Shown one piece after another: positions 1-64,000 of a DNA stretch of 64,000 nt. A program made the translations under genes and the position numbers. Source of the DNA: Candidatus Poribacteria bacterium (lineage in GTDB: Bacteria > Poribacteria > WGA-4E > WGA-3G). Below the pieces are notes generated by a model. The model made no database searches and was not told the origin of the DNA. It was given only the letters and a program-made list of their open reading frames with translations. The stretch is from assembly GCA_965242965.1 (NCBI GenBank), contig OZ251518.1, positions 3,904,001 to 3,968,000 on the forward strand, written 5' to 3'. Within the stretch, counting starts at the first letter, position 1. Each line of letters begins with the position of its first letter.

Positions 1-151
1 GATGGCGATGTTTTCAGTTGCGGACAGCAAAATAGTTCTCCAACAGGACAGCGGCGAATTCCACAATTCGCCGTCCATAAGCACGGTTTGCAACCGCGCC
101 TACGAAGTTTTTCGGTGTCTGTCATAATCCAAAATTTAAGGTTGCTTAATT

Positions 152-180
152 AGTATACCACAAAAATTGAGAATTGTCAA
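152..180 (-). promoter_or_regulatory. sigma70-type promoter for a transcript running off the left edge
   Basis: TTGACA(180-175)-17 nt-TATACT(157-152) with extended -10 TG. Confidence 0.7.
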
Positions 181-292
181 ATTTTTTTATTGCGGGGAAA
201 CAGAAATGGCGATTTTCTGCCTTATCTTCCTGAAACCGCGCGATGTCGTTCTCCTCTTCTGTTCCCCGCGGGCGAGGGCCGTTCGTTTGCGC

Positions 293-480
293 GTAGCGCG
301 GGGGCCTGTCCCCCGCGAATTGAAGAAAACCGTCCCGATACCGTAGCGCGGGGGCCTGTCCCCCGCGAGTTTTCGGTAGACCGCAGCATGGCGAGGGACA
401 GGCCCTCGCCCTACGGGGAGGGGGCGTTCTGGTGCCCAGCAACCATCCGGTTACCGTAGCGCGGGGGCCTGTCCCCCGCG
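293..480. repeat. cluster of GTAG-type REP hairpins
   Basis: GTAGCGCGGGGGCCTGTCCCCCGCG x3 plus inverted GGCGAGGGACAGGCCCTCGCCCTAC; recur throughout the window. Confidence 0.9.
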
Positions 481-560
481 AACGTTTGTTAGCCCAAGAC
501 ACGTCAAAGGACAGGCTCTTCAGGCGATTTTGCCCTACAGAGAAAAAACGCACGTTTCAG

Positions 561-589
561 TTGACATTATTTCCCGAAAAAAGTATAAT
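561..589 (+). promoter_or_regulatory. consensus sigma70 promoter of the hfq-like gene
   Basis: TTGACA-17 nt-TATAAT. Confidence 0.8.
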
Positions 590-635
590 TGCATTATCAA
601 AACCTTGATGAAACAAGAAAAGAAAGGATAACCCG

Positions 636-1226
636 ATGGCGCAATCCACACAAACGCAGCGAAAGAAAAAGCAGGGGAACTCGCAGCCGATTGATACCTT
701 CATGCTTCGCGAGAAGTTCGCCGGTCCCATCATCCTGATGGATTACGATGGGATGCAAGTCCTCGCGCAAGTCAAAATGATGAAACCTCATTGGTTCAAC
801 GCCGACGTAGTCCAACGCGACGGCAAACCTACCAAAGAAGTGTGCTTTGACAAACAGAAGTGCCTGTTCGCGGTGCCCGTGGAGAAGTGGGACGTGGTGA
901 AACCGCATATCAAACGGCGGAAGGCTGTCGCGGCACTCCAACTGAAAGCGGTGCCGGGCTTGAGCCGGCGCGATATCGTGAAGAGTCTCCCGCTCTACAA
1001 GGATGTCAAGGTGAGCCTCCGCAACGGGCTTGTCTTGGATGGCCGTATCGTCGCAGCCGATGCCTTTAACATGTTGATGCGCGTTGGCAAGAAAATCGTC
1101 CTCGTCTGGAAACACGCTGTTCACGAAATCCACCGTCCCACCGATGATAAGCGTGGGGAAGAAAATCGAGACCGGGAGGGTGTGCATCGAGACCAGGAGG
1201 TCTCTCCTACCGAGGAACATCTGTAG
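636..1226 (+). CDS. Hfq/Sm-like RNA-binding protein with long N-terminal extension
   Basis: VKVSLRNGLVLDGRIVAADAFNMLMRVGKKIVLVWKHAVHEI matches Hfq Sm1/Sm2 (YKHAI) pattern; SD AAGGA. Confidence 0.7.
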   Translation: MAQSTQTQRKKKQGNSQPIDTFMLREKFAGPIILMDYDGMQVLAQVKMMKPHWFNADVVQRDGKPTKEVCFDKQKCLFAVPVEKWDVVKPHIKRRKAVAALQLKAVPGLSRRDIVKSLPLYKDVKVSLRNGLVLDGRIVAADAFNMLMRVGKKIVLVWKHAVHEIHRPTDDKRGEENRDREGVHRDQEVSPTEEHL

Positions 1227-1385
1227 TTCAGGATCGCCAGATCCTAACCCGTTCGGGAGCGGGCACTCCCTAACTACAGAGTTGGACCCGATGCCTTCTG
1301 GTATTTGCCCGCCTTCCAAGGGCAGATGATACCATTTGCATCTGACATAAACACGAAAATTCGATACGACAGAAAGGACATTTCC

Positions 1386-2051
1386 ATGAACATTCTCATG
1401 TTACGCCACTCTGCTGGCTTTGAACACAGTTATCTCCCGAACGCCGAAGTTGCACTGAAGCAAATCGGCGCGGCAAACGGATGGAACGTAGTAACGACGC
1501 ACCGCTGCGACCGGATTAATGCCGAAAACCTCGAAAAACAGGACATCGTCGCCTTTGCAACGACAGGCAATTTGCCGTTTGACGCGGCGCAGAAAGAGGC
1601 ACTCCTCAGTTTCGTCCGCGACGGTAAGGCGTTTTTCGGCATCCACAACGCAACGGATACCTGCTACGATTGGCCCGAATACGGCGAGATGCTCGGAGGC
1701 TACTTCGCCGGGCACCCGTGGCACGAAGAAGTGAACGTCATCGTTGAAGATGCGAATCACCCCGCCACGCGGATGCTTGGCAGCAGCTTCAAAGTCGTTG
1801 ACGAGATCTACACGTTCAAAAATTGGGACCGCGGCAAAACGCGTGTGCTCATGCGTTTAGACAACGACTCCATTGAGCTCTCACGCGGTAACCGCGAGGA
1901 CCACGATTATGCCCTCGGCTGGTGTCATACCTACGGTAAGGGACGTGTGATGTATACCGCCCTCGGCCATCCCGATGAATTGTGGGAGCAGCCGTGGTTC
2001 CACGAGCATATCATTGGATGCCTCAAATGGGCAGGCGGGTTGGAAGATTAA
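1386..2051 (+). CDS. ThuA-like (trehalose utilisation / class I GATase-like) domain protein
   Basis: HSAGFEH, GIHNATDT, GGYFAGHPW, GKGRVMYTALGH motifs; SD before ATG 1386. Confidence 0.85.
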   Translation: MNILMLRHSAGFEHSYLPNAEVALKQIGAANGWNVVTTHRCDRINAENLEKQDIVAFATTGNLPFDAAQKEALLSFVRDGKAFFGIHNATDTCYDWPEYGEMLGGYFAGHPWHEEVNVIVEDANHPATRMLGSSFKVVDEIYTFKNWDRGKTRVLMRLDNDSIELSRGNREDHDYALGWCHTYGKGRVMYTALGHPDELWEQPWFHEHIIGCLKWAGGLED

Positions 2052-2079
2052 TGTGTTGGCGGGCGGCTTCCCCTCTCCG

Positions 2080-2410
2080 GTAGGAGAGCCCTCCCGGTCT
2101 CGATGCAACGCTATAAACCTTATTAAGGTCCTACGGACCTTGCTAGGGTGCGGCACGTTTTTCTATAGACATTCAGGTCCTACGGACCTAAAAGAGGTGT
2201 TTGATAGACCGCAGCATGGCGAGGGACAGGCTCTCGCCCTACGGTGAGGGGGCCATTCTGTTGTGAAGAAGATGTCCCGTTACCGTAGCGCGGGGGCCTG
2301 TCCCCCGCGAGTTTTCGGTGGACCGGAGCATGGCGAGGGACAGGCCCTCGCCCTACGGTGAAAGGAGGGGAGTTTCTCCGTCCGTAGCGCGGGGGCCTGT
2401 CCTCCGCGAT
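2080..2410. repeat. mixed REP cluster including a half copy of the AGGTCC hairpin cassette
   Basis: GTAGGAGAGCCCTCCCGGTCTCGAT, CTATAGACATTCAGGTCCTACGGACCT, GTAGCGCGGGGG units. Confidence 0.85.
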
Positions 2411-2416
2411 CTCTCC

Positions 2417-3394
2417 CTACGCGCCGTTTTGTGCCTGCGCGATATCCCGATAGCGTTGCACTTCTACATCATCCGGCGTGCGTCGCAGCGTCTCCTCGTA
2501 ATCCTGCAGCGCGGCTCCATACCGTTGCATCGCGAAGTTTGCATGCGCGCGACCGAGGTAAGCATCGGCATCGTCCGGGTTCCGTGCGAGGGCTGCACCG
2601 TAATTGCTGACAGCGGCGGTGTAGTGCTGCAGGTGAAAGTGCGTCACGGCGCGATTGAAATAGCCTTCACTACGTTCAGGTTTCAGGCGGATAGCCGCGT
2701 CGTAGTCCTGAAGCGCGGCGGTATAGTCGCCGAGGGCATAGTAGAGGCTGCCCCGGTTGCAGTGCGCCGCTGCGTAATCGGGTTTCAGGCGGATGGCGAC
2801 ATCGTAAGAGGCGATGGCGTTCTCGGCTTTCCCAATTTCCGCGAGAAGGCTGCCGAGAGAGAAAAAGGCATCGATAGCATTTTCTTCTTCGGTTGGGACA
2901 TGGATGTCCTTATTTTTTTCATCCAACCGTGCGATGGCTGCTTCTATCTCGGGGTCTTCCTCCCATTCTAGTTCGAGGAGTTCGGGGAACAACTCTTCCA
3001 TAGTTGGAAACGTTGCTGCCTCATAAATCCTCACGAAGTCTCCGACGCATGCCTCTACGTCACCTAAGGGGCTGTTGAAATCTTCACCAACAGCCCACAT
3101 TAACTCCTCTAACATGACAGAGAGTTTTTTGTATTCGTCCGCTGTGGCTGTAAGATGCCGCAGATCATCGGTGCGATTGGCGAGTTCGGTTAATAACTCT
3201 TGGATGCCGACGAGCCACGCGACGTAACTTTCCGAGGGTGCTACCTCTTCATCGGCGTGTTTCTCTTCCGGTAAGCCCTCGCGTTCAAGCGATGCATGCC
3301 GCGGGATGATCGGCTCTGGCAGGCTCATGCGGAGCGATACAGCGAGTGCAGGCACGGGTAAGCCAGTGGGCATCGTCTGTGTAGGCGTTAACAT
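2417..3394 (-). CDS. HigA-like antitoxin N-domain fused to TPR repeats
   Basis: EYKKLSVMLEELMWAVGED..SPL....VGDFVRIYEAATFP resembles HigA N-terminus; C-half has AAIRLKP..A.AY.NRG TPRs; directly downstream of higB. Confidence 0.65.
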   Translation of the reverse strand: MLTPTQTMPTGLPVPALAVSLRMSLPEPIIPRHASLEREGLPEEKHADEEVAPSESYVAWLVGIQELLTELANRTDDLRHLTATADEYKKLSVMLEELMWAVGEDFNSPLGDVEACVGDFVRIYEAATFPTMEELFPELLELEWEEDPEIEAAIARLDEKNKDIHVPTEEENAIDAFFSLGSLLAEIGKAENAIASYDVAIRLKPDYAAAHCNRGSLYYALGDYTAALQDYDAAIRLKPERSEGYFNRAVTHFHLQHYTAAVSNYGAALARNPDDADAYLGRAHANFAMQRYGAALQDYEETLRRTPDDVEVQRYRDIAQAQNGA

Positions 3395-3400
3395 TGACTT

Positions 3401-3745
3401 TTACCTCCTCTTTAACCACGTGTCATACTCGGCGTGCGTTAGCACCAAATGGACGGTGACTTGGTGCCTGTCGTATCGGATGCGAGTAATCAAGCGCGTT
3501 TTGTTGCCGCCGATGTTAAAAATGGTAAACTTTGTGATTTTGGCGCGCTGCCCGCGTGACCCTGGTTGGAACGGCAGAGATTCTTCCTTTCTCACCAGGT
3601 CTGCGTGCGGAAACACCTCCCGCACTTCGTTAAGCGAATGGAAATCTCTTTGCCGCACCAAATCACGCCAGCGGTAAAGTGCCGGCTTGCTGTTTGGATG
3701 TCTTCGTGCAAAATCTTTGAGTTTTTGTAGAGAAATAATCTGCAT
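3401..3745 (-). CDS. higB: type II toxin, HigB family
   Basis: MQIISLQKLKDF..HP, FNIGGNKTRLI, VLTHAEYD motifs. Confidence 0.85.
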   Translation of the reverse strand: MQIISLQKLKDFARRHPNSKPALYRWRDLVRQRDFHSLNEVREVFPHADLVRKEESLPFQPGSRGQRAKITKFTIFNIGGNKTRLITRIRYDRHQVTVHLVLTHAEYDTWLKRR

Positions 3746-4025
3746 CGGAAAACCAATTCTATCAAAACGGCGCGCGACGATTTAGCCGGTGATGCCACTC
3801 CCAACGCGACAGCAGACACTTAACACCGGCACTTTAGTTAGGATACCATATTCAGATTTCATTTGCAAATGAAAAAATCACTTGACTTCAAACACATTGC
3901 ATGAAATAATAAAAAGGCGACGCGGACGGCACCTTCATGTCTCGAAAAATTGCCAGTCTCTATTTCTCTGATGAATCTCAATTCATACAATAGAAACCGG
4001 CGGAGATGGAATGCGAACATTTTTG

Positions 4026-4054
4026 TTGACAAAAAATGAAAAATAAGGTATCAT
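4026..4054 (+). promoter_or_regulatory. sigma70-type promoter
   Basis: TTGACA-17 nt-TATCAT. Confidence 0.65.
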
Positions 4055-4103
4055 TTTATTTTGATTTACGAGGATCTGTCAATTCAACGGAGCAGAGGTT
4101 GCA

Positions 4104-4718
4104 ATGAACGTGAAATTTCTACATCTTCTCTTGTGCGGGATGCTGAGCGGTGTCTTCATCGCTTGCGATGCCCCGCCTTCGCAAAAACGTGCGGAAGAAA
4201 CGCTCGTTTTTAATGTGAATCAGACACTCCTCGAACCAGCGATAAGAGATACGACACTCAACATCACGATGGCCGCGCCGAAGGCATGGGAAAAAATGGA
4301 CGATGCGCTGTTTGCAAAGGTAATGGCGCAAGTCGCCCCGCAGCTGCGGCAAGGGCTTGAACTCGCGCCGCGATGGATTTTCATGAACGCGCGTTCGCGT
4401 GCGATGTGTATCGTATCACAAGTGAACGGCGTAGATATTACGCCGGACGACACCTTCCTAGAAACGCAGGAGGCCGCGTACCGCGATGCCTTTCCAGAGG
4501 CGGTGGTGCAGCGGGCAACTTTTAGAAAAGATGCTTTTCGCGTCTATCAACTGATGGTAAGTGCTTCGGATGTCGTGCTGATTAAACTGATATGCGACGC
4601 GCCGGAAACCCTCATGTTCGAGGTAGATTACGTCGTGCCGAAGGCAGTTTATGCGGCGGAGTTGCGTGCCATCGAATCATCAATCGGTTCCATCCATGTG
4701 AGAACCGATTCACCTTAA
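4104..4718 (+). CDS. hypothetical lipoprotein
   Basis: hydrophobic N-terminus with lipobox FIAC. Confidence 0.7.
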   Translation: MNVKFLHLLLCGMLSGVFIACDAPPSQKRAEETLVFNVNQTLLEPAIRDTTLNITMAAPKAWEKMDDALFAKVMAQVAPQLRQGLELAPRWIFMNARSRAMCIVSQVNGVDITPDDTFLETQEAAYRDAFPEAVVQRATFRKDAFRVYQLMVSASDVVLIKLICDAPETLMFEVDYVVPKAVYAAELRAIESSIGSIHVRTDSP

Positions 4719-4735
4719 CATCTAAGGAGAACCTT

Positions 4736-5029
4736 ATGCTGACAAAACTTTCAGCTGCTCTGCTGATTGTCGCGATGCTGTGTGTCATCGGCTGTGCGGC
4801 GCATATCCACAAAGTGGGTAACGGCGCGCAAGGCACCGAGCTCATGGCAGAGCGGCAATGGTATGTCCTGTGGGGTTTAATCCCCATTAACGATGTTGAT
4901 ACACACGCCATGGTCGCGGGGGCTACCGATTACGAGATTATAACCGCGTATACCCTGGTCGATGGCGTTATCAACGTTTTCACCAACATTGTCACGGTGC
5001 AATGTCGGACGGTGACTGTAGAGAAATAA
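4736..5029 (+). CDS. Bor/Iss-like small lipoprotein
   Basis: lipobox VIGC, QWYVLWGLIP, CRTVTVEK; SD AAGGAG. Confidence 0.7.
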   Translation: MLTKLSAALLIVAMLCVIGCAAHIHKVGNGAQGTELMAERQWYVLWGLIPINDVDTHAMVAGATDYEIITAYTLVDGVINVFTNIVTVQCRTVTVEK

Positions 5030-5089
5030 CCGTTCGCGGTTTCAGTAGGCAAAGCCCGTGTCCATTCGCGCGGGCTTTGCCTTTCCTTT

Positions 5090-6220
5090 TCACCGTCGCG
5101 ATGCCATATCAAATCCTACCGCCGTTACCAGCACGATACCTTTAATAATATCCTGCCATGAGGCATCCATGTTTGCCATGCTCATCCCGTTGTTGAGGCT
5201 CTCCATGACGAGCGCGCCTAAAAGCGCGCCGAAAATACTCCCGCGTCCACCCATCAGACTCGCGCCGCCGATAACGCACGCCGCAATGGCATCTAATTCA
5301 AGCAGCCGGCCCGCCTCCGGGCTCGCACTGCCGACGCGCGCTGTCAGCACAACGCCGGCAATTGCCATTAACGCACCCATCGTCGCGAAAACGCGAAGCG
5401 TAATGCCTCGGACGTTGACACCGGAGAGATACGCCGCCTCCGCATTCCCGCCGACTGCATAAACGTAACGTCCAAAACGGGTGCGGTTCGCGATAAAATG
5501 GAAGACGAATGCCAGCGCGAACAGGATGCACACCGGCACCGGGATGCCTTTGTGCGCGTTCATGACAGCAACAAACGCTACGATGAGCAACGCTATGCCG
5601 CCCATTTTCATCAGAAACATGAACCGAGAGGTGGGAGAACTATGGCCGGAAAGCGGAGTGAGTTCGTCAGGCTCGCGCACCGCATCTGATTTCCATAGCT
5701 GCACAACAACCACGATTACTGCCATTAGCATTAACCCCCACCCGACTGGCTGCGGCAGGTAAGCGTTACCGATTGACTTCAACCAATTGTCCGGTAGACG
5801 GATAGTTTCTCCTTTCGTGAAGGCTAACATCAAGCCGCGATAGACAAGAAACCCGCCTAATGTGACGATAAACGCCGGCACGCGCTGATACGCCACGAGG
5901 TAACCCTGCATCAAGCCCATCAGGATGCCCAAGCCGATGACAGCGATGAGCGTCAACACAATCGGTTGCCCCCACCATACGTGCAAAATCGCGGCGACAG
6001 CACCGAGTAAACCGGAACCAAACCCCACGGAAAGATCGATGTTAGCAGACACGATGACAAGCACCATTCCTACGGCAAGGATGGCAGTTACCGCCGCTTG
6101 GCGAGAGAGATTCGATAGATTTCGGGTGCTGAGGAAGGTGCCGCCTGTCAACAACGTGAAAATTACCCAGACGCAGACGAGTGCAATTACCATCGCATAC
6201 AGGCGAAGATGTGTCTTCAT
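5090..6220 (-). CDS. sugar ABC transporter permease (XylH-like)
   Basis: IDLSVG, TRFGRYVYAVGGNAEAAYLSG, ELDAIAACVIGGASLMGGRG. Confidence 0.9.
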   Translation of the reverse strand: MKTHLRLYAMVIALVCVWVIFTLLTGGTFLSTRNLSNLSRQAAVTAILAVGMVLVIVSANIDLSVGFGSGLLGAVAAILHVWWGQPIVLTLIAVIGLGILMGLMQGYLVAYQRVPAFIVTLGGFLVYRGLMLAFTKGETIRLPDNWLKSIGNAYLPQPVGWGLMLMAVIVVVVQLWKSDAVREPDELTPLSGHSSPTSRFMFLMKMGGIALLIVAFVAVMNAHKGIPVPVCILFALAFVFHFIANRTRFGRYVYAVGGNAEAAYLSGVNVRGITLRVFATMGALMAIAGVVLTARVGSASPEAGRLLELDAIAACVIGGASLMGGRGSIFGALLGALVMESLNNGMSMANMDASWQDIIKGIVLVTAVGFDMASRR

Positions 6221-6344
6221 TTTTTTAGTGGCCCTAATAGGTGCGATTCGGATGCATGGATTATCAACCCAGTTACTAGTTCCGTTTGTGACATTGCCGC
6301 AAACTGCCATCACTTTATTTGAGGGTGTTTCATAACTCGCCCAA

Positions 6345-6667
6345 CGTCGCGGGGGACAAGCCCCCGCGCTACGATGAAAAAAACGCATCCCCTTCACGTA
6401 GGGCTTGGGCCCTCGCCTGCCACACGCGCAGGCGAGCGGGTTTCCCTCGCCATGCATTTGGCTGGCAGACCACATCCCCCCTGTAGGGCAGGATCGCCTG
6501 ATCCTGACCGTTTGGGAGCGGGCGCTCCCGAACTACAGAGGTGGCCCCGAAGAATTGAGACCAGGAGAGTCATCTCCTACCCGAAGAAATCGACACCGGT
6601 AGGAGGGACATCCTTGTCCCGATAAAAACAGCAACAAAACGCATCAAGACTGGGAGGACTCTCCTAC
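6345..6667. repeat. REP cluster
   Basis: degenerate copies of four GTAG/CTAC hairpin families. Confidence 0.75.
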
Positions 6668-7437
6668 AAGGGAGGCGGTGCAAACAAATTGTCAAAATTC
6701 CGCGAGGTTATCTTCCCGATTTCTTCTACGGAAGTGCCGCGGCATGCCGCTATCTTTTCGGCGACGGCACGGACATACGCCGGTTCATTGCGTTTGCCAC
6801 GCCACGGCTGCGGTGCGAGCCACGGGCAATCTGTCTCAATGAGAAGTCTATCATCAGGCACTTCCCTCGCCACGGCGTGAACATCTGCCGCCTTCGGATA
6901 CGTCACAATGCCGCCAATGCCGATATAAAGGTTTTCCAGCGCGAGGCACCGGTGCATCAATTCGACGTTGCCGGTAAAGCAGTGCATGACACCGAACGCG
7001 CCATCGTCCAGTGCTTCCAAAATAGGCAAGATGTCGTGATATGCCTCTCGGTTGTGGATGACGATAGGCATGTCCATGTCTTTCGCCATTTCAAGTTGTT
7101 CGACGAAAACCTTTTTTTGCGCTTTGGGGGTTGAGTGGTTGCGGTAGTAATCCAACCCCATTTCGCCGAAGGCCAGGACTTTGTGATGTCGAGAGAGTTC
7201 GTGAATGTCAGCGAGTTCGGCGCGAGTCGCGCTTTCGGCGTTATGCGGATGCACACCGACGGTGGCATAGACGTTGTCATATTCGTCTGCCAATTCGGTG
7301 GCGGCGAGGCTGGTTTCATAATCGATGCCGATGGCGAGGATTGTTTCAACGCCAGCCTTTTGTGCGCGTCTGATAACAGCACGCCGGTCTTTGTTAAATT
7401 GAGACATTTGGATGTGCGTGTGTGAATCAATAAACAT
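6664..7437 (-). CDS. tatD: TatD family hydrolase/DNase
   Basis: DSHTH, GVHPH, GEMGLDY, IHNREA, HCFTG, LLIETDCP. Confidence 0.92.
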   Translation of the reverse strand: MFIDSHTHIQMSQFNKDRRAVIRRAQKAGVETILAIGIDYETSLAATELADEYDNVYATVGVHPHNAESATRAELADIHELSRHHKVLAFGEMGLDYYRNHSTPKAQKKVFVEQLEMAKDMDMPIVIHNREAYHDILPILEALDDGAFGVMHCFTGNVELMHRCLALENLYIGIGGIVTYPKAADVHAVAREVPDDRLLIETDCPWLAPQPWRGKRNEPAYVRAVAEKIAACRGTSVEEIGKITSRNFDNLFAPPPL

Positions 7438-7575
7438 ATCTTTGTTGTTCGCGAGGCGTTCGATAAGGGTTGTTGGGACGATGACATATCTCGCCGTAGA
7501 GCCGTCATCAACGTTGTTGATGACTACGTTTCTGATGCTAATTTTTCAGATGCCTGTTAAGGCAGAAAGCCGTTG

Positions 7576-8010
7576 CTAACTGAGTAGATTCATCTTCATT
7601 GCCTGAAAATGCCTGTCAAACCCAAAAGCCGTAGTGATTTCCTCGTCCTTACAAACCACAAAACTGGCACAGTCTGTAAAGGAGAGCCGCGGAGTGTTGT
7701 GTTGCCGAAAAAACCGTTCGGCATCGTCAAAAATTTCCTGACTAATTCTTACCAATTTCAACTCGTCCCGCGCGAGAATGTCGTTAATAAAGTCGAGGAA
7801 TCGGACGGCCATTTCGTGGTGCACGTCATATCTGAGTCGGGTGACTGTTTCATCAATGATGTAATCTGTCGTCACCAATTGGACATTCATCTGCCGTAAT
7901 TCAGCGTAGAGTGCTAGAGCAGTGTCGTGGTGCCGGTCCTTCGGGTTTGTATACGCAATCCACGCGCCGGCATCAACAAAAATGGGCGAACCTCTCCCAA
8001 CAAAATTCAT
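7576..8010 (-). CDS. PIN-domain (VapC-like) toxin
   Basis: IFVDAGAW, TDYIIDET, LSFTDCASF, AFGFDRHF. Confidence 0.9.
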   Translation of the reverse strand: MNFVGRGSPIFVDAGAWIAYTNPKDRHHDTALALYAELRQMNVQLVTTDYIIDETVTRLRYDVHHEMAVRFLDFINDILARDELKLVRISQEIFDDAERFFRQHNTPRLSFTDCASFVVCKDEEITTAFGFDRHFQAMKMNLLS

Positions 8011-8092
8011 GATTTTGCATCCCTTTCGTTAAAAATTTTGTCGTGCGCGTCTGTGCCTGTCGTGTGTAGGAGTAGACACGCACGGCAAAAGG

Positions 8093-9211
8093 CTAGAAAT
8101 CATCGGGAACGACATCATGATTAATAGAACCCTCGGTTGTCTCGCCTCTCGTGACATCCGGGAGTGCTTTGATTTCCTCAAGGAACGCCATGCCTTTTTC
8201 GTAGCCGCTCGCGATGCGGGCTCTCCGTTCTTCAAGCGTTTCTGCACTGATGTCAAGGTGCCGCACCAGAGATGCATAACGACTGACAAGGCTCACCGCT
8301 TGTCCGAGGATGCCTCTAAACACCGCCTGATGACTACGGTTATCGTAACCGAAGTCATTGGCTATCTGCCGATAGTTGCAAGCCTTGCGATGCTCGTCAC
8401 TGCGATGACGCAGCCGGTGAAGTTCACGTAGAAAACAGCCGTACTTGTCGAAAGTCGCCTGCCGGTAATACAGGATTTCCAAGAAACAGGCAAGGGTATC
8501 TTTCCCCGCTAGCGTCCGCCGTTGCTCTACCGGTACTAACTTTTTGAGTTCCGGGATGTTAAGCGAGTCGATGCAGAGTGTGCAAAGACTTGAGACAAGC
8601 GCGTCAAAATCCCGCGGTTCGTCAGGTGCCGGTAGCGTCAAATCGGCGATGTAATGCTCCTCGTCTGGATGCGGCGGCAGCAACACTTGCCAGCCGAGAT
8701 ATTCATAACACGTCGCACGCAGCTGGTAATATGCCGCTCGAAACCCGTGCTTCGGTTTATCGGGATTGCCATCTCGATAGCGGCCGTCCCAAATGTAGCG
8801 TTGATAATACGCCTCGCTCACGCCGTAGTCCCCGTTTTCGCGGCCGTTCGGCGGAATGTTGTGTGCGCGCCAATGCAACTGCTCTTCATGCGGCAAATCT
8901 GCCAGATACCCCAACAGGACTGTCACTTTGTCCGCGTGGCAATTGTCAATCGGGATGCTCCACTGATAATTGCAGACGAGGGACGTCGGGTAGAAGGTAT
9001 ACTTCTCTGTGTCTTGCAGATATTTGTCTAACACCCGTTTGTCAAAATCGACGAAAATAGGATTGTTAGAGATGCCGATTGTCGGATAAAACGCCTCTTT
9101 TAACGCGCAGGTGTGCGTGATTTCGTTCCCGTTTTCGTCCACGCCGATGATGAAGTCAATGTCCCTGTCCGGGGGTGCCAGGGTATCGGTGAATCTGATT
9201 GTCGGTTTCAT
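8093..9211 (-). CDS. hypothetical protein with possible HEPN-like RxxxxxH motif and antitoxin-like C-terminal tail
   Basis: LRHRSDEH motif; tail GETTEGSINHD resembles the S.NHD ends of VapB-like antitoxins; upstream of the PIN gene. Confidence 0.6.
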   Translation of the reverse strand: MKPTIRFTDTLAPPDRDIDFIIGVDENGNEITHTCALKEAFYPTIGISNNPIFVDFDKRVLDKYLQDTEKYTFYPTSLVCNYQWSIPIDNCHADKVTVLLGYLADLPHEEQLHWRAHNIPPNGRENGDYGVSEAYYQRYIWDGRYRDGNPDKPKHGFRAAYYQLRATCYEYLGWQVLLPPHPDEEHYIADLTLPAPDEPRDFDALVSSLCTLCIDSLNIPELKKLVPVEQRRTLAGKDTLACFLEILYYRQATFDKYGCFLRELHRLRHRSDEHRKACNYRQIANDFGYDNRSHQAVFRGILGQAVSLVSRYASLVRHLDISAETLEERRARIASGYEKGMAFLEEIKALPDVTRGETTEGSINHDVVPDDF

Positions 9212-9279
9212 CTTTATATCACCTCACTTCAATTATGATAACAGCCCGGGGCCGGTTTGGCAAGCGAAAATCAAACGCG

Positions 9280-9990
9280 CTACATCAACGGCGTGCGGAT
9301 GACAGTTTCAAGCGTATGCGCACGGGAAGGCTGCGTCACTAAAAACAGAATCAGTGCTGCTACATCTTCTGGCAACGTCAGATGCTCAATCACATCATCG
9401 GGATGGTTATCGCGGCGCATCTTGGTATCCACCGGACCGGGGCAGACGACAGAGGCTTTCACACCGTGCGTTCTGCCTTCGTTATTTGTCGTCTCGGTGA
9501 AACCGACAACGGCGAATTTAGAGGCGCAATACGCACCGCCGTTGACATGCCCATACTTGCCCGAAACAGACGAGACGTTGACGATATGCCCGGACTGCTG
9601 TTCGCACATCAGCCCGAAGACGGCTTGCGTGCAGAGGAACACGCCTTTGAGGTTCACCGCCATCGTCACATCCCAATCTTCTTCCCGAATTTTCGGAATC
9701 GGGTTGTGAATCGCCACGCCGGCATTGTTGACGAGGATGTCCACTTTGCCGAAAGTCTCAAGCGTTTGTGCCACCATCGTATCAACGGCGGCTTTATGCT
9801 GGACATCGGTGGGTATCGCGAGGGCGCGCCTGCCGAGGGCCCGCACCTCTTCCGCAACCGCGGAGATTTCGCTATCCGTTCGTGCGGCGAGGACGATGTC
9901 GGCACCTTCTGCCGCAAAGGCTAACGCGGTGGCGCGGCCGATGCCGCGCCCGCCGCCAGTAATTATCGCAACACGTTTTTCAAGTTTCAT
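9280..9990 (-). CDS. SDR family oxidoreductase
   Basis: TGGGRGIG, NNAG, YCASK. Confidence 0.93.
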   Translation of the reverse strand: MKLEKRVAIITGGGRGIGRATALAFAAEGADIVLAARTDSEISAVAEEVRALGRRALAIPTDVQHKAAVDTMVAQTLETFGKVDILVNNAGVAIHNPIPKIREEDWDVTMAVNLKGVFLCTQAVFGLMCEQQSGHIVNVSSVSGKYGHVNGGAYCASKFAVVGFTETTNNEGRTHGVKASVVCPGPVDTKMRRDNHPDDVIEHLTLPEDVAALILFLVTQPSRAHTLETVIRTPLM

Positions 9991-10095
9991 GAATGTCTCC
10001 TTCTCATGACGCTGGAGATCGCGGGGGACAGGCCCCCGCGCTACGGGAACATTGAGACCAGGAGGGCTCGATGCATCCCGCGATGCAAACGCGCA

Positions 10096-11181
10096 TTAGG
10101 CAATTTGATAGGCTGAAAGTTTCGCTTTATCAAATAGGATACCGTGTCCCGGCCGGTTCGGCGGCGAGAAATGACCGTCCCTGAGTGTCAACGTATCTTC
10201 CAACACCGGGTCCAACGAAGGAATATATTCTACGAAAAGCGAATGCGGCACCGCAGCAGAAAGATGCACGTGCAAATCCATCAAAAAATGCGGCGATACC
10301 GAGAGCCCGAAGCATTCCGCCGTGTGCGCGACTTTCATCCATTCGGAGATACCGCCGACACGCACCGCGTCTGGCTGCAAGATATCCGCCGCGCCTTGCG
10401 CAATATATTCCTGAAAGACAAATTTATTGTAGAGCGTTTCGCCGACAGCAATCGGGATAGTCGTCTTCTCGCGCAGGGTGACGTGGCTATCGACATCGTC
10501 CGCTTCAATGGGCTCTTCAAACCAGAAAAGCCCGGCCTCCTCCACACGACAAGCGAGTTGGATAGCCTCGCGGGCGTTCCATTTCATATTGGCATCTATC
10601 ATCAGATAGGGTTCTTCGCCGATTGCCTTCCGGACGGCATGCACGCGTACCACGTCTTCAAGGAGGCTGTCGCGCCCTACTTTCATTTTAATGCCTTTGA
10701 AACCTTGCGCCACCAATTCCACGGATTGCCGGACAAGAGCGTCTTCCGAAAGATGGAGCCAGCCGCCGTCGGTATTGTAAACCGGTACCGATGCTCTCGC
10801 GCCGCCGAGGAGTTGGTAGAGCGGCAATTCGGCGCGCTTCGCCATCAGATCCCACAAGGCGATATCCACTGCCGCCATCCCTAAACCGACGATGCCGCCC
10901 CTGCCAACCCAGTGCGTCTCCATCCACATCCGCTGCCAGATTCTGTCAATGTTCGCCGCGTCCTCTTCCAACAGAATCGGCGTGAGATAGGCATCCATAA
11001 TCTGCTTAATCGCTTCGCCACCTTTGCCGATAGTGTAAGAAAAGCCGGTGCCTACCACGCCATCGGCATCTTCAATCTCAATGAACGGAAACTCCATCGA
11101 GACGAACGCTTGGATGGCATCGACGCGTTCAACTTGCGGCGGGATGTCGTAAAGCGCGGTGCGAACTGCGCTGATCTTCAT
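10096..11181 (-). CDS. mandelate racemase/muconate lactonising enzyme family protein
   Basis: DIALWDL, KMKVG, DAN, WFEEP, GE, QPD motifs. Confidence 0.92.
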   Translation of the reverse strand: MKISAVRTALYDIPPQVERVDAIQAFVSMEFPFIEIEDADGVVGTGFSYTIGKGGEAIKQIMDAYLTPILLEEDAANIDRIWQRMWMETHWVGRGGIVGLGMAAVDIALWDLMAKRAELPLYQLLGGARASVPVYNTDGGWLHLSEDALVRQSVELVAQGFKGIKMKVGRDSLLEDVVRVHAVRKAIGEEPYLMIDANMKWNAREAIQLACRVEEAGLFWFEEPIEADDVDSHVTLREKTTIPIAVGETLYNKFVFQEYIAQGAADILQPDAVRVGGISEWMKVAHTAECFGLSVSPHFLMDLHVHLSAAVPHSLFVEYIPSLDPVLEDTLTLRDGHFSPPNRPGHGILFDKAKLSAYQIA

Positions 11182-11193
11182 GAGTTTTCTCCC

Positions 11194-12069
11194 CTACGGT
11201 GTATCCAACTTATCGAGCATCGTCAACAATTTCTGGATACAAATCCGCGAGGCTTCCTCACCGGCTTCCGAGAAGGCTTGCCCCGCCGGGCGGTTGAGAA
11301 TTGCATCGTCGATTTTGAGGGACGGCCGCCAATGCGTTTCCAAACAGAGGTGCCCCTCATACCCATCATTGACGAACGCTTGGAGTTGCCCTTGCCAATC
11401 AATAATCCCGTCCCCGACAGGGACAGATTCCATCTCGCCGGTATCCGGGTTCGCGCCAGCATCCTTGAGATGCGCGTGGAGCATCGTCGGTTTGAGGCGG
11501 TTATAGGCATCGGGATACGGAGTCTCGCCGTCTTTCGCGTGTGCTTCATTCGCCGGATCCCAGATGGCGCGCACGTTCGGCGAGTCAATCTCCTCAATAA
11601 ACCGCGCTGTCAATTTGGCGGTGCTGAGGGAGGTAGTCGATTCGTTCTCCATACCGAGGATGACACCTTCGCCATCGGCTATGCGCCGCGGTTCATCATA
11701 AGCGGCGATGATTTCGTCCCAACGCGCTTCCGTTTCGCCGGTATCCCAGAAGACAAACGTGCGGATGAGGTGGGTATCAAACGCCTTCGCCGTGCGGATG
11801 CATCCCTTCAGAATGTCGAGATGCTCTTTCCGTTCTGCCGCGTCGTCCATATCGCATTTGAAAAACGGAGAGGCGATACCGATAATCTGGATGCCGGTCC
11901 TGTCGAGCAGTCCTTTCATCCTATCAATGTCAGCATCGGTGAGTTGATGCGGCAGTTTGTCCCACACCGAACGGATTTCGATGGAGTGCAGGTTGAATTC
12001 TTTCACAAAGTTAACTACGGTGGCGAAGTCTTGGGAGACTTCGTCGCCAATCACGCCGAGTTTAAACAT
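11194..12069 (-). CDS. sugar phosphate isomerase/epimerase (TIM barrel)
   Basis: GVIGDEVSQD, MENE, WDPAN, HLKD, LETHW; SD AGGAG. Confidence 0.88.
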   Translation of the reverse strand: MFKLGVIGDEVSQDFATVVNFVKEFNLHSIEIRSVWDKLPHQLTDADIDRMKGLLDRTGIQIIGIASPFFKCDMDDAAERKEHLDILKGCIRTAKAFDTHLIRTFVFWDTGETEARWDEIIAAYDEPRRIADGEGVILGMENESTTSLSTAKLTARFIEEIDSPNVRAIWDPANEAHAKDGETPYPDAYNRLKPTMLHAHLKDAGANPDTGEMESVPVGDGIIDWQGQLQAFVNDGYEGHLCLETHWRPSLKIDDAILNRPAGQAFSEAGEEASRICIQKLLTMLDKLDTP

Positions 12070-12189
12070 AGTTCTGATCGCTCCTATCAATGTTGTTAAG
12101 GTTGAGAGAATAATAGCATGGAGTGGGGTTAATTGCAAGTTTTTTTTTGGAAGGAGAGTGGCTTCGGGGGGCAGGCCGTCACCTGGCAT

Positions 12190-12645
12190 CGTAGGACGAG
12201 GGCCTGTCCCTCGCCACGCCAAGCAGGAGCAGGATTTGGAGCAGGATTTGCAGGATTTCCAAGATTAGCAAGATTGGAGCAGAAGACTGTAGTTCGGGCT
12301 CGCCTGATCCCGAACGGGCGCATGGAGAGAACCCCTTCCGGGCCCGTAGCGCGGGGGCCTGTCCCCCGCGATCGCTCACGTGAAAACATCTCTTCAGGTC
12401 CTTTAGGTCCTGCATGTCTATAGAAAGGTGTCGCACAATAAACTAAGGTCCTTTAGGTCCTTAATCTGCAACACACGCAACGCTGTTGGAAAACATTAAG
12501 GTCCTAAAGGACCTTGCGGACTTGGCGGGCTGCGTATTCTATAGACATTAAGGTCCTAAAGGACCTAAGAGAGACTGTAGTTCGGGATCGCCTGATCCCG
12601 AACGGACCAGGACGAAAAAAACGCGGGGGACAAGCCCCCGCGTTA
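12190..12645. repeat. composite REP cassette (AGGTCC palindrome at 12389-12574) plus 9-bp periodic repeat
   Basis: same ordered units as at 17.5 kb and 19.2-20.4 kb. Confidence 0.9.
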
Positions 12646-12663
12646 CGAAGAATAACAGCAAGA

Positions 12664-15600
12664 CTACTCCCGCTGCTTGACTTCGCCGAACGTTGTCAAT
12701 GAACGATTCGCCGGGGAAACGGGACCCGGTAAGTAACGTGTCCGCAACGTCTCCGGCCGACCGCCTAACGAAACCTCTTCGATCTGGTAGTAATACTCGA
12801 CCCCAGGTTTCGCAGATGTATCGGTGAACGTGTAAGTTTGACGCTCGCCTGTCGTGCCGGCACCAGCTATCAAGACAGGATTCAACAACGTAAATCCACT
12901 CTCGCGTTTCAAGCTGCGACGCAGATTGAAACCGGCATTGTCGACTTCCGACTCGGTTGTCCAAGTCACGACAACGGAACCGGCATCGGTACGCGACACC
13001 GTGAAACTAGACAATTCCACGGGCAAAGCACCGCCTTCCCGATACCCCGGCGTGCCAATGTCATCGGCATTGCCGTAATGCAGCGATTCAACTTTGAATT
13101 TATTGAAATGCGCCGCTAATGCCCAATTCGACTTCAACATCCCATCGCGCGCCACCGCGCCTTTATCGTAACGGCGGATGACCGAACTCCGCGCGCCATC
13201 CCTGCGATTCGTGGGCCACACCCAGACAGGCGCATCATCGGTACGACGATTGTCATCGATGTTCCCAACCTCGTCTATCTTCGTTCCGTTTCGATCGGAT
13301 AACTTGAGGTAGAAACCCTCGCCACTTAAGAAGGTATCTCGCGCGGTTTTGATGCGCAGATTCTTCTCGTGCAGTTTGAGCAGGTTGTAAACCCGGTCTT
13401 CAGGGAAGACATCTGCCGAGGAGGCGCGGGCATCGCCTGCCACTATCAAGAGGGTCTGATTCGGTTGAATCACTTTCTCTTGCAGCGTCAACGTGACGAT
13501 GGGTCTGCCAACCAAATCTCCTGAATTCCGATTCTGAATCTCTAACTGCCAGCGATTCAGGTTCAGTGCCTCGGTTTTCGACTTGTTATAGAGTTCGATC
13601 CATTGCGGCAATGTGCCACCCTCGGAATCAAACATGATTTCGCTGATAGTCACCGCACCCTTCGGCGTAGATGCCTCCGTTTTGACAGCACCATTCGGAT
13701 AGCCCGGCGTGCCGGCAGTGGCAGCCGACTTGGAGACCTTTCTGTCATAGCCGATACCGGTAAACGCAGCTTCTGCCCAGGCATCTCTGTGATATCCGAT
13801 AAGATCCGCTTTGGCGCGCTGCCAGACTTTACCGGAACTGAGCGCATCTTCGGTGGCATCACCAGGTGCCTCAAGCACCTGCAGGGGCCAGACATGCGTA
13901 TCGTAGTCCCCGGTTTCATCGCGGATAAAGGCATCCGTATCGCTGCCGCCGCCCCCGGCGACATCAATGAACGCCTCATCCAAGCCGAGTTTCTCCTTGG
14001 CATTCCGGAGAATCAATAGGAATTTGCCATCATCCGGCAGTGAAAGGCCTGCATCCACTAAAGATGCATGCGATAACCCTCTGTTTTCTCCGCCGGCGAG
14101 TGGCGTTTTATCCGACGCGCTGTTTGTTATCAACAACAAGCCGTTCGCCGGCACACTCACATCCGGGAAGATGATAAGCGAGGTATCTTCCTTTTTTCCA
14201 TCGGCGACAACGGAGAGCTCCCAGTCTTTCAGGGAGACATCTGAACCGCTGACGTTGCGGAATTCTAGCCAGTCATTTGCTGCATCACTGCCATTGCCGA
14301 GCTCGTTGAAAACGACAGGAGAAAGCGGCACAGCCGATGCAACTGCCTTTGAGACAGTGTCATCCTGCGGAATGTAAACCACCGGGGTCACCGCCACATC
14401 AAACGTTTTCAACGGTTCAGAGGATGAATCCGGGACCTGTGCAGCCTCACCCGGTGCCATCGCCGGATCGGCGGTACCACGACGCTCAAGCCCTGATGAA
14501 GCCTTCAACGTCGTCTCACGCGGCACAGCTAAACTGTTGATACTGGCAATCTCCACGCTCACCGATGCAGCCGGCGGATCGGTCGCTTGCAAAACATACG
14601 CAAACGGCACAATCGTTGAACCCGAACGCTCCTCGCCTTGCTGCCACACGGCGTGCCGCGCATTCGCGGCTTCTCGCGCGCCGAGATAGATTGTCACATA
14701 CGGCGGGTTTTCGCCTTCATACGTCAATCCATCCTGCGCAAACGGCACCTCAACGGTGATCTCGCTACCCGCAAGATATGCACCGCCTTCCGGCTCAACG
14801 ACTTTAATCTCATCCGCATCTACCTGCACCGTGTCTACCTGCACCGTAACAGTGTTCGATGCCAAATTGCCGAGCGGGTCAGAGTAGTCGGCAAGCACCG
14901 TATCGGCGGGCACCTGGAACGTCATCTCCCCTTTAAAGCCGAGCGGGGGCACTACCGTCACCGGATACTGCAGCCACGCATCCACCGCGTCAGGACGGCT
15001 CACCGTCACCTTGCCATCCCCAACATCTGCAGACAGCGTGGTTTGAAGCGTCGTGAATAGCTCTTCGTTCGCCAAATCATGAGACGCAGCGGTTTTCACA
15101 TGCCCGGCTGCAGTGTAGTCCTCCTGGAACCGCAATGTCAACGTAAACGTCCCGGTTTGTGTCCCCGATGGCCCGTCTATCACTGTCATCGCGGCGACAG
15201 CGTCCTTCACTACCGCCGGATAGGCGATAGTGCCCTTGGCGGTAGTATCATACGTGGGCGGAAAGTAGTGAGGGAACTTGAGCCGCTCATCCCTATAAAA
15301 ACCCACCGAGACACTATAGTGCTGTACGCGACCATCGGCATCGGCCTTCTGCTTCAGCTTCTCCACGTCACCGCCGGTGTAGTCCACTATGTCATCAATT
15401 ATTGGGAGGTAGTCAAGGAGACGGTCGCCGTTTCTGTCAAAATGCTCTGGCTTGAATACGAAATCCCCCCCGTTTTGGTAACGAGTATCGCCTCCCCCAA
15501 TACGCAGCCTGTGGTGACGAAATTGATCCTTCTTGTCGTCAGCGGGATCGACGGTGTCGGGACTCTCTGGGTAGGGGAGGAATGTTTCTCCCGCCTTGAA

Positions 15601-17112
15601 AAGCGCAGACGGGTCCATAAAATCTGCCCATCGCTTACCCTGTTGCCCTTCATCAGAAGTATCACCAAATGGCACGCCAAATCCAAACTCCCCAGCGTGT
15701 AGCCCTAGGATTTGAGCGTATGTGTAACCGTTGGGGTATTTCAGACCGCCAAGGAAGTCGCCGCCGATGCGACCGTTGGCCAATAAATCAGCGTATTCGT
15801 AATTAATACCGACACGCGGACGGTATGGGACATTGAACGGGGCCACGATAGTGTCGCCATCCCCCTCCAACCATCCGTCGCCTTTCTTCAACCGATTCAA
15901 GGCATCTGCATGTTCCTTTGTCACCGTAAATTGGTAGACGACGGTATGGTAACCATCCACATCGGGATGCCCCCACTCCGTAGCGGTAACCGCATGGTCG
16001 GCATTGAGGTGGTTTACGCGGCCATCCTGTGTTATCCGTTCCAGTGGATAATTGGGATTCAGTCTCCCTACCCCGTCAATGCCCACGGCTGCAATTACCG
16101 TCCCGCCGTTAGCATCCCGGAGGGAATTGCGCGCCCAGATAGTGCCTGGCGGGTTCGCCTTTTGACCATCCTTGAACCATAATGGCAATTCATTCACCTC
16201 CCAGGGGACATCACGGGCAACGGAGCCGCCAGTGGATCTGCTCCAGGGGGCATTACGGCGATCGGCATAGAAACCGGGGCCGCGAGTGAATTTGGTGTTA
16301 CTAAAGAGTGCCGGAAGCGTTAGAGGCTCCTCCTTGGTAGGATCTATATAATAACTCCTCGGATCCAGACCAGGCGCAGGATCTATGAATTCCGTTACCA
16401 CTTCATAGTAAGTCAGTTTGACGTTGATGGCGATGGCGACGATATCCCCGGGGACTACCCACGTATTTTCCTCGGCGGTGACACGCCCACTGTTGCCGGG
16501 TTTGTTCGGATCTTCCAGCAGGCCGCCGCTCGTGGGATCGCTGGGACCCCCACCGGGATCGATATTCACCCAGAAGTAGGTATCCGTCTCGTTTGCCAGT
16601 TGCGCTGTGCCATTCAAGAGCTCCTCATACTCTGTCCAGAAGGATGGGAACAGCCGCGCGCGCCTGCTTTCAAAACCGGGCGGCGTAACAACATAATTCG
16701 TGTCAGTGCCTACCTTGTGATAGGTACCGACCTGCTGCAGTTCTGGCGCTCCCAGCTTCGTGGTTTTCGGATTTTTATAGATGCGTATCCACTGAATCTG
16801 AAAATAATCCGGCGGGCAAGCTGTCAACCCGCCACCAAAGAAGGCATCAATACCCGTAGAATGGATGTGGGCGTTACCGGATCCGGCGGACACGCTGTGG
16901 GTCGAATCGTTCGGCAGCGTAATCGCTGACTTCTGCAATTTATGGGTTGCCAGGGGCAGGCCCAGCCAATTATTATCCGGGTTGCCCTCGGTGCCCTGGA
17001 TGATATCAAAGGCATCACTCCCGATATCTTCTTGCGTCCATGTGTCGTGGCTCTCTCCCGGCGGTGCAAGCACCGTCAGCAGCCCGAATGTGAGCAGTAG
17101 GCAGCCTATCAA
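12664..17112 (-). CDS. giant secreted lamin-tail-domain/Ig-like protein; true start probably at 17345 via frameshift
   Basis: two LTD-like domains (VVFNELGN..DWLE; TISEIMFD..QWIELYN), LPVELSSF domain, LTTFGEVK tail; no SD at TTG 17112, frame open up to 17229. Confidence 0.85.
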   Translation of the reverse strand: MIGCLLLTFGLLTVLAPPGESHDTWTQEDIGSDAFDIIQGTEGNPDNNWLGLPLATHKLQKSAITLPNDSTHSVSAGSGNAHIHSTGIDAFFGGGLTACPPDYFQIQWIRIYKNPKTTKLGAPELQQVGTYHKVGTDTNYVVTPPGFESRRARLFPSFWTEYEELLNGTAQLANETDTYFWVNIDPGGGPSDPTSGGLLEDPNKPGNSGRVTAEENTWVVPGDIVAIAINVKLTYYEVVTEFIDPAPGLDPRSYYIDPTKEEPLTLPALFSNTKFTRGPGFYADRRNAPWSRSTGGSVARDVPWEVNELPLWFKDGQKANPPGTIWARNSLRDANGGTVIAAVGIDGVGRLNPNYPLERITQDGRVNHLNADHAVTATEWGHPDVDGYHTVVYQFTVTKEHADALNRLKKGDGWLEGDGDTIVAPFNVPYRPRVGINYEYADLLANGRIGGDFLGGLKYPNGYTYAQILGLHAGEFGFGVPFGDTSDEGQQGKRWADFMDPSALFKAGETFLPYPESPDTVDPADDKKDQFRHHRLRIGGGDTRYQNGGDFVFKPEHFDRNGDRLLDYLPIIDDIVDYTGGDVEKLKQKADADGRVQHYSVSVGFYRDERLKFPHYFPPTYDTTAKGTIAYPAVVKDAVAAMTVIDGPSGTQTGTFTLTLRFQEDYTAAGHVKTAASHDLANEELFTTLQTTLSADVGDGKVTVSRPDAVDAWLQYPVTVVPPLGFKGEMTFQVPADTVLADYSDPLGNLASNTVTVQVDTVQVDADEIKVVEPEGGAYLAGSEITVEVPFAQDGLTYEGENPPYVTIYLGAREAANARHAVWQQGEERSGSTIVPFAYVLQATDPPAASVSVEIASINSLAVPRETTLKASSGLERRGTADPAMAPGEAAQVPDSSSEPLKTFDVAVTPVVYIPQDDTVSKAVASAVPLSPVVFNELGNGSDAANDWLEFRNVSGSDVSLKDWELSVVADGKKEDTSLIIFPDVSVPANGLLLITNSASDKTPLAGGENRGLSHASLVDAGLSLPDDGKFLLILRNAKEKLGLDEAFIDVAGGGGSDTDAFIRDETGDYDTHVWPLQVLEAPGDATEDALSSGKVWQRAKADLIGYHRDAWAEAAFTGIGYDRKVSKSAATAGTPGYPNGAVKTEASTPKGAVTISEIMFDSEGGTLPQWIELYNKSKTEALNLNRWQLEIQNRNSGDLVGRPIVTLTLQEKVIQPNQTLLIVAGDARASSADVFPEDRVYNLLKLHEKNLRIKTARDTFLSGEGFYLKLSDRNGTKIDEVGNIDDNRRTDDAPVWVWPTNRRDGARSSVIRRYDKGAVARDGMLKSNWALAAHFNKFKVESLHYGNADDIGTPGYREGGALPVELSSFTVSRTDAGSVVVTWTTESEVDNAGFNLRRSLKRESGFTLLNPVLIAGAGTTGERQTYTFTDTSAKPGVEYYYQIEEVSLGGRPETLRTRYLPGPVSPANRSLTTFGEVKQRE

Positions 17113-17186
17113 AACGGAGTGGATGCGTGCGGCGGACCGCGGGTGTCCCCCGTCCTTCTGCGCCTTCCTGCTGAGAGTTGCAGGAG

Positions 17187-17345
17187 TTAACGCGCGTAGA
17201 TGAGAGGGGGGGTCTTCAGGTTGGACGCGTCACCGGCGGGCGCATGCGCGCGGCATCTTTGCAGCGGGTGCTGCAATAACGCGGTGACGGTAGGTTTCAG
17301 GCGGACAGCAATGCCCGCGAAAATGAAAGAGAATAGGAATCTCAT
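17187..17345 (-). CDS. 52-aa leader ORF ending TPPLIYAR*, containing a C7 tract
   Basis: SD GAGGAG before ATG 17345; overlaps the main ORF frame (-1) across the poly-C at 17206-17212. Confidence 0.65.
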   Translation of the reverse strand: MRFLFSFIFAGIAVRLKPTVTALLQHPLQRCRAHAPAGDASNLKTPPLIYAR

Positions 17346-17401
17346 TAGTTTTTTCTCCTCTAAATTGATGTAAAAATGATTGAAAATTAAACACTGTATT
17401 A

Positions 17402-17430
17402 ATTATACCATTTTTTCACGTTTTTGTCAA
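17402..17430 (-). promoter_or_regulatory. consensus sigma70 promoter
   Basis: TTGACA-17 nt-TATAAT with extended -10 TG. Confidence 0.85.
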
Positions 17431-17442
17431 ATTAAAAATTAT

Positions 17443-18075
17443 GAGCAGGATTTTGAGCAGGATTTTCAAGATTTACACGATTTCACAGGATTAGGTCTGT
17501 GGCTACGGTGAAACGGAAACGGCCTTGCATACCGTAGCGCGGGGGCCTGTCCCCCGCGAGCGTTCACGTGAAAACATCTCTTCAGGTCCTTTAGGTCCTG
17601 CATGTCTATAGTATCCCCGACCTCAAAAAACGCTAAGGTCCTTTAGGTCCTTAATAGTCAGGAGATGCAACGTCGCGAGGAACATTAAGGTCCTAAAGGA
17701 CCTTGAGGGGTATTGCATCGGCGCGCGCTATAGACATTAAGGTCCTACGGACCTTGAAGAGACTGTAGTTCGGGAGCGCCCGCTCCCGAACGGGTCAAGA
17801 GCAGGCGCTCTTGACCTACAGAAGGGATGCGCGCACGCGTGCCCGATGGCATAGCGAGGGACAGGCCCTCGCCCTACGGTAAACGGCACGTTTTTCCCCC
17901 GCGAGCACCCGATCCGCGCGAAAAACGCACGCAGACAAAGGCTGTTTCCTCGATCGAGGCATGGCGAGGGACAGGCCCTCGCCCTACGGTGACGACGCTA
18001 TAATCTTGCTAATCGTGATAATCCTGATCATCCTGCTCCAGATTACACACCTCAAGACCGAAGAACTCTCCTACT
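17443..18075. repeat. composite REP cassette (AGGTCC palindrome at 17577-17762)
   Basis: GTAG REPs, four AGGTCC hairpin units, flanking 9-bp GATT/AATC repeats. Confidence 0.9.
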
Positions 18076-19120
18076 GCTGCTCAGGGAAGGGAGCGCGGAT
18101 GTCGTAGCGGCCCTCAACGAAGACAGGCAACATGCCGCCTTCCACGAGGAGATTCAGCGGATTCGGGCGCGTTGTCAGCGGGAACGTCACAACATTCTTG
18201 ATTCGCAACGATTCGTAAATCGCCATCAGAATCTCTATCGTGCAGAGCCCGTGCTTGCCGGCGTTGCGATGTTCGTCAATATCGCCTTCAAGCCATGCCA
18301 ACATTTCATCAAACTGATTGGGTTCGCTTTGGCGCGGCTGAATTGTCTGCCAGCCAGCGGCTTTGCTGTTGAGCAATTCAATGGCACCATTGCCGCCGCG
18401 GCGGAGTTGACCATCGTCACCATAGACGACATCGCCGCGGAGTGCAGGTTCCGGCAGGTCGCTTTCGTAAACGCCGCGGATGCCGCCTTCAAAGCAGATT
18501 TCCGCCATGCAAAGGTCTTCGCAACGGACGCGGCGTTCCCACCGGTCGGTGAGACGTGCGACTTGTCCGATGAGCCACAGCGGTTCCGGATCACCGAGGA
18601 TGTAGCGCATCTCGTCGATTTCGTGTGTGCCGCGGTTCAGCAAACCGTGTCCATCGCGGCGGAGCATCGCTTGTGGCTGTCCGATTGCGCCTTCTTGGAT
18701 GAGCCGGCGCGCCTCGCAGTTTTGCGGACTGAACCGCCGCTGATGCCCGACGACCAGTTTCACGTCGTGCTTTTCACAAACGTCCATCATGTCCTGTGCA
18801 TCGCCGACAGAAGCGGCCATCGGTTTCTCGGTAATCACGCCGAGCACGCCACTTTCGGCGGCGGCGATGGTAGGTTCAGCGCGAACGCTCTGCCATGTCG
18901 TGATGCTGACGATGTCCAGGTCTTCCTTGTCGCACATCTCGCGGAAATCCGCGTAGTGCGTCGGGAGTGAGAATTCGTTGGCGAATTTCGCGGCGGATTC
19001 AGGGCTGATATCCGATGCGGTGACGACTTGTGCGCGCCCGGTGCTGGTCCAATTCCGCGCATGCGAGCGTCCCATGCCGCCGCAGCCAATAATGCCGATG
19101 CGATAGGTTTTGTCTGCCAT
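18071..19120 (-). CDS. Gfo/Idh/MocA family oxidoreductase
   Basis: IGIIGCGGMG, EKPMA, GHQRRF, GTHEID. Confidence 0.92.
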   Translation of the reverse strand: MADKTYRIGIIGCGGMGRSHARNWTSTGRAQVVTASDISPESAAKFANEFSLPTHYADFREMCDKEDLDIVSITTWQSVRAEPTIAAAESGVLGVITEKPMAASVGDAQDMMDVCEKHDVKLVVGHQRRFSPQNCEARRLIQEGAIGQPQAMLRRDGHGLLNRGTHEIDEMRYILGDPEPLWLIGQVARLTDRWERRVRCEDLCMAEICFEGGIRGVYESDLPEPALRGDVVYGDDGQLRRGGNGAIELLNSKAAGWQTIQPRQSEPNQFDEMLAWLEGDIDEHRNAGKHGLCTIEILMAIYESLRIKNVVTFPLTTRPNPLNLLVEGGMLPVFVEGRYDIRAPFPEQQ

Positions 19121-19219
19121 TAGGTATACCTCGTTTTTGAAATGATGCTGCATTTTATCAGAAGTTGTGGTTTAATGCAAGGGAAAAGAGGAAATCGGAG
19201 AGAAAACCTGCACGGATAC

Positions 19220-20440
19220 CGTAGCGCGGGGCCTGTCCTCCGCGATCTCTCGCGTGCCCCAGTGACTGTAGTTCGGGAGCACCTGCTCCCGAACGGGTCA
19301 AGAGCAGGCGCTCTTGCCCTACAGAGGGGAGGCGCGCACGCAGGCCCGATGGCACGGCGAGGGACAGGCCCTCGCCCTACGGAGAGGAGAAACCCTTCCG
19401 GGCCCGTAGCGCGGGGGCCTGTCCCCCGCGATCGTTCGACCCGCGCGAAAAACGCACGCCGACAAAGGCCCTTTCTCGTTTCGACCGATGGCCCGGCGAG
19501 GGACAGGCCCTCGCCCTACGGTGAGGAAAACCGTTCTTGGCCCGTAGCGCGGGGGCCTGTCCCCCGCGATCGTTCACGTGAAAACATCTCTTCAGGTCCT
19601 TTAGGTCCTGCATGTCTATAGAAACCCCGACTCCAAAAAAACACTAAGGTCCTTTAGGTCCTTAATACACAGCAAACGTATCGCGACGAGAAGCATTAAG
19701 GTCCTAAAGGACCTTGAGGGATACTGCATCTGCACGTGCTATAGACATTAAGGTCTTACAGACCTTGAAGAGACTGTAGTTCGGGAGCACCTGCTCCCGA
19801 ACGGGGCAGGATCAGGCGATCCTGAACTACAGACGCGATGCGCGCACGCAGGCCCGATGGCACGGCGAGGGACAGGCCCTCGCCCTACGGTGAAAGGGCG
19901 GCAGCCTTGAAAACCGTAGCGCGGGGGACAGGCCCCCGCGAGCGCACCCATAAAAAAACATCTCTTCAGGTCCTTTAGGTCCTGCATGTCTATAGAAACC
20001 CCGACCGAAAAAAAGCCCTAAGGTCCTTTAGGTCCTTAATAGGTAGAACACGCAACGCAGCAGAAAACATTAAGGACCTAAAGGACCTTGAGGACTTGGC
20101 GGCCTGCGTGTGCTATAGACATTAAGGTCTTACAGACCTTGAAGAGACTGTAGTTCGGGAGCGCCTGATCCTGAACGGCAAGAGCAGGTGCTCTTGCCCT
20201 ACAGAGGATGAGCGCACGCGGGCCCGATAGCACGGCGAGGGACAGGCCCTCGCCCTACGGTGAAAGGGAGACGGCCTCACCTACCGTAGCGCGGGGGCCT
20301 GTCCCCCGCGATCGCCCGATCTGCGCGAAAAACGCACACCAAGGCCGTTTCCTCGACCGAGGCACGGCGAGGGACAGGCCCTCGCCCTACGGTAAGCGGC
20401 ACGTTTTTTCACCGTAGCGCGGGGGCCTGTCCCCCGCGAA
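19220..20440. repeat. 1.2-kb REP array with two composite cassettes (19587-19773, 19961-20147)
   Basis: about 20 hairpin units of several families. Confidence 0.92.
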
Positions 20441-20648
20441 CACACGAGTCACCCCACGAATAGAGGACATGTGTCTTTTTTGACACACCTGCCAAGATGC
20501 AGAAACCCCTTGTCTTCACAGATCTGTAACAAAAACCGAGTTGGCATCGTTTATGCAATAGAGACATACAAACTCACAAATTTTTGGATTTCCCATAACC
20601 ATAGATAGACGTGCCACTTCCAGTGATAGCACGCCAGGAGAATAAAAA

Positions 20649-21929
20649 ATGGAACAATTGATTGTCAACGGTCCCACTCGGCTTGAAGGAACTATCCCGG
20701 TCAGTGGTTGCAAAAACGCGGTGCTCCCCATCGCTGTTGCGGCGGCGATTTTGGGAGACGGTGTCAGCGTGCTTCATAACGTGCCAAATTTGACAGACGT
20801 TGCAACGCTCCGCGCTGTGTTGGAGGGCCTCGGTGCTTCAACGAAATTGAAAGGTTCAACCCTCTATATCCAGCCGGTAAATCATCTGGAATATGAGGCA
20901 CCTTATGAATTGGTGCGGAAGATGCGCGCCTCTATCTACGTCCTAGGGCCCCTCGTCGCGAAACTGGGACGCGCCAAAGTCTCGTTCCCCGGCGGCTGCG
21001 CGATCGGTCCGCGGCCGATCGATTTGCATATCCGCGGGCTAGAACACCTCGGCGCGCAGGTGCAGGTGCAACAAGGTTACATTTACGCGCAGGCACCGCG
21101 GTTAATCGGCACGGAGATGTATCTCACCGGGCAATACGGCCCGAGCGTCGGCGCGACAGCGAACGTGATGATGGCGGCAACGTTGGCGGAGGGGACAACC
21201 GTTATCCGCGGCGCGGCGCGCGAACCGCACATCAGCGATTTGGCGCGGTTTCTCAATGCGATGGGCGCGAACATTGAGGGCATCGGCACACCCGCGCTGA
21301 CAATTCACGGCGTGAAACATCTCCGCGGGACTGAACACACCGTCATCAGCGATGACATTGAAGCCGGCACTTTCATGGCAGCCGCCGCTATCACGAAAGG
21401 CGATGTCTATGTCAAGGGGATTACGCAGGCACAACTGCCCGCCGTTTCAGAGAAACTCACCGAGGCAGGCGTGGCATTGGATTGGGACGACAACGGCGTG
21501 CGCGTCACAACGCCGAGGCCTCTCAACGGCATCGACTTGACGACAAGCCCGTTCCCCGAATTCCCAACGGATATGCAGGCGCAGATAATGGGACTGCTCT
21601 GTCTCGCATCGGGCACTAGCACCATCACCGAGAAGGTTCACACGGACAGGTTTATCCACGCGGCGGAACTGAATCGGATGGGTGCGAACATCACGTTGGA
21701 TGGCCGCCGGGCGGTGATTCACGGCGTGGGACATCTCACCGGTGCCCCAGTGATGGCTTCCGATTTGCGCGCCGGTGCAGTGCTAGTCGCAGCCGGCATG
21801 GCGGCGATGGGCGAAACTGTGGTGTCGCGGGTGTATCACATCGACCGGGGTTATGAATCGCTGGAGAAAAAGTTGAATCGTATCGGCGCGAATATCCTCA
21901 GAGTCAACGACTCTTGGGGAGAAATGTAA
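20649..21929 (+). CDS. murA: UDP-N-acetylglucosamine 1-carboxyvinyltransferase
   Basis: KNAVLP, MRASIYVLGPL, PGGCAIGPRPIDLH, FPTDMQAQ, DLRAGA, HIDRGYE. Confidence 0.97.
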   Translation: MEQLIVNGPTRLEGTIPVSGCKNAVLPIAVAAAILGDGVSVLHNVPNLTDVATLRAVLEGLGASTKLKGSTLYIQPVNHLEYEAPYELVRKMRASIYVLGPLVAKLGRAKVSFPGGCAIGPRPIDLHIRGLEHLGAQVQVQQGYIYAQAPRLIGTEMYLTGQYGPSVGATANVMMAATLAEGTTVIRGAAREPHISDLARFLNAMGANIEGIGTPALTIHGVKHLRGTEHTVISDDIEAGTFMAAAAITKGDVYVKGITQAQLPAVSEKLTEAGVALDWDDNGVRVTTPRPLNGIDLTTSPFPEFPTDMQAQIMGLLCLASGTSTITEKVHTDRFIHAAELNRMGANITLDGRRAVIHGVGHLTGAPVMASDLRAGAVLVAAGMAAMGETVVSRVYHIDRGYESLEKKLNRIGANILRVNDSWGEM

Positions 21930-22014
21930 GCGACGTTGGAAAACGCGAGGGACAGGAAAAGCGGCGAGGGACAGGTTTCCCATTTCCCTTGCCCTACGGT
22001 ATCCGGAGAGAGCC

Positions 22015-23313
22015 ATGTTGCGAATTATTGAAACGCAGACCCCGGCGGCAGACGCTTTCGTCACAACTTTGAAGGCGCGGGGCAAACTAACAGACGAGGG
22101 TATCTTAAAAACGGTGCGGCGCACACTGCGAGAAGTGCAAAGTGAAGGCGATAAAGCCGTCGCACGGTATACCCGTAAACTTGACGCACCGCGCTTCGCG
22201 GCGAAGGAACTCCCGGTCACGCGTGAAGAATTCGGACAAGCGTATTTAGAGGTTACCTCTGACTTTATTGCGGCTATCACGCACGCGCGGACGAACATCG
22301 AAAAGTTCCACCGAAAGCAGCTGCGCACCTCGTGGATGTCCACGGAGGCAGACGGCGTGCTACTCGGACACCTCATCCGGCCGTTAAAACGGGTGGGTAT
22401 CTGTGTCCCATCGGTAAGTCAATTGTTGGTTTCTTCGCTGCTGATGAACGTTGTGCCGGCTACTGTCGCGGGTGTTGAGGAAATCGCGGTTTGTATGGGC
22501 CCGCAACGGAATCGGAAGATTAACCCGCACATGTTGGTGACAGCGGCGGAGTGCGGGGTGCAGGAAGTCTATAAATGCGGCGGCGCGCAGGCAGTCGCCG
22601 CTATGGCTTATGGCACCGAAAGCGTGGCATCTGTTGACAAAATCGTCGGGCCCGGCAATCTTTACGTTCAACTCGCCAAAAAAGAGGTTTATGGGCACGT
22701 CGATATCGATAAACTCGCCGGCCCCAGCGAAATTCTGGTAATCGCCGATAGCACGGCGGACCCGGATTATGTCGCCGCTGATCTGATTTCGCAAGCAGAG
22801 CACAAATCCGATAGCTCGGCTATCCTCGTCACACCCTCACTCGGATTTGCGGAGCAAGTGAAGGCGGCGATAGAAATTCAAGCACCGTCACTGCCGCGTC
22901 ACGGGGAGATTGCGCAGGCGTTTGAAAACTACGGGGCGGCGTTTATTGTAGCGGATTTAGCGGAGGCGATGGCACTCACGAACGTCATTGCGCCGGAACA
23001 CGTCGAATTGCACGTGGAAAATCCGCTGGAGTGGTTCAGTGAGATTCGGAACGCGGGGGCGATTCTCCTCGGTCCGTATACACCGGAATCGGTGGGGGAT
23101 TACATCGCCGGTCCGAGTCATATTCTGCCGACAGGGACAGCGGCGCGCTATGCCTCGCCGCTCAGCGTAGACGATTTCGTCAAGAAGACGAGTCTCATCT
23201 CCTACACGAAGCCCGCGTTAGCAAAGGTGCTACCGGATGTCGTGAAACTTGCGGAAGTGGAGGGGTTGGAAGGACACGCCGCCGCAATGCAAATTCGGTT
23301 TGAAGAGGATTAG
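22015..23313 (+). CDS. hisD: histidinol dehydrogenase
   Basis: GGAQAVAAMAYG, KIVGPGN, AGPSE, QAEH, APEH, GDYIAGPSHILPT. Confidence 0.96.
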   Translation: MLRIIETQTPAADAFVTTLKARGKLTDEGILKTVRRTLREVQSEGDKAVARYTRKLDAPRFAAKELPVTREEFGQAYLEVTSDFIAAITHARTNIEKFHRKQLRTSWMSTEADGVLLGHLIRPLKRVGICVPSVSQLLVSSLLMNVVPATVAGVEEIAVCMGPQRNRKINPHMLVTAAECGVQEVYKCGGAQAVAAMAYGTESVASVDKIVGPGNLYVQLAKKEVYGHVDIDKLAGPSEILVIADSTADPDYVAADLISQAEHKSDSSAILVTPSLGFAEQVKAAIEIQAPSLPRHGEIAQAFENYGAAFIVADLAEAMALTNVIAPEHVELHVENPLEWFSEIRNAGAILLGPYTPESVGDYIAGPSHILPTGTAARYASPLSVDDFVKKTSLISYTKPALAKVLPDVVKLAEVEGLEGHAAAMQIRFEED

Positions 23314-23765
23314 TCAAGGACAAAGGGTTCGCGTTTAAAACGTGCGCGGATAGCATTGGCAGCGGCTAATACCGCCGGCAGACGAATGAGCCGACGTTCT
23401 AACCGCCGTTTGCCGGGGATATCGCTGATGACAAGCCCCATGAGAATCGTCAAAACGCCTTGTCCCGGCAGCACCAATTGCGCGATGCCGACAATAATCA
23501 GCAGCACGGCGAATAGGTTTTTCAGGACAGCCAGCCCGACGCGTAAAATAGGGTGCTTGATGCGGCTCACCGGTTTTGTGGCAGTGAAATAGTCGCGCGG
23601 GAGGTAAGCGATGACGATTGCGCAGCCAACGAGTGTCCCCACCAAACTGATAGCGGAGAGGATACTGACGATAACCCAATGTGCTTTTACGAAGGCAAAG
23701 AGGGGCACGCTTTGCACTTTGAGCCACTCCCAGGCAAGCGTGCCGTAATTTTTGAGTGTATCCAT
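23310..23765 (-). CDS. PGPGW-type membrane protein
   Basis: TM segments, LVLPGQGVLTILMGL. Confidence 0.7.
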   Translation of the reverse strand: MDTLKNYGTLAWEWLKVQSVPLFAFVKAHWVIVSILSAISLVGTLVGCAIVIAYLPRDYFTATKPVSRIKHPILRVGLAVLKNLFAVLLIIVGIAQLVLPGQGVLTILMGLVISDIPGKRRLERRLIRLPAVLAAANAIRARFKREPFVLD

Positions 23766-23786
23766 GAACGCCAATAGGTTGTCTCC

Positions 23787-24560
23787 TTATCTCCGCGCCA
23801 CCGCGCCGCCGTCAATTGTCATAATGTCCCCACTGATATAAGCCGCTTCATCGGAGGCGAGGAACAATACCGCGCCGATATAGTCCCAGACCGTGGCACG
23901 GCGTTCAAGCGGCGGTGCATCCGGTGAAACTAGCGGCAATTCGGGCAAAGCATCGTCGTCAGGGAGATTGTGAGCCGCGTTCATCCCTGTCGGCGCGCCG
24001 CCCCCCGGTGCAACCGCATTGACGGTGATGCCATGCGGACGGAGCTCCAACGCAAGGCTGCGAGTTAACCGGTTCACGGCGGCTTTGCTGACGCAATAAC
24101 TGAGCACGCCGACATGCGATTCCTCGGCAAAAATAGAGGAATTGTTAATGATTCTGCCGCGGATGCCCTGCGCTATCATCACTTTCGCCACCGCCTGCGC
24201 GCACAGCAGGCAGCCTTTGACATTCACCGCCATCACCTTGTCAAACTGTTCCGGCGTGAGTTCAAGCAACGGTTGGCGGCCGAGAATGCCCGCGTTGTTG
24301 AATAGAATGTCCACCCGATTAAAATGCGTTAATGTTGTATCAACGGCTTCTTGAACTTGTTCTGGCACGGTGACATCCAACGGCACGGCGATGGCTTTGC
24401 CGCCGTTGGCGTTCACCTCTGTTGCGACAGCATCGGCACTTCTTCCTCCGGCGACAACTACCGCTGCGCCTTCTCGTGCAAATGCGAGGCAGGCTGCCCT
24501 ACCAATGCCGAGCGGGCCGCCGCCCCCTGTTATGAAAGCTACCTTGTTTTTAAAACGCAT
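23787..24560 (-). CDS. SDR family oxidoreductase
   Basis: TGGGG..GIG, NNAG, YCVSK. Confidence 0.92.
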   Translation of the reverse strand: MRFKNKVAFITGGGGPLGIGRAACLAFAREGAAVVVAGGRSADAVATEVNANGGKAIAVPLDVTVPEQVQEAVDTTLTHFNRVDILFNNAGILGRQPLLELTPEQFDKVMAVNVKGCLLCAQAVAKVMIAQGIRGRIINNSSIFAEESHVGVLSYCVSKAAVNRLTRSLALELRPHGITVNAVAPGGGAPTGMNAAHNLPDDDALPELPLVSPDAPPLERRATVWDYIGAVLFLASDEAAYISGDIMTIDGGAVARR

Positions 24561-24587
24561 AGTGATGCTCCTTTCTGATCGAGACAA

Positions 24588-24823
24588 CGCGAGGGACAGG
24601 CCCTCGCGCTACGGTGAAAAAAACGCAGAGTGACATTCCTTTCCGGTCGAGAGACCGCGAGGGACAGGCCCTCGCGCTACGAAAAAACGCAGAGTGAGAG
24701 ACCGCGAGGGACAGGCCCTCGCCCTACGGTTTTAAAACACATAGCGATGCGCCTTTTCCCCGTAGGAGAGACCTCCCGGTCTCGATGCAATACCCGGTAG
24801 GAGAGCCCTTCCGGGCTCCTACC
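24588..24823. repeat. REP cluster
   Basis: GCGAGGGACAGGCCCTCGC(G/C)CTAC x3, GTAGGAGAG x2. Confidence 0.85.
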
Positions 24824-24840
24824 AAGGCATCTGGGTCCTT

Positions 24841-25428
24841 TTATGATGGAGACAATTGATACCGCAAAAGTTCTATCAAGTCGTTCATCTCGGCTACCAA
24901 TCGTGCCAAAGGCTCTGGATTTAACTCTATCCACGGTTCACCGGGGTCGAACGCTTCAAAGGCATATCGTCTCATAAACAGTTGAATGTCATCAAAGGTT
25001 GCCATCAATTCGCCGAAACTTCTGTCAGCATCTCGCGAGAACCTTGGGGTTGGAGTTTTATGCTCCAGGCTCGGGGTCTGCCTGACATCATAGAAGTCTG
25101 GTATGAGTCGGTTTTGGACGAACCTCTCAAATGCTGATGTCAACTGAGATTGGATATCCGCATCCAAATCATTATAGAGCGTGACGAGTTGGTGTGTTTT
25201 CCGATAGCCATCCATGCGAAGATAGGATATCGCTTTGAGTTTCAGTTCAAAGGACAATCCGAGATTCGTCATCCAGACAGTGGAATAACTGTAGTTTGAA
25301 TCGCCGGACTGCCCACTAGTCCTTGATTTTCTAGCGATATCTTTCGCCACTTGGAAAAAAGCGTCAGCGTCATCCACCAGTTTATCTAGCTGCTTGTCGG
25401 TGAGTTGAGGACGCATCCAGGGTTCCAT
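24841..25428 (-). CDS. HEPN-like domain protein
   Basis: GLSFELKLKA...THQLVTLYNDL...RYAFE pattern. Confidence 0.6.
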   Translation of the reverse strand: MEPWMRPQLTDKQLDKLVDDADAFFQVAKDIARKSRTSGQSGDSNYSYSTVWMTNLGLSFELKLKAISYLRMDGYRKTHQLVTLYNDLDADIQSQLTSAFERFVQNRLIPDFYDVRQTPSLEHKTPTPRFSRDADRSFGELMATFDDIQLFMRRYAFEAFDPGEPWIELNPEPLARLVAEMNDLIELLRYQLSPS

Positions 25429-25445
25429 AACTGCTGTCTCTCCGC

Positions 25446-25955
25446 TTAGAGTGTAGATGCACGGAATTGCAACAACGAAGCCTTGTTAACGATGTCCACA
25501 ACCTGCACCATTAACGCCTTGCCGTTTGAATCGACGAGGTGCAACTTCTCCTCGAAATCGAAAGGGACAGGTTGTGTGTCAGCATCATTGATGGCGATGT
25601 TGTCAGCGTAGAGATACGTCCGTTTCCCGCTATCAAGAATCGGGCATAATCGTCCCTCAAAGTCGGGCAGGTAGCCGGAACTGAGTGGGAAGATACGTGA
25701 GCCGCCATCGGATAATTCTTGCATCTCAATCTTCAGGACGCTCTCCGCCGGCACCCAGTCTTTTTTAACATGTGCCGCGAAGCCGCGGCATGCCGCGAAG
25801 ACAGTCATCGGTAACTTGGTGGTGTATAACTTGGGACAGGCTTGTCCCCTTTCGTCGCTGAAAACTTGCTTCCAAGTTGTATTTGGAAACAACACCAGCA
25901 AATCCACGTCTCTTACTGGTTTGCCGTTGCTTTCAACAAGGATTTTTGGTTCCAT
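25446..25955 (-). CDS. hypothetical beta-rich protein
   Basis: 169-aa ORF with SD AAGGAG upstream; co-oriented with the HEPN-like gene. Confidence 0.65.
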   Translation of the reverse strand: MEPKILVESNGKPVRDVDLLVLFPNTTWKQVFSDERGQACPKLYTTKLPMTVFAACRGFAAHVKKDWVPAESVLKIEMQELSDGGSRIFPLSSGYLPDFEGRLCPILDSGKRTYLYADNIAINDADTQPVPFDFEEKLHLVDSNGKALMVQVVDIVNKASLLQFRASTL

Positions 25956-25980
25956 GTGTTGGAAATCTCCTTTTTCTTAA

Positions 25981-26116
25981 ATTATATCACTACTCTACCG
26001 AAATGTCAAATTTCTTTTTTTTTTTGGGACGATTCAGTTGGCCGAAAAACAGGAAAACGGAATTGTTCTGTCAGATCGAATACATCCTTGACAAAACCTC
26101 CAAAATGTGGTATACT
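25981..26116. promoter_or_regulatory. divergent sigma70 promoters
   Basis: minus strand TTGACA(26009)-17-TATAAT(25981); plus strand TTGACA(26088)-17-TATACT(26116). Confidence 0.75.
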
Positions 26117-26186
26117 TATTAAGACTGATACAAATGCAATCATTTGTTTGTGCGGCGCAAGTCTTGTTAAAACCGACACTCAAACC

Positions 26187-26678
26187 ATGAAACATTTCAC
26201 CATTTTTCTACTGCTAGCCTTCTGCCTAGGCAATGCAGTCGCCTTCGCGGAACTCACCGTGGAGGAGTATGAACAGATTCGGACGATTGTTACCACCGCC
26301 AACGAGGCATTGTGGGAGCGGATGAAGGAATACGTTGACTCCAAAATCGAAGTTCTCCGGAAGGAAATTGAAGTTCTCCGGACCGAAATCCGCGAGATGG
26401 ATAAGCGGCAGACTGCCCAGAACAGCGCGCAAACCGAACGTCTCACCGATCACCGGAACTTGCTCATCGTGCTCATCACCAGCGTCATTGGGGCCATGAC
26501 GGTGTTGGTAAGCATCACGCTCTTCTTCACGAAAAAACTGTTGGAAAGCCTTGATACACACCGCACCGAGCTCGCGGCGAAAACCGACGAAGTCCGCGTC
26601 CTTCGTGAAGAGAACGCCGCATTACGCGCTGAAAACGAACGCCTCAAACCCCAAATCGTCCTCGGCGATAAAGGCTAA
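26187..26678 (+). CDS. hypothetical protein (signal peptide, coiled coil, TM helix)
   Basis: MKHFTIFLLLAFCLGNAVAFA; IEVLR repeat; one TM segment. Confidence 0.75.
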   Translation: MKHFTIFLLLAFCLGNAVAFAELTVEEYEQIRTIVTTANEALWERMKEYVDSKIEVLRKEIEVLRTEIREMDKRQTAQNSAQTERLTDHRNLLIVLITSVIGAMTVLVSITLFFTKKLLESLDTHRTELAAKTDEVRVLREENAALRAENERLKPQIVLGDKG

Positions 26679-26882
26679 TCCGCGCCCAAGGCAAGACCTC
26701 GTTCTTCAGGTTGCGTGTGAACGGGAAGGAAGGCGAGAGTTACCGTGCTCTCGCCTTCTGCGCTTCGTGAGGCTTAGGCAGTGCCTTGCAACAGACATGG
26801 TTTTGGAATCTCTAAAAAAACCTTGCATTAAAACGCAATTGATTGTATCATAACTCTATCCCGTATCAAGGAGAGGAATGCA

Positions 26883-28388
26883 ATGAGTCTTTTGGGTATT
26901 GATGTCGGCACAACTGGATGCAAAGTGATTGCGTTTCGTGAGGATGGCGAAATTCTCGCGCAAGCTTATGGCGAATATCCACTGATACACCCGCAACCCG
27001 GCAGATCGGAATTGGACGCGAATGTCGTCTGGGACAACATCGCCACCTGTATTCGGCAGGTAGCGGCGCAAACACACGCCGAACCGATTGAGGCGATTAG
27101 CGTCGCATCGCAAGGCGAAGCGGTAACGCCTATCTCGGCGAACGGCGAGATTCTGGCGAATGCTGTCACGACGTTTGACGATAGGACCGCGGGCATTTGC
27201 GATGAGCTCAAGGGGGAGACCACGCCGTTGGAAGTAATGCGCATCACCGGCATGCCGATGAGCGACATTCACACTCTGCCGAAACTTATCTGGATGCAAC
27301 GGCATCAGCCGGATATCTACCGACAGGTGTGGAAATTCCTTGGGTTTGAAGATTTCGTCTATTTCCAACTCGGCATTCCGCCGGTGGTGGATTATTCGCT
27401 CGCCGCGCGCACGATGGCGTTTGATATTATTGACAAAACCTGGTCGGAAAAAATGCTCGGTTTGGGGGATGTGGATGCAAACCTCTTGCCGGATACCGCG
27501 CCTTCAGGGACTATCATCGGTGAGGTGAGTCCGAAAGTCGCCGATGAATTGGGGTTGCCGCGGGGTGTCGTCGGAGTCACAGGAGGGCATGACCAGCCCT
27601 GCGGCGCACTAGGTGCTGGCATTATTCGCAGTGGCGAAGTGATGGATGCAACCGGCACGGTGGAGTGCATCGCGCCGGCGTTTACTGAACCGATTATCAA
27701 TCAGCGGATGATCGATGGAAATTTCGCGTGCTATCCGCATGTCGTCAATGGGCTTTATGTTACGCTTGGGTTTGTCTCCAGCGGTGGGGTTGTGTTGCGC
27801 TGGTATCGCGATACCTTCGCGCAAGCAGAAGTGGCGCAAGCGGATGCGGAAGGCCGCGATGTCTACGACATGCTCCTCGCCGAGATGCCGGATGCACCTG
27901 CCACGGCGATGTTGCTGCCGCACTTTACTGGTTCCGGGACACCTTCCTTGGATTTGGAGTCAAAAGGCGCGATTGTCGGGTTAACGCTCTCCACAACGCG
28001 AGGCGAACTCGTCAAGGCGATTCTGGAAGGCATCAGTTATGAGATAAAACAAAATCTCTCTATGCTGCAGGATGCGGGTGTTGTAATTAACGAGGTGCGC
28101 GCTATCGGCGGCGGCGCGAAATCTGAAAAGTGGTTGCAACTCAAGGCGGACATGTTCGGCAAAAAAGTAGTCGCACTGGACATATCCGAAGGTGTATGCC
28201 TCGGCACGGCGATTTTAGCCGGCACCGCTATTGGTAAATACGATTCGGTCGAGGCGGCGGTTGAACAACTGGTTACGCCGCGCGCAGTCTATTATCCGCG
28301 CGAGGATGTCGCCGCATATTACGATGAAAAACTGGCTGCTTACGCGCAGATTTATCAGGCGTTGCGCGCGTTGAATTATCAATTGTAA
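26883..28388 (+). CDS. FGGY family carbohydrate kinase (xylulokinase-like)
   Basis: GIDVGTTGCK, GGHDQPCGALGAG, GGGAKS. Confidence 0.92.
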   Translation: MSLLGIDVGTTGCKVIAFREDGEILAQAYGEYPLIHPQPGRSELDANVVWDNIATCIRQVAAQTHAEPIEAISVASQGEAVTPISANGEILANAVTTFDDRTAGICDELKGETTPLEVMRITGMPMSDIHTLPKLIWMQRHQPDIYRQVWKFLGFEDFVYFQLGIPPVVDYSLAARTMAFDIIDKTWSEKMLGLGDVDANLLPDTAPSGTIIGEVSPKVADELGLPRGVVGVTGGHDQPCGALGAGIIRSGEVMDATGTVECIAPAFTEPIINQRMIDGNFACYPHVVNGLYVTLGFVSSGGVVLRWYRDTFAQAEVAQADAEGRDVYDMLLAEMPDAPATAMLLPHFTGSGTPSLDLESKGAIVGLTLSTTRGELVKAILEGISYEIKQNLSMLQDAGVVINEVRAIGGGAKSEKWLQLKADMFGKKVVALDISEGVCLGTAILAGTAIGKYDSVEAAVEQLVTPRAVYYPREDVAAYYDEKLAAYAQIYQALRALNYQL

Positions 28389-28446
28389 CCTGTTCGTCAC
28401 CGTAGCACGGGGGCCTGTCCCCGCGCACCACAACATCGCGATTCTT

Positions 28447-29400
28447 ATGAACAAACACGTTGTAGGCATTGACATCGGCGGGACGAAACTTGCGACTGTC
28501 GTTGCCGATGAAAAGGCGAACATCCTCCATAAAGTGCGCAGGCCGACGCTCGCAGAAAAGGGACCGGATTATGCCATCCAACTCCTTTTTGATATGGTTG
28601 ATGAAACCGTCGCCGCGGCGGGTTTGACACGTGATGCGATTTCTGCGATAGGCGTAAGTTGCGGCGGACCGCTGGATACAAAGACCGGGGTTGTCTATTC
28701 ACCACCGAATTTGCCGGGGTGGGACGCGCTGCCGCTCAAGGCGCGCCTAGAATCAGAATTCCAGATTCCGACGATAGTCGAAAACGATGCGAACGCTAGC
28801 GCGCTTGCGGAATGGCGGTTCGGCGGTGGACGCGGCCACGAAATTGTCCTCTATATGACGATGAGCACCGGCATCGGCGGCGGGCTGGTTGTCAACGGAC
28901 AAATTTATCACGGTGCAAACGATAGCGCGGGTGAAGTCGGACATCAGATTCTTTTGCCGGACGGACCGCGGTGTGGATGCGGGCAACGCGGATGTCTGGA
29001 GGCGTTATGTTCCGGCCCCGCGATTGCGAGACGCGCGCAAAAAGCCGTTCAGAAAGAACCGACGACAACTATCCTGAAATTAGTTGACGGAGACGTTGAC
29101 GCTGTCAAATCGGAACATGTGCTTGCGGCGGCGCGCGATGGCGACGCGTTGGCACTGCAACTGATACAGGAAACCGCCTATTACATGGGCTGGGGAATTG
29201 CAAATCTTGTCAACATTTTGAACCCCGACATCGTCTTAATTGGGACAATTGCGATGGCTGCCGGGGAGTTGTTACTTCAGCCGATTCGGGAGACAGTGGC
29301 GAAAATGGCGATGGCGCGTCCGGTGGAGGCGGTGCAAATCATGCCGGCGCAACTCGGGGAGAATCTGGGAGATATGGCGGCGATTGCGTTGGTGATATAA
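28447..29400 (+). CDS. ROK family sugar kinase
   Basis: GIDIGGTK, ENDANA, STGIGGG, GEVGH, CGCGQRGCLE. Confidence 0.93.
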   Translation: MNKHVVGIDIGGTKLATVVADEKANILHKVRRPTLAEKGPDYAIQLLFDMVDETVAAAGLTRDAISAIGVSCGGPLDTKTGVVYSPPNLPGWDALPLKARLESEFQIPTIVENDANASALAEWRFGGGRGHEIVLYMTMSTGIGGGLVVNGQIYHGANDSAGEVGHQILLPDGPRCGCGQRGCLEALCSGPAIARRAQKAVQKEPTTTILKLVDGDVDAVKSEHVLAAARDGDALALQLIQETAYYMGWGIANLVNILNPDIVLIGTIAMAAGELLLQPIRETVAKMAMARPVEAVQIMPAQLGENLGDMAAIALVI

Positions 29401-29486
29401 CCGCGCCTACGGGACTACGGAAAACGGCAAGATGGCGAGGGACATGCCCACGCCCCACGGGATAGAGGACGGGAAAGAGGAACTTC

Positions 29487-30053
29487 ATGGACAGAATTCA
29501 GGACTACATTTCACATTTGCAGGGTGTTTTGACACGTCTGAACTTGGCGGACGTGCAAAGTTCGATAGACGCAGTTATGGATGCCTATCGTGCCGAGAAG
29601 CAGATTTTTGTCATCGGTAACGGCGGGAGCGCGTCTACGGCATCGCACCTCGCCTGCGATCTAGGCAAAGGCACGAGTGTTGCAGGGAAACCGCGATTCC
29701 GCGTCATCAGCCTCACTGACAACGTCGCGACGATGACGGCGTGGGCTAACGATGTGGCTTATGAAGATATCTTCGTGGAGCAGCTCAAGAACCTCGTGAA
29801 CCCCGGTGACTTGGTTATCGGTATCAGTGCGAGCGGCAATTCGGAGAACGTCCTCCGTGCGATGCGGCACGCGGTGGATATCGGGTGTGAAACGGTGGGG
29901 TGGTGCGGCTTCGGCGGCGGGGAGTTGGCGGAACTCTGTGACATCAGCGTTGTAGTAGACAGTGACAGGTATGGGCCCGTGGAAGATGTGCATTTGGTGT
30001 TGAACCATGTGTTGCATGCGTGGATTACGGAGGAGTTTTCCTTAGGTGAATAA
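29487..30053 (+). CDS. SIS-domain phosphosugar isomerase (GmhA-like)
   Basis: GNGGSAS, TAWAND, ISASGNS, EDVH. Confidence 0.88.
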   Translation: MDRIQDYISHLQGVLTRLNLADVQSSIDAVMDAYRAEKQIFVIGNGGSASTASHLACDLGKGTSVAGKPRFRVISLTDNVATMTAWANDVAYEDIFVEQLKNLVNPGDLVIGISASGNSENVLRAMRHAVDIGCETVGWCGFGGGELAELCDISVVVDSDRYGPVEDVHLVLNHVLHAWITEEFSLGE

Positions 30054-30092
30054 CAGCCTGAAATGCCGACAGGCGGTAGGAGGTTCCCTTGC

Positions 30093-30698
30093 ATGGCCTA
30101 TAGCAATTTTACTTTGGATTCAGTGCAAGAAACGTTTCACCTAGAACAGGTGAACGCGCCCGGCATTTTCGCCGGTATTGAACCGGTGGAACCGAGCGCA
30201 CATCTCAAAGCAACATTGGAACGCAACGTTCCGTTCGCCTATGCTATCGGCACCGAGAAAGCACGCTCCGAACTCATCATCGCCGATGTTCTCGTTGAAC
30301 TCTGCATCCACACGGCATATCGCATCAGTCTCTTTTCAGGGATTGACTTCAACGTTGATACTCAGGCGGAATTAACTGGTGTTTGCGATTTTGTGATGAG
30401 TCTGTCGCCGGGGCAATTCGCTTTGGAGGCACCTGTCATTATCCTCGTGGCAGCGAAAAATGCGGACGTGAAACTCGGGCTCGGGCAGTGCGCGGCTGAG
30501 ATGGTGGCCGCGCAACGTTTTAATGCGCAGCGGGGAAATGATATTCCTTGCATCTATGGGGCTATCACATCGGGCATCGATTGGCTGTTTCTGAAGTTGG
30601 AGGGACAGAAACTCCAGATAGATATGGCGGCTTACACAATCGAGCGGTGTGACAAGATTCTGGGTATCCTTGCAAGCATGGCAGCGCAGAAGGCGTAA
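30093..30698 (+). CDS. hypothetical PD-(D/E)XK-like protein (MAYSNFTL family)
   Basis: EKARSELII, GVCDF, VAAK, GLGQCAAEMVAAQRFN. Confidence 0.7.
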   Translation: MAYSNFTLDSVQETFHLEQVNAPGIFAGIEPVEPSAHLKATLERNVPFAYAIGTEKARSELIIADVLVELCIHTAYRISLFSGIDFNVDTQAELTGVCDFVMSLSPGQFALEAPVIILVAAKNADVKLGLGQCAAEMVAAQRFNAQRGNDIPCIYGAITSGIDWLFLKLEGQKLQIDMAAYTIERCDKILGILASMAAQKA

Positions 30699-30767
30699 CG
30701 GTTAAACTGGTTAAACTGAGGGCGTTTCATAAATCGCCCAACGTCGCGGTGACAGGCCCACGCGCCG

Positions 30768-30977
30768 GGTAGGAGAGACCTCCTGGTCTCGATGAGGTAA
30801 GGCGTGCCCGCCTGACATGCTTGTGCTCAGACGTTTGCAAACAACAGTGGGCATCTCAATGTCTTCCCGATACGCATCACATTGAGACGAGGAGGGCGCG
30901 CTGACAGGAAAAATCGAGACCGGGAGGTCTCTCCTACGGGGACATCACTTGCATCGAGACCAGGAGGTCTCTCCTAC
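30768..30977. repeat. REPIN-like inverted REP pair around a structured ~120-bp spacer
   Basis: GTAGGAGAGACCTCCTGGTCTCGAT ... ATCGAGACCGGGAGGTCTCTCCTAC x2. Confidence 0.75.
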
Positions 30978-31050
30978 CAAAAGGGCACAGGAGTCACCGG
31001 CTCCCCCAAGAACGCAAACTTTTACCGAAAAACTGGCGGAACTAGAACCA

Positions 31051-31458
31051 ATGTCAAGTCAGAGAATAGAACAAGACTTTCTCAAGAGTGCCTCAGCACA
31101 GATTCGGCTGGCCGTTGATGGCCATGAACGTTTCCGTGTGTTGACACCGTTCATGTTTGACGATGGCGATTGTCTTGTCATTGTGCTGAAAAAGATGGAT
31201 GGGCGGTGGGTGCTGTCGGACGAAGCGCATACCTACATGCATCTCTCATACGATATTGATGAGAAGGCACTTCATCGTGGCACGCGCCAGAAGATTATCG
31301 CCGGCACCCTCTCCATGTTCGGAATGGAAGAACGGGAGGGGGAACTCATCCTGGAGGTGCGGGACGCGCGCTACGGAGATGCGCTGTATGCATTCGCGCA
31401 AGCACTTCTCCGGATAGCAGACGTGAAGTATTTGTCAAAGAAACATACGCAAATGTGA
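31051..31458 (+). CDS. DUF1828-like domain protein
   Basis: TPFMFDDGDCLVIVLK..WVLSDEAHT. Confidence 0.7.
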   Translation: MSSQRIEQDFLKSASAQIRLAVDGHERFRVLTPFMFDDGDCLVIVLKKMDGRWVLSDEAHTYMHLSYDIDEKALHRGTRQKIIAGTLSMFGMEEREGELILEVRDARYGDALYAFAQALLRIADVKYLSKKHTQM

Positions 31459-31588
31459 TAGAGAAAATGTGATAAGGAACATGTGAAAACGCAAGTGTCC
31501 TGAGAAAATTCAAATTTCCTTGACACACGATGCAGGGATAATGTATACTATATTGAAAACGTTCTCAATCTTGAAAGGAGTCATGATT

Positions 31589-33112
31589 ATGAAACGCGCA
31601 CGAACATTCAAAAACGGGATGCCATATCATTTTCTCATCCTTGCCATCGGCTGCCTTTTCATCAATTCCGGTGCGATGGCGGCAGATGAGGCACTCGTCT
31701 ATGTCATCGACATCCGCAACGAAATCGGCAGCGGCGTGAGCTCCTATATCAGTCAAGGGATTCGCCTCGCGGCGGAGGCAGAGGCTGATGCCATCGTTTT
31801 TGATGTGGATACGCCTGGCGGCCGCGTGGATTCTGCTGTTGACATTATCCGTGCAATTCAGGCGACAGAGATTCCGACTATCGCCTTTGTGAACCGCCAA
31901 GCGATTTCGGCAGGCGCGATGATTTCCGCCGCGTGCTCGCAGATTGTGATGACATCCGGCGGCACCATCGGTGATTCCGCACCAGTCAACATTCAGGGAC
32001 AGGAGGCAGGCGAAAAGGCGATTTCTTATATCAGAGGAACGATTCGCGCCACCGCCGAACGGCAAAACCGCAACCCCGATATCGCCGAAGCAATGGTGGA
32101 TAAGGAACTGGTGCTGGTGCGGCTCTCCGATGGACATATCGTCAAACTGCTACCGGAAGAATACCTCGAAGAAGTCGATGCCGGGAGAGAAATGGAGATT
32201 CTGTGCGCGCAGGGAAAACTGCTGACGATGACGACTTTGGAAGCACTTGAATATGAATTCGCTGACGCGCAAGCGGAAAATCTGACAAACCTGCTCGCGC
32301 TCTACGAAATCGTTGAGATTGACGGTGTCAAAATGGCACTGCACGCCGAAGATGTGACGAGGAAACAGGCAGAACTCGGCGTGGGACAGGTGACGCGCGT
32401 GAAATCGCTGGCGGACGCGCAAATCGAACGGTATGCCGTGACGCTCGCGGATAGCATCGTCTTTTTCCTCACCAGTCCCCTTATCAGTTCGGTGCTCCTC
32501 TCGCTGGGGATGTTGGGTATCTTTATTGAGATTCGGACTCCCGGCTTCGGCATTCCCGGTTTCCTAGGGTTGCTGTGCCTCGGGCTTTTCTTCGGTGGGC
32601 ACATGTTGAACCAAATTGAAGCGGAATGGGCGGCACTTGCTTTCGTCGTCGGCATCGCTTTCATCGTGCTGGAGGTATTTGTTATTCCGGGGTTCGGTGT
32701 CGCCGGAATTATCGGCATTACGCTGATGCTCGGCAGCGTCTTTTTCGTCTTCAAAAACGCTTATGAACTCGGCACAGCCGTTCAATGGCTCTCTCTCTCC
32801 GTGATTCTGACATGCACGATGGCAATCCTTGCGGCGTGGATGCTCCCGAAAACCCAGACTTTCCGGCGGTTCGCATTACCGACAGTCATGACGACTGACA
32901 TGGGATACCATTCAGCGGGCTCGGAAGATTTTCAGAGTTACCTTGGACAGACAGGGATTGCGTTGACACCGTTGCGGCCCGCGGGCAGTGCACGAATTAA
33001 CAACAAGCGGGTAGATGTCATCACGGAAGGCGATTTCATCGCGCGCGACACCACAGTCAAAGTGCTTGAGGTTGAAGGAGCTAAGGTTTTTGTGGAGGCA
33101 ATTGAGGAATAA
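31589..33112 (+). CDS. nfeD: long-form NfeD (ClpP-like protease domain + TM + OB fold; YqeZ-like)
   Basis: DTPGGRVD, AISAGA, PGFGIPG, TPLRPAG. Confidence 0.88.
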   Translation: MKRARTFKNGMPYHFLILAIGCLFINSGAMAADEALVYVIDIRNEIGSGVSSYISQGIRLAAEAEADAIVFDVDTPGGRVDSAVDIIRAIQATEIPTIAFVNRQAISAGAMISAACSQIVMTSGGTIGDSAPVNIQGQEAGEKAISYIRGTIRATAERQNRNPDIAEAMVDKELVLVRLSDGHIVKLLPEEYLEEVDAGREMEILCAQGKLLTMTTLEALEYEFADAQAENLTNLLALYEIVEIDGVKMALHAEDVTRKQAELGVGQVTRVKSLADAQIERYAVTLADSIVFFLTSPLISSVLLSLGMLGIFIEIRTPGFGIPGFLGLLCLGLFFGGHMLNQIEAEWAALAFVVGIAFIVLEVFVIPGFGVAGIIGITLMLGSVFFVFKNAYELGTAVQWLSLSVILTCTMAILAAWMLPKTQTFRRFALPTVMTTDMGYHSAGSEDFQSYLGQTGIALTPLRPAGSARINNKRVDVITEGDFIARDTTVKVLEVEGAKVFVEAIEE

Positions 33113-33114
33113 TT

Positions 33115-33594
33115 ATGTGGTTTCCAACGCTTCTCATCGCATTAGGCTTCCTGCTCATTTTCATTGAGCTCCTCATTCTGCCGGGGTTCGGCGCGGCAGG
33201 GGTGCCGGGGATTGTGCTTATCTGCACGGGACTCGGCATAATCTGGTGGAAAATCGGGTTTTACTCGGCACTCATCTACGGGAGCATCGCCCTAGTTTTC
33301 GCCATCCCGATTGCGATTGTCGGATTATCGATGATTCGTGAAACGCCGTTGGGGAACGTCTTTATCCTGAAAACCTCGCAGAAGAGCGACGATGGGTTTC
33401 AGGCGATGCCGCCGGAACTCAAAACACTGGTTGGCAAATCGGGAACGGCTATCACGCCGTTGCGTCCTACCGGTGTTGCCTTAATCGATGGACATCGCGT
33501 GGACATCGTCACGCGCGGCGAGTTTGTTGAAACGGAAACAGAGGTTGAAGTGATTTTGGTTGAAGGCAATCGCGTCGTCGTGCGCAGTTTGTGA
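33115..33594 (+). CDS. short-form NfeD protein
   Basis: PGFGAAG TM region, TPLRPTG OB fold. Confidence 0.85.
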
Positions 33595-33613
33595 AAGGAA
33601 AGGAGAATACAAC

Positions 33614-34504
33614 ATGGATGCATTTACGGGGATAGTTGCCCTCGTTGTCTTAATTTTTGTTATCGCGTTCTTTTGGTTCGTCCCGGTGGGGTTGTGGATT
33701 GCGGCGATTGCAGCGGGAGTGCCGCTCCGCATTTTTGACCTGGTTGGCATGCGCCTCCGCCGCGTCGATCCGAATATCATCGTCAAGGCACTCATCAGCG
33801 CACATAAGGCTGGCTTGCCAGTAGCGACGGCTGAATTGGAAGCGCATTATCTCGCCGGGGGGAACGTGCTGAACGTCGTTAGCGCGCTCATCGCCGCCGA
33901 TAAAGCGCGCATTGAACTCACCTTCCAACGCTCTTCTGCCATCGATCTGGCGGGCAGAGATGTCTTTGAGGCGGTGCAGGTGAGCGTTAACCCGCGCGTT
34001 ATTACCACCCCGCGCATCAGCGCGCTGGCATTGGACGGTGTCGAACTCATCACCACCGTCAGAATTACGGTGCGCACGAATATCAACCGGCTCGTCGGCG
34101 GTGCCGGCGAGGAGACGATTATCGCCCGCGTCGGCGAGGGGATAATCAGTGCCATCGGTGCCTCCGAAACCTACGAGGATGTGCTGGAAAATCCGGACAT
34201 TATCTCTAAAACTGTGTTGGACCGGGGGCTTGATGCCGGCACTGCCTTTGAAATCCTCTCCATTGACATCGCCGATGTCAACGTCGGCAAGAATATCGGT
34301 GCCGAATTACAAGCAGAGCAAGCCGAGGCAGACCTGGTTGTCGCGCAAGCGAAGGCGGAGGAACGCCGCGCGATGGCCGTCGCACGCAAGCAGGAAATGA
34401 CAGCGAGCGTGCAGGAGATGCGCGCTAAAGTCGTTGAGGCAGAGGCGCGCGTCCCGCGAGCACTCGCCGGCGCATTCCGAGAAGGCAATCTGAACACTGA
34501 ATAG
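33614..34504 (+). CDS. floA: flotillin-like protein FloA (YqfA), copy 1, short C-terminus
   Basis: [28 protein letters not shown]. Confidence 0.9.
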
Positions 34505-34774
34505 AGAAGAGGGTTTACCATTGCGAGGAAACTTGCGGCGTGACTATGGATAGAGACGTGAATGCCGCAATGAACTTAAACAACGTCGCCGCTGGTTTGA
34601 CGGACGACGTAAAACCAAGCAGGATTTACAGGATTATCACGGGCACGCCTGTCAAGATGCTCGGGTTTTCCTGAGCATCACTGTAAATCGTGATAATCGT
34701 GATAATCCTGCTCGGAATTGAGTAACCTGCGGGAATCTTCGGAAACCTGCGGAGAAAAAGGAACAGAACGAATT

Positions 34775-35803
34775 ATGGAACCAATTGTTGCAATAATCGC
34801 CGTAGGACTTGTCCTATTTCTGGTTATCCTCACGTGGCTTGTCCCAGTCGGGTTGTGGATTACCGCCATCGCCGCAGGCGTGAAAGTGGGCATTTTTGAT
34901 TTGGTGGCGATGCGTTTACGGCGCGTGCCACCGAAGGCTATCGTGGAACCACAGATTAACGCCACGAAGGCAGGACTCTCTCTCTCTCTCGATGACCTCG
35001 AGGCACACTATCTCGCCGGGGGGCGCGTTGGGAGTGTCGTCGCGGCACTCATCGCCGCCGATAAAGCGAACATCGACCTGGGTTTCGCGCAAGCCGCCGC
35101 CATTGACTTGGCAGGACGCGATGTGCTACAAGCCGTCCAGGTCAGCGTTACGCCGGAGATTATCGATATCCCCGAAAGAAGTGATACGAGAGGCGGCATC
35201 ACCGCTGTCGCACGTGACGGCATCCAGTTGATTGTCACGGCGCGCGTTACCGTGCGTGCAGATATTGACAGACTTGTCGGCGGCGCGACAGAGGATACCA
35301 TTCGTGCCAGAGTCGGCGAAGGTATCATTACGACTATCGGCTCCGCGAGCAGCCATAAGAAGGTTTTGGAGAACCCTGTCCTCATCTCCGAAACGGTGCT
35401 GGCGAAAGGGTTGTCTGCCGGGACTGCCTTTGAAATCCTCTCTATTGACATCGCCGATATCAACGTCGGTGAGAACGTCGGAGCGAAATTACAGACGGAC
35501 CAGGCGGAGGCGGAACTCAAAGTCGCGCGCGCAAAGGCAGAAGAACGCCGCGCTCGCGCACAAGCGGAGGAAGAGGAGAACAAGGCACTCGTCGAAGAAA
35601 TGACTATCAAGCTCATCGAAGCGGAGGCAGAGGTGCCGCTCGCTATCTCCGATTCGTTTGACTCGGAACGGATGAGTGTGATGGCTTACTACGACTTGCG
35701 CAATATTCTTGCCGATACGGAGATGCGGCAATCAATCGCTTCGCCGGGTGGGACGCAAGAGGTAGATACAACCCGGTCTGCGCATTCGTTAGGGTTGTCG
35801 TAG
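34775..35803 (+). CDS. floA: flotillin-like protein FloA (YqfA), copy 2
   Basis: same motifs plus C-terminal [14 protein letters not shown]. Confidence 0.9.
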
Positions 35804-35818
35804 ACTGCTACACCTCTC

Positions 35819-36110
35819 GTAGGGCGAGGGCCCTCGCATGCCACAAGCGCATGCGAGAGGGTTTCCCTCGCCATGCTGCTGTGAGAACATACGATGTTCA
35901 TCGAGACCGTAGCGCGGGGGCCTGTCCCCCGCGATCGTTCCTGCTGCGAGAACATACGATGTTCATCGAGACCGTAGCGCGGGGGCCTGTCCCCCGCGAT
36001 CGTTCCTGCTGCGAGAACATACGATATTCATCGAGACGCGGGAGGTCTCGCCTACCGGGTGCCTGTCCCTCGCCATGCTGCTGCGAGAACTCGCGGGGGA
36101 CAGGCACCCG
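35819..36110. repeat. REP array with ~65-bp tandem units
   Basis: GAGAACATACGATGTTCATCGAGACCGTAGCGCGGGGG repeated. Confidence 0.85.
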
Positions 36111-36147
36111 CACAGCGATTTTCACCTAAGACTATGGAGAAAAACCG

Positions 36148-36579
<432 letters not shown>

Positions 36580-36637
36580 GGACAGCTTTCTATATCTGTC
36601 CCTGTCTGTCGTTCGGGTGCTGTGGCGATAACATTGC

Positions 36638-36942
36638 ATCGAGACCTGGAGGGATCTCCTACGGGTTTGTCTGTCGTTACGCACCGTAGCGCGGGGCCGC
36701 TCGGATGCCCGCCGCGTATCCGAGCGGGTTTCCCCCGAGAACACCCGCATGCTTACCGTAGCGCGGGGGCCCTCGGATGCCACACGCGCATCCGAGCGGG
36801 TTTCCCCCGCGAACGATGCCCACCGGGTAGGAGAGACCTCCCGGTCTCGATTCCGTAGCGCGTGGGCCCTCGGATGCCATACGCGCATCCGAGCGGGTTT
36901 CCCCCGCAATCTTGAAGCGAGGAACATCCCCGCGCCCTACGT
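36638..36942. repeat. REP array with long-stem variants
   Basis: GTAGCGCG...CTCGGATG..CATCCGAGCGGGTTTCCCCCGC x3. Confidence 0.85.
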
Positions 36943-36956
36943 GCAAATCCAAAAAA

Positions 36957-39071
36957 ATGCCCCGGCTACCTAAAAACCTCTTCATCTATCCCCTCGCCGC
37001 GCTTTTGGTATTGACGAGCTGCGCCGAATGCCCGGAAATCGCTGAACAGCAGGAACCAGTTGCGATAGAGGTGCCACCCTACGCCCGTTATCTCAAAGGC
37101 TTCACCATCTGCCTTGACCCGGGGCACGGTGGCCAAGGACACATCCCCGACTATAAGCGCGGCCCGACAGGCCTCCGCGAGGCAGAAGTCAATCTCCAAG
37201 TTGCCCTGTATCTGCGTGAGATGTTGCAAGATACCGGTGCTATCGTCATCATGACGCGGGTTGACGATTCTTACGTTAGCCTGCCGAGGCGTAGTCAGAT
37301 TGCCAACGAAAACCACGCCGATTTTTTCATTTCGCTGCACCATAACGCTATTGAGAATAAGCCGCTGACGAACTATACCTCGACGTGGTATCACGGCGAT
37401 GCGGATGAGTCGCGTCCGAGTCTCGATCTGGCGCGCTATATTCAGCAAGGTGTCGCCGATGCGCTTCGGTTGCCCACCTCGCCTGCGACAGGGCTCTATT
37501 CCGATAAGCTCGTCGCGGCTTCAGGTTTCGGTGTTTTGCGGCTGACGCACTGCCCGGCTGTCGTGTGCGAGGCATCTTTTTATTCTAATCCGGCGGAGGA
37601 GGCGCGGCTGAAATCGGCGGATTACCTGAAACGCGAGGCATCCGGCTATTTTCTGGGGCTTGCACGTTACGTTGCAGCGGGTTTTCCGAAAGGGACGCTT
37701 ATCAAACCTCATCCCGATGCGGTAATGGATACCAAAACGCCGCGGCTGCAAATCCGGGTTTCAGATGGGCTCCACGAGCGCGGCGCGTGGATGCTCAAAC
37801 GACAACAAGTCTTCACCGATTCTATACGTGTCAACATTGACGGCGTGCGTGTCCCTTTTCACTATCGGCGCGACGAAGATTTAATCGATATCGTCATTGA
37901 GAAACCGTTGTCAAATGGCACACATTCTGTCCAAACCGAACTCGTCAACTATTACGGCAATCACAGCCTGCCTTCTGCGCAGTGGTTTAAAGTCGCGCCG
38001 CCTGCGGAAAAAATGCATCTCCGCGCATGGACAGATACGCTTCCGTTTGATGGAAAAAGTTACGTCGGCATCGCCGTAACCGCGCTGGATGCAGATGGGC
38101 TCCCGATAGCGGATGACGAACCGATTTATGCCGACACTCAGCGGCGCGCCCTGCTCTTTAAGACAGAGGCACTTTCCAAAGACGGGGCGGCGTGTTTTTA
38201 TCTGCGGACACCGACAGAACCCGGCACCGCGAGGGTGAGGGTGAGTTATCGGCAGAAACAAGCATCGGTGACGATTCGCTTTGCTGCAATTGCCCACGGA
38301 ATTGCACAGGGACAAATCTTGGATGCGGATACCGGTAAACCGATTCAAAACGTCCAGCTGGAAGCGAGCGGCTTGCAAAAAACTGTCACGACAGATGCCG
38401 AGGGCCACTTTTTCTTCACAACGGATTTTGAGGGAGAGACAACGCTACGCATCGCCGCGGCGGGTTACTATCCTGACGAACGCCAGATTGACATGCAACC
38501 AAACGGCGCGACGGTTATCAATCTGAAACTCCACGCCGTTGCAGATGGCGCGTTCGCCTCTACTGTCTTTGTGTTAGATTCACTCGGCGATGCTCATGAA
38601 ACGCGGGAACTCATCAAGGCATTACAAGAGATGTTGGAACTTGCCGGAGCCAAACTCTACCGTGTCCAAAAATCGTCTGTTCAAGAGCGGATTGCGGCGG
38701 TAAATGCGATTCCGTCGGAGGGGTATTATCTCCGCGTTCACCACGCGCAGCCGAGGAAAGATGAGCCTGCTGTCCTTGCGGCGCATTACCGCGGCAATTA
38801 CGACGCGGAAAACTTCCTCAAGCAGGTATTGGAGCAATTCGGCGCGTCACCGGTTACCGTGCAAGACACGTCAACGCCTGAAATTCAGCAGACGAACAAA
38901 ATGGCGATGACGCTTGAAATCCGAACAGGGGGTTCCGCAATGGAAGAAGCGCAGGCGATTTTTTTCGGCGCGTGGCGGTTTTTGAAAGGTGGGGAGATTG
39001 CAGATGAAGACAGGAAGCGGTTCTTAGCATATTTAGCGGCATCGCAAGAGACAGGAAAAGGTGGACAATAG
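36957..39071 (+). CDS. N-acetylmuramoyl-L-alanine amidase (Amidase_3) lipoprotein with Ig-like/carboxypeptidase-regulatory domains
   Basis: lipobox LTSC, LDPGHGG, EAEVNL, ISLHHNA, PAVVCE. Confidence 0.9.
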   Translation: MPRLPKNLFIYPLAALLVLTSCAECPEIAEQQEPVAIEVPPYARYLKGFTICLDPGHGGQGHIPDYKRGPTGLREAEVNLQVALYLREMLQDTGAIVIMTRVDDSYVSLPRRSQIANENHADFFISLHHNAIENKPLTNYTSTWYHGDADESRPSLDLARYIQQGVADALRLPTSPATGLYSDKLVAASGFGVLRLTHCPAVVCEASFYSNPAEEARLKSADYLKREASGYFLGLARYVAAGFPKGTLIKPHPDAVMDTKTPRLQIRVSDGLHERGAWMLKRQQVFTDSIRVNIDGVRVPFHYRRDEDLIDIVIEKPLSNGTHSVQTELVNYYGNHSLPSAQWFKVAPPAEKMHLRAWTDTLPFDGKSYVGIAVTALDADGLPIADDEPIYADTQRRALLFKTEALSKDGAACFYLRTPTEPGTARVRVSYRQKQASVTIRFAAIAHGIAQGQILDADTGKPIQNVQLEASGLQKTVTTDAEGHFFFTTDFEGETTLRIAAAGYYPDERQIDMQPNGATVINLKLHAVADGAFASTVFVLDSLGDAHETRELIKALQEMLELAGAKLYRVQKSSVQERIAAVNAIPSEGYYLRVHHAQPRKDEPAVLAAHYRGNYDAENFLKQVLEQFGASPVTVQDTSTPEIQQTNKMAMTLEIRTGGSAMEEAQAIFFGAWRFLKGGEIADEDRKRFLAYLAASQETGKGGQ

Positions 39072-39073
39072 GC

Positions 39074-40081
39074 ATGCAGATTACGTCAAAAATCACGAAA
39101 CTTCAACTTTCATCACCCTTTAAGATTGCCCGCCGCGCGATGGATACGTATCGGGAGGTTATCTCCGTAGAAATAGATGGCGGCATTGGTGAAACCGCAC
39201 CGGCGCGGTTTTACGGCGAGACGGTGCAGACAGTCGAAGCAGCGTTGAAAACCATCGGGCCGGTTATTGCGGCAGACCTGGGTGCGATTCAGGACGTGAT
39301 GGCTGAGGTTGAAACGGCGTTGGGCGGCAATTACGCCGCGAAATCGGCGATTGACATGGCACTGCACGACAGACTCGGCAAGAAACTGGGCGTGCCGCTC
39401 TATCAACTCTGGGGACTCAATCCGATGAAAACGCCGCAGACTTCGTTTACCATTGGACTTGATGAACCGATGGTGATGGCTGAGAAGGCGCGGCGCGCCG
39501 AAGCATATTCTATCCTGAAAGTGAAACTCGGCACACCGCGGGATTTGGAGATAATGGCGGCACTCCGCGCTGTCACGGATAAACCCATCTATGTCGATGC
39601 GAATACGGCGTGGCACCCGAAAGAGGCGGTGCGCAAAATCCGTGAATTGGTGCAATACGGTGTGGAATTGATTGAACAGCCGACGAATCCTTACGATTTG
39701 CGCGGACTCAAGTTTGTCCGCGAACATTCGGAACTGCCTATTATCGCTGATGAGAGCGTCAAACGCGCCGCGGATATTCCCGCGCTCGCTGAGTGCGTTG
39801 ACGGTATCAACATCAAATTAGTGAAGTGTGGCGGGCTGCTGGAGGCACTGCGGATGATGCATGTCGCCCGCGCACACGGCTTGCAGGTGATGCTCGGGTG
39901 TATGATAGAGAGTTCACTCGGCATCACTGCCGCTGCGCATTTGACACCGTTGGTAGATTATGCGGATTTAGATGGGAATTTGCTCATTGCAAACGATCCG
40001 TATGTGGGTGTGACTGTTGAGGAGGGGAAGCTGGTCTTGCCAAGTGGGCCGGGGATTGGTATCGGTGCATCGGAGTGCTAA
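39074..40081 (+). CDS. L-Ala-D/L-Glu (dipeptide) epimerase
   Basis: KVKLG, DAN, EQP, ADES, NIKL.KCGG, GCMIES, DLDG. Confidence 0.9.
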   Translation: MQITSKITKLQLSSPFKIARRAMDTYREVISVEIDGGIGETAPARFYGETVQTVEAALKTIGPVIAADLGAIQDVMAEVETALGGNYAAKSAIDMALHDRLGKKLGVPLYQLWGLNPMKTPQTSFTIGLDEPMVMAEKARRAEAYSILKVKLGTPRDLEIMAALRAVTDKPIYVDANTAWHPKEAVRKIRELVQYGVELIEQPTNPYDLRGLKFVREHSELPIIADESVKRAADIPALAECVDGINIKLVKCGGLLEALRMMHVARAHGLQVMLGCMIESSLGITAAAHLTPLVDYADLDGNLLIANDPYVGVTVEEGKLVLPSGPGIGIGASEC

Positions 40082-40445
40082 TCCTGGTAAATCTTGGAAA
40101 TCGTGATAATCCTGCTCGGATTTACAAGATTCGCGGGATGTGGAGCAGGATTTACAAGATTATCACGATTAGCAAGATGCGAAGAACGGCCCGTTTTACC
40201 GTAGGGCGAGGGCCTGTCCCTCGCCAGGCAACGATCGCGAGGGAAACCCGCTCGGACGCGCTGGGCAGAGCACCCACGCCCTACGGAGCCTGAAACGATC
40301 GCGGGGGACAGGCCCCCGCGCTACGGTAGCCAGAACGGCCCGTTTTTTCGTAGGGCGAGGGCCTGTCCCTCGCCATGCACCGATCGCGGGGGAGACCCGC
40401 TCGGAGCCTGAAACGATCGCGGGGGACAGGCCCCCGCGCTACGGT
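40081..40445. repeat. 9-bp periodic repeats plus REP tandem
   Basis: AATCCTG/CAGGATT periodic arms in inverted orientation; GTAG REPs. Confidence 0.85.
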
Positions 40446-40456
40446 ACTGAGCACGG

Positions 40457-43400
40457 CTATTCTTGCCGTTTCACCTCACCGAACGTAGTCAGCATCCGAT
40501 TAGATGCGGAAACAGGACCCGGCAACAACCGCGTCACTAACGTCTCTGGCTTACCATCAAACGCAACTTCCTCGATCTGATAATAATACTCAACCCCCGG
40601 CTTCGCAGACGTATCCGTAAACGTATACGTCTGACGTTCGCCTGTTGTGCCGGCACCGGCGATTAAGGCAGGATTCAAAAGCGTGAAACCGCTCGCGCGC
40701 TTTTCACTGCGGCGCAGATTGAAACCCGCGTTGTCGACTTCTGATTCGGTTGTCCATGTCAAGACAACAGCACCAGCTTCATTGCGCATCATCGAGAAAC
40801 TGGATAACTCTACCGGCAATGCACCGCCTTCGCGATGCCCCGGTGTGCCGATGTCCTCAGCATGGCCGTAGTGGAGAGACTCATCAAACGGCTTGATGCG
40901 CGCTGCCAACACCCAACTCGCACGCTTTTGTCCCGGCAGCGCAACACTCTTGTCATAACGCCGAATGACAGAACTCCGCGAACCTTCCTCAAAACTCAAC
41001 GGTAATGCCCATGCAGGTGCATCGTCCGAACGCCGATCGCTGTCCCTGTTACCGACTTCGTCTACCAGATTCCCGTTCCTATCGGAGAGTTGCAGGTAGA
41101 ATCCTTCGGTACTTAAGAACGTATCGCGCGCACGCTTGATGCGCAGATTCTTCTCGTGCAGTGCCAACAGGTCGTAAATTCTGTCCGCCGGCAGATACGA
41201 ATCCGACGACGCACGCGCCGGTCCTGCCACAATCAAGAGCGTCTGATTTGGCTGAATCACTTTTTCGCCAAGCGTCAGCGTGACAATCGGGCGGCCGACT
41301 AAATCCTCGGAATCGACATTCTGAATCTCCAACCTCCACCGGTTGAGATTAATGGCATCCGTTTTGGAATTGTTGTAGAGTTCAATCCATTGCGGCAATG
41401 TGCCGCCACCCGAATCAAACATGATTTCGCTGAGCGTGACACTTCCCTTCGGCGTAGCGGCTTCCGTTTTCACCGCACCATTCGGATAGCCCGGCGTGCC
41501 GGAAGTGGCAGGAGACTCTGTCACCTTCCTATCATAGCCGATACCGGTGAACGCCGATTCTGCCCAGGCATCCTTGTGGTATCCCACAATGTCCGCCTTC
41601 GTGCGCTGCCAGACTTTGCCTGAGCCGAGGGCATCTTCAGTGTCACCACCCGGTGCCTGCAACACTTGCAAGGGCCAGACATGCGTATCATAGTCGCCTG
41701 TCTGCTCGCGGACAAACGCATCGGTGTCGCTGCCGCCGCCACCGGCGACATCCACGAATGCCTCGTTCAAGCCGCGTTTATCCTTCGCGTTGCGGAGAAT
41801 CAAAAGGAATTTTCCATCGTCAGGTAGGGACAACTCCGATTTGACAAGATACAGGTGCGAAGAACCTTTTGTCTCCACCGCGGCAGTCGCCACGTTATCA
41901 CCACCGGCGAGCGCATTGCCTTCCGCCGTTGGATCGCTGTTCGTTATCAACAACAGCCCGTTCGCAGGCACGCTCACATCTTCCACAAAAGCAATCAGGG
42001 AAGTATCTTCCTTCTTGCCATCTTGCACGATGCTGAGCTCCCAGTCTTTTAACGAGACAGCAGATCCTGTCACATTGCGGAGTTCCAACCAGTCATCAGT
42101 ATCGCCGCTACCATTGCCGAGTTCGTTGAAGACAACGGGGCTGCGCGGCACATCCGATGCGGCCGCCTTCGGTTCTTCCACCTGGAAAATCGGGAAGACC
42201 GGCAACACCGGCGACTCCTGCATCACCGTGGGGACCTGCCGCCCTGACGTATCTACCAACGGCAACTGCCCCCGAGCCGGGACCCGAGCAGGAACTTCAC
42301 CAGAACCTTTCACTTCCTCCTGACTGGTACCCGCTAACTGACTGCCACCGGCATCCACCAGCCGCGTCCCCACCGGCACCGTTAACCCAACAGGCGCAAC
42401 GCTTATTGAATCCGCAACGTCAGTGACTGCCACCGTATACGCAAACGTCACTTTCGTGGAATTCGCATCCGCGGCGGCTTGCCATGTCGCATGCCGGGCA
42501 TTTGCCGGCACTTCTTCGCCGAGATACAGCGTCAGATACGGCGGGGCATCGCCTTCATAGCGGAGGCCTTCCCGATTATACGTTACTTCCACCTCAATCT
42601 TCTCACCGGCGGTATAAACACCGGCGGCAGGCTCAACTATCTCCGGGGTTTCCACCACCTGAAACGGGATGTTCACCGGCACTGTCAACGTATTGGATGC
42701 CAGACTATCGTTGCCTGCGATGTCCTGTGTTGCACCGGCGGGCACACTGATAGCCACGTCGCCCTGAAAACCGAGAGGCGGCGCAATCGTCGCCTTGTAA
42801 ACTAGAAACGAGGCAGAGTTTTTCGCATCACCGGGGGAATGAAGCGAACCAGGCGGATTGCTCCGACCGGGAGGCGGCCACTGATTGGTAGCACGATGGT
42901 CCAACCCGATATAGGTAGTTTCAACCTCCCACTCAGATCTCACCACATTCGCACCGGTAATCTCCACATCATCGCCGGTAAAACTCGTCCCCACTTCGTC
43001 GGCTATCGCGCCCGGCTCGTTGAAAAAGCGGAATTCAACATCAAAGGCCCCTGTCTGGACATCGCTTTCCGTGACAGCCGCGCGGAAATCGTCCGCTGTC
43101 ATCGCGGGGATTGCGGTATACGTCGGATCCAGATTCACCACGGCAATCCGTCTATCCTCTCTGTGCGTTTCACCGTTCTTTATCACGCCGGGAATCCAGA
43201 CTGTCGCGGGGATGGTATCCACGAGGTACTTGATGATGCCTCGGGCATAGTCAGCGTGGTGTTCCCCCGGCGGATCTATCCACGGATCTGCCTCGCTCGT
43301 CGCCGTTAGCATCTGCCCGGAAAAAAACGAGCGGAACTGCGTTTCAAGCCCCAAGGCAACCGAATTAGGAACATTGGGGATTCTGGCTACCTCGTGGCCT

Positions 43401-44563
43401 GCTCTATCGGTTATCTTCCCCTCCCCAATCCGTCTCAGTCCGTGTGCAGACCCGAGTCCACCGAAGGTGTGCTGCCCTTCTTGCACCGTCCATCGGAACG
43501 TGAGGGTATCGGTGCCGCTGCCGGAGATATATTCCGCATCTGCGAAAAAACTATCGGCCTTCATGTTCAGGGTCGGTATCCCCGTTACAACAACATCTTC
43601 ATTAAATGTCACAGAGACTTCTATCGTGTCGCCGGCGCGGTAATAGGCAGCCTCCGGGCTATTGGCCAACGTCACCGGCTTCGCACCCGTGGGAAGAGCC
43701 CAACCAAAGTCGTGCACAAGGTCACACGCTGCGGTGTAGGTATCACCGTATTTCCGGTGATCCACCAAGCACTCTTGACGCACCTTGTGATAGCGGGAAG
43801 GAGCAGGCCCTCTCGGGGCAGTGTTTATCTTAATGCTCCGAACCTCCGGAGCCGACGAAACGCTCCCATCTACTTTAGGGTAGTAAACTGTTCCCTGCCA
43901 ATTGACATTGTTGAGAGCAGGCCTATTGTCATAGCTATGCGCGACACTGCGCACACGCCCAACTCCAAAGGGAATAATCCCGCTTGCGTCGCTATCAAGC
44001 CAAGCACCGTTCCCATCTTCATCATCTTCCTGAACGGTGTAGACATAAACAGCGGTGAACTTTGCTTCGTTCGCCTGCAATGCGGCCCAGCTATTACCAC
44101 CGAGATGTTGTTCCAGAACACGATTGGGACCTATGAGCTCCCTAATACCGCGGATAGGGGTGTCACGAGAGGGGCCTTCGGTATCAAATGCAACTTTTGC
44201 CCATCCGCCGACATTGTTGACATTGTTTAACCGGATCGCAACCGCGATTTTCGTTCCTTCTCCCGCTAGGGCTGGCGTAGCACTGTTGACATCGTTGTTT
44301 GCATCTATCAACGTGCCATTTCGAGGCTCACCGTTGGCATCTATCGGGACATAATCCCTGGGGTGATCGCCCCGCCCTGGGAGATCTGGATTTGTATGCC
44401 TTCTCCACTCCGTGTCGGGGTTAAGGTAAATCCGAATCCATTCAATTGTGGGGGCTTCATGCCCCGGTGCGCCATCGGCATAGGCAACGTTCGGTGTTGC
44501 TCCGAATAGGGAAACTGTCCCTACAAGCAGCAAGAGGATTAAGCAAAAAGTGTTACGTTTCAT
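40457..44563 (-). CDS. giant secreted lamin-tail-domain/Ig-like protein (paralogue of 12664-17112)
   Basis: signal peptide ...NVAYA; SD AAGGAG; two LTD-like domains; LPVELSSF; LTTFGEVK tail. Confidence 0.9.
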   Translation of the reverse strand: MKRNTFCLILLLLVGTVSLFGATPNVAYADGAPGHEAPTIEWIRIYLNPDTEWRRHTNPDLPGRGDHPRDYVPIDANGEPRNGTLIDANNDVNSATPALAGEGTKIAVAIRLNNVNNVGGWAKVAFDTEGPSRDTPIRGIRELIGPNRVLEQHLGGNSWAALQANEAKFTAVYVYTVQEDDEDGNGAWLDSDASGIIPFGVGRVRSVAHSYDNRPALNNVNWQGTVYYPKVDGSVSSAPEVRSIKINTAPRGPAPSRYHKVRQECLVDHRKYGDTYTAACDLVHDFGWALPTGAKPVTLANSPEAAYYRAGDTIEVSVTFNEDVVVTGIPTLNMKADSFFADAEYISGSGTDTLTFRWTVQEGQHTFGGLGSAHGLRRIGEGKITDRAGHEVARIPNVPNSVALGLETQFRSFFSGQMLTATSEADPWIDPPGEHHADYARGIIKYLVDTIPATVWIPGVIKNGETHREDRRIAVVNLDPTYTAIPAMTADDFRAAVTESDVQTGAFDVEFRFFNEPGAIADEVGTSFTGDDVEITGANVVRSEWEVETTYIGLDHRATNQWPPPGRSNPPGSLHSPGDAKNSASFLVYKATIAPPLGFQGDVAISVPAGATQDIAGNDSLASNTLTVPVNIPFQVVETPEIVEPAAGVYTAGEKIEVEVTYNREGLRYEGDAPPYLTLYLGEEVPANARHATWQAAADANSTKVTFAYTVAVTDVADSISVAPVGLTVPVGTRLVDAGGSQLAGTSQEEVKGSGEVPARVPARGQLPLVDTSGRQVPTVMQESPVLPVFPIFQVEEPKAAASDVPRSPVVFNELGNGSGDTDDWLELRNVTGSAVSLKDWELSIVQDGKKEDTSLIAFVEDVSVPANGLLLITNSDPTAEGNALAGGDNVATAAVETKGSSHLYLVKSELSLPDDGKFLLILRNAKDKRGLNEAFVDVAGGGGSDTDAFVREQTGDYDTHVWPLQVLQAPGGDTEDALGSGKVWQRTKADIVGYHKDAWAESAFTGIGYDRKVTESPATSGTPGYPNGAVKTEAATPKGSVTLSEIMFDSGGGTLPQWIELYNNSKTDAINLNRWRLEIQNVDSEDLVGRPIVTLTLGEKVIQPNQTLLIVAGPARASSDSYLPADRIYDLLALHEKNLRIKRARDTFLSTEGFYLQLSDRNGNLVDEVGNRDSDRRSDDAPAWALPLSFEEGSRSSVIRRYDKSVALPGQKRASWVLAARIKPFDESLHYGHAEDIGTPGHREGGALPVELSSFSMMRNEAGAVVLTWTTESEVDNAGFNLRRSEKRASGFTLLNPALIAGAGTTGERQTYTFTDTSAKPGVEYYYQIEEVAFDGKPETLVTRLLPGPVSASNRMLTTFGEVKRQE

Positions 44564-44985
44564 CGAAAACTCCTTTGAAAAATATGGGATAGACGCACTG
44601 CGGAAACGTAGCGACGCGCGGCTTTCACCGAGAAGGTGAACGCGGTCTGGGACGCAGTGCGTTGTGAAGGTATTCTGGAAGAAAATTCTGAGAAAAACAG
44701 GGTAACCGTGGGCGGGTGCCCACGGTTATCCTGCCCCTTAATACCCCTAGTGGGGAGTGAATTTTCCCCGGAACAACACTGGTAACCGTTGCATCGGACG
44801 ATGCAACGTAAAAAGCCCCGTGGCAGGCGCGGACTCGCGTAGGCGAGCGCGTGCCACGAGGCAAAACAAAATAGGCGCGTGCAAAGCACGCGGGTTTTGG
44901 GTTGGGATGCAGATGAGATATTACCCCAGATCGCCTTCTTGCCGAGAACGTCAGAGGTTAACGGATATTTAGGACGGGGGGGGTA
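44560..44985 (-). other. -1-frame leader extension ending in an ATGA overlap with the downstream gene
   Basis: frame open from the poly-C (44976-44983) to TGA 44562-44560, which overlaps ATG 44563. Confidence 0.5.
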
Positions 44986-45167
44986 AATCGAATTATGTTC
45001 AGTGCGGTGTCATCAACAGGACGCGCAAATGGAGACACGGCGCGCAGCCGGGGTGGCTGGCACGTCGTTGCAATCGCGTTATTCGGGCGGATGTGGGTAT
45101 CCGCAATGAGAAAAACGGGTTGAGGGTTCACGTTTGGCATCCTTTGTTTCGTTTTCGCACTAAACAT
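44958..45167 (-). CDS. leader ORF ending TPPVLNIR*, containing a C8 tract (start uncertain: 45167, 45140 or 45131)
   Basis: ends with the same architecture as leader 17187-17345. Confidence 0.5.
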   Translation of the reverse strand: MFSAKTKQRMPNVNPQPVFLIADTHIRPNNAIATTCQPPRLRAVSPFARPVDDTALNIIRFTPPVLNIR

Positions 45168-45191
45168 GGCAATTTTTACTATATAGTATAT

Positions 45192-45220
45192 AGTATACCA
45201 CATTTTTGCGCGTTTGTCAA
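45192..45220 (-). promoter_or_regulatory. sigma70 promoter
   Basis: TTGACA-17 nt-TATACT with extended -10 TG. Confidence 0.8.
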
Positions 45221-45308
45221 ATTAAAATGTGATTTTAACAGATTTTTGCGTTTTTTTTCAAGATTTTTTGTGAAAAAAACGTTACGCGAAAAAAACCTCG
45301 TCCTCACC

Positions 45309-45905
45309 GTAGCGCGAGGGCCTGTCCCTCGCGATCGCTCGCTCACCGGAGCGTTTTCTCGATTCCCGGAGCGCGAGGGCCTGTCCCCCGCGAACGTTCG
45401 ATTATCCCGGGCACGGCGGGGGACAGGCCCCCGCCCTACGATAAGAGGGAGGCTGCTTCAATACCGTAGCGCGAGGGCCTGTCCCTCGCGATCGCTCGCT
45501 CACCGGAGCGTTCTCCCGATTCCCGGAGCGCGAGGGCCTGTCCCTCGCGAACGTTCGATTATCCCGGGCACGGCGGGGGACAGGCCCCCGCCCTACGATA
45601 AGAGGGAGGCTGCTTCGATTCCCGTAGCGCGAGGGCCTGTCCCTCGCGTGCTCTCACTCACCGGAGCGTTTTCCCGATTCCCGGAGCGCGAGGGCCTGTC
45701 CCGCGCGAACGTTCGATTATCCCGGGCACGGCGGGGGACAGGCCCCCGCCCTACGATAAGAGGGAGGCTGCTCCGAATTACCGTAGCGCGAGGGCCTGTC
45801 CCTCGCGATCGCTCGATCACCGTAGCGTTTTCCCGACAACCGGAGCGCGAGGGCCTGTCCCTCGCGATCTTTCGATTACCGTAGCGCGCGGTTTGTCCCG
45901 CGCGA
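45309..45905. repeat. tandem array of ~158-bp REP units (~3.5 copies)
   Basis: units start at 45309, 45466, 45624, 45783. Confidence 0.92.
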
Positions 45906-45981
45906 TGCCCCTATCTGCTCTAGACTTCTTTTTCGGAAATATGCTATCATATATCCTAATGACAACGGAGAAAAAAACACT

Positions 45982-47178
45982 ATGCGCATTCTTTGTGCGA
46001 ACGTAGGGAGCACCTCGTTCAAATACCAAATCATCAATATGACAACAGAAACCTCCCTCGTGAAGGGAGGCGTGGAACGCATTGGGAATTCGCCCTCGGC
46101 GTTTACGCACGCCGTGCCGGGGAAACCGTCGCGCGCAGGTGAAATTGACGCGCCGACGCATACCGATGCCATCGCTCACGCTATGAACCTCATCACCGAT
46201 GCGGAAGTCGGCTGCCTGGCAGACTTGGGGGAATTGGACGGTGTCGGATTCAAAACGATTCTGGCGCAAGGCTATTGGCGTTCTGCGCGGATTACGGAAG
46301 CTGTCATCGCCGCACTTGATGCCGCCACGCCGCTCGCGCCGATGCACAACCCCGCCTATATCGCCTCGATTCGCGCCTTTCAGGAGCTGCTTCCGGCGAT
46401 GCCGCTTGTCGCCGTTTTTGAGACATGGTTCCATCAGAATCTCCCGGATTACGCCGCCGAATTCGGTGTGCCACGTTTTTGGGTGGAACAGCACGATGTC
46501 CGCCGATACGGTTACCACGGTGCGTCGCATCGCTATATTTCGGAACGCGTGCCGGAAATGGCGATGCAATCGGGAGGGCGTGCCAACAAGATTATCTCCT
46601 GTCACCTCGGTGGAAGTTCCTCTCTCTGTGCGATTAAAAACGGGAAATCCATTGATACCTCCATGGGCACTTCCACGCAATACGGGATGATTCAGTCCAC
46701 TCGGTGCGGCGAGTTGGACGCGTTCGCTGTGTTATATCTGATGGACAAAGAGGGGTTTTCTACCGATGAAATTCGTCGGCAGTTGATTGAGGAGTCGGGG
46801 ATGAAAGGTATCTCCGGCACCAGCGGCGATATGCGTGATGTGGCGGCGGCAATGCAGGCGGGCAACGACAATGCCCGGCTGGCACTAGAAACCTACGTCT
46901 ACGGCGTGAAAAAATATATCGGCGCGTATATCGCCGCGCTCGGCGGCGTAGATGTCCTCGCTTTTGCGGGCGGCATCGGGGAGAAGAGTGCGACAACGCG
47001 CGCGCAAATCTGCGATGGTTTGGAATGGTTCGGGATTCAGTTGGACTCAGAAAAAAACCGGCAGGCGACGAGTGAATCGGATATTTCCGCGCGGGATAGC
47101 CGCGCCAAGATTCTCGTTGTCTCTACGAATGAGGAGATTATCGTCGCGCGGGAGACAGCGCGCGTGCTTTCGGCGTGA
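45982..47178 (+). CDS. ackA: acetate/propionate kinase (divergent type)
   Basis: NVGSTSFKY, APMHNP, RRYGYHGASH, CHLGG, FAGGIGE, TNEE. Confidence 0.85.
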   Translation: MRILCANVGSTSFKYQIINMTTETSLVKGGVERIGNSPSAFTHAVPGKPSRAGEIDAPTHTDAIAHAMNLITDAEVGCLADLGELDGVGFKTILAQGYWRSARITEAVIAALDAATPLAPMHNPAYIASIRAFQELLPAMPLVAVFETWFHQNLPDYAAEFGVPRFWVEQHDVRRYGYHGASHRYISERVPEMAMQSGGRANKIISCHLGGSSSLCAIKNGKSIDTSMGTSTQYGMIQSTRCGELDAFAVLYLMDKEGFSTDEIRRQLIEESGMKGISGTSGDMRDVAAAMQAGNDNARLALETYVYGVKKYIGAYIAALGGVDVLAFAGGIGEKSATTRAQICDGLEWFGIQLDSEKNRQATSESDISARDSRAKILVVSTNEEIIVARETARVLSA

Positions 47179-47191
47179 CATCCCTGTGGCT

Positions 47192-47983
47192 TCACATCAA
47201 ATACTCGCGCTCGCGGAAAATGCGGATGGCCAGCCATAGCAAAACGGCTGTCAACACGCAGACAACAGCGAACGCTACCCACACCGATGGCGGTTCACTC
47301 CCACGCAAAGCAAGGATATCCGAGGACAGTTTGTAATCAGGATAGAGCGTCAGGAGGTAATGCGATATGGAGAGGCGTTTGATGCCCATTGACATCATAG
47401 GCTGAACCGTCAGATTCTCCCATCCCAAAACGAATAGCAATCCCCACAGCACCGGGTTTTTAAACCGTACCGCCAAGACTACGGCGAGGGCACCGTAGGC
47501 GAGCAAGCCTAACCCCAGCGCAGCAGAATAGCGGAAACTCATGCCGAGGTGGAAAAAGATACCGTTCTGTAGTTTTGAATGCGTTGCGACAATCCCTGTC
47601 AGCAGCAGATGCGATACAACGACGAGCGCGACGGTGCCGACGAGATAGGCGGCGAACTTGCTCAGCAGCAGTGCCGATTTGCGGAGCGGCCGCATTTGGA
47701 GATAGGTGAGCCCCTTTCCCTCAATTTCATCGGAGATAATCGCCGTGCCGTAGAAAATCGCGCAGAGATTGGTGAGCAAGCCGTATAACGCGAGCGTCAT
47801 CTCTGGAATGAAGCGGTTGACGCTGCCCGCGCCGCGCGCCATAAATCGGAACAGGAGCGCGATGACAAGCGTCAGCAGGCACCCGAGCAGAATCAGAATC
47901 GTGCGACGACTCCAGAACATCTGCCGGAGCGTCACCTTAAACAGCGCGATATAGGCAGGAAATGAATGTGTGTTGATAGTCAC
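47192..47983 (-). CDS. ABC-2 type transporter permease
   Basis: six TM segments, ISDEIEGKGLTYLQMRP..LSKF. Confidence 0.8.
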   Translation of the reverse strand: MTINTHSFPAYIALFKVTLRQMFWSRRTILILLGCLLTLVIALLFRFMARGAGSVNRFIPEMTLALYGLLTNLCAIFYGTAIISDEIEGKGLTYLQMRPLRKSALLLSKFAAYLVGTVALVVVSHLLLTGIVATHSKLQNGIFFHLGMSFRYSAALGLGLLAYGALAVVLAVRFKNPVLWGLLFVLGWENLTVQPMMSMGIKRLSISHYLLTLYPDYKLSSDILALRGSEPPSVWVAFAVVCVLTAVLLWLAIRIFREREYLM

Positions 47984-48116
47984 CTATGATTTTCCTTAAT
48001 TCTCCGCGGGTAGACGCTGTTGAAAATCGCGCATACCGGGGTTGTTCTACGTAAGTGAGGGGATTTCATAACTCGTTGTTGTCAAAATAGACACTCCGAA
48101 CGATTCCGTTTCCCCC

Positions 48117-48385
48117 GTAGGAGAGACCTCCCGGTCTCGATATCGTCCGCGCACTCCAACGATCGCGGGGGACAGGCCCCCGCGCTACGATAAAAAACGC
48201 CCCCTCACCGTAGGGCGAGGGCCTGTCCCTCGCCATCGCTCGCGCACGCGCAATCCAACGATCGCGGGGGAAACCCGCTCGGATGCGCGTATGGAAACCT
48301 CCGAGGGCCCCCGCGCTACGGGAACATCGAGACCAGGAGGGTTCTCCTACCGAGTTCATTGAGACCAGGAGGGCTCTCCTACGGT
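48117..48385. repeat. REP cluster
   Basis: several GTAG hairpin families. Confidence 0.85.
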
Positions 48386-48610
48386 ATTGCATCGAAATAT
48401 GAAACACCCTCACGTAAGTCCTATATCCTAATTGTAGCATGCAATTGCAGATTTCGCAAGTTTTTTTAAATTTGCATCTTTTTGTGAATTTTGCTATAAT
48501 AATTCTTAACCTACAAAAAAATTGACAGAGCAATTCAGTTCACCGAAATTGATGCCTTCGCTAGAACTGAAAACGAAATGGCTCTGTAACATTGACAAGG
48601 AGGTTTGCTT

Positions 48611-49312
48611 ATGCGAACTATCGTTTTATTGGCAATTTTTTGCCTCACCGTCTCGCCGGTGTTCGCCCAGAAATACATCAGTTGGGAAGCGGAGAACTTT
48701 GATGCCTCAAACGGTGACAAATTTGAGGTATTCGATGCACCGTCAGACCAGGTGGGTAACGCCGACGAAGGCGTTGATGACTACACCGTCGCCGAAGCAT
48801 CCGGCGGGGCTTTCATCGGTTCGGTTAACGGCATCGGTAACGATGGAGATGCCTGGGTGAAATATGAATTCTCGGTGGAAGCCGACGATTGGCACTTCTG
48901 GGGGCGCGTCATTGCTCCCTCCGTCGCCGATAATTCCATGTATTGGGCGTTTGACATCGCCGATGGCGACGCTGTCTCAAACAACAACGCCACCATGAAT
49001 ATCTGGGATTTCTATGAACAAGAGGCACTCCGGGTGAACTATACCACCGAGTGGGTTTGGTTCCGGCTGAACACACGCGATGGGCCGTTTGAAGGCACGG
49101 AGCTCATCCAACACGGCGATGACCCGGTCCCGGTGGAATTAGCGGATGGCGAGCATACGTTGCATATCGTCCACCGCGAAGACGGCACCTACATCGACAA
49201 AATTTTCGCCACGACAGATGTTGCGTTCGATCCGAATGAAACAGACCCGCAGACCCCGGTTGAGCCGCAGAATAAGTTGGCAACGACATGGGGCGCGCTC
49301 AAGGCGAGATAA
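48611..49312 (+). CDS. secreted carbohydrate-binding-module-like protein with TTWGALK tail
   Basis: signal peptide ..PVFA, WEAENF, GEHTLHIVHREDGTYIDK, VEPQNKLATTWGALKAR. Confidence 0.8.
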   Translation: MRTIVLLAIFCLTVSPVFAQKYISWEAENFDASNGDKFEVFDAPSDQVGNADEGVDDYTVAEASGGAFIGSVNGIGNDGDAWVKYEFSVEADDWHFWGRVIAPSVADNSMYWAFDIADGDAVSNNNATMNIWDFYEQEALRVNYTTEWVWFRLNTRDGPFEGTELIQHGDDPVPVELADGEHTLHIVHREDGTYIDKIFATTDVAFDPNETDPQTPVEPQNKLATTWGALKAR

Positions 49313-49512
49313 CCCATTTTCCCTCGCTGCTGGTAGGGTGGGAGCCTCGGCTCCTATCCGCCGGCGTGCGAGAATTTCAAGGTCGGCGATAACAAGCGTA
49401 GGAAGGCATTGGGCCCACCTCTGTAGTTCGGGATCGCCTGATCCCGAACAGGTCAGGATCAGGCGATCCTGACCTACAGGGGTGATGCAGTCTGCTAAAG
49501 GCGGATATCTCC

Positions 49513-49776
49513 ATGGCATGCGAAATCGCCAAACAAAAAATCTACGATACGCTCAAAAACGGATACTTCACCGACGAAAAAGATTACGTTGATATCTCCA
49601 ACGGTTCTGGGGATGACATCCACATTGTCATCGTCAGTCGGAAATTTGAAGGGCACACGATGTGCGATAGGGTAGATGTTATCTGGAACGAGTTAGGTAA
49701 ACATCTTACCCAAAAGGAGTGGGGCAACGTATTCCTCTCCATCGGCATGCTCCCTGAAGATGTCAGAGTCTTGTAA
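49513..49776 (+). CDS. BolA-like small protein, copy 1
   Basis: IHIVIVSRKFEG....RVDVIWNEL. Confidence 0.65.
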   Translation: MACEIAKQKIYDTLKNGYFTDEKDYVDISNGSGDDIHIVIVSRKFEGHTMCDRVDVIWNELGKHLTQKEWGNVFLSIGMLPEDVRVL

Positions 49777-49897
49777 GGAGAATCGCTATAGTGCGCACAA
49801 CCTCAACTCTCCGCGTCGCTTTTTATGGCTGCGGCACCTTCGCAAACAAAACCCGCATCCCGAACCTGAGGCAACTCGGTCAGTCGGAGAATTCATC

Positions 49898-50161
49898 ATG
49901 GCGGATGAAACGGTAATGCAGCGCATTTACGATGCGCTCAAAAACGGATACTTCACCGACGAAAAAGATTACGTTGATGTCTCCAACGGTTCTGGCGACG
50001 ATGTTGAAATCGTTGTTGTCAGTCGAAAATTCAAGGACTACAATCGGTGGAGAAGGGTAGATATTATCTGGAAGGAATTGGAAAAACATCTCCCTCAAGG
50101 AGAGGCAGACCGCGTCTTCCTCTCCATCGGCATGCTCCCTGAAGATGTCAGAATCTTGTAA
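49898..50161 (+). CDS. BolA-like small protein, copy 2
   Basis: tandem duplicate (385-bp period); SD GGAG. Confidence 0.65.
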   Translation: MADETVMQRIYDALKNGYFTDEKDYVDVSNGSGDDVEIVVVSRKFKDYNRWRRVDIIWKELEKHLPQGEADRVFLSIGMLPEDVRIL

Positions 50162-50175
50162 GGAGAATCGCTATA

Positions 50176-51198
50176 GTGTGCACAACCTCAACTCTCCGCG
50201 TCGCTTTTTATGGCTGCGGCACCTTCGCAAACAAAACTCGCATCCCGAACCTGATGCAACTCGGTTCGGTTGACATCGTCGCCGCGTGCGATAATAATCC
50301 CCAGGCGGCACAGGAGACAGCGGCGCGCTTCGGCATCCCGCGCGTTTACCACAGCGAAAACGGCGGCGCATACGAAATGCTTGACACCGAAGCCATCGAC
50401 GTGTTATACTCTATTGTGCCGGCTTACGCGCGCGCCGATGTCGAAGTCATCGCCGCTGAAAAGGGCATTCACCTCTTCAGCGAGAAGCCGCAGGCACTCA
50501 CGATGGAAGTTGCCCGGCGCATTGATAACGCCATTCAAAACGCCGGGGTCCTCGGCACTGTCGGGTTTCGCGAGCGGTATCGGCCGATTTTTCAAGAGGC
50601 GCGCCGACTTTTGGAAAACAAGCGTATCGTGCATATCCGCTTCCAGAGTTTCGGCGGACTCCCACCAACGAAGAGCGGCAAACCGGAAACGTGGTGGGCT
50701 GAAATGGATAAATCCGGGGGGCGCGCCCTTGACTGGGGTGTGCATGCGACAGATTACAGCCGCTTTATGACAGGCTTGAACGTCGCGCAAGCGCAAGCCT
50801 TCTATTGCGAACGCGAAACCTACGCGACCGCGCTGTCCTCAAGTTTTAACTATCGTTTTGATAACGGCGCGACGATGACGCTCAGTTTTGTCGCCGCCGG
50901 CCCGAACCCGAACAGAAACCCGTGGTTCACGCTCTTCTATGAAGGCGGATACCTCGCAATTTTCGGGTATGAGCGCATTGAAGTAAACGGCGAAGTTGTC
51001 TATCAGGCTAACGAGTTTGACCCGTGGCTGGAGCAAGACAGCGTTTTTATCCGCGCTGTCCAGACTGGCGATGCCAGCCTTCTCCGTAACGATTACCACG
51101 ATGGGCTCTTCTCTTTAGCCCCCGTTTTGGCTGGATGGCACGCCGCTCGCCGAAATGGGGAATGTGTTGATGTTGCAGCCTTTATGGCTGAGAAATAA
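50176..51198 (+). CDS. Gfo/Idh/MocA family oxidoreductase
   Basis: VAFYGCG, SEKPQA, DWGVHATD. Confidence 0.9.
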   Translation: MCTTSTLRVAFYGCGTFANKTRIPNLMQLGSVDIVAACDNNPQAAQETAARFGIPRVYHSENGGAYEMLDTEAIDVLYSIVPAYARADVEVIAAEKGIHLFSEKPQALTMEVARRIDNAIQNAGVLGTVGFRERYRPIFQEARRLLENKRIVHIRFQSFGGLPPTKSGKPETWWAEMDKSGGRALDWGVHATDYSRFMTGLNVAQAQAFYCERETYATALSSSFNYRFDNGATMTLSFVAAGPNPNRNPWFTLFYEGGYLAIFGYERIEVNGEVVYQANEFDPWLEQDSVFIRAVQTGDASLLRNDYHDGLFSLAPVLAGWHAARRNGECVDVAAFMAEK

Positions 51199-51220
51199 TT
51201 TTCCAAGGAGAATATAGAAA

Positions 51221-51436
51221 ATGGATGCAAAACTGAAAAAAATCCAGATCACGCCGATGAAATTTGATAAAGATGGCGAGGTGCAGAAGGAAGAATTCGC
51301 GACGCTCACCATTGAAGTCCCGATGGATAGCACCGGGCAGCGCGCCGCAATTATGCACCTCTGCGAACTCCTTGACCAGGAGTGGATTGTCGTTGAAGTT
51401 GAGGGCAAAAAAGTGGTGGCGGTTAATACCGCCTGA
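51221..51436 (+). CDS. small hypothetical protein
   Basis: SD AAGGAG, in operon orientation. Confidence 0.7.
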   Translation: MDAKLKKIQITPMKFDKDGEVQKEEFATLTIEVPMDSTGQRAAIMHLCELLDQEWIVVEVEGKKVVAVNTA

Positions 51437-51472
51437 GGAGAAGCGCGAGGGGTGCTGAACCCGTAAGAATAA

Positions 51473-52606
51473 ATGAAAAAACCTCAACTCTTTACGCCCG
51501 GTCCTACGCCACTCCCGCCTGAAACGTTGCTGGCGATGGCGCAACCGATTGACTACCACCGAAGCCCCGCCTCGGCGACGTTAATTGCGGATGTGCTGAC
51601 AAAACTTAAGCACGTCTTCCAAACAGAGCACGATGTCTTGTGCCTCACCACGTCCGGTACGGGTGCGATGGAAGGCGCGGTGGCGAATCTGCTGAGCCGC
51701 GGCGATAAGGTGCTTGTCATCCGCAGCGGCAAATTCGGCGAACGGTGGAGTGACATTTGCACCGCATACGGCGTTGAAGTTATCCCGATTGACGTGACAT
51801 GGGGGGAGTCGGTTTCACCTGCCACGGTGGCAGCGCGTCTCGATGCGTCTCCTGATGTAAAGGCAGTCTTCGCCACCCTCTGTGAAACCTCCACTGGTGC
51901 CTTGCACGACATTGAGGCACTAGCGCGGTTGACACAGGTTCGTCCGACGCTGTTGGTTGTCGATGCAGTCAGCGCGCTCGGCGCAGACGATTTGCAGATG
52001 GACGCGTGGGGTGTGGACGCTGTCGTTTCTTGTTCACAGAAAGGTTTGATGACACCGCCTGGCCTCGCCTTCGCCGCGTTGAATTCTCGCGCGTGGGCGG
52101 CAGTAGCGCGTTCCGATTTGCCGAAATACTATCTGGACTTCCGGAAAGCGCGGGACGCAGGCAGGGAAGGTTCTACCCCTTACACGCCGGCGATAACGCT
52201 CGTCCACGCGTTACAGGCATCGCTCACGCTTTTGTGTGCCGAGGGCATCCGTAACGTCATAGCCCGGCACGCGCGCTTGGCACAGGCGACGCGAAGTGCA
52301 GTTGCGGGCCTCGGCATGCAACTGTTCGCAACGCATCCTGCCAATACTTTAACCTCAATCCATCTGCCGGCAGAGGTTGATGGAAAGGCGTTCATCGCAC
52401 GCATGCGGGAAAAACATGGGATTACGTATGCCGGTGGGCAAAGTCAATTGAGTGGAAAGATTGTCCGCATTGCGCATCTCGGTTGGATGAACGAGAACGA
52501 TGTCATCGTCGCCATCGCCGCGCTGGAACGCGGTTTCGTGGAGATGGGATATGATATTCCGTTAGGTGCCGGTGTCGCCGCCGCTCAAGAAGTTTTTCGT
52601 CGGTAA
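51473..52606 (+). CDS. class V PLP aminotransferase (alanine-glyoxylate/serine-pyruvate type)
   Basis: PGPT, SGTGAMEG, ETSTG, DAVS, SQKGLMTPPG. Confidence 0.92.
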   Translation: MKKPQLFTPGPTPLPPETLLAMAQPIDYHRSPASATLIADVLTKLKHVFQTEHDVLCLTTSGTGAMEGAVANLLSRGDKVLVIRSGKFGERWSDICTAYGVEVIPIDVTWGESVSPATVAARLDASPDVKAVFATLCETSTGALHDIEALARLTQVRPTLLVVDAVSALGADDLQMDAWGVDAVVSCSQKGLMTPPGLAFAALNSRAWAAVARSDLPKYYLDFRKARDAGREGSTPYTPAITLVHALQASLTLLCAEGIRNVIARHARLAQATRSAVAGLGMQLFATHPANTLTSIHLPAEVDGKAFIARMREKHGITYAGGQSQLSGKIVRIAHLGWMNENDVIVAIAALERGFVEMGYDIPLGAGVAAAQEVFRR

Positions 52607-52629
52607 AACCGCTCAGGCTATAGGAAAAG

Positions 52630-53955
52630 ATGCACAAGTCCATGCTATCCATCCCTATGGGAAACACCGAAAAAACGACGCTTTTTGACGCGGCTTATGA
52701 ACGCCGAAAGCAACCGCTACTGTCCGAAACCTTGAAGCGGCTCCGTCCTATCTATAGCCAAGCAGAATTGAGCGTCTTGCGCATCGACAGCACGAGCCGC
52801 GAGGTATTATCTCAACGTTCCGGACGCGGGTTCGTCAATCGCGATATTCTGGAGACGGTGCTTGGCAACTTGTTGGAGTGTGTTGCCCCCGGTTCGCATA
52901 ACGCGCCGCACCCGCATCATCAAAAACAGAAGTTCGCGGGAGCGATTGAAGAAGTGGCAGACCAGCTCTACGCCATGGTAGCGCAATCTTTTTTAGCTGT
53001 TGCAGACGAAACGCACCTCGGTGCCGCACTAGAAACCGCGTTTTCTCTGCTTTGGGAACTGCCGCGGTTAAAAAGCCGCGCGCTTTGGAACAGGTTCGCT
53101 TCCCTGAAGGACCCGGCCGTCTGGGATGCCTACCTTCTCCACACCGGTATCTCTCGCGAGAAACTAGCCTCGCTCAATTTTCGCGAGAAAATTGATGAAG
53201 CGATTCAGGAACGCACTTTTGAACCGTATCAAGATTACCTCGCCACGCTGAATCTCGCCTCCGATTTAGCGCAGAAAATCTTGAATTATCAGTTGCAGCT
53301 CGTCATCAGCACTTATCCGGGGTGGCGTGTGCTGTTTTATCACGATGTGGCGCACGCTTTGACGCGCAGCGAGCCCACTGAGGAGGATTCGGATATCCAC
53401 CGTGTGCCGGTGCCGCTGCTGCCGCGCGCGATTTCAGAACTCGGCGGACGTTACTATCAGGCAGATATTCACCCGGAAACCCAGATAGGCGATGCCAATC
53501 TGCTGGAGCATCCGCATCGCGGGGTGACAACCGGGCAAACCGGTATCATCGGTTCCGGGTGCGTCATTTATCCTTGCACCCTCGGCGGGTTGAGCGTCAA
53601 AGTGAAGCAGCGGCACCCTGTCATCGGTGATTTCGTTGAGATTGGCACGGATACCAGTCTCCTCGGTCCGGTGCAAATTGCGGCACACTCCACCGTCGGC
53701 ACAAACACTGAGATTTACGGGTTTGTCGAGGTTGAGGAGCGGTGCCGTATCGGTTCGTCGGTTGTCATCGGCACTATCCGCGGTGCATCCGAGCATCCCG
53801 GCAGGATTTATATCGGCGAAGGCGTGCGCATCGGTGATGGAACGATTATTGAGAATACGTCAGAGATGGATTTGGTGATTCCAAATCGTTCGCAAATACC
53901 GGCGCGCAGTCACGTCGCGAACGATGGGTTCGGTTTTCCGAGATACGTTGGCTAA
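52630..53955 (+). CDS. serine O-acetyltransferase-like hexapeptide-repeat protein with long N-terminal extension
   Basis: YPG...AHAL..PLLPRAISE, DIHPETQIG, TLGG..RHPVIGD. Confidence 0.7.
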   Translation: MHKSMLSIPMGNTEKTTLFDAAYERRKQPLLSETLKRLRPIYSQAELSVLRIDSTSREVLSQRSGRGFVNRDILETVLGNLLECVAPGSHNAPHPHHQKQKFAGAIEEVADQLYAMVAQSFLAVADETHLGAALETAFSLLWELPRLKSRALWNRFASLKDPAVWDAYLLHTGISREKLASLNFREKIDEAIQERTFEPYQDYLATLNLASDLAQKILNYQLQLVISTYPGWRVLFYHDVAHALTRSEPTEEDSDIHRVPVPLLPRAISELGGRYYQADIHPETQIGDANLLEHPHRGVTTGQTGIIGSGCVIYPCTLGGLSVKVKQRHPVIGDFVEIGTDTSLLGPVQIAAHSTVGTNTEIYGFVEVEERCRIGSSVVIGTIRGASEHPGRIYIGEGVRIGDGTIIENTSEMDLVIPNRSQIPARSHVANDGFGFPRYVG

Positions 53956-54076
53956 CACACCTTGCCGCTCTAGGGGGCTCGCATGGAAAACTTCTCCGCT
54001 TGAATACGGAATCGGCCTGTCATATTGGAAATCCTGCTAATCCTGAAAATTCTCAATTCAGAAAAAAGAAACGGAA

Positions 54077-55660
54077 ATGATGAAAAAGATTCAACGCGTT
54101 TTAATTAGCGTTTATGACAAAACCAACCTTTTAGAGATAGCGAAGGTTCTCGCCGAGCGCGGGGTGGAAATTCTGTCCACCGGTGGCACGGAGCGGCATC
54201 TCCGTGATGCAGGGATTGACACGGTTGATGTCTCTGACTACACTGGTTTTCCAGAGTTGTTTGATGGTAGAGTCAAGACGCTCCATCCGAAAATTCACGG
54301 CGGGCTCCTCACGGAGTGGGATAATCCAGAACATCGCGTCGAAGCGGATGCGCACGGCATCACCGCCATCGATTTGGTGATATCCAACCTCTATCCGTTT
54401 GAAGCAACCGTGGCGAAACAGGATGTCACGCTTGCAGCGGCGATTGAGAATATCGACATTGGCGGCCCGACGATGATTCGCGCCGCTGCGAAAAATTACC
54501 GGCACGTCGCTGTCGTCACTGACGTAAGCCAATACCCGCGCGTTGTTTCTGAACTCACTGACAACGACGGATGCTTATCGGAAGCGACGCGGTTTGACTT
54601 AGCGAAAGCGGCGTTTGCGCACACCGCTGGCTATGATAGCGCGATTTCGGCGTATCTTACGGACATAGCTAGCGTGGAAAGCGCGTCTCCCTCAGAGGCA
54701 TTCGGAGAGACGCTCACGCTCCGTTTCAAAAAGGCAAGCCCGCTCCGTTATGGCGAAAATCCGCACCAACGCGCCGCCTTCTATCGCACTCAGCACGCGC
54801 CGGAACCGTGCGCCGCCTGGGCAAATCAACTCAGCGGGCAACCGCTCTCTTTCAATAACATTCTCGATTTAGAGGCTGCGCTGGAGATAGTCAAAGATTT
54901 CGCGCAACCGGCGTGCGCTATTATTAAACATAACAATCCGTGTGGCCTCGCCACTGCTGAAAACCTGCAGGAAGCGTTCACGAACGCTTTGGAATGCGAC
55001 AGAGTTTCCGCGTTCGGTTCCGTTGTCGGACTCAACCGTAAGGTGACGATTCAGACAGCGAACACTATCCGCGAAGCGGCAAACGCGGGCGTTAAAATCG
55101 ATGCTATCATCGCGCCAGGTTATACCGAAAAAGCACTGCGCGCGCTCTCCCGCGTCAAACACCGTCCGATTCTGGAGACAGGCGCGTTACATCGAGCAAC
55201 GTCTGTTTTGCAGATTCGGAACGTTACAGGCGGCGTGCTGGTGCAGACTCCCGATGTCCATGAGATGCAGGCAGACGCGCTACAAGTTGCCACGAAACGC
55301 GCGCCGACAGAGGCAGAAATTCAATTGCTGCTCTTCGCATGGCAGGCGTGCAAACATGTCAAATCTAACTGCATCTTGCTGGCGCGAGGCACACAAAGCG
55401 TCGGCATCGGTGCAGGACAGATGAGTCGTGTGGATTCGGCCATCATCGCTGTCCGCAAAGCGGGTGAGAAGGCGAGGGGAGCCGTATTGGCATCGGATGC
55501 CTATTTTCCGTTCCCTGATGGGGTTGAAATTGCCGGCGAGGCGGGTATCTCTGCCATCATTCAACCGGGCGGCTCTGTCAATGATGAACCGGTGATTGAG
55601 ACAGCCGACGCTTACGGCATGGCGATGGTGTTTACCGGTGTGCGGCATTTTCGGCATTAA
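54077..55660 (+). CDS. purH: bifunctional AICAR transformylase/IMP cyclohydrolase
   Basis: STGGT, GRVKTLHP, IDIGGP, RYGENPHQ, KHNNPCG, GQMSRVDS, RHFRH. Confidence 0.97.
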   Translation: MMKKIQRVLISVYDKTNLLEIAKVLAERGVEILSTGGTERHLRDAGIDTVDVSDYTGFPELFDGRVKTLHPKIHGGLLTEWDNPEHRVEADAHGITAIDLVISNLYPFEATVAKQDVTLAAAIENIDIGGPTMIRAAAKNYRHVAVVTDVSQYPRVVSELTDNDGCLSEATRFDLAKAAFAHTAGYDSAISAYLTDIASVESASPSEAFGETLTLRFKKASPLRYGENPHQRAAFYRTQHAPEPCAAWANQLSGQPLSFNNILDLEAALEIVKDFAQPACAIIKHNNPCGLATAENLQEAFTNALECDRVSAFGSVVGLNRKVTIQTANTIREAANAGVKIDAIIAPGYTEKALRALSRVKHRPILETGALHRATSVLQIRNVTGGVLVQTPDVHEMQADALQVATKRAPTEAEIQLLLFAWQACKHVKSNCILLARGTQSVGIGAGQMSRVDSAIIAVRKAGEKARGAVLASDAYFPFPDGVEIAGEAGISAIIQPGGSVNDEPVIETADAYGMAMVFTGVRHFRH

Positions 55661-55771
55661 TCCCGTGGCCGCGAATTCAGTTCGCCGTTGCACCTTGTTA
55701 GGAAAAAACTTGCAATTTATTCGGGAACATGCTATGATAAACATTAAATCCGCTTTCAAGGTAGAAGGTTT

Positions 55772-56317
55772 ATGAACAGAACATTGAGTCAAAAGCCCAA
55801 TATCGTCCTCGTCGGGTTTATGGGCACGGGGAAAACCGCTGTCGGTAGACGGCTCGCATCACAACTCCGCATGCGCTACGTCGATACGGACGATGTCATT
55901 GAGCAGGACAATCAGCGATACATCAGCGACATCTTCGCCGAAGATGGAGAGGCAGTGTTTCGGCGGCTTGAAAGCGAAGCGGTTCGCAAAGTCTCAAAAC
56001 GCCATAATTACGTCATTTCTACCGGCGGCGGCGTTGTCCTGAAAGCGGTGAATATGGAGAACCTGAAGCGGAACGGGGTCATCTTTTGCTTAACGGCGAC
56101 AGCAGAGGCAATCTATCGGCGCATCGGACACCAAAAGCATCGGCCCCTGTTACAGACACCGGATGCGATGGAGAAGATTCAGACAATGCTGGTGGAACGG
56201 CATCCTTATTATGCGCAAGCCGACTATACGGTGAAGACTACAGGACGCTCGTTCGGTGAAATCGTCGCGCACATCCGGTCCGTTTTTTATCGTGCCGTTC
56301 ACCGAAACTCGGAATAA
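55772..56317 (+). CDS. aroK: shikimate kinase
   Basis: GFMGTGKT, FRRLE, STGGG, RPLL. Confidence 0.95.
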   Translation: MNRTLSQKPNIVLVGFMGTGKTAVGRRLASQLRMRYVDTDDVIEQDNQRYISDIFAEDGEAVFRRLESEAVRKVSKRHNYVISTGGGVVLKAVNMENLKRNGVIFCLTATAEAIYRRIGHQKHRPLLQTPDAMEKIQTMLVERHPYYAQADYTVKTTGRSFGEIVAHIRSVFYRAVHRNSE

Positions 56318-56389
56318 TGCCAAGTCCCGCCGAATTGTAAGGGGGATTTCTATCGCCACCCTGAAAATTGATTGGGTTTCAGCAGAACT

Positions 56390-57478
56390 ATGGAAACAAC
56401 TACCTTATATGTCGAACTCGGCGCGGACAGGTATCCTATCCACGTTGGGCAAGGCATCCTCGGCGAAATTGGCGAGAAACTTGCACCGCATGTCAAATCA
56501 AAGCGGGCCCTCATCGTTTCGGATGCGTTTGTGACGACGCGCTATCTGCCTGTTGTTCAGGAAAGCCTTACAACTGCAGGATTTGACGTAGGCGCGGTGG
56601 AGGTGCCTGTCGGCGAAAAGAGCAAATCGATTGCGCAGTTTGTCCGCATTCAGGATAGTTTAGTGGCGCATCAACTGGACAGAGGTTCAACGCTTATCGC
56701 GCTTGGAGGCGGTGTCATCGGTGATCTGGCGGGATTTTCGGCGGCGGTTTACATGCGCGGCATCGCTTACGTGCAAATCCCGACGACACTCCAAGCGCAA
56801 GTCGATGCCAGCGTCGGCGGCAAAACGGCGATTAACCATCCGAAAAGTAAGAACCTCATCGGCGCGTTCCATCAACCGAAGCAGGTGCTGATTGACGTAG
56901 ATACGCTGAAATCGTTGCCGCAACGGGATATCCGTGCCGGCCTCATTGAAGTGATTAAAATGGGGGTTATCCGCGATGAACCTCTGTTTGCGATGGTTGA
57001 AGAAAACCTCGCCGCTATCTTAAACGCGAATGCATCGACGCTCATTGAGATGATTGCGCGCGCTTGTGCTAACAAGGCGGACATCGTCGCGCAAGACGAA
57101 AAAGAGAACCGCTTGCGGATGGTGCTGAACTACGGACATACCTTCGGGCACGCACTGGAGGCAGTCACCGATTACAAGCGGTATCGCCACGGTGAGGCAG
57201 TCGCCATTGGGATGACGTGTGCGGCGCGGTTAGCGGTTAATTTAGGGATGTTTTCGGAAACCGATTTTCGTCGGCAGTGCGCGCTTTTGAGCACGGCAAA
57301 TCTGCCGACGCGTTTTCCATCGGATGTTTCGCCAGAAGCGTTGCACGCTGCCATGTATTTAGATAAAAAGACGATAGGCGGCACGCTCCGTCTCATTCTA
57401 CCGACGCGCATCGGCGAAGTCGTCATCCGCGAGGATGTCGGTAAACCCGATATATTAGATGCCATTTCTCAATGCTGA
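56390..57478 (+). CDS. aroB: 3-dehydroquinate synthase
   Basis: GGGVIGD, PTTL.AQVDASVGGKT, LNYGHTFGHALE, HGEAV. Confidence 0.96.
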   Translation: METTTLYVELGADRYPIHVGQGILGEIGEKLAPHVKSKRALIVSDAFVTTRYLPVVQESLTTAGFDVGAVEVPVGEKSKSIAQFVRIQDSLVAHQLDRGSTLIALGGGVIGDLAGFSAAVYMRGIAYVQIPTTLQAQVDASVGGKTAINHPKSKNLIGAFHQPKQVLIDVDTLKSLPQRDIRAGLIEVIKMGVIRDEPLFAMVEENLAAILNANASTLIEMIARACANKADIVAQDEKENRLRMVLNYGHTFGHALEAVTDYKRYRHGEAVAIGMTCAARLAVNLGMFSETDFRRQCALLSTANLPTRFPSDVSPEALHAAMYLDKKTIGGTLRLILPTRIGEVVIREDVGKPDILDAISQC

Positions 57479-57532
57479 AGCATCTCGTAAGGGCGGATGT
57501 CTATGGTTTCCGCCCGCATCAGAGGATATGAT

Positions 57533-58711
57533 ATGACAGTTAACAACCGATTTCAGGTGCTAATCATCTGCTTCGTCTGCTGCTTATGCGCAGGTGTCGC
57601 GTTTGCACAAGGGCTCGCGCCGCCGACAAACGTTACCGCCAAAGATACGCCGAACGACGATGGCAAAAGCATCACGCTCACGTGGGATGCAGCGGCAGAA
57701 GGAAGCGGAATCACCGGTTACAAAATTCTGCGAGGCACAACATCGGAGACGCTTGAGGAAATCGGAGAAACGAAAGTTGACGAAACGAAAGCCGACGAGA
57801 AGCCAACTTACGTCGATGCATCTGTTGAAACAGGCACCGATTACGTTTATGTCGTCCGCGCCGTTATTGACAATGGAACGGACTCGCCTGAGCCCGTTAC
57901 CACCGCGGATTCTGAGATAACCGCGTCTGTTCAAGCGACAGGCCAGTGGTTTCACACCGGCAAGATTCCGCTTTTCTGCGCAATGCTTCTGTTTTGCGCC
58001 GCAATTGTCGGAAATATCTATTATGCCCGAAGCGGCAAAGAGATATTTGTTCGTCGCATCCCCGGTTTAGAGGCAGTTGATGAGGCTATCGGCAGAGCGA
58101 CGGAGATGGGACGTTCCATTCTTTACGTCCTCGGTTTGGGCGATGTGGGCGATGTCGCTACTATCGCCAGTATGGCCATTCTAGGACAAGTGGCGCGAAG
58201 GACAGCCGACTATGAAACGCCACTGCGGGTTCCGTGCCGAGACCCAATCGTGCTAAACGTTGTCCGCGAGATGGTGCGCACCTCTTATATCAATGAAGGC
58301 CGTCCCGATGCCTACAACGAGGATAACATCTTCTTCCTTACCCCCGGCCAGTTTGCTTACGCAGCGGGGGTTGATGGCATGATTGTCCGTGAAAAACCAG
58401 CTGCGATCTTTCTGCAAGGCACTTTTTACGCCGAATCGCTCATCCTCGCCGAGACAGGAAACTCTATCGGTGCAATTCAGATTGCTGGCACAACAGCGGA
58501 ACACCAACTCCCCTTCTTCATCGCAGCGTGCGATTATACGCTAATCGGCGAGGAACTCTACGCCGCGAGTGCTTATCTCTCTAAAGAACCGATGCTCCTC
58601 GGCAGTCTGCGAGGACAAGACTGGGGCAAAGTGGTTCTCTTCGCGGTCCTCGTGATGGGTGTCCTTCTTGAAATGCTCGGTATCAACTGGCTCACGACGC
58701 TCTTACAGTAA
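57533..58711 (+). CDS. fibronectin type III + DUF6754-like membrane protein
   Basis: signal peptide, FN3 (PPTNVTA..LTW..GY.I.R), RRIPGLEAVDEAIGRATEMG, IGEELYAASAYLS. Confidence 0.75.
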   Translation: MTVNNRFQVLIICFVCCLCAGVAFAQGLAPPTNVTAKDTPNDDGKSITLTWDAAAEGSGITGYKILRGTTSETLEEIGETKVDETKADEKPTYVDASVETGTDYVYVVRAVIDNGTDSPEPVTTADSEITASVQATGQWFHTGKIPLFCAMLLFCAAIVGNIYYARSGKEIFVRRIPGLEAVDEAIGRATEMGRSILYVLGLGDVGDVATIASMAILGQVARRTADYETPLRVPCRDPIVLNVVREMVRTSYINEGRPDAYNEDNIFFLTPGQFAYAAGVDGMIVREKPAAIFLQGTFYAESLILAETGNSIGAIQIAGTTAEHQLPFFIAACDYTLIGEELYAASAYLSKEPMLLGSLRGQDWGKVVLFAVLVMGVLLEMLGINWLTTLLQ

Positions 58712-58756
58712 AGTCTAGGAGACAACACATCAGAACCGCTTAGGAAATCAAAAAAT

Positions 58757-59413
58757 ATGAAACGACAAGTTCCCTTAGTGCTCTGCTTCGTTTTTGGGAT
58801 TGTGATGATCTTCACCCGGTTTAGTCCACACGAAACCTCGCAGGAACTTTACCAAGGCATCCTCAACTGGGGTCTGATTATTGGGCCTTTCCCGCTGGTG
58901 TTAGCGGTGATAACGCTCATCCAAGTCCATTTGAGCCGTATCCGTCGCCGCACGGAATACTGGCAGTATAGTATTGTCGTATTTGCAGGCATGATAACGA
59001 TGGTGGTGCTAGGTGTCCCGTTTGGAATTGAGCATCCTGGATTTCAGTGGCTTTTTGCATACGTCCAAGTGCCAATGGAGGCGACGATGTTTTCGCTACT
59101 CGCCTTCTTTATCGCATCGGCGGCATACCGCGCGTTTCGCGCGCGAACGTTCGAGGCAACGCTGCTCCTCGTCGCAGCTCTTATTGTGATGATAGGGAAC
59201 GTCCCAATCGGGGACCGGATTTGGAATATCTTCACATCGGGGATATCCTGGATGCCTGAGAACGCCACCTCCTGGGCACGACAGTGGATTTTGGATAACC
59301 CGAACCTGGCAGCACGACGCGGGATTATCCTTGGTGTGGGTCTCGGCGTAATCTCACAATCCATCAGGATTATCCTCGGCATCGAACGCTCATATCTCGG
59401 CGGAGGAGACTAA
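58757..59413 (+). CDS. uncharacterised integral membrane protein
   Basis: about six TM segments, FFIASAAYRAFRAR. Confidence 0.75.
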   Translation: MKRQVPLVLCFVFGIVMIFTRFSPHETSQELYQGILNWGLIIGPFPLVLAVITLIQVHLSRIRRRTEYWQYSIVVFAGMITMVVLGVPFGIEHPGFQWLFAYVQVPMEATMFSLLAFFIASAAYRAFRARTFEATLLLVAALIVMIGNVPIGDRIWNIFTSGISWMPENATSWARQWILDNPNLAARRGIILGVGLGVISQSIRIILGIERSYLGGGD

Positions 59414-59416
59414 TCA

Positions 59417-60232
59417 ATGCTTCAAAAACTCATGAACATCGACAGGCGGATTGTCTTCATTTTCGTGGCACTCACCGTTATCGTCCCCACGCTGTTCCCA
59501 GTCAGCCTGCCAATCACAGTATCTGAACCAACGCAGAAACTCTATGACTACATTGACGCGCTGGAACCCAACTCAACACTGATGATGGCGTTCAATTACG
59601 GGCCTTCCTCCTTAGCGGAACCGGAACCGATGGCAATCGCTGTCCTAAGGCACTGCTTTGAAAAAGAGATTCAGGTCATCGGCGTAACCTTAATAGATGA
59701 AGCAGTGTTGCTAGCAGCGCAGCTGCTGCAAGAAATCGGCGAAGAAAAGGGAGCTACCTATGGCGAAGACTATGTCTTGCTTGGCTATCGGCCGGGGACT
59801 CTCCCAGTCATTCTGGGAATGGGCACCGAAATCGCAAGTGTTTTTGCGAGCGATTACACAGGAGAACCGCTAACTGAAATCCCGATGATGGAGAATATCA
59901 CCAACTATGAGCAGATTGATCTGCTCTTAGATCTCGCGTCTAGCAGCACGGTAGAACTGTGGGTAATCTACGCGAACACGGAATACGGTTTGAAAATCGG
60001 CGCAGGCGTGACAGGGGTTATCGTCTCGCAGATGTATCCCTATCTCCAGACAGGACAACTGGTAGGGCTCATGTCCGGGTTCTTGGGCGCAGCCGAGTAT
60101 GAGAAACTGATAAACGCGCAGGGCAAAGGCACCGCCGGGATAAACATCGTATCCTTCGTGCATTTGTTGATTGTAGGACTCGTGATTATCGGCAATATCG
60201 CTTTTTTCATTCAACGGCGAGAGGAGTCATAA
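59417..60232 (+). CDS. uncharacterised membrane-anchored alpha/beta protein
   Basis: N- and C-terminal TM, YGEDYVLLGYRPG, GAAEYE. Confidence 0.75.
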   Translation: MLQKLMNIDRRIVFIFVALTVIVPTLFPVSLPITVSEPTQKLYDYIDALEPNSTLMMAFNYGPSSLAEPEPMAIAVLRHCFEKEIQVIGVTLIDEAVLLAAQLLQEIGEEKGATYGEDYVLLGYRPGTLPVILGMGTEIASVFASDYTGEPLTEIPMMENITNYEQIDLLLDLASSSTVELWVIYANTEYGLKIGAGVTGVIVSQMYPYLQTGQLVGLMSGFLGAAEYEKLINAQGKGTAGINIVSFVHLLIVGLVIIGNIAFFIQRREES

Positions 60233-60236
60233 ATTC

Positions 60237-60884
60237 ATGGAAACTTTTGGAATTTTGGTTGCGGCGGTTCTGACACTCTGCATCTTTAGTTTTCTTTATA
60301 GAGATAACCCCTTTTATCGGTTTGCCGAGCATCTCCTCGTCGGCATCTCGGTCGGTTACAGCATCGTTTTTGCCATCCATCAGGCGTTTATTCCGGTCGC
60401 CTGGAATCCGCTTTGGGCAGCGATAACCGGCGAAGGTCCGCAAACGGGGTTCTACAAGCTGATTCCGATTTTCCTCGGATTGCTGTTTTTCGCGCGTCTT
60501 TCACCCCGCCATACGTGGCTCATCCGGTATCCAATCGCCATCCTCATCGGATATAGTTCCGGCCTCGCCATTCCAAACGTGTTGCAAGCGGAGATTTTTA
60601 CGCAGACGCACGGCACGCTCGTCCCGTTTGGAAATCTCTCAGCACTCGGATTTTGGGAAATTATCGGTGCAATACTGATGGTTATCGGTGTGATTTGCAC
60701 GCTCACCTACTTTTTCTTCTCGGTGGAACACCGGGGTGCCGTCGGTGGACTCTCCAAAATCGGCATCGCCTTCCTGATGATTGGATTCGGTTCTGCGTTC
60801 GGCAACACGGTGATGGGACGTGTCGCCCTGTTAATCCAGCGCGTTGATTTTCTCATCAACGATTGGATTGGCACAATTTTTTGA
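60237..60884 (+). CDS. uncharacterised integral membrane protein
   Basis: FSFLYRDNPFYRFAEH, FGSAFGNTVMGR. Confidence 0.75.
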   Translation: METFGILVAAVLTLCIFSFLYRDNPFYRFAEHLLVGISVGYSIVFAIHQAFIPVAWNPLWAAITGEGPQTGFYKLIPIFLGLLFFARLSPRHTWLIRYPIAILIGYSSGLAIPNVLQAEIFTQTHGTLVPFGNLSALGFWEIIGAILMVIGVICTLTYFFFSVEHRGAVGGLSKIGIAFLMIGFGSAFGNTVMGRVALLIQRVDFLINDWIGTIF

Positions 60885-60894
60885 GAGGCATACC

Positions 60895-61986
60895 ATGGCA
60901 AAGAAACCAGAACAAGGCACCCCTCAGCCCATCCAAGAAGCCGCAGCCGCTTATCAACTGTCGACGACGGTGTCGCTCATTGACAAGGCGATAGCCGAGG
61001 CAGAAACACTGCAACAGGCCGGTAAACCAGCGGACGCAGTTGAAAAGTGGCGCGCCATTGCAAACATCGTTGAAGGCACCGGCGACGCACTCGCCGCGCA
61101 CGCATGGTTCCAAGCCGGCACGTTGCTCGCCGCACAAGCACTTGATAGAAGTCCAGCACCCGCAACGCGTTACTCCCACGAGGCACTCGCCGCTTACAAT
61201 AACGCCATTCGCCTTGATGCAGCTCAGGCGGAGGTTTATCTCCAGCGCGCCAAGGCGAAGATTGCCCTAGGACACTATGATGCAGCCCTTGCCGACGTGG
61301 AGAAGCAGCTGTGTATAGAGCCTGCATCCGCATCCGCATACACCGTCCGTGGCGTGGCGCAGTTCTGCCTCAGCCAGCACGATGCCGCTTTCGCCGATTT
61401 TGCGGCGGCACTACGGTTAGACCCGGGATGTGCAGACGCATACGCCGCACGCGGGATAGTGAAAAGCAGACTGGGAGAATATAAAGCCGCATTGGTGGAT
61501 TTTGACGCAGCCATCCATCTCCTGCCAGAGGTGCCAACTGACGCTAGAGCTGCCCATAAACATTACGCCGCTAAAGGGCTTGCAGCGGACTTGCGGCACC
61601 GCTTAGCCCACGTCTATCACAATCGCGCTTATGCCAAGGCGTTCCTCGGGCAACGGCAAGCCGCACTGGCTGACTACGATGCAGCGATTCGGCTGAGCCC
61701 GAAGTGCGCGGCGAGTTACACCAATCGCGGCGAACTCAAATATTCGTTGGGACAGTTTGAAGCTGCACTAGCGGACTTTGAAGCCGCCATTCTCGCCGAT
61801 GCAGAATTCGCGCAACCCTACACCGAAAGGGCCCGCGAAAAACTCCGCTGGGGACGCGATGCAGACGCAAAAGCGGATTTGGAAATTGCGCTGAAACTGG
61901 CACACGCAGCCGGTGATGAGACACACCAAGGCTACGTTGAATCCTTGCTTGAGGATATTAACGAATCGGAGGGAGCGGATAACTGA
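60895..61986 (+). CDS. TPR repeat protein
   Basis: multiple AALADYDAAIRL.P..A..Y.NRG repeats. Confidence 0.88.
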   Translation: MAKKPEQGTPQPIQEAAAAYQLSTTVSLIDKAIAEAETLQQAGKPADAVEKWRAIANIVEGTGDALAAHAWFQAGTLLAAQALDRSPAPATRYSHEALAAYNNAIRLDAAQAEVYLQRAKAKIALGHYDAALADVEKQLCIEPASASAYTVRGVAQFCLSQHDAAFADFAAALRLDPGCADAYAARGIVKSRLGEYKAALVDFDAAIHLLPEVPTDARAAHKHYAAKGLAADLRHRLAHVYHNRAYAKAFLGQRQAALADYDAAIRLSPKCAASYTNRGELKYSLGQFEAALADFEAAILADAEFAQPYTERAREKLRWGRDADAKADLEIALKLAHAAGDETHQGYVESLLEDINESEGADN

Positions 61987-62492
61987 TGTTTCAATCCATC
62001 TTGGTGCCACCAAAGGTTAGCCCACGTGTCATTTGGCCACACGAAGCACGGGATTTCACACCATGGTTAGCAGTGAACTTGTCGGCTATCGCTGTTCCGC
62101 TGAACATGGAACTTGAATTTGAAGCCCGAGAGAAAAACGTTGAAGGATTCCGCGCTGATTTGGTATGCCGCAACCCAAGGGACAATTCACGAATCGTGAT
62201 CGAAAACCAACTCTATAAATCCGACCATTCGCACCTCGGCCAGGTTCTCACGTACGCGGCAAATCTTCAAGCGGGTACCCTCGTTTGGGTCTCGACAGAA
62301 CTGAGAAGAGCACACCGTGTAACTCTGGACTGGCATAACGAAATCACTGATGCACAGGTTAGATTCTTTGGTTTGGAATTCCAGACACACGGTGATGACA
62401 GTTCTGGCTATACAGTGCAGTTCGAGGTTATCGCCAAACCGATGGACTGGGAGTCCCCAACTGGAATCGTTCCCTATCAAATCCGCCGATGA
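61986..62492 (+). CDS. PD-(D/E)XK nuclease-like protein (DUF4268-associated N-terminal domain)
   Basis: WPHEARDFTPWL, ADL, IENQL..SDHSHLGQVLTYAA. Confidence 0.75.
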   Translation: MFQSILVPPKVSPRVIWPHEARDFTPWLAVNLSAIAVPLNMELEFEAREKNVEGFRADLVCRNPRDNSRIVIENQLYKSDHSHLGQVLTYAANLQAGTLVWVSTELRRAHRVTLDWHNEITDAQVRFFGLEFQTHGDDSSGYTVQFEVIAKPMDWESPTGIVPYQIRR

Positions 62493-62534
62493 ACCAAACC
62501 CCGTTCACTTGTTGAGAGAGAGGAGAAAACCGTA

Positions 62535-63377
62535 ATGAAACTCGGATATAGCACGTGGGGGATGCCTACAGTCCCAATAGACACCGCCATCCACCACATC
62601 GCACAACTCGGATACGACGGTATTGAATTAACCATCATCCCGCGGTTCACGACAGAACTCAGCACGCTGGATGCCGCCGAACGGAAACGCATCGCCGCGC
62701 TGCTGAAACAGCACAACTTGGCACTCCCCGCAATCGCCGCGCATTCTAGTTTGCTTGAAACGGACGCAGCGGCACACGAACGAAATATGTGGCGGTTAAA
62801 GGGCGGCGTTGACTTAGCTGTAGAACTCGCGCAAGGCGAGGAACTCCCCGCTGTCAATACCACTCCCGGCGGCAAACCAGAGCAGTGGGATACCCAGAAA
62901 AACTTCCTCGCCGAACGGGTAGGCGAACTTGTCAACTACGCAGCGGAACGCGGTGTAACCATCGCTATGGAACCGCACATCGGCGCGATTATTGATACAC
63001 CCGCCAAAGTGCTAGAATTGTTGGAGATAGTCAATTCGCCCTATCTCAAAGTGAATTTTGACATCAGCCACTTTGACATCGTCGGGATGCCAACGGAAGA
63101 GACTGTCGCCGCATTGGCGGCAGTATCCGCGCACACGCACGTGAAGGACCAGCGTGGCATCGCACCTGACTTTGAGTTCCTCATCCCCGGCGAGGGAACG
63201 TTCGATTACGTCGGCTACCTCAAGGCGATGCAGGCGCACGGCTACGATGGGTTTATCACCGCCGAAGTCAGTTTCATGGTGCAGGCTCGCGAAAACTATA
63301 ACCCACTCGCCGCAGCAACGCTGTCTTATGAGACGCTGTCTCGCGCTTTCACAGAAGCCGGCATTGAGAGGAAATAA
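62535..63377 (+). CDS. sugar phosphate isomerase/epimerase
   Basis: GYDGIEL, MEPH, NFDISH, HVKD. Confidence 0.88.
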   Translation: MKLGYSTWGMPTVPIDTAIHHIAQLGYDGIELTIIPRFTTELSTLDAAERKRIAALLKQHNLALPAIAAHSSLLETDAAAHERNMWRLKGGVDLAVELAQGEELPAVNTTPGGKPEQWDTQKNFLAERVGELVNYAAERGVTIAMEPHIGAIIDTPAKVLELLEIVNSPYLKVNFDISHFDIVGMPTEETVAALAAVSAHTHVKDQRGIAPDFEFLIPGEGTFDYVGYLKAMQAHGYDGFITAEVSFMVQARENYNPLAAATLSYETLSRAFTEAGIERK

Positions 63378-63379
63378 CG

Positions 63380-64000
63380 ATGAAACCGAACATCCTCCTA
63401 CTTATGACGGACCAGCAACGGTGGGATGCAATGGGATGTAGCGGCGACTGGGTGCAAACCCCGAACTTGGACAGGATTGCAAGCGAAGGCGTGCGGTTCA
63501 CGAATTGCGTTACCACATCGCCTGTCTGCATCCCGACGCGACTCAGTTTGGCGACTGGGTTATATCCGCATAACACCGGTGTTTGGAACAACATGCACCA
63601 CCAGATGTCTGCGGAAACGCCGACGTGGATGCAGGCGGTGCGCGATGCCGGCTACCGCACCAGTCTTTTCGGCAAAACGCATCTGCATCCGCACAGCGGC
63701 GATTTGCGCGAACGCGAAGAACTAATGAACGCCTACGGCTTGGACGACGTGGACGAAATCGGCGGACCGCGGGCGAGCGCGAATGTCCTCTCGCACATGA
63801 CTGCGGCGTGGCAAGCGAAAGGGTTATGGGATACCTACCGCGCCGATTATCGCGAACGCTTCAGCAACAAACCGCATGTCGTGCGCCCCTCGGTGCTGCC
63901 GCTAGAAGACTATGCCGATGTCTACGTCGGACAACAGGCGAAGGGGTATCTTGAACGGTATGACAGAGATGAACCGTGGTGCTGCTGGGTGAGTTTCGGC
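63380..64000 (+). CDS. sulfatase (5' part, runs off the window)
   Basis: manual translation MKPNILLLMTDQQR..TPNLDRIA..PVCIPTR (CxPxR formylglycine motif), GKTHL; absent from the ORF track. Confidence 0.9.
   Translation, partial: MKPNILLLMTDQQRWDAMGCSGDWVQTPNLDRIASEGVRFTNCVTTSPVCIPTRLSLATGLYPHNTGVWNNMHHQMSAETPTWMQAVRDAGYRTSLFGKTHLHPHSGDLREREELMNAYGLDDVDEIGGPRASANVLSHMTAAWQAKGLWDTYRADYRERFSNKPHVVRPSVLPLEDYADVYVGQQAKGYLERYDRDEPWCCWVSFG

Follow-up and report, generated by a model that had tools for sequence, protein, structure and literature searches.

The C7 tract in a short leader ORF upstream of a large gene for a lamin tail domain (LTD) protein of Candidatus Poribacteria is probably a slipped-strand, DNA-level phase-variation switch, the copy in the window (the whole analysed stretch of 64,000 nucleotides, positions 3,904,001 to 3,968,000 of contig OZ251518.1) being in the OFF state. 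Plain observations are the frame geometry, the lack of a conserved independent start, the intact ORFs, and differences in tract length by which cassettes that are otherwise identical come to be in different frames. As judged from sequences, the family of modules to which this tract belongs is large and conserved, and reaches far beyond the single locus of the original prediction.

The leader ORF and the large LTD gene

The locus is read on the minus strand and comprises the following features:

17425-17430, minus strand: -35 hexamer TTGACA (sequence reading), the same in 13 of 13 cassette copies
17402-17407, minus strand: -10 hexamer TATAAT, 17 nt from the -35 hexamer, kept in 13 copies and in congener G001
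17355-17360, minus strand: Shine-Dalgarno (SD) sequence GAGGAG of the leader ORF; A(A/G)AGG(A/G)G in every cassette copy
17187-17345, minus strand: leader ORF (P0001), ATG 17345, 52 codons plus TAA (17189-17187)
17206-17212, minus strand: C7 tract, ACC CCC CCT (Thr-Pro-Pro) in the leader frame, the putative frame gate
17186-17191, minus strand: conserved GTTAAC containing the leader stop codon, 14 nt past the tract
17166-17185, minus strand: small hairpin TCCTGC/loop/GCAGGA immediately 3' of the leader stop (MFE folds)
17147-17151, minus strand: G5 run, predicted by the MFE fold to pair with the C tract, also present in cassette families A and C
17113-17229, minus strand: linker between the tract and the hydrophobic segment, open in the -1 frame and without a canonical start codon
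17110-17112, minus strand: TTG, first canonical start in the large frame (1482 aa), unconserved
17065-17115, minus strand: hydrophobic segment VLIGCLLLTFGLLTVLA, putative signal or anchor (judged by eye)
12664-17229, minus strand: large ORF with 1521 open codons and with the LTD domains close to its C-terminus
13264-13671, minus strand: best-scoring lamin tail domain stretch (Pfam), open-frame residues 1187-1322

The original prediction had described a perfect promoter at 17402-17430, an SD sequence and an ATG that lead into a 52-codon ORF, and a C7 tract in the short stretch where the leader frame and the frame of the large gene overlap. The promoter hexamers and their spacer are indeed found on the minus strand, the SD, ATG and TAA coordinates hold base for base, and the tract lies within the overlap of the two frames, which extends over 17229-17187. 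It forms codons 45-47 of the leader ORF and is thus a homopolymer in a translated frame near the 5' end. Also the large gene is placed as had been claimed, in the -1 frame relative to the leader, limited by a TGA at 17232-17230 on the 5' side and by a stop at 12666-12664, and without a conserved start of its own. Its first canonical start, TTG 17112, has no SD before it, lies within the hydrophobic segment, and is TTA in the paralog copy C1:3449642 and TTC in congener G002, which supports the view that a frame change at the C tract is needed before any LTD protein can be made. In no cassette copy is the -1 frame, which is the frame of the big gene, interrupted between the tract and the hydrophobic segment, and this fits a required frame change.

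In the N-terminal region of the large ORF, a segment RSAARIHS is followed by 17 hydrophobic residues (by eye), and a Pfam scan of the large ORF found no domain besides the lamin tail domain (PF00932; two stretches, E 1.8e-21, with 77 bits where the gathering cut-off is 34.3). The hydrophobic N-terminal segment and the LTD domains together suggest a surface protein.

The switch would operate at the level of translation. The promoter, which looks like a constitutive sigma-70 promoter, and the strong SD would load ribosomes at ATG 17345. With C7, these ribosomes would read Thr-Pro-Pro and five more codons up to the conserved TAA, and no LTD protein would be formed (OFF), while with one C more, or two C less, the same ribosomes would continue through the linker, the hydrophobic signal or anchor and the 1,460-residue LTD body (ON). 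Since some ten LTD paralogs, the window gene included, have this cassette in common, slippage during replication would change the set of paralogs that is displayed by a cell. We infer that the switching would be reversible in a population and that the LTD protein is located at the surface.

Cassette copies and their tract lengths

The 371 nt from 17100 to 17470 occur 13 times in the genome with 82-96% identity. In 11 copies the leader ends at TAA and the big gene is in the -1 frame, one copy (C1:4262524) has a C8 tract and is fused to give 1562 aa from the leader ATG, and one copy with C6 is in the third frame. Because of these 13 copies and the excess of G/C homopolymers at frame junctions, the arrangement of promoter, leader and tract is beyond chance. 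Tract lengths among the cassettes are C6, C7, C8 or C10, and the fused C8 copy has the same flanks as a terminated copy with C10 (C1:2589646), identical over 22 nt upstream and 58 nt downstream. The cassette is also found in two congeners (G001 and G002), each of which has one copy fused in frame, and there two pairs share the same flanks, differ by one C, and are in different frame states (L019 with C8, fused, and L020 with C7; L025 with C9, fused, and L024 with C8). The repeat number thus toggles the frame between otherwise identical sequences, all of these length comparisons being between paralogs and not between alleles of one locus. One extra C would give a continuous fusion, as had been expected: C8 would fuse the window copy, and the C8 paralog is fused. 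The original prediction had left the choice between DNA slippage, transcriptional slippage and a -1 ribosomal frameshift; DNA slippage is now the best supported of these options, since natural copies that differ only in the number of C are fused in frame.

About ten diverged LTD paralogs share the cassette, and in nine of nine compared the ORFs are intact. For the computed pairs, which are the window copy with the other eight paralogs and one further pair, dN/dS is 0.39-0.47 at a dS of 0.30-0.52. The cassette is 91-96% identical among seven of the eight paralogs compared, the gene bodies 72-85%, and C7 is found in five of six type-(i) cassettes despite a gene-body dS of at least 0.3.

The large gene is not always continuous with the -1 frame as it is in the window. 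At C1:2222321, a giant LTD protein is preceded by a strong promoter and by a leader ORF in which GTTAAC comes after a C9 tract, but there the LTD gene begins in another frame, with an SD and an ATG of its own 415 nt past the tract. Similarly, in families B and C and in three family-A copies an SD, a start and a signal peptide belong to the downstream gene itself, and in the sister families the main gene is unfused and uses a separate SD and start 200-670 nt downstream.

A poly-C and GTTAA module in the genome and the phylum

Of all G/C tracts with at least 7 bases in the genome, 64 of 224 are followed by GTTAA, where 5.8 would be expected, and the distance from tract to GTTAA peaks at 13-14 nt. 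The same module of poly-C, about 13 nt and GTTAA is present in 66 genomes out of a sample of 151 in the phylum, and the stop motif YGTTAA(C) is kept at a fixed distance from the tract across the whole bacterial family. In the 64 modules, the leader frame is the TAA frame in 39 cases, the -1 frame in nine and the +1 frame in six, with ten unclear; the family-B copies are in the TAA-terminated state in 14 of 14 cases. Three other genera present a different picture. In genome G076 of genus g2, 11 near-identical modules have 7 to 23 C between identical flanks, and the 15 modules examined are distributed over the three frames as 4, 4 and 7; the frames are 9/3/3 in G004 and 7/4/2 with two unclear in G009, so that the three genomes combined use the frames 20, 11 and 12 times, two being unclear.

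The tail of the leader with Pro-Pro, four residues, Arg and stop is common across many families. Its prolines are encoded by CCC codons only, and the residue before Pro-Pro varies while its codon always ends in C, which points to selection for a long homopolymer. The remaining variation follows nucleotide patterns, with YGT giving Arg or Cys, and NAY giving Tyr, Asn, His or Asp.

Some searches were of little yield: a pattern search with the leader ORF in the genome contigs gave only two loci, both in one congener, a search with the N-terminus of the fused paralog gave only two matches, and of 23 loci from a promoter-pattern search of metagenome contigs, 22 were unrelated AT-rich promoters. One metagenome locus (L050) may, by its sequence, be a distant module. 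The idea that in leader-type modules translation in the -1 frame is coupled to the main start was dismissed, as it applies to 9 of 30 modules overall but to only 1 of 16 after dereplication. GTTAA also occurs beside tracts in restriction-modification-like genes, with spacings of 12, 14, 16 and 21 nt, and as several of these genes are paralogs, this was ascribed to chance or paralogy.

Homopolymers, public sequences and what counts against a switch

G/C tracts have a heavy tail at 7 bases and more genome-wide, and the fraction located at frame junctions is 14%, 24%, 52% and 45% for lengths of 7, 8, 9 and at least 10 bases. A/T tracts of 6-9 bases are at frame junctions in 6-8% of cases at each length, flat and symmetric. 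Overall, 35 junction tracts need +1 and 19 need -1 for restoring the frame, and outside the cassettes the two are roughly symmetric.

In public protein clusters, 32 of 37 have a leader peptide of identical length and tail; 28 of the 37 come from ENA assemblies, the longest listed contigs being mostly of 1-20 kb. When clusters with variants are counted (43), 32 are canonical, three fused and eight in another frame. Fused alleles in public assemblies are P0039 (1530 aa), P0042 and P0043, third-frame alleles are P0040, P0041 and P0044, and P0019, P0023 and P0030 are length variants with three additional C that keep the frame. At the window tract itself, no indel of at least 5% was listed in four public runs from three studies, which are represented by short assembled contigs that drop rare variants; where contigs span the tract, they extend past it by 26 letters on one side, fewer than the 31 letters that the rule asks for. 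The search for public runs listed none with RNA. Among the papers listed in a literature search for Poribacteria with homopolymers or phase variation, none was relevant.

Several points count against phase variation. One is that no length heterogeneity was seen at the window tract in the contigs of the four public runs, and another that the copies compared are paralogs. The TAA-terminated state is strongly over-represented in the genome (39 of 64 modules, including all 14 family-B copies, with C7 in five of six type-(i) cassettes), and since other junction tracts are roughly symmetric, this skew goes beyond mutation bias alone. A stop motif at a fixed distance throughout the family is not required by a bare mutational switch. 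Also the presence of intact MutS1 and MutL speaks against it; mutS1 and mutL are both present and intact in the genome, and a loss of mismatch repair as a cause was thereby ruled out.

Alternative explanations

The strong excess of the terminated state, in 39 of 64 modules here and 32 of 43 public clusters, would be understandable if C7 with a terminated leader were the functional state and if ribosomes slipped by -1 on C_CCC_CCU, or RNA polymerase added a C, in a programmed manner. There would then be a steady low level of LTD protein together with the 52-residue peptide, and the fused alleles would be occasional mutants. Such a programmed recoding, the main rival of the phase-variation reading, is doubtful. 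In its favour, in the zero frame ACC CCC CCT contains a heptamer of the slippery X_XXZ_ZZN type (AC C_CCC_CCT), the leader stop is at an invariant position and distance from the tract, the +3 C variants P0019, P0023 and P0030 keep the frame, and intact ORFs are compatible with continuous expression. According to PMC4066793, few -1 motifs are as efficient in E. coli as C_CCC_CCC, and the tetramers C_CC.U and C_CC.C shift when supplied with a pseudoknot. Some copies have a GC-rich stem that begins 6-9 nt past the tract, the arms of which are species-specific (ACGGCCG/CGGCCGT in G001 and GTCCGT/ACGGAC in G002), strong stems being found in some copies only. However, the three other genera spread the module over three frames instead of conserving one configuration, their tracts extend up to C13-C23, well beyond what a slippery heptamer needs, and the C-ending codon before Pro-Pro agrees with selection for a homopolymer. 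As to structure, the fold of the window region including the small hairpin has z = -1.0, an Rfam scan of 16500-18200 with E up to 1 gave two chance-level matches only, and in a helix test with 38 representatives (mean 12.9 versus 12.2) 8 of 200 shuffles were as good, which is weak support for a conserved downstream stem-loop. In a wider form of this idea, which is rather unlikely as well, poly-C with YGTTAAC would be an ancient, family-wide "frame-gated leader ORF" device that is worked here mainly by -1 recoding on C_CCC_CCN. One frame may then stop the ribosome immediately and the other frame or frames may allow translation of the whole leader, and the downstream secreted protein may be turned on by fusion, translational coupling or polarity relief; recoding may be indicated by tracts that are short (C7-C8) and constant across paralogs at a dS of 0.3-0.5.

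If translation of the LTD gene began independently, at TTG 17112 or at a non-canonical codon of the linker, the 52-codon ORF could encode a separate leader peptide that regulates by arrest or attenuation, in the manner of TnaC and SpeFL. The downstream genes with own SD, start and signal peptide in families B and C and in three family-A copies would agree with this, as would the recurrent Pro-Pro, four residues, Arg and stop in many families. Nevertheless, independent initiation is improbable, as TTG 17112 has no SD, is replaced by TTA in one paralog and by TTC in G002, and would start within the hydrophobic core and leave no charged N-region, and as the leader tail is kept as nucleotides and not as residues, with prolines encoded by CCC only. 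That most paralogs are out of frame could also mean that C7 is a fixed inactivating frameshift in a redundant, silent or decaying copy, but 1521 open codons, a dN/dS of 0.39-0.47 at a dS of 0.3-0.5 against eight paralogs, and the cassette identity of 91-96% in seven of eight paralogs against 72-85% for gene bodies make this very improbable. It is hardly to be expected that the tract is in truth a C8 that was under-called, although the genome is in two contigs and is thus probably a long-read assembly, and most cassettes need +1. The A/T homopolymers of 6-9 bases at junctions are flat and symmetric at 6-8%, -1 and +1 are needed by similar numbers of junction tracts outside the cassettes, the same terminated leader is found in 32 of 37 public clusters, 28 of the 37 coming from ENA assemblies, contigs from other runs span the window tract without a gap, and congener G001 (210 contigs) is terminated in four of six copies.

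Comparison with known systems

Slipped-strand phase variation at the C7 tract would most resemble the translational phase variation of Neisseria pilC (poly-G) and opa (CTCTT), where families of surface-protein genes carry the repeat in the 5' part of the coding sequence. Shared would be the constitutive transcription, a repeat just past the start codon, an ON/OFF state of expression that depends on the frame, and a gene family whose members are alike in the 5' region and differ in the body. Unlike in these cases, the tract here belongs to a leader ORF with a conserved stop at its end, the putative signal or anchor segment is about 50 codons downstream of the tract, the sister families have the unfused main genes, and the host is an uncultured sponge symbiont and not a pathogen. 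The -1 programmed frameshift sites of bacteria, such as those of dnaX and of IS3-family transposases, likewise have an in-frame X_XXZ_ZZN heptamer, a zero-frame stop soon after it and a -1 fusion product, but here tract length and frame state vary among copies and genera, and no well-supported stimulatory structure was found. Like in Campylobacter and Helicobacter with their poly-G/C contingency loci, there are many G/C homopolymers of at least 7 bases per genome, also in restriction-modification genes, whereas mutS and mutL are present here. In H. pylori, the variable G-repeat in the mRNA leader of tlpB is targeted by the sRNA RepG, according to PMC8295292. The position of a variable homopolymer in a 5' leader is similar, but the tract here differs in being translated and in having no known sRNA partner.

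Significance for symbionts and annotation

Phase variation is known mainly from cultured pathogens. In this lineage of uncultured sponge symbionts, a single conserved switch module is repeated dozens of times and precedes genes for large proteins of the secreted type. The module of promoter, leader ORF, poly-C and fixed stop suggests stochastic cell-surface variation in symbiosis. It is compact and portable, and a mutational switch, programmed recoding, or both can be directly tested in reporters. For annotators it carries a warning, as the annotated starts of genes behind poly-C modules are probably wrong.

Architecture of the locus

Re-reading of the minus strand confirmed the original prediction of a promoter, a GAGGAG, a 52-codon leader ORF, a C7 tract and a large ORF in the -1 frame in all details:

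17430-17425, minus strand: -35 element TTGACA, read from the sequence
17407-17402, minus strand: -10 element TATAAT, 17-nt spacer from TTGACA
17360-17355, minus strand: GAGGAG, read from the sequence
17345 to 17187, minus strand: leader ORF (peptide P0001), 52 codons from ATG 17345 to TAA 17189-17187
17212-17206, minus strand: C7 tract
17229 to 12664, minus strand: large ORF, in the -1 frame of the leader, first open position 17229 after TGA 17232-17230

The earliest canonical start within the large ORF is TTG 17112, a position that reads TTA in the copy at C1:3449642 of the source genome and TTC in the congener G002. The sole Pfam match of the large ORF is the lamin tail domain (LTD, PF00932), found in two stretches, and a comparison with NCBIfam gave no match. 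The adjoining genes are ordinary metabolic ones, coding for a GFO/IDH/MocA oxidoreductase, an MR/MLE enzyme and a xylose-isomerase-like TIM barrel.

A highly abundant short repeat (17500-17700, also 17441-17480), matched hundreds of times by blastn genome-wide, lies immediately upstream of the promoter; it looks REP- or MITE-like and contains GGGACAGGCCCCCGCGCTACGG-like units as well as series of heptamer-like AATCCTG/AATCTTG units. In the predicted fold of 17147-17212 and of the sister cassettes, the C tract pairs with a G4-6 run some 45-55 nt further downstream, with the post-stop hairpin inside; such pairing is predicted for many copies of the leader-ORF families A, to which the window cassette belongs, and C, and these two families also have the motif CTCRGCAGGAAGGCG in common.

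Copies of the cassette and state of the LTD genes

The cassette of promoter, leader ORF and poly-C (371 nt of 17100-17470) occurs 13 times in the 5.70-Mb genome, with identities of 82-96%. In 11 copies the leader stops at the same TAA inside cGTTAAc and the downstream gene is in the -1 frame, the tract being C7 in seven, C8 in three and C10 in one of them. Of the other two, C1:4262524 (C8) is an in-frame fusion of 1562 aa counted from the leader ATG, and a C6 copy uses the third frame. The flanks of the fused copy are identical to those of C1:2589646, the copy with C10. LTD-type paralogs follow ten of the cassettes, and the other three precede other genes with their own SD and start, which are also in the -1 frame. 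Also two congeners have the cassette, with four terminated and two fused copies in the 210-contig assembly of G001 and one of each in G002, and within the locus pairs L019/L020 and L025/L024 the difference is a single C. The public protein P0045 (1530 aa) is an LTD allele of the type (ii) cassette subgroup whose annotated start is an ATG in the leader region, before the tract and in the main-gene frame, and some alleles may thus have an alternative in-frame start.

All nine LTD paralogs compared are intact. Protein identity is 72-83%, dS 0.30-0.52 and dN/dS 0.39-0.47 over nine pairs, eight of which include the window copy and one of which is C1:2589646 with the fused C1:4262524. Relative to the eight paralogs, the gene body of the window copy is 72-85% identical, whereas its cassette is 91-96% identical to seven of them and 80% to the eighth. 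Judged by its sequence, the window LTD gene is alive.

A poly-C and GTTAA module

Genome-wide, G/C homopolymers drop sharply in number from length 5 to 6, and the distribution beyond is heavy-tailed: 224 tracts have at least 7 bases. When these were scored as poly-C and GTTAA was counted within 45 nt, it followed 64 of the 224 tracts (5.8 expected by chance), with a distance peak at 13-14 nt, as compared to 5/224 upstream of the tract and 14/584 after C6 tracts. The linked tracts fall in several leader-ORF families with a tail of Thr/Ser-Pro-Pro, four residues, Arg or Cys, and stop, and the leader is in the TAA frame in 39 of the 64 modules, in -1 in 9, in +1 in 6 and unclear in 10. In 56 modules GTTAA lies 9-16 nt past the tract. 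Their median open length downstream is 398 nt in the -1 frame and 34 nt in the +1 frame; the former is the longer one in 47 of them and, after dereplication, in 26 of 34 representatives.

On C1 of the source genome (e.g. at 1635662, 2222321 and 4501672), at least two more leader-ORF families carry the module, B with about 15 copies and C with about 12. The main gene of these families lies 200-670 nt past the tract and brings its own SD, ATG and signal peptide. This main start is reached by the -1 frame in 15 and by the +1 frame in 4 of 30 own-start modules, but close coupling of the -1 frame to it was found in only 1 of 16 after dereplication. That the -1 frame is often open to the main start suggests a putative gating by leader translation.

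Of 151 genomes of the phylum that were sampled, 66 have C7-N13-GTTAA, among them 54 of the 99 from the same family; with the pattern reversed as a control, each genome gave 0-3 matches. A metagenome contig (L050, near position 3780) has a TTGACA-N17-TATAAT promoter followed by a C13 tract and GTTTCACATTCGTTAA, an arrangement similar to the module consensus in other genera.

Mutational switch, recoding or assembly error

From each of three other genera, 15 modules were fetched.

Frame of the leader in 15 modules per genome
Genome: TAA, -1, +1, unclear
G004: 9, 3, 3, 0
G009: 7, 4, 2, 2
G076: 4, 4, 7, 0

In G004 (L052-L066) and G076 (L082-L096), both non-terminated frames are open for 45-140 codons past the tract, and the TAA frame ends after 3-5 codons; two of three frames may be productive in these modules. 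In G076, tracts range from 7 to 23 C with identical flanks, and these lengths and the scatter of frames are the signature of slipped-strand hypermutable repeats. Both also exceed what a slippery heptamer needs, and DNA-level phase variation, with presumably reversible switching, is therefore ranked first and is the probable explanation. The strong excess of the terminated state in the source genome, the C7 that is unchanged across old paralogs and the invariant stop motif speak against a purely mutational switch and for programmed -1 recoding at the C tract, with a functional terminated state, as does PMC4066793, where C_CCC_CCC ranks among the -1 motifs of highest efficiency in E. coli. A stimulator structure is weakly supported (fold z = -1.0; 8 of 200 shuffles equally good in the helix test). 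Recoding in place of mutation is rather unlikely; the two may act in combination. The genome has both MutS1 and MutL.

That the frame break at C7 is merely an assembly error is highly improbable. G/C tracts lie at a frame junction in 6% of cases at length 6, 14% at 7, 24% at 8, 52% at 9 and 45% at 10 or more, whereas A/T tracts do so in 6-8% whatever their length, and symmetrically; overall, 35 junction tracts need +1 and 19 need -1. Searched against public proteins, the leader peptide gave 37 clusters, 32 of them with the canonical terminated tail and 28 from ENA assemblies, for which the longest contigs listed mostly measure 1-20 kb, and a search for longer forms found three fused and three third-frame alleles. 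No tract indel at 5% or more was seen in contigs from four runs of three studies, which are short assembled pieces that fall below the flank length set for bridging the tract.

Relation to known systems

Translational phase variation is known from pilC/opa, and poly-G/C tracts are known as contingency loci. The window locus would follow the same logic, but unlike these it has a conserved portable module and a leader ORF whose early stop is fixed. The module is used as a direct fusion at the window locus and elsewhere ahead of own-start genes, and it is spread through an uncultured symbiont family. In H. pylori, an mRNA leader is known to carry a variable G-repeat (PMC8295292). A literature search on Poribacteria found nothing relevant among the papers listed. 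In the source genome, poly-G/C tracts of 8-9 bases are also present at frame junctions in other large genes (C1 797287, 950259, 2101457, 2542105, 3319143, 3566779 and 3590607), the paralogs of which have C7, C8 or C9, consistent with further candidate phase-variable loci.

Follow-up and report, generated by a model that had tools for sequence, protein, structure and literature searches.

The window analysed was a 64,000-nt stretch of a Candidatus Poribacteria genome (assembly GCA_965242965.1, contig OZ251518.1, positions 3,904,001 to 3,968,000). Two loci on its minus strand carry a poly-C tract in a short upstream open reading frame (ORF) ahead of a large gene. The features of locus 2, in window coordinates, were:

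45192–45220 (−): promoter, TTGACA 45220–45215, 17-nt spacer, TG-extended TATACT 45197–45192 (11/12 matches, TG present)
45140–45144 (−): Shine–Dalgarno (SD) sequence AAGGA of the upstream ORF, 8 nt ahead of GTG
44958–45131 (−): upstream ORF, frame 0, GTG 45131 to TAA, 57 codons, VNPQPVFLIADTHIRPNNAIATTCQPPRLRAVSPFARPVDDTALNIIRFTPPVLNIR
45087–45104 (−): hairpin GCGGAT-ACCCAC-ATCCGC within the upstream ORF, seen in the minimum-free-energy fold
45045–45059 (−): hairpin CAGCC-ACCCC-GGCTG within the upstream ORF, from fold and alignment
45011–45017 (−): GTTGATG, a possible 5′ arm pairing with CGTTAAC (44963–44957) around the tract
44976–44983 (−): poly-C tract C8, the proposed switch; frame 0 reads ACC CCC CCC (Thr-Pro-Pro)
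44957–44962 (−): conserved GTTAAC, 13 nt past the tract; TAA 44960–44958 is the frame-0 stop
44932–44947 (−): purine-rich box TCTCGGCAAGAAGGCG; its sequence is conserved, a hairpin is not
44924–44927 (−): G-run pairing with the C-tract in the predicted fold, found in most type-A and type-B copies
44560–45009 (−): −1 frame, 149 sense codons from just ahead of the tract; TGA 44562–44560 overlaps ATG 44563–44561 (ATGA)
44866–44892 (−): terminator-like hairpin T1, CGCGTGC-TTT-GCACGCG plus CCTATTTTGT, from the terminator scan
44809–44862 (−): long hairpin T2, GCCTCGTGGCA...TGCCACGGGGC plus TTTTTA, from the fold
44693–44728 (−): terminator-like hairpin T3, TAACCGTGGGC-ACCC-GCCCACGGTTA plus CCCTGTTTTT, from the scan (11 pairs, 7 G-C)
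44570–44576 (−): SD sequence AAAGGAG of the main gene
40457–44563 (−): main gene, encoding a secreted protein of 1368 aa (signal peptide MKRNTFCLILLLLVGTVSLFGATPNVAYA; two LTD domains, LTD E = 4e-20)

The features of locus 1 (type A) were:

17187–17345 (−): upstream ORF, ATG plus 52 codons, MRFLFSFIFAGIAVRLKPTVTALLQHPLQRCRAHAPAGDASNLKTPPLIYAR, stop
17212–17206 (−): C7 tract, followed by GTTAAC at 17191–17186
12664–17229 (−): large ORF of 1521 codons, −1 relative to the upstream ORF, open from 17 nt before the tract

Organization of the Two Loci

The promoter, leader sequence, C8 tract and GTTAAC predicted for locus 2 were all found at these positions. The promoter block was also kept in other copies in the leader alignment, and the scan found no second promoter-like site on the minus strand between it and the main gene. 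A homologous AAAGGAGCACGAAC-GTG start was present in 10/10 copies of the congener G002, whose related upstream ORFs retain QPPRLRAVS.FA..PVDD, plus TPP..Y.. ahead of the stop. Counterparts of the hairpin at 45087–45104 read GCAGAT/ATCTGC and GCGGGC/GTCCGC in other copies (alignment read by eye); these arm changes look compensatory, as judged by eye rather than by a covariation statistic. The hairpin at 45045–45059 corresponded to CCGCC/GGCGG in one copy and to GCAGC/GCTGC in type A, again by eye and with no statistic. The leader around the tract reads TTT ACC CCC CCC GTC CTA AAT ATC CGT TAA. The C8 tract reaches the length at which a homopolymer in a leader or coding region can slip (about 7–8 G/C or more), and its frame-0 reading, A CC followed by C CCC CCC, has the form of the slippery heptamer X XXY YYZ. 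The leader folded at −238.7 kcal/mol (z = −11.4). A search of the window against Rfam gave 0 matches at the gathering score; on the leader, only chance-level matches were returned, the best at 17.9 bits against a threshold of 44.

The −1 frame is closed just upstream by TGA 45012–45010, as had been predicted. The 142 open codons counted earlier are those downstream of the tract, and the ATGA overlap with the start of the main gene was confirmed. The −1 frame was open as far in 4/300 shuffles; shuffle p-values for single leaders were modest (about 0.01–0.1). Three hairpins lie inside this frame. T1 was shared by 7/12 type-B leaders of G000, with related variants in two more, and T3 was conserved among G000 and G002 leaders. 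T2 was missed by the simple terminator scan because its loop is too long. T1 and T3 are thus scan-called hairpins with U tracts and T2 comes from the fold only; all three are pattern matches for predicted termination.

Locus 1 has the same layout. The motif ACCCCCCY-N8-16-CGTTAAC matched the window twice (17186–17213 and 44957–44984, both minus), with 0.01 matches expected and 0/100 shuffles reaching two. The downstream motif said to be conserved, TCTCRGCARGAAGGCG, also occurred twice with 0 mismatches (17161–17176 and 44932–44947; 0.16 expected, 1/100 shuffles reaching two). The identical spacing that had been noted was borne out: the first C lies 21 nt from GTTAAC at locus 1 (C7 + 14) and at locus 2 (C8 + 13). 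The proteins downstream share 65% identity over 797 residues, in agreement with the predicted paralogy of the surface genes. The claimed −1-frame peptide pattern stood in part: the region is conserved, but mostly at the nucleotide level, the same blocks falling in different frames by copy.

The large ORF of locus 1 has no ATG, GTG or TTG ahead of a TTG inside the signal peptide. This TTG was rejected as the main start of type-A genes: it has no SD sequence, this only candidate is replaced by TTA in one copy, and the upstream basic n-region codons vary synonymously (the Arg codon before the signal peptide is CGC, CGG or CGA in the −1 frame, read by eye). The codon-position test on the type-A upstream ORF gave 11/12/19–21 differences between G000 and G001, a weak third-position excess, and 39/42/34 within G000, where the excess was absent. 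The leader alignment excludes two of the 24 regex matches (+797287 and +3566779) because they have no promoter or leader homology.

Recurrence of the Module

The motif C(6–12)-N9-16-GTTAA was found at 58 sites in the Candidatus Poribacteria genome, across several unrelated leader families, and was present in 70/111 genomes of the family. GTTAA lay 9–21 nt downstream of 46 of the 118 C/G runs of at least 8 (28 at exactly 13 nt) and upstream of none of the 118. Motif counts against the reversed-pattern control were 57 vs. 0 in G000, 33 vs. 0 in G002, 23 vs. 0 in G004 and 27 vs. 0 in G009. Locus 2 is one copy of a lineage-wide leader module in Candidatus Poribacteria.

The frame-0 tail was conserved at second-codon positions (hydrophobic, then Y/H/N, x, R/C/S, stop). 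Neither this tail nor the exact 13-nt spacing nor GTTAA is required by simple phase variation. A stimulatory structure, which the original prediction had proposed to look for by folding the downstream RNA, was not found: for the sequence after the tract in 32 copies, RNAalifold gave no consensus helix (−0.5 kcal/mol). There was no conserved stimulatory structure 5–9 nt downstream of the tract and no SD-like element upstream; the conserved element begins at a distance of 13 nt. Type A has a CCTGC/GCAGG hairpin that was not retained in type B or G002. A helix of at least 7 pairs between an upstream arm and GTTAA was formed at 20/60 non-redundant sites, compared with 8/60 and 6/60 in control regions. 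It was rejected as the reason for GTTAA conservation everywhere, being enriched yet present at only 20/60 sites.

Reading Frame and Tract Length

When sites in the genome and related metagenome-assembled genomes (MAGs) were compared, the motif was recurrent and non-randomly framed. An SD-preceded start lay in the TAA frame at 37/58 sites, in +1 at 10, in −1 at 6 and in none at 5. This enrichment held across leader families of differing sequence. All 8 large start-less ORFs behind type-A leaders lie in −1; the same holds for four more large ORFs without a start (1363154, 5162590, 3710842 and 5384533). Across the module copies, the −1 frame leads either directly into a large start-less ORF for a secreted protein or over terminator-like hairpins up to the start of the gene. 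Type-C copies were in frame 0 in 18/18 cases. Type-B copies were distributed over frames 0/−1/+1 as 3/4/4 in G000 and 6/1/3 in G002; the 0/−1 arrangement is fixed in type C and most of type A, but not in type B.

In-frame fused "ON" paralogs were found in three genomes (G000, G001 and G002). G000 copy 4262531 (C8) is a 1562-aa fusion from its ATG, while its sister 2589655 (C10) is stopped; their flanks are 96% identical and the tract is the sole indel. In G001, L116 (C8) is fused and its sisters (C7) are stopped; in G002, L119 (C9) is fused and L117 (C8) is stopped. G001 L126 is fused with an interrupted tract (CCCCCG). In these comparisons, near-identical paralogs differ mainly in tract length, and the frame logic at locus 2 together with the paralog pairs indicates that a change in repeat number toggles the open and closed frames. 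Tract lengths range from C6 to C12 across the genome. Run length differed in 48/106 paralog pairs at least 90% identical, compared with 0.05 indel events per 8 nt of flanking sequence, the copies not being independent samples. The tract is an indel hot spot.

At locus 2, an exact-match contig from run X1 covers 44880–44996 in the C8 form, and no tract indel was reported in Logan contigs X2 and X3. C9 contigs were seen in X1 (3 contigs, 5833/19372 summed depth) and X6 (2 contigs, 34.5/34.5), which may be 94%-identical paralogs or other strains. Logan contigs are short, map to several paralogs and are blind to minor variants, so they neither support nor refute heterogeneity.

Stop Depletion and Terminators in the Leaders

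Stops in type-B leaders numbered 43/55/13 in frames 0/+1/−1 in G000 and 38/31/15 in G002 plus G001. In type-C leaders, frame 0 past the TAA was as stop-poor as −1 (15 vs. 20 stops). The 28 G000 leaders held 31 terminator-like hairpins, compared with 2.7 in shuffles. At least one was present in 24/28, and the −1 ORF spanned all of them in 23/24. In G002 and G001 a scan-detectable terminator was present in 6/11 leaders only, and the −1 ORF spanned it in 3/6. No more than 20 nt separated the −1 stop from the gene start in 8/28 G000 leaders and 2/11 congener leaders; the G000 cases include ATGA at 3948983 and 4889647, and TGAATG at 453532.

Proposed Mechanism and Alternatives

The interpretation preferred here, with moderate confidence, is that an upstream-ORF frame switch undergoes slipped-strand phase variation; it would operate through fusion at locus 1 and, at locus 2, through antitermination together with translational coupling. 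The strong promoter would produce a leader of ~650 nt, whose first feature is the translated 57-codon upstream ORF with C8. In the C8 state, ribosomes would read Thr-Pro-Pro and five codons and halt at the conserved TAA. With no translation of the next 400 nt, two or three hairpin-plus-U-tract terminators would form there, and the LTD gene would be OFF or low. With C9 or an equivalent −1 slip, ribosomes would enter the −1 frame and pass through 149 open codons and all terminator hairpins. The terminators would be kept from forming, and at the ATGA on the gene start the ribosomes would be handed over (ON). Locus 1 and the other type-A loci would use the switch to fuse the upstream ORF to the large start-less ORF. 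The switch is most likely a heritable slipped-strand change in tract length, giving a phase-varying repertoire of eukaryote-like surface proteins. Since the main gene has a good SD sequence and ATG of its own, we infer its dependence on the upstream frame, as we do the prevention of termination by −1 translation, the dependence of the gene on the tract and switching of the tract at useful rates. The original prediction of a conserved, undescribed recoding or phase-variation cassette is supported by the 58 sites, the 70/111 genomes and the fused paralogs. Coupling rather than fusion had been predicted for locus 2; the ATGA layout agrees, but the −1 ORF also contains two to three hairpins resembling terminators, so that antitermination probably matters as much as coupling.

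The least unlikely alternative is programmed recoding in which frame 0 is the fixed state. The ribosome would slip −1 on C CCC CCC, where the Pro-Pro bond is slow, or RNA polymerase would add a C; a set fraction of ribosomes would enter −1, possibly tuned by EF-P or prolyl-tRNA, and the genomic tract would stay at its stopped length. An unbiased hypermutable switch would scatter frames more than the observed dominance of the stopped frame 0 (37/58), so a fixed recoding signal fits this as well or better. All type-C copies are in frame 0, a fragmented MAG of 210 contigs has the same out-of-frame state, the frame-0 stop lies at a fixed distance behind a tail conserved at second codon positions, and C CCC CCC obeys X XXY YYZ, the rule for tandem slippage. 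The type-C tract also pairs with an upstream G-run, recalling the stem-loop-assisted transcriptional slippage that Penno et al. reportedly described in 2015. However, a fixed state is hard to reconcile with a tract length that is not conserved (C6 to C12) and differs among near-identical paralogs, with type-B copies in all three frames and with fused in-frame paralogs. No conserved structure lies 5–9 nt downstream, and the element at 13 nt is too far for a classical stimulator. Slippage is also less documented on C runs than on A or T runs. A frameshift-suppressor or quadruplet-reading tRNA-Pro was rejected: three tRNA-Pro genes (GGG, UGG and CGG) were present, and none was flagged as unusual by ARAGORN. 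A further, unlikely reading is that the module (C-run, 13 nt with a ...CTT.ACA... core, GTTAA) works as a portable recoding signal defined by its sequence and has a dedicated mechanism to read it. Poribacteria would in that case govern an entire regulon of eukaryote-like surface proteins and methyltransferases by a single frame-switch code, with upstream-ORF translation across serial terminators as read-out. The mechanism might be −1 frameshifting under regulation, or slippage of the transcript, with the frame-0 nascent tail, EF-P or proline status doing the tuning; it might also be a trans-acting factor of this lineage that sets tract length.

In a classical leader-peptide attenuator without a change of frame, the Pro-Pro(-Pro) codons would sense proline supply or EF-P activity: a stalled ribosome would free the GTTAA region for an antiterminator, a ribosome at TAA would cover it and lead to the terminators, and the open −1 frame would be incidental. 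As in the trp and his leaders, where a short ORF with regulatory codons near its stop precedes terminator hairpins, an SD-preceded short ORF here has such codons five codons before its stop and hairpins behind it. The fixed 13-nt spacing corresponds to the reach of a ribosome footprint, and T2 and T3 contain segments with a possible alternative pairing (CCACGG with CCGUGG, by eye in the predicted fold). This pairing between T2 and T3 is the sole candidate antiterminator, and an attenuator fails to explain the start-less −1 large ORFs, the fused paralogs, the module within methyltransferase genes, Pro codons that are always a pure C homopolymer and the threefold stop depletion in −1, which makes it improbable. 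The leader could instead be a structured non-coding RNA that binds protein or RNA or loads Rho, in which the C tract pairs or binds, its length is near-neutral and frames are irrelevant at locus 2. This reading would suit the very stable fold (z = −11.4), the tract/G-run pairing, the apparently compensatory changes in the upstream-ORF hairpins (by eye), the mixed frames of type B and the status of poly-C as the best-known Rho ligand. It is quite improbable given the conserved SD sequence and start codon, the enrichment of frame 0, the depletion of −1 stops, the recurrent ATGA overlaps, the lack of an Rfam match and the lack of a consensus structure downstream of the tract.

An assembly artefact was also considered, in which long-read homopolymer miscalls would have dropped one C from the true tracts, all ORFs in reality being fused or in frame. 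G000, G002, G004 and G009 are probably long-read, because these assemblies have 1–4 contigs, and nearly all coding-context G/C runs of at least 8 sit at frame changes in a census with many false positives. Since its "shift-like" class is rich in these, only in-frame counts were used: 27/33 coding-context C7/G7 runs were in frame. A systematic +1 correction would break 37 upstream ORFs ending exactly at TAA. The 210-contig MAG, from a relative, has the same out-of-frame stopped arrangement beside one fused copy, X1 contigs match the C8 form exactly, X2 and X3 have no reported tract indel, and the 10 A/T-run frame changes inspected were gene junctions or repeats. This explanation is highly improbable.

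Comparison with Known Systems

Homopolymer contingency loci with poly-G/C tracts occur in Campylobacter, Helicobacter, Neisseria and Bordetella; in Neisseria opa, repeats lie in the signal-peptide region of a multigene family. Like contingency loci, as covered in excerpts of PMC2831843, PMC1891110 and PMC5084427, the Poribacterial loci have a G/C homopolymer of 7–12 nt near the 5′ end of surface-protein and methyltransferase (mod-like) genes and form a multigene family with few members in frame and most out, tract length differing among near-identical copies. Unlike them, the Poribacterial tract sits in a sequence-defined module (tract, 13 nt, GTTAA), usually in a separate upstream ORF; the "on" frame crosses an otherwise non-coding, terminator-studded leader, and the stopped frame is strongly preferred.

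Leader-peptide attenuators include trp, his and phe, and Salmonella mgtP and mgtL with Pro codons. Leader attenuators and uORF-dependent Rho attenuation (tnaC) are treated in an excerpt of PMC12360218. The Poribacterial leaders share the short translated ORF, the codon run few codons before the stop and the terminator hairpins upstream of the gene. Their proposed input is the reading frame chosen at the homopolymer, whereas that of attenuators is tRNA charging, and type-A loci would act by fusion only, without a terminator. Phase variation via leader termination by DNA inversion operates in C. difficile cwpV. It is also described for E. coli fim and C. difficile flgB (excerpt of PMC12360218). 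There, as proposed for Poribacteria, a heritable stochastic leader switch decides termination ahead of the gene; the Poribacterial switch, however, would be a one-base tract change read by the ribosome instead of invertible DNA flipped by a recombinase. Cassettes using −1 frameshifting or transcriptional slippage include dnaX, IS3-family orfAB, phage tail chaperones G/GT and the Roseiflexus IS T5C5. They resemble the module in that the upstream ORF stops shortly past a slippery run and the longer product is in −1, but the module has no conserved 5–9 nt stimulator, its run length is variable, and in-frame and stopped copies coexist.

Target Genes and Significance

Poribacteria are uncultured, widespread sponge symbionts, and their eukaryote-like surface proteins are thought to mediate host recognition and escape. 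If the proposed mechanism is true, a genome-wide switch of ~60 copies would provide stochastic surface variation in symbionts, like that of mucosal pathogens. The cassette would combine homopolymer slippage with termination or coupling controlled by a leader ORF, both textbook devices, in a compact, portable module functional in genes and leaders alike, with a conserved flank beyond current models. For annotation, dozens of large genes risk truncated, start-less or pseudogene calls unless the frame switch is recognised. The literature search found no paper tying Poribacteria to phase variation, homopolymer tracts or frameshifting; one match to "homopolymer" (10.1101/2023.06.09.544420) was irrelevant in the portion available.

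The module targets include LTD, fn3, cadherin, LRR, cohesin/dockerin and TPR proteins, and a TonB-dependent receptor. In the sister genus (G009), the module lies inside three DNA methyltransferase genes, one carrying DPPYNTG. Judged by these annotations, the targets appear typical of phase variation. The predicted control of a surface-protein family agrees with the surface genes found, but its restriction to one family does not hold, and the cassette extends to the methyltransferase genes of the sister genus.

Leader of the 1368-aa gene

The leader of the 1368-aa gene (window 40457-44563, minus strand) carries a poly-C tract in its upstream ORF, followed after 13 nt by GTTAAC, within which the stop codon of this ORF lies. 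The frame of the upstream ORF, stopped at this TAA, is referred to as frame 0.

Features of the leader (window positions)
45220-45192, minus: near-consensus promoter, TTGACA at 45220-45215, 17-nt spacer, TG-TATACT ending at 45192
8 nt before GTG 45131, minus: Shine-Dalgarno (SD) AAGGA of the upstream ORF
45131-44958, minus: upstream ORF, GTG 45131 to TAA 44960-44958, 57 codons, VNPQ...IIRFTPPVLNIR
44983-44976, minus: poly-C tract (C8), ACC CCC CCC, Thr-Pro-Pro of the upstream ORF
44892-44876, minus: hairpin-plus-U-tract element (terminator scan)
44862-44809, minus: long hairpin, then TTTTTA (fold)
44728-44703, minus: hairpin-plus-U-tract element (terminator scan)

Past a closing TGA at 45012-45010, the -1 frame is open for 149 codons; its terminal TGA overlaps the gene ATG (44563) as ATGA. 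The frame was open as far in 4 of 300 shuffles. The gene has its own AAAGGAG, and its product combines two lamin-tail (LTD) domains with a typical signal peptide. A promoter scan found no other promoter-like site between the leader promoter and the gene. The second copy in the window (C7 at 17212-17206, minus strand) precedes a paralog with 65% identity across 797 residues. The predicted -1 junction peptide is ...NLKTPP then SHLRALTPATLSR at this type of leader (type A); at the leader of the 1368-aa gene (type B), ...IIRFTPP would precede the -1 continuation. The motif pair far exceeded chance in the window, with 2 occurrences against 0.01 and 2 against 0.16 expected.

A purine-rich box, YTCNGCAGGAAGGSG, was observed at 44932-44947 and 17161-17176. 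Its sequence is conserved across type A, type B and the congener G002 (as GGCAGGAAGGGG), and a structure comparison of the copies revealed no hairpin conservation. The box looks like an SD or a GGA-type protein-binding site. Each of the two leader promoters is preceded by a REP-like element, CGCGGGGGACAGGCCC(C/T)CGCGCTACGG (45300-45400 and 17530-17580, minus strand), which also occurs at many other sites in the genome. Such repeats explain why summed contig depth is so high, and joints so many, at 40200-40450 and 45226-45850.

Module in the source genome

The source genome (5.66 Mb + 38 kb, two contigs, 54% G+C) and its relatives were searched, as the original prediction had proposed, and the motif was found genome-wide in the former and in many genomes of the family among the latter. 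The full leader motif occurred in 24 copies. The common promoter and leader were found in 22 of these, upstream of genes for secreted proteins of 400-1560 aa; the other two were left out because they lack leader homology. C/G runs of at least 8 numbered 118, an excess over simple decay, given 584, 106, 78 and 29 runs of length 6, 7, 8 and 9. GTTAA was located 9-21 nt downstream of 46 of the 118 runs of at least 8, at exactly 13 nt in 28, and upstream of none of the 118. Module sites with C6 or more numbered 58, in several leader families of unrelated sequence.

Leader families of the module
Type A (second copy in the window): MRILFS...TPPLIYAR, then stop
Type B: leader of the 1368-aa gene
Type C: about 18 copies, VNQRIVFSIANEV...GGSTPPDTHRR, then stop
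Further families: several, smaller

Tabulation of tract length against frame showed that ORFs with an SD-preceded start mostly end at the TAA: at the 58 sites such a start was in the TAA frame in 37, in +1 in 10, in -1 in 6 and in no frame in 5. The distance from start codon to tract was about 130-155 nt in most families despite differing sequences, which reflects either common ancestry of the families or a constrained length of nascent chain or transcript before the tract.

Other long tracts were also observed. C8-C11 tracts followed by TTCA..., without GTTAA at 13 nt, form multi-copy families on contig C1 (533461, 2200005, 5439759; 2540469, 2542105, 2841489, 3319143, 3590607, 2101457; 1035648, 4926031; 3638329, 5336624), and some have GTTAAA at 21 nt. 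TTCACAAACC is common to several of these and to the type-A variant at 2589655. A REP-related family of about 30 copies, (A)nCG-C8-TCACCGTAGGGCGAGGGCCTGTCCCTCGCC, accounts for many C8 runs without GTTAA.

Tract length and reading frame

In the source genome, eight large type-A ORFs (1437-1483 aa) are read in -1 relative to their upstream ORF, as are those at 1363154, 5162590, 3710842 (1157 aa) and 5384533 (>2184 aa). Each of them is already open a few codons ahead of the tract, with no ATG, GTG or TTG ahead of the hydrophobic core of the signal peptide; the only candidate TTG is replaced by TTA in one copy. The Arg codon of the basic signal-peptide n-region varies synonymously in -1 (CGC, CGG, CGA). 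In the relative G001, the frame change must occur at the tract, because the -1 frame is open for just two codons ahead of it.

Near-identical copies differ in tract length and outcome. The C8 copy at 4262531 encodes a continuous 1562-aa protein from ATG, whereas its C10 sister at 2589655, with flanks 96% identical and no other indel, stops at TAA. In G001 one C8 copy (L116) is fused and its C7 sisters are stopped; another copy with an interrupted tract (L126, CCCCCG) is also fused. In G002 a C9 copy (L119) is fused and a C8 copy (L117) is stopped. Run length differed in 48 of 106 same-genome paralog pairs of at least 90% identity, some of the 48 being boundary substitutions, compared with 0.05 indel events per 8 nt in the flanks. 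Pure length variants without other indels were seen in four genomes (the source genome, G002, G004 and G009). One giant ORF (about 7000 codons, fn3 and cadherin domains; C1:734549 onward, starting MTMHYTDRDLTPPLTIRMLT...) was taken as an 'ON' copy because the module (C8 plus 14 nt, TTAAC...GTTAA flanks) is in frame, 10 codons past the ATG.

Type-B leaders are depleted of stops in -1: in frames 0, +1 and -1, stops numbered 43, 55 and 13 in 12 leaders of the source genome, and 38, 31 and 15 in 11 leaders of G002 and G001. In type C, 15 stops past the TAA in frame 0 and 20 in -1 did not discriminate the frames. The -1 ORF ended within 20 nt of the gene start in 8 of 28 source-genome leaders with a separately started gene (ATGA here and at 4889647; TGAATG at 453532), and likewise in 2 of 11 congener leaders (ATGA at L041).

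A homopolymer miscall could mimic these arrangements. In the source genome, C7/G7 runs in coding context were in frame at 27 of 33. A uniform +1 correction would break 37 ORFs that now end exactly at TAA, a 210-contig MAG has the same stopped arrangement beside a fused copy, and contigs of run X1 carry the exact C8 form across 44880-44996; all three argue against such an artefact. No tract indels were reported at this locus in contigs of runs X2 and X3. C9-bearing contigs in X1 and X6 could not be assigned to a locus because the paralogs are up to 94% alike.

Terminator-like hairpins and leader fold

The 651-nt leader folded at -238.7 kcal/mol, compared with -180.9 ± 5.1 for shuffles (z = -11.4). 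All three terminator-like hairpins of this locus fall within the -1 ORF. The 28 source-genome leaders contained 31 such elements, compared with 2.7 in shuffles. At least one was present in 24 leaders, with sequences differing among families, and the -1 ORF spanned every element in 23 of these 24. The signal was weaker in G002 and G001 (6 elements vs 1.4 expected, in 6 of 11 leaders; spanned in 3 of 6).

In leaders of types B and C, GTTAA was seen in a helix with an upstream arm (GUUGAUG with CGUUAAC; GCUUAAUGCC with GGCGUUAAGC), with one apparent compensatory pair (ATTAAC with GTTAAT). It occurred in only 20 of 60 non-redundant sites, compared with 8 and 6 of 60 in controls.

Proposed mechanism

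The module is most likely, with modest confidence, a frame switch, in which one more C would move the ribosomes of the upstream ORF into -1 through slipped-strand change of the tract. Slipped-strand change is favored by the length variation in near-identical paralogs, the presence of ON beside OFF copies in three genomes, the C6-C12 range and the types of target. In the C8 state, the upstream ORF would end at TAA, the long leader would remain untranslated, the terminators would form and expression of the gene would be absent or low. An additional C would send ribosomes into -1, where they would translate across the terminator hairpins and finish on the gene ATG, giving antitermination and translational coupling. 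Both ORFs would be fused by this shift at type-A loci. Anatomy and statistics are what was observed here; from them we infer that transcription terminates in the leader and that translation relieves this, and also that the tract switches at a useful rate and that the gene depends on it.

Simple phase variation does not require that frame 0 dominate, that type C be invariant, or that GTTAA follow at exactly 13 nt with a conserved frame-0 tail. These three features leave programmed -1 frameshifting or transcriptional slippage at the tract as a less likely alternative, and an attenuator sensing Pro codons as an improbable one.

Papers dealing with phase variation, homopolymer tracts or frameshifting in Poribacteria were absent from the literature searched. 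Among known systems, homopolymer contingency loci and leader-peptide and uORF attenuators come closest. Invertible-element phase variation acting through leader termination is another near system (PMC12360218). The conserved flank could make the cassette more than a variant of a known device.

Relatives and downstream genes

The relatives matched through the LTD protein were Candidatus Poribacteria, and sequencing runs containing the stretch included several labelled as sponge metagenomes. The motif was present in 70 of 111 genomes of the family, with 0 to 57 copies per genome. Most other families of the phylum were no richer in it than expected by chance, apart from single look-alike copies in some genomes of a sister-family genus (g11).

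Motif copies and reversed-pattern control
Source genome: 57 vs 0
G002: 33 vs 0
G004: 23 vs 0
G009 (sister genus): 27 vs 0
G001: 21 vs 4

Alignment of 94 distinct instances from five genomes on GTTAA gave the consensus ...C(n)...cTt.Aca..c-GTTAA. Conservation in the flank is strongest at the second codon positions of frame 0 (hydrophobic, then Y/H/N, x, R/C/S, stop). In G004, the +1 and -1 frames of L086-L102 are both open about 400 nt past the tract (L086: +1 to 409, -1 to 398), unlike types B and C of the source genome, where +1 is usually closed within 7-19 nt.

Classical targets of phase variation are surface proteins and mod-type methyltransferases. Downstream Pfam domains included LTD, fn3, cadherin, LRR, cohesin, dockerin, TPR and TonB-dependent receptor, with further matches to trypsin-like peptidase, tyrosinase, LamG, AhpC/TSA-like protein and ABC-2 permease. 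In G009, the module (C9, 12 nt, GTTAAG) lies within three DNA-methyltransferase genes, with the N-terminal part in frame 0 and the remaining enzyme in -1; all three are stopped in the assembly. L111 and L113 are in tandem, about 1.9 kb apart, with DPPYNTG past the tract in both, and L093 has a GRRFIGVDIN-type motif ahead of it. The three genes are candidates for phase-variable methyltransferases, or 'phasevarions', of a sponge symbiont.
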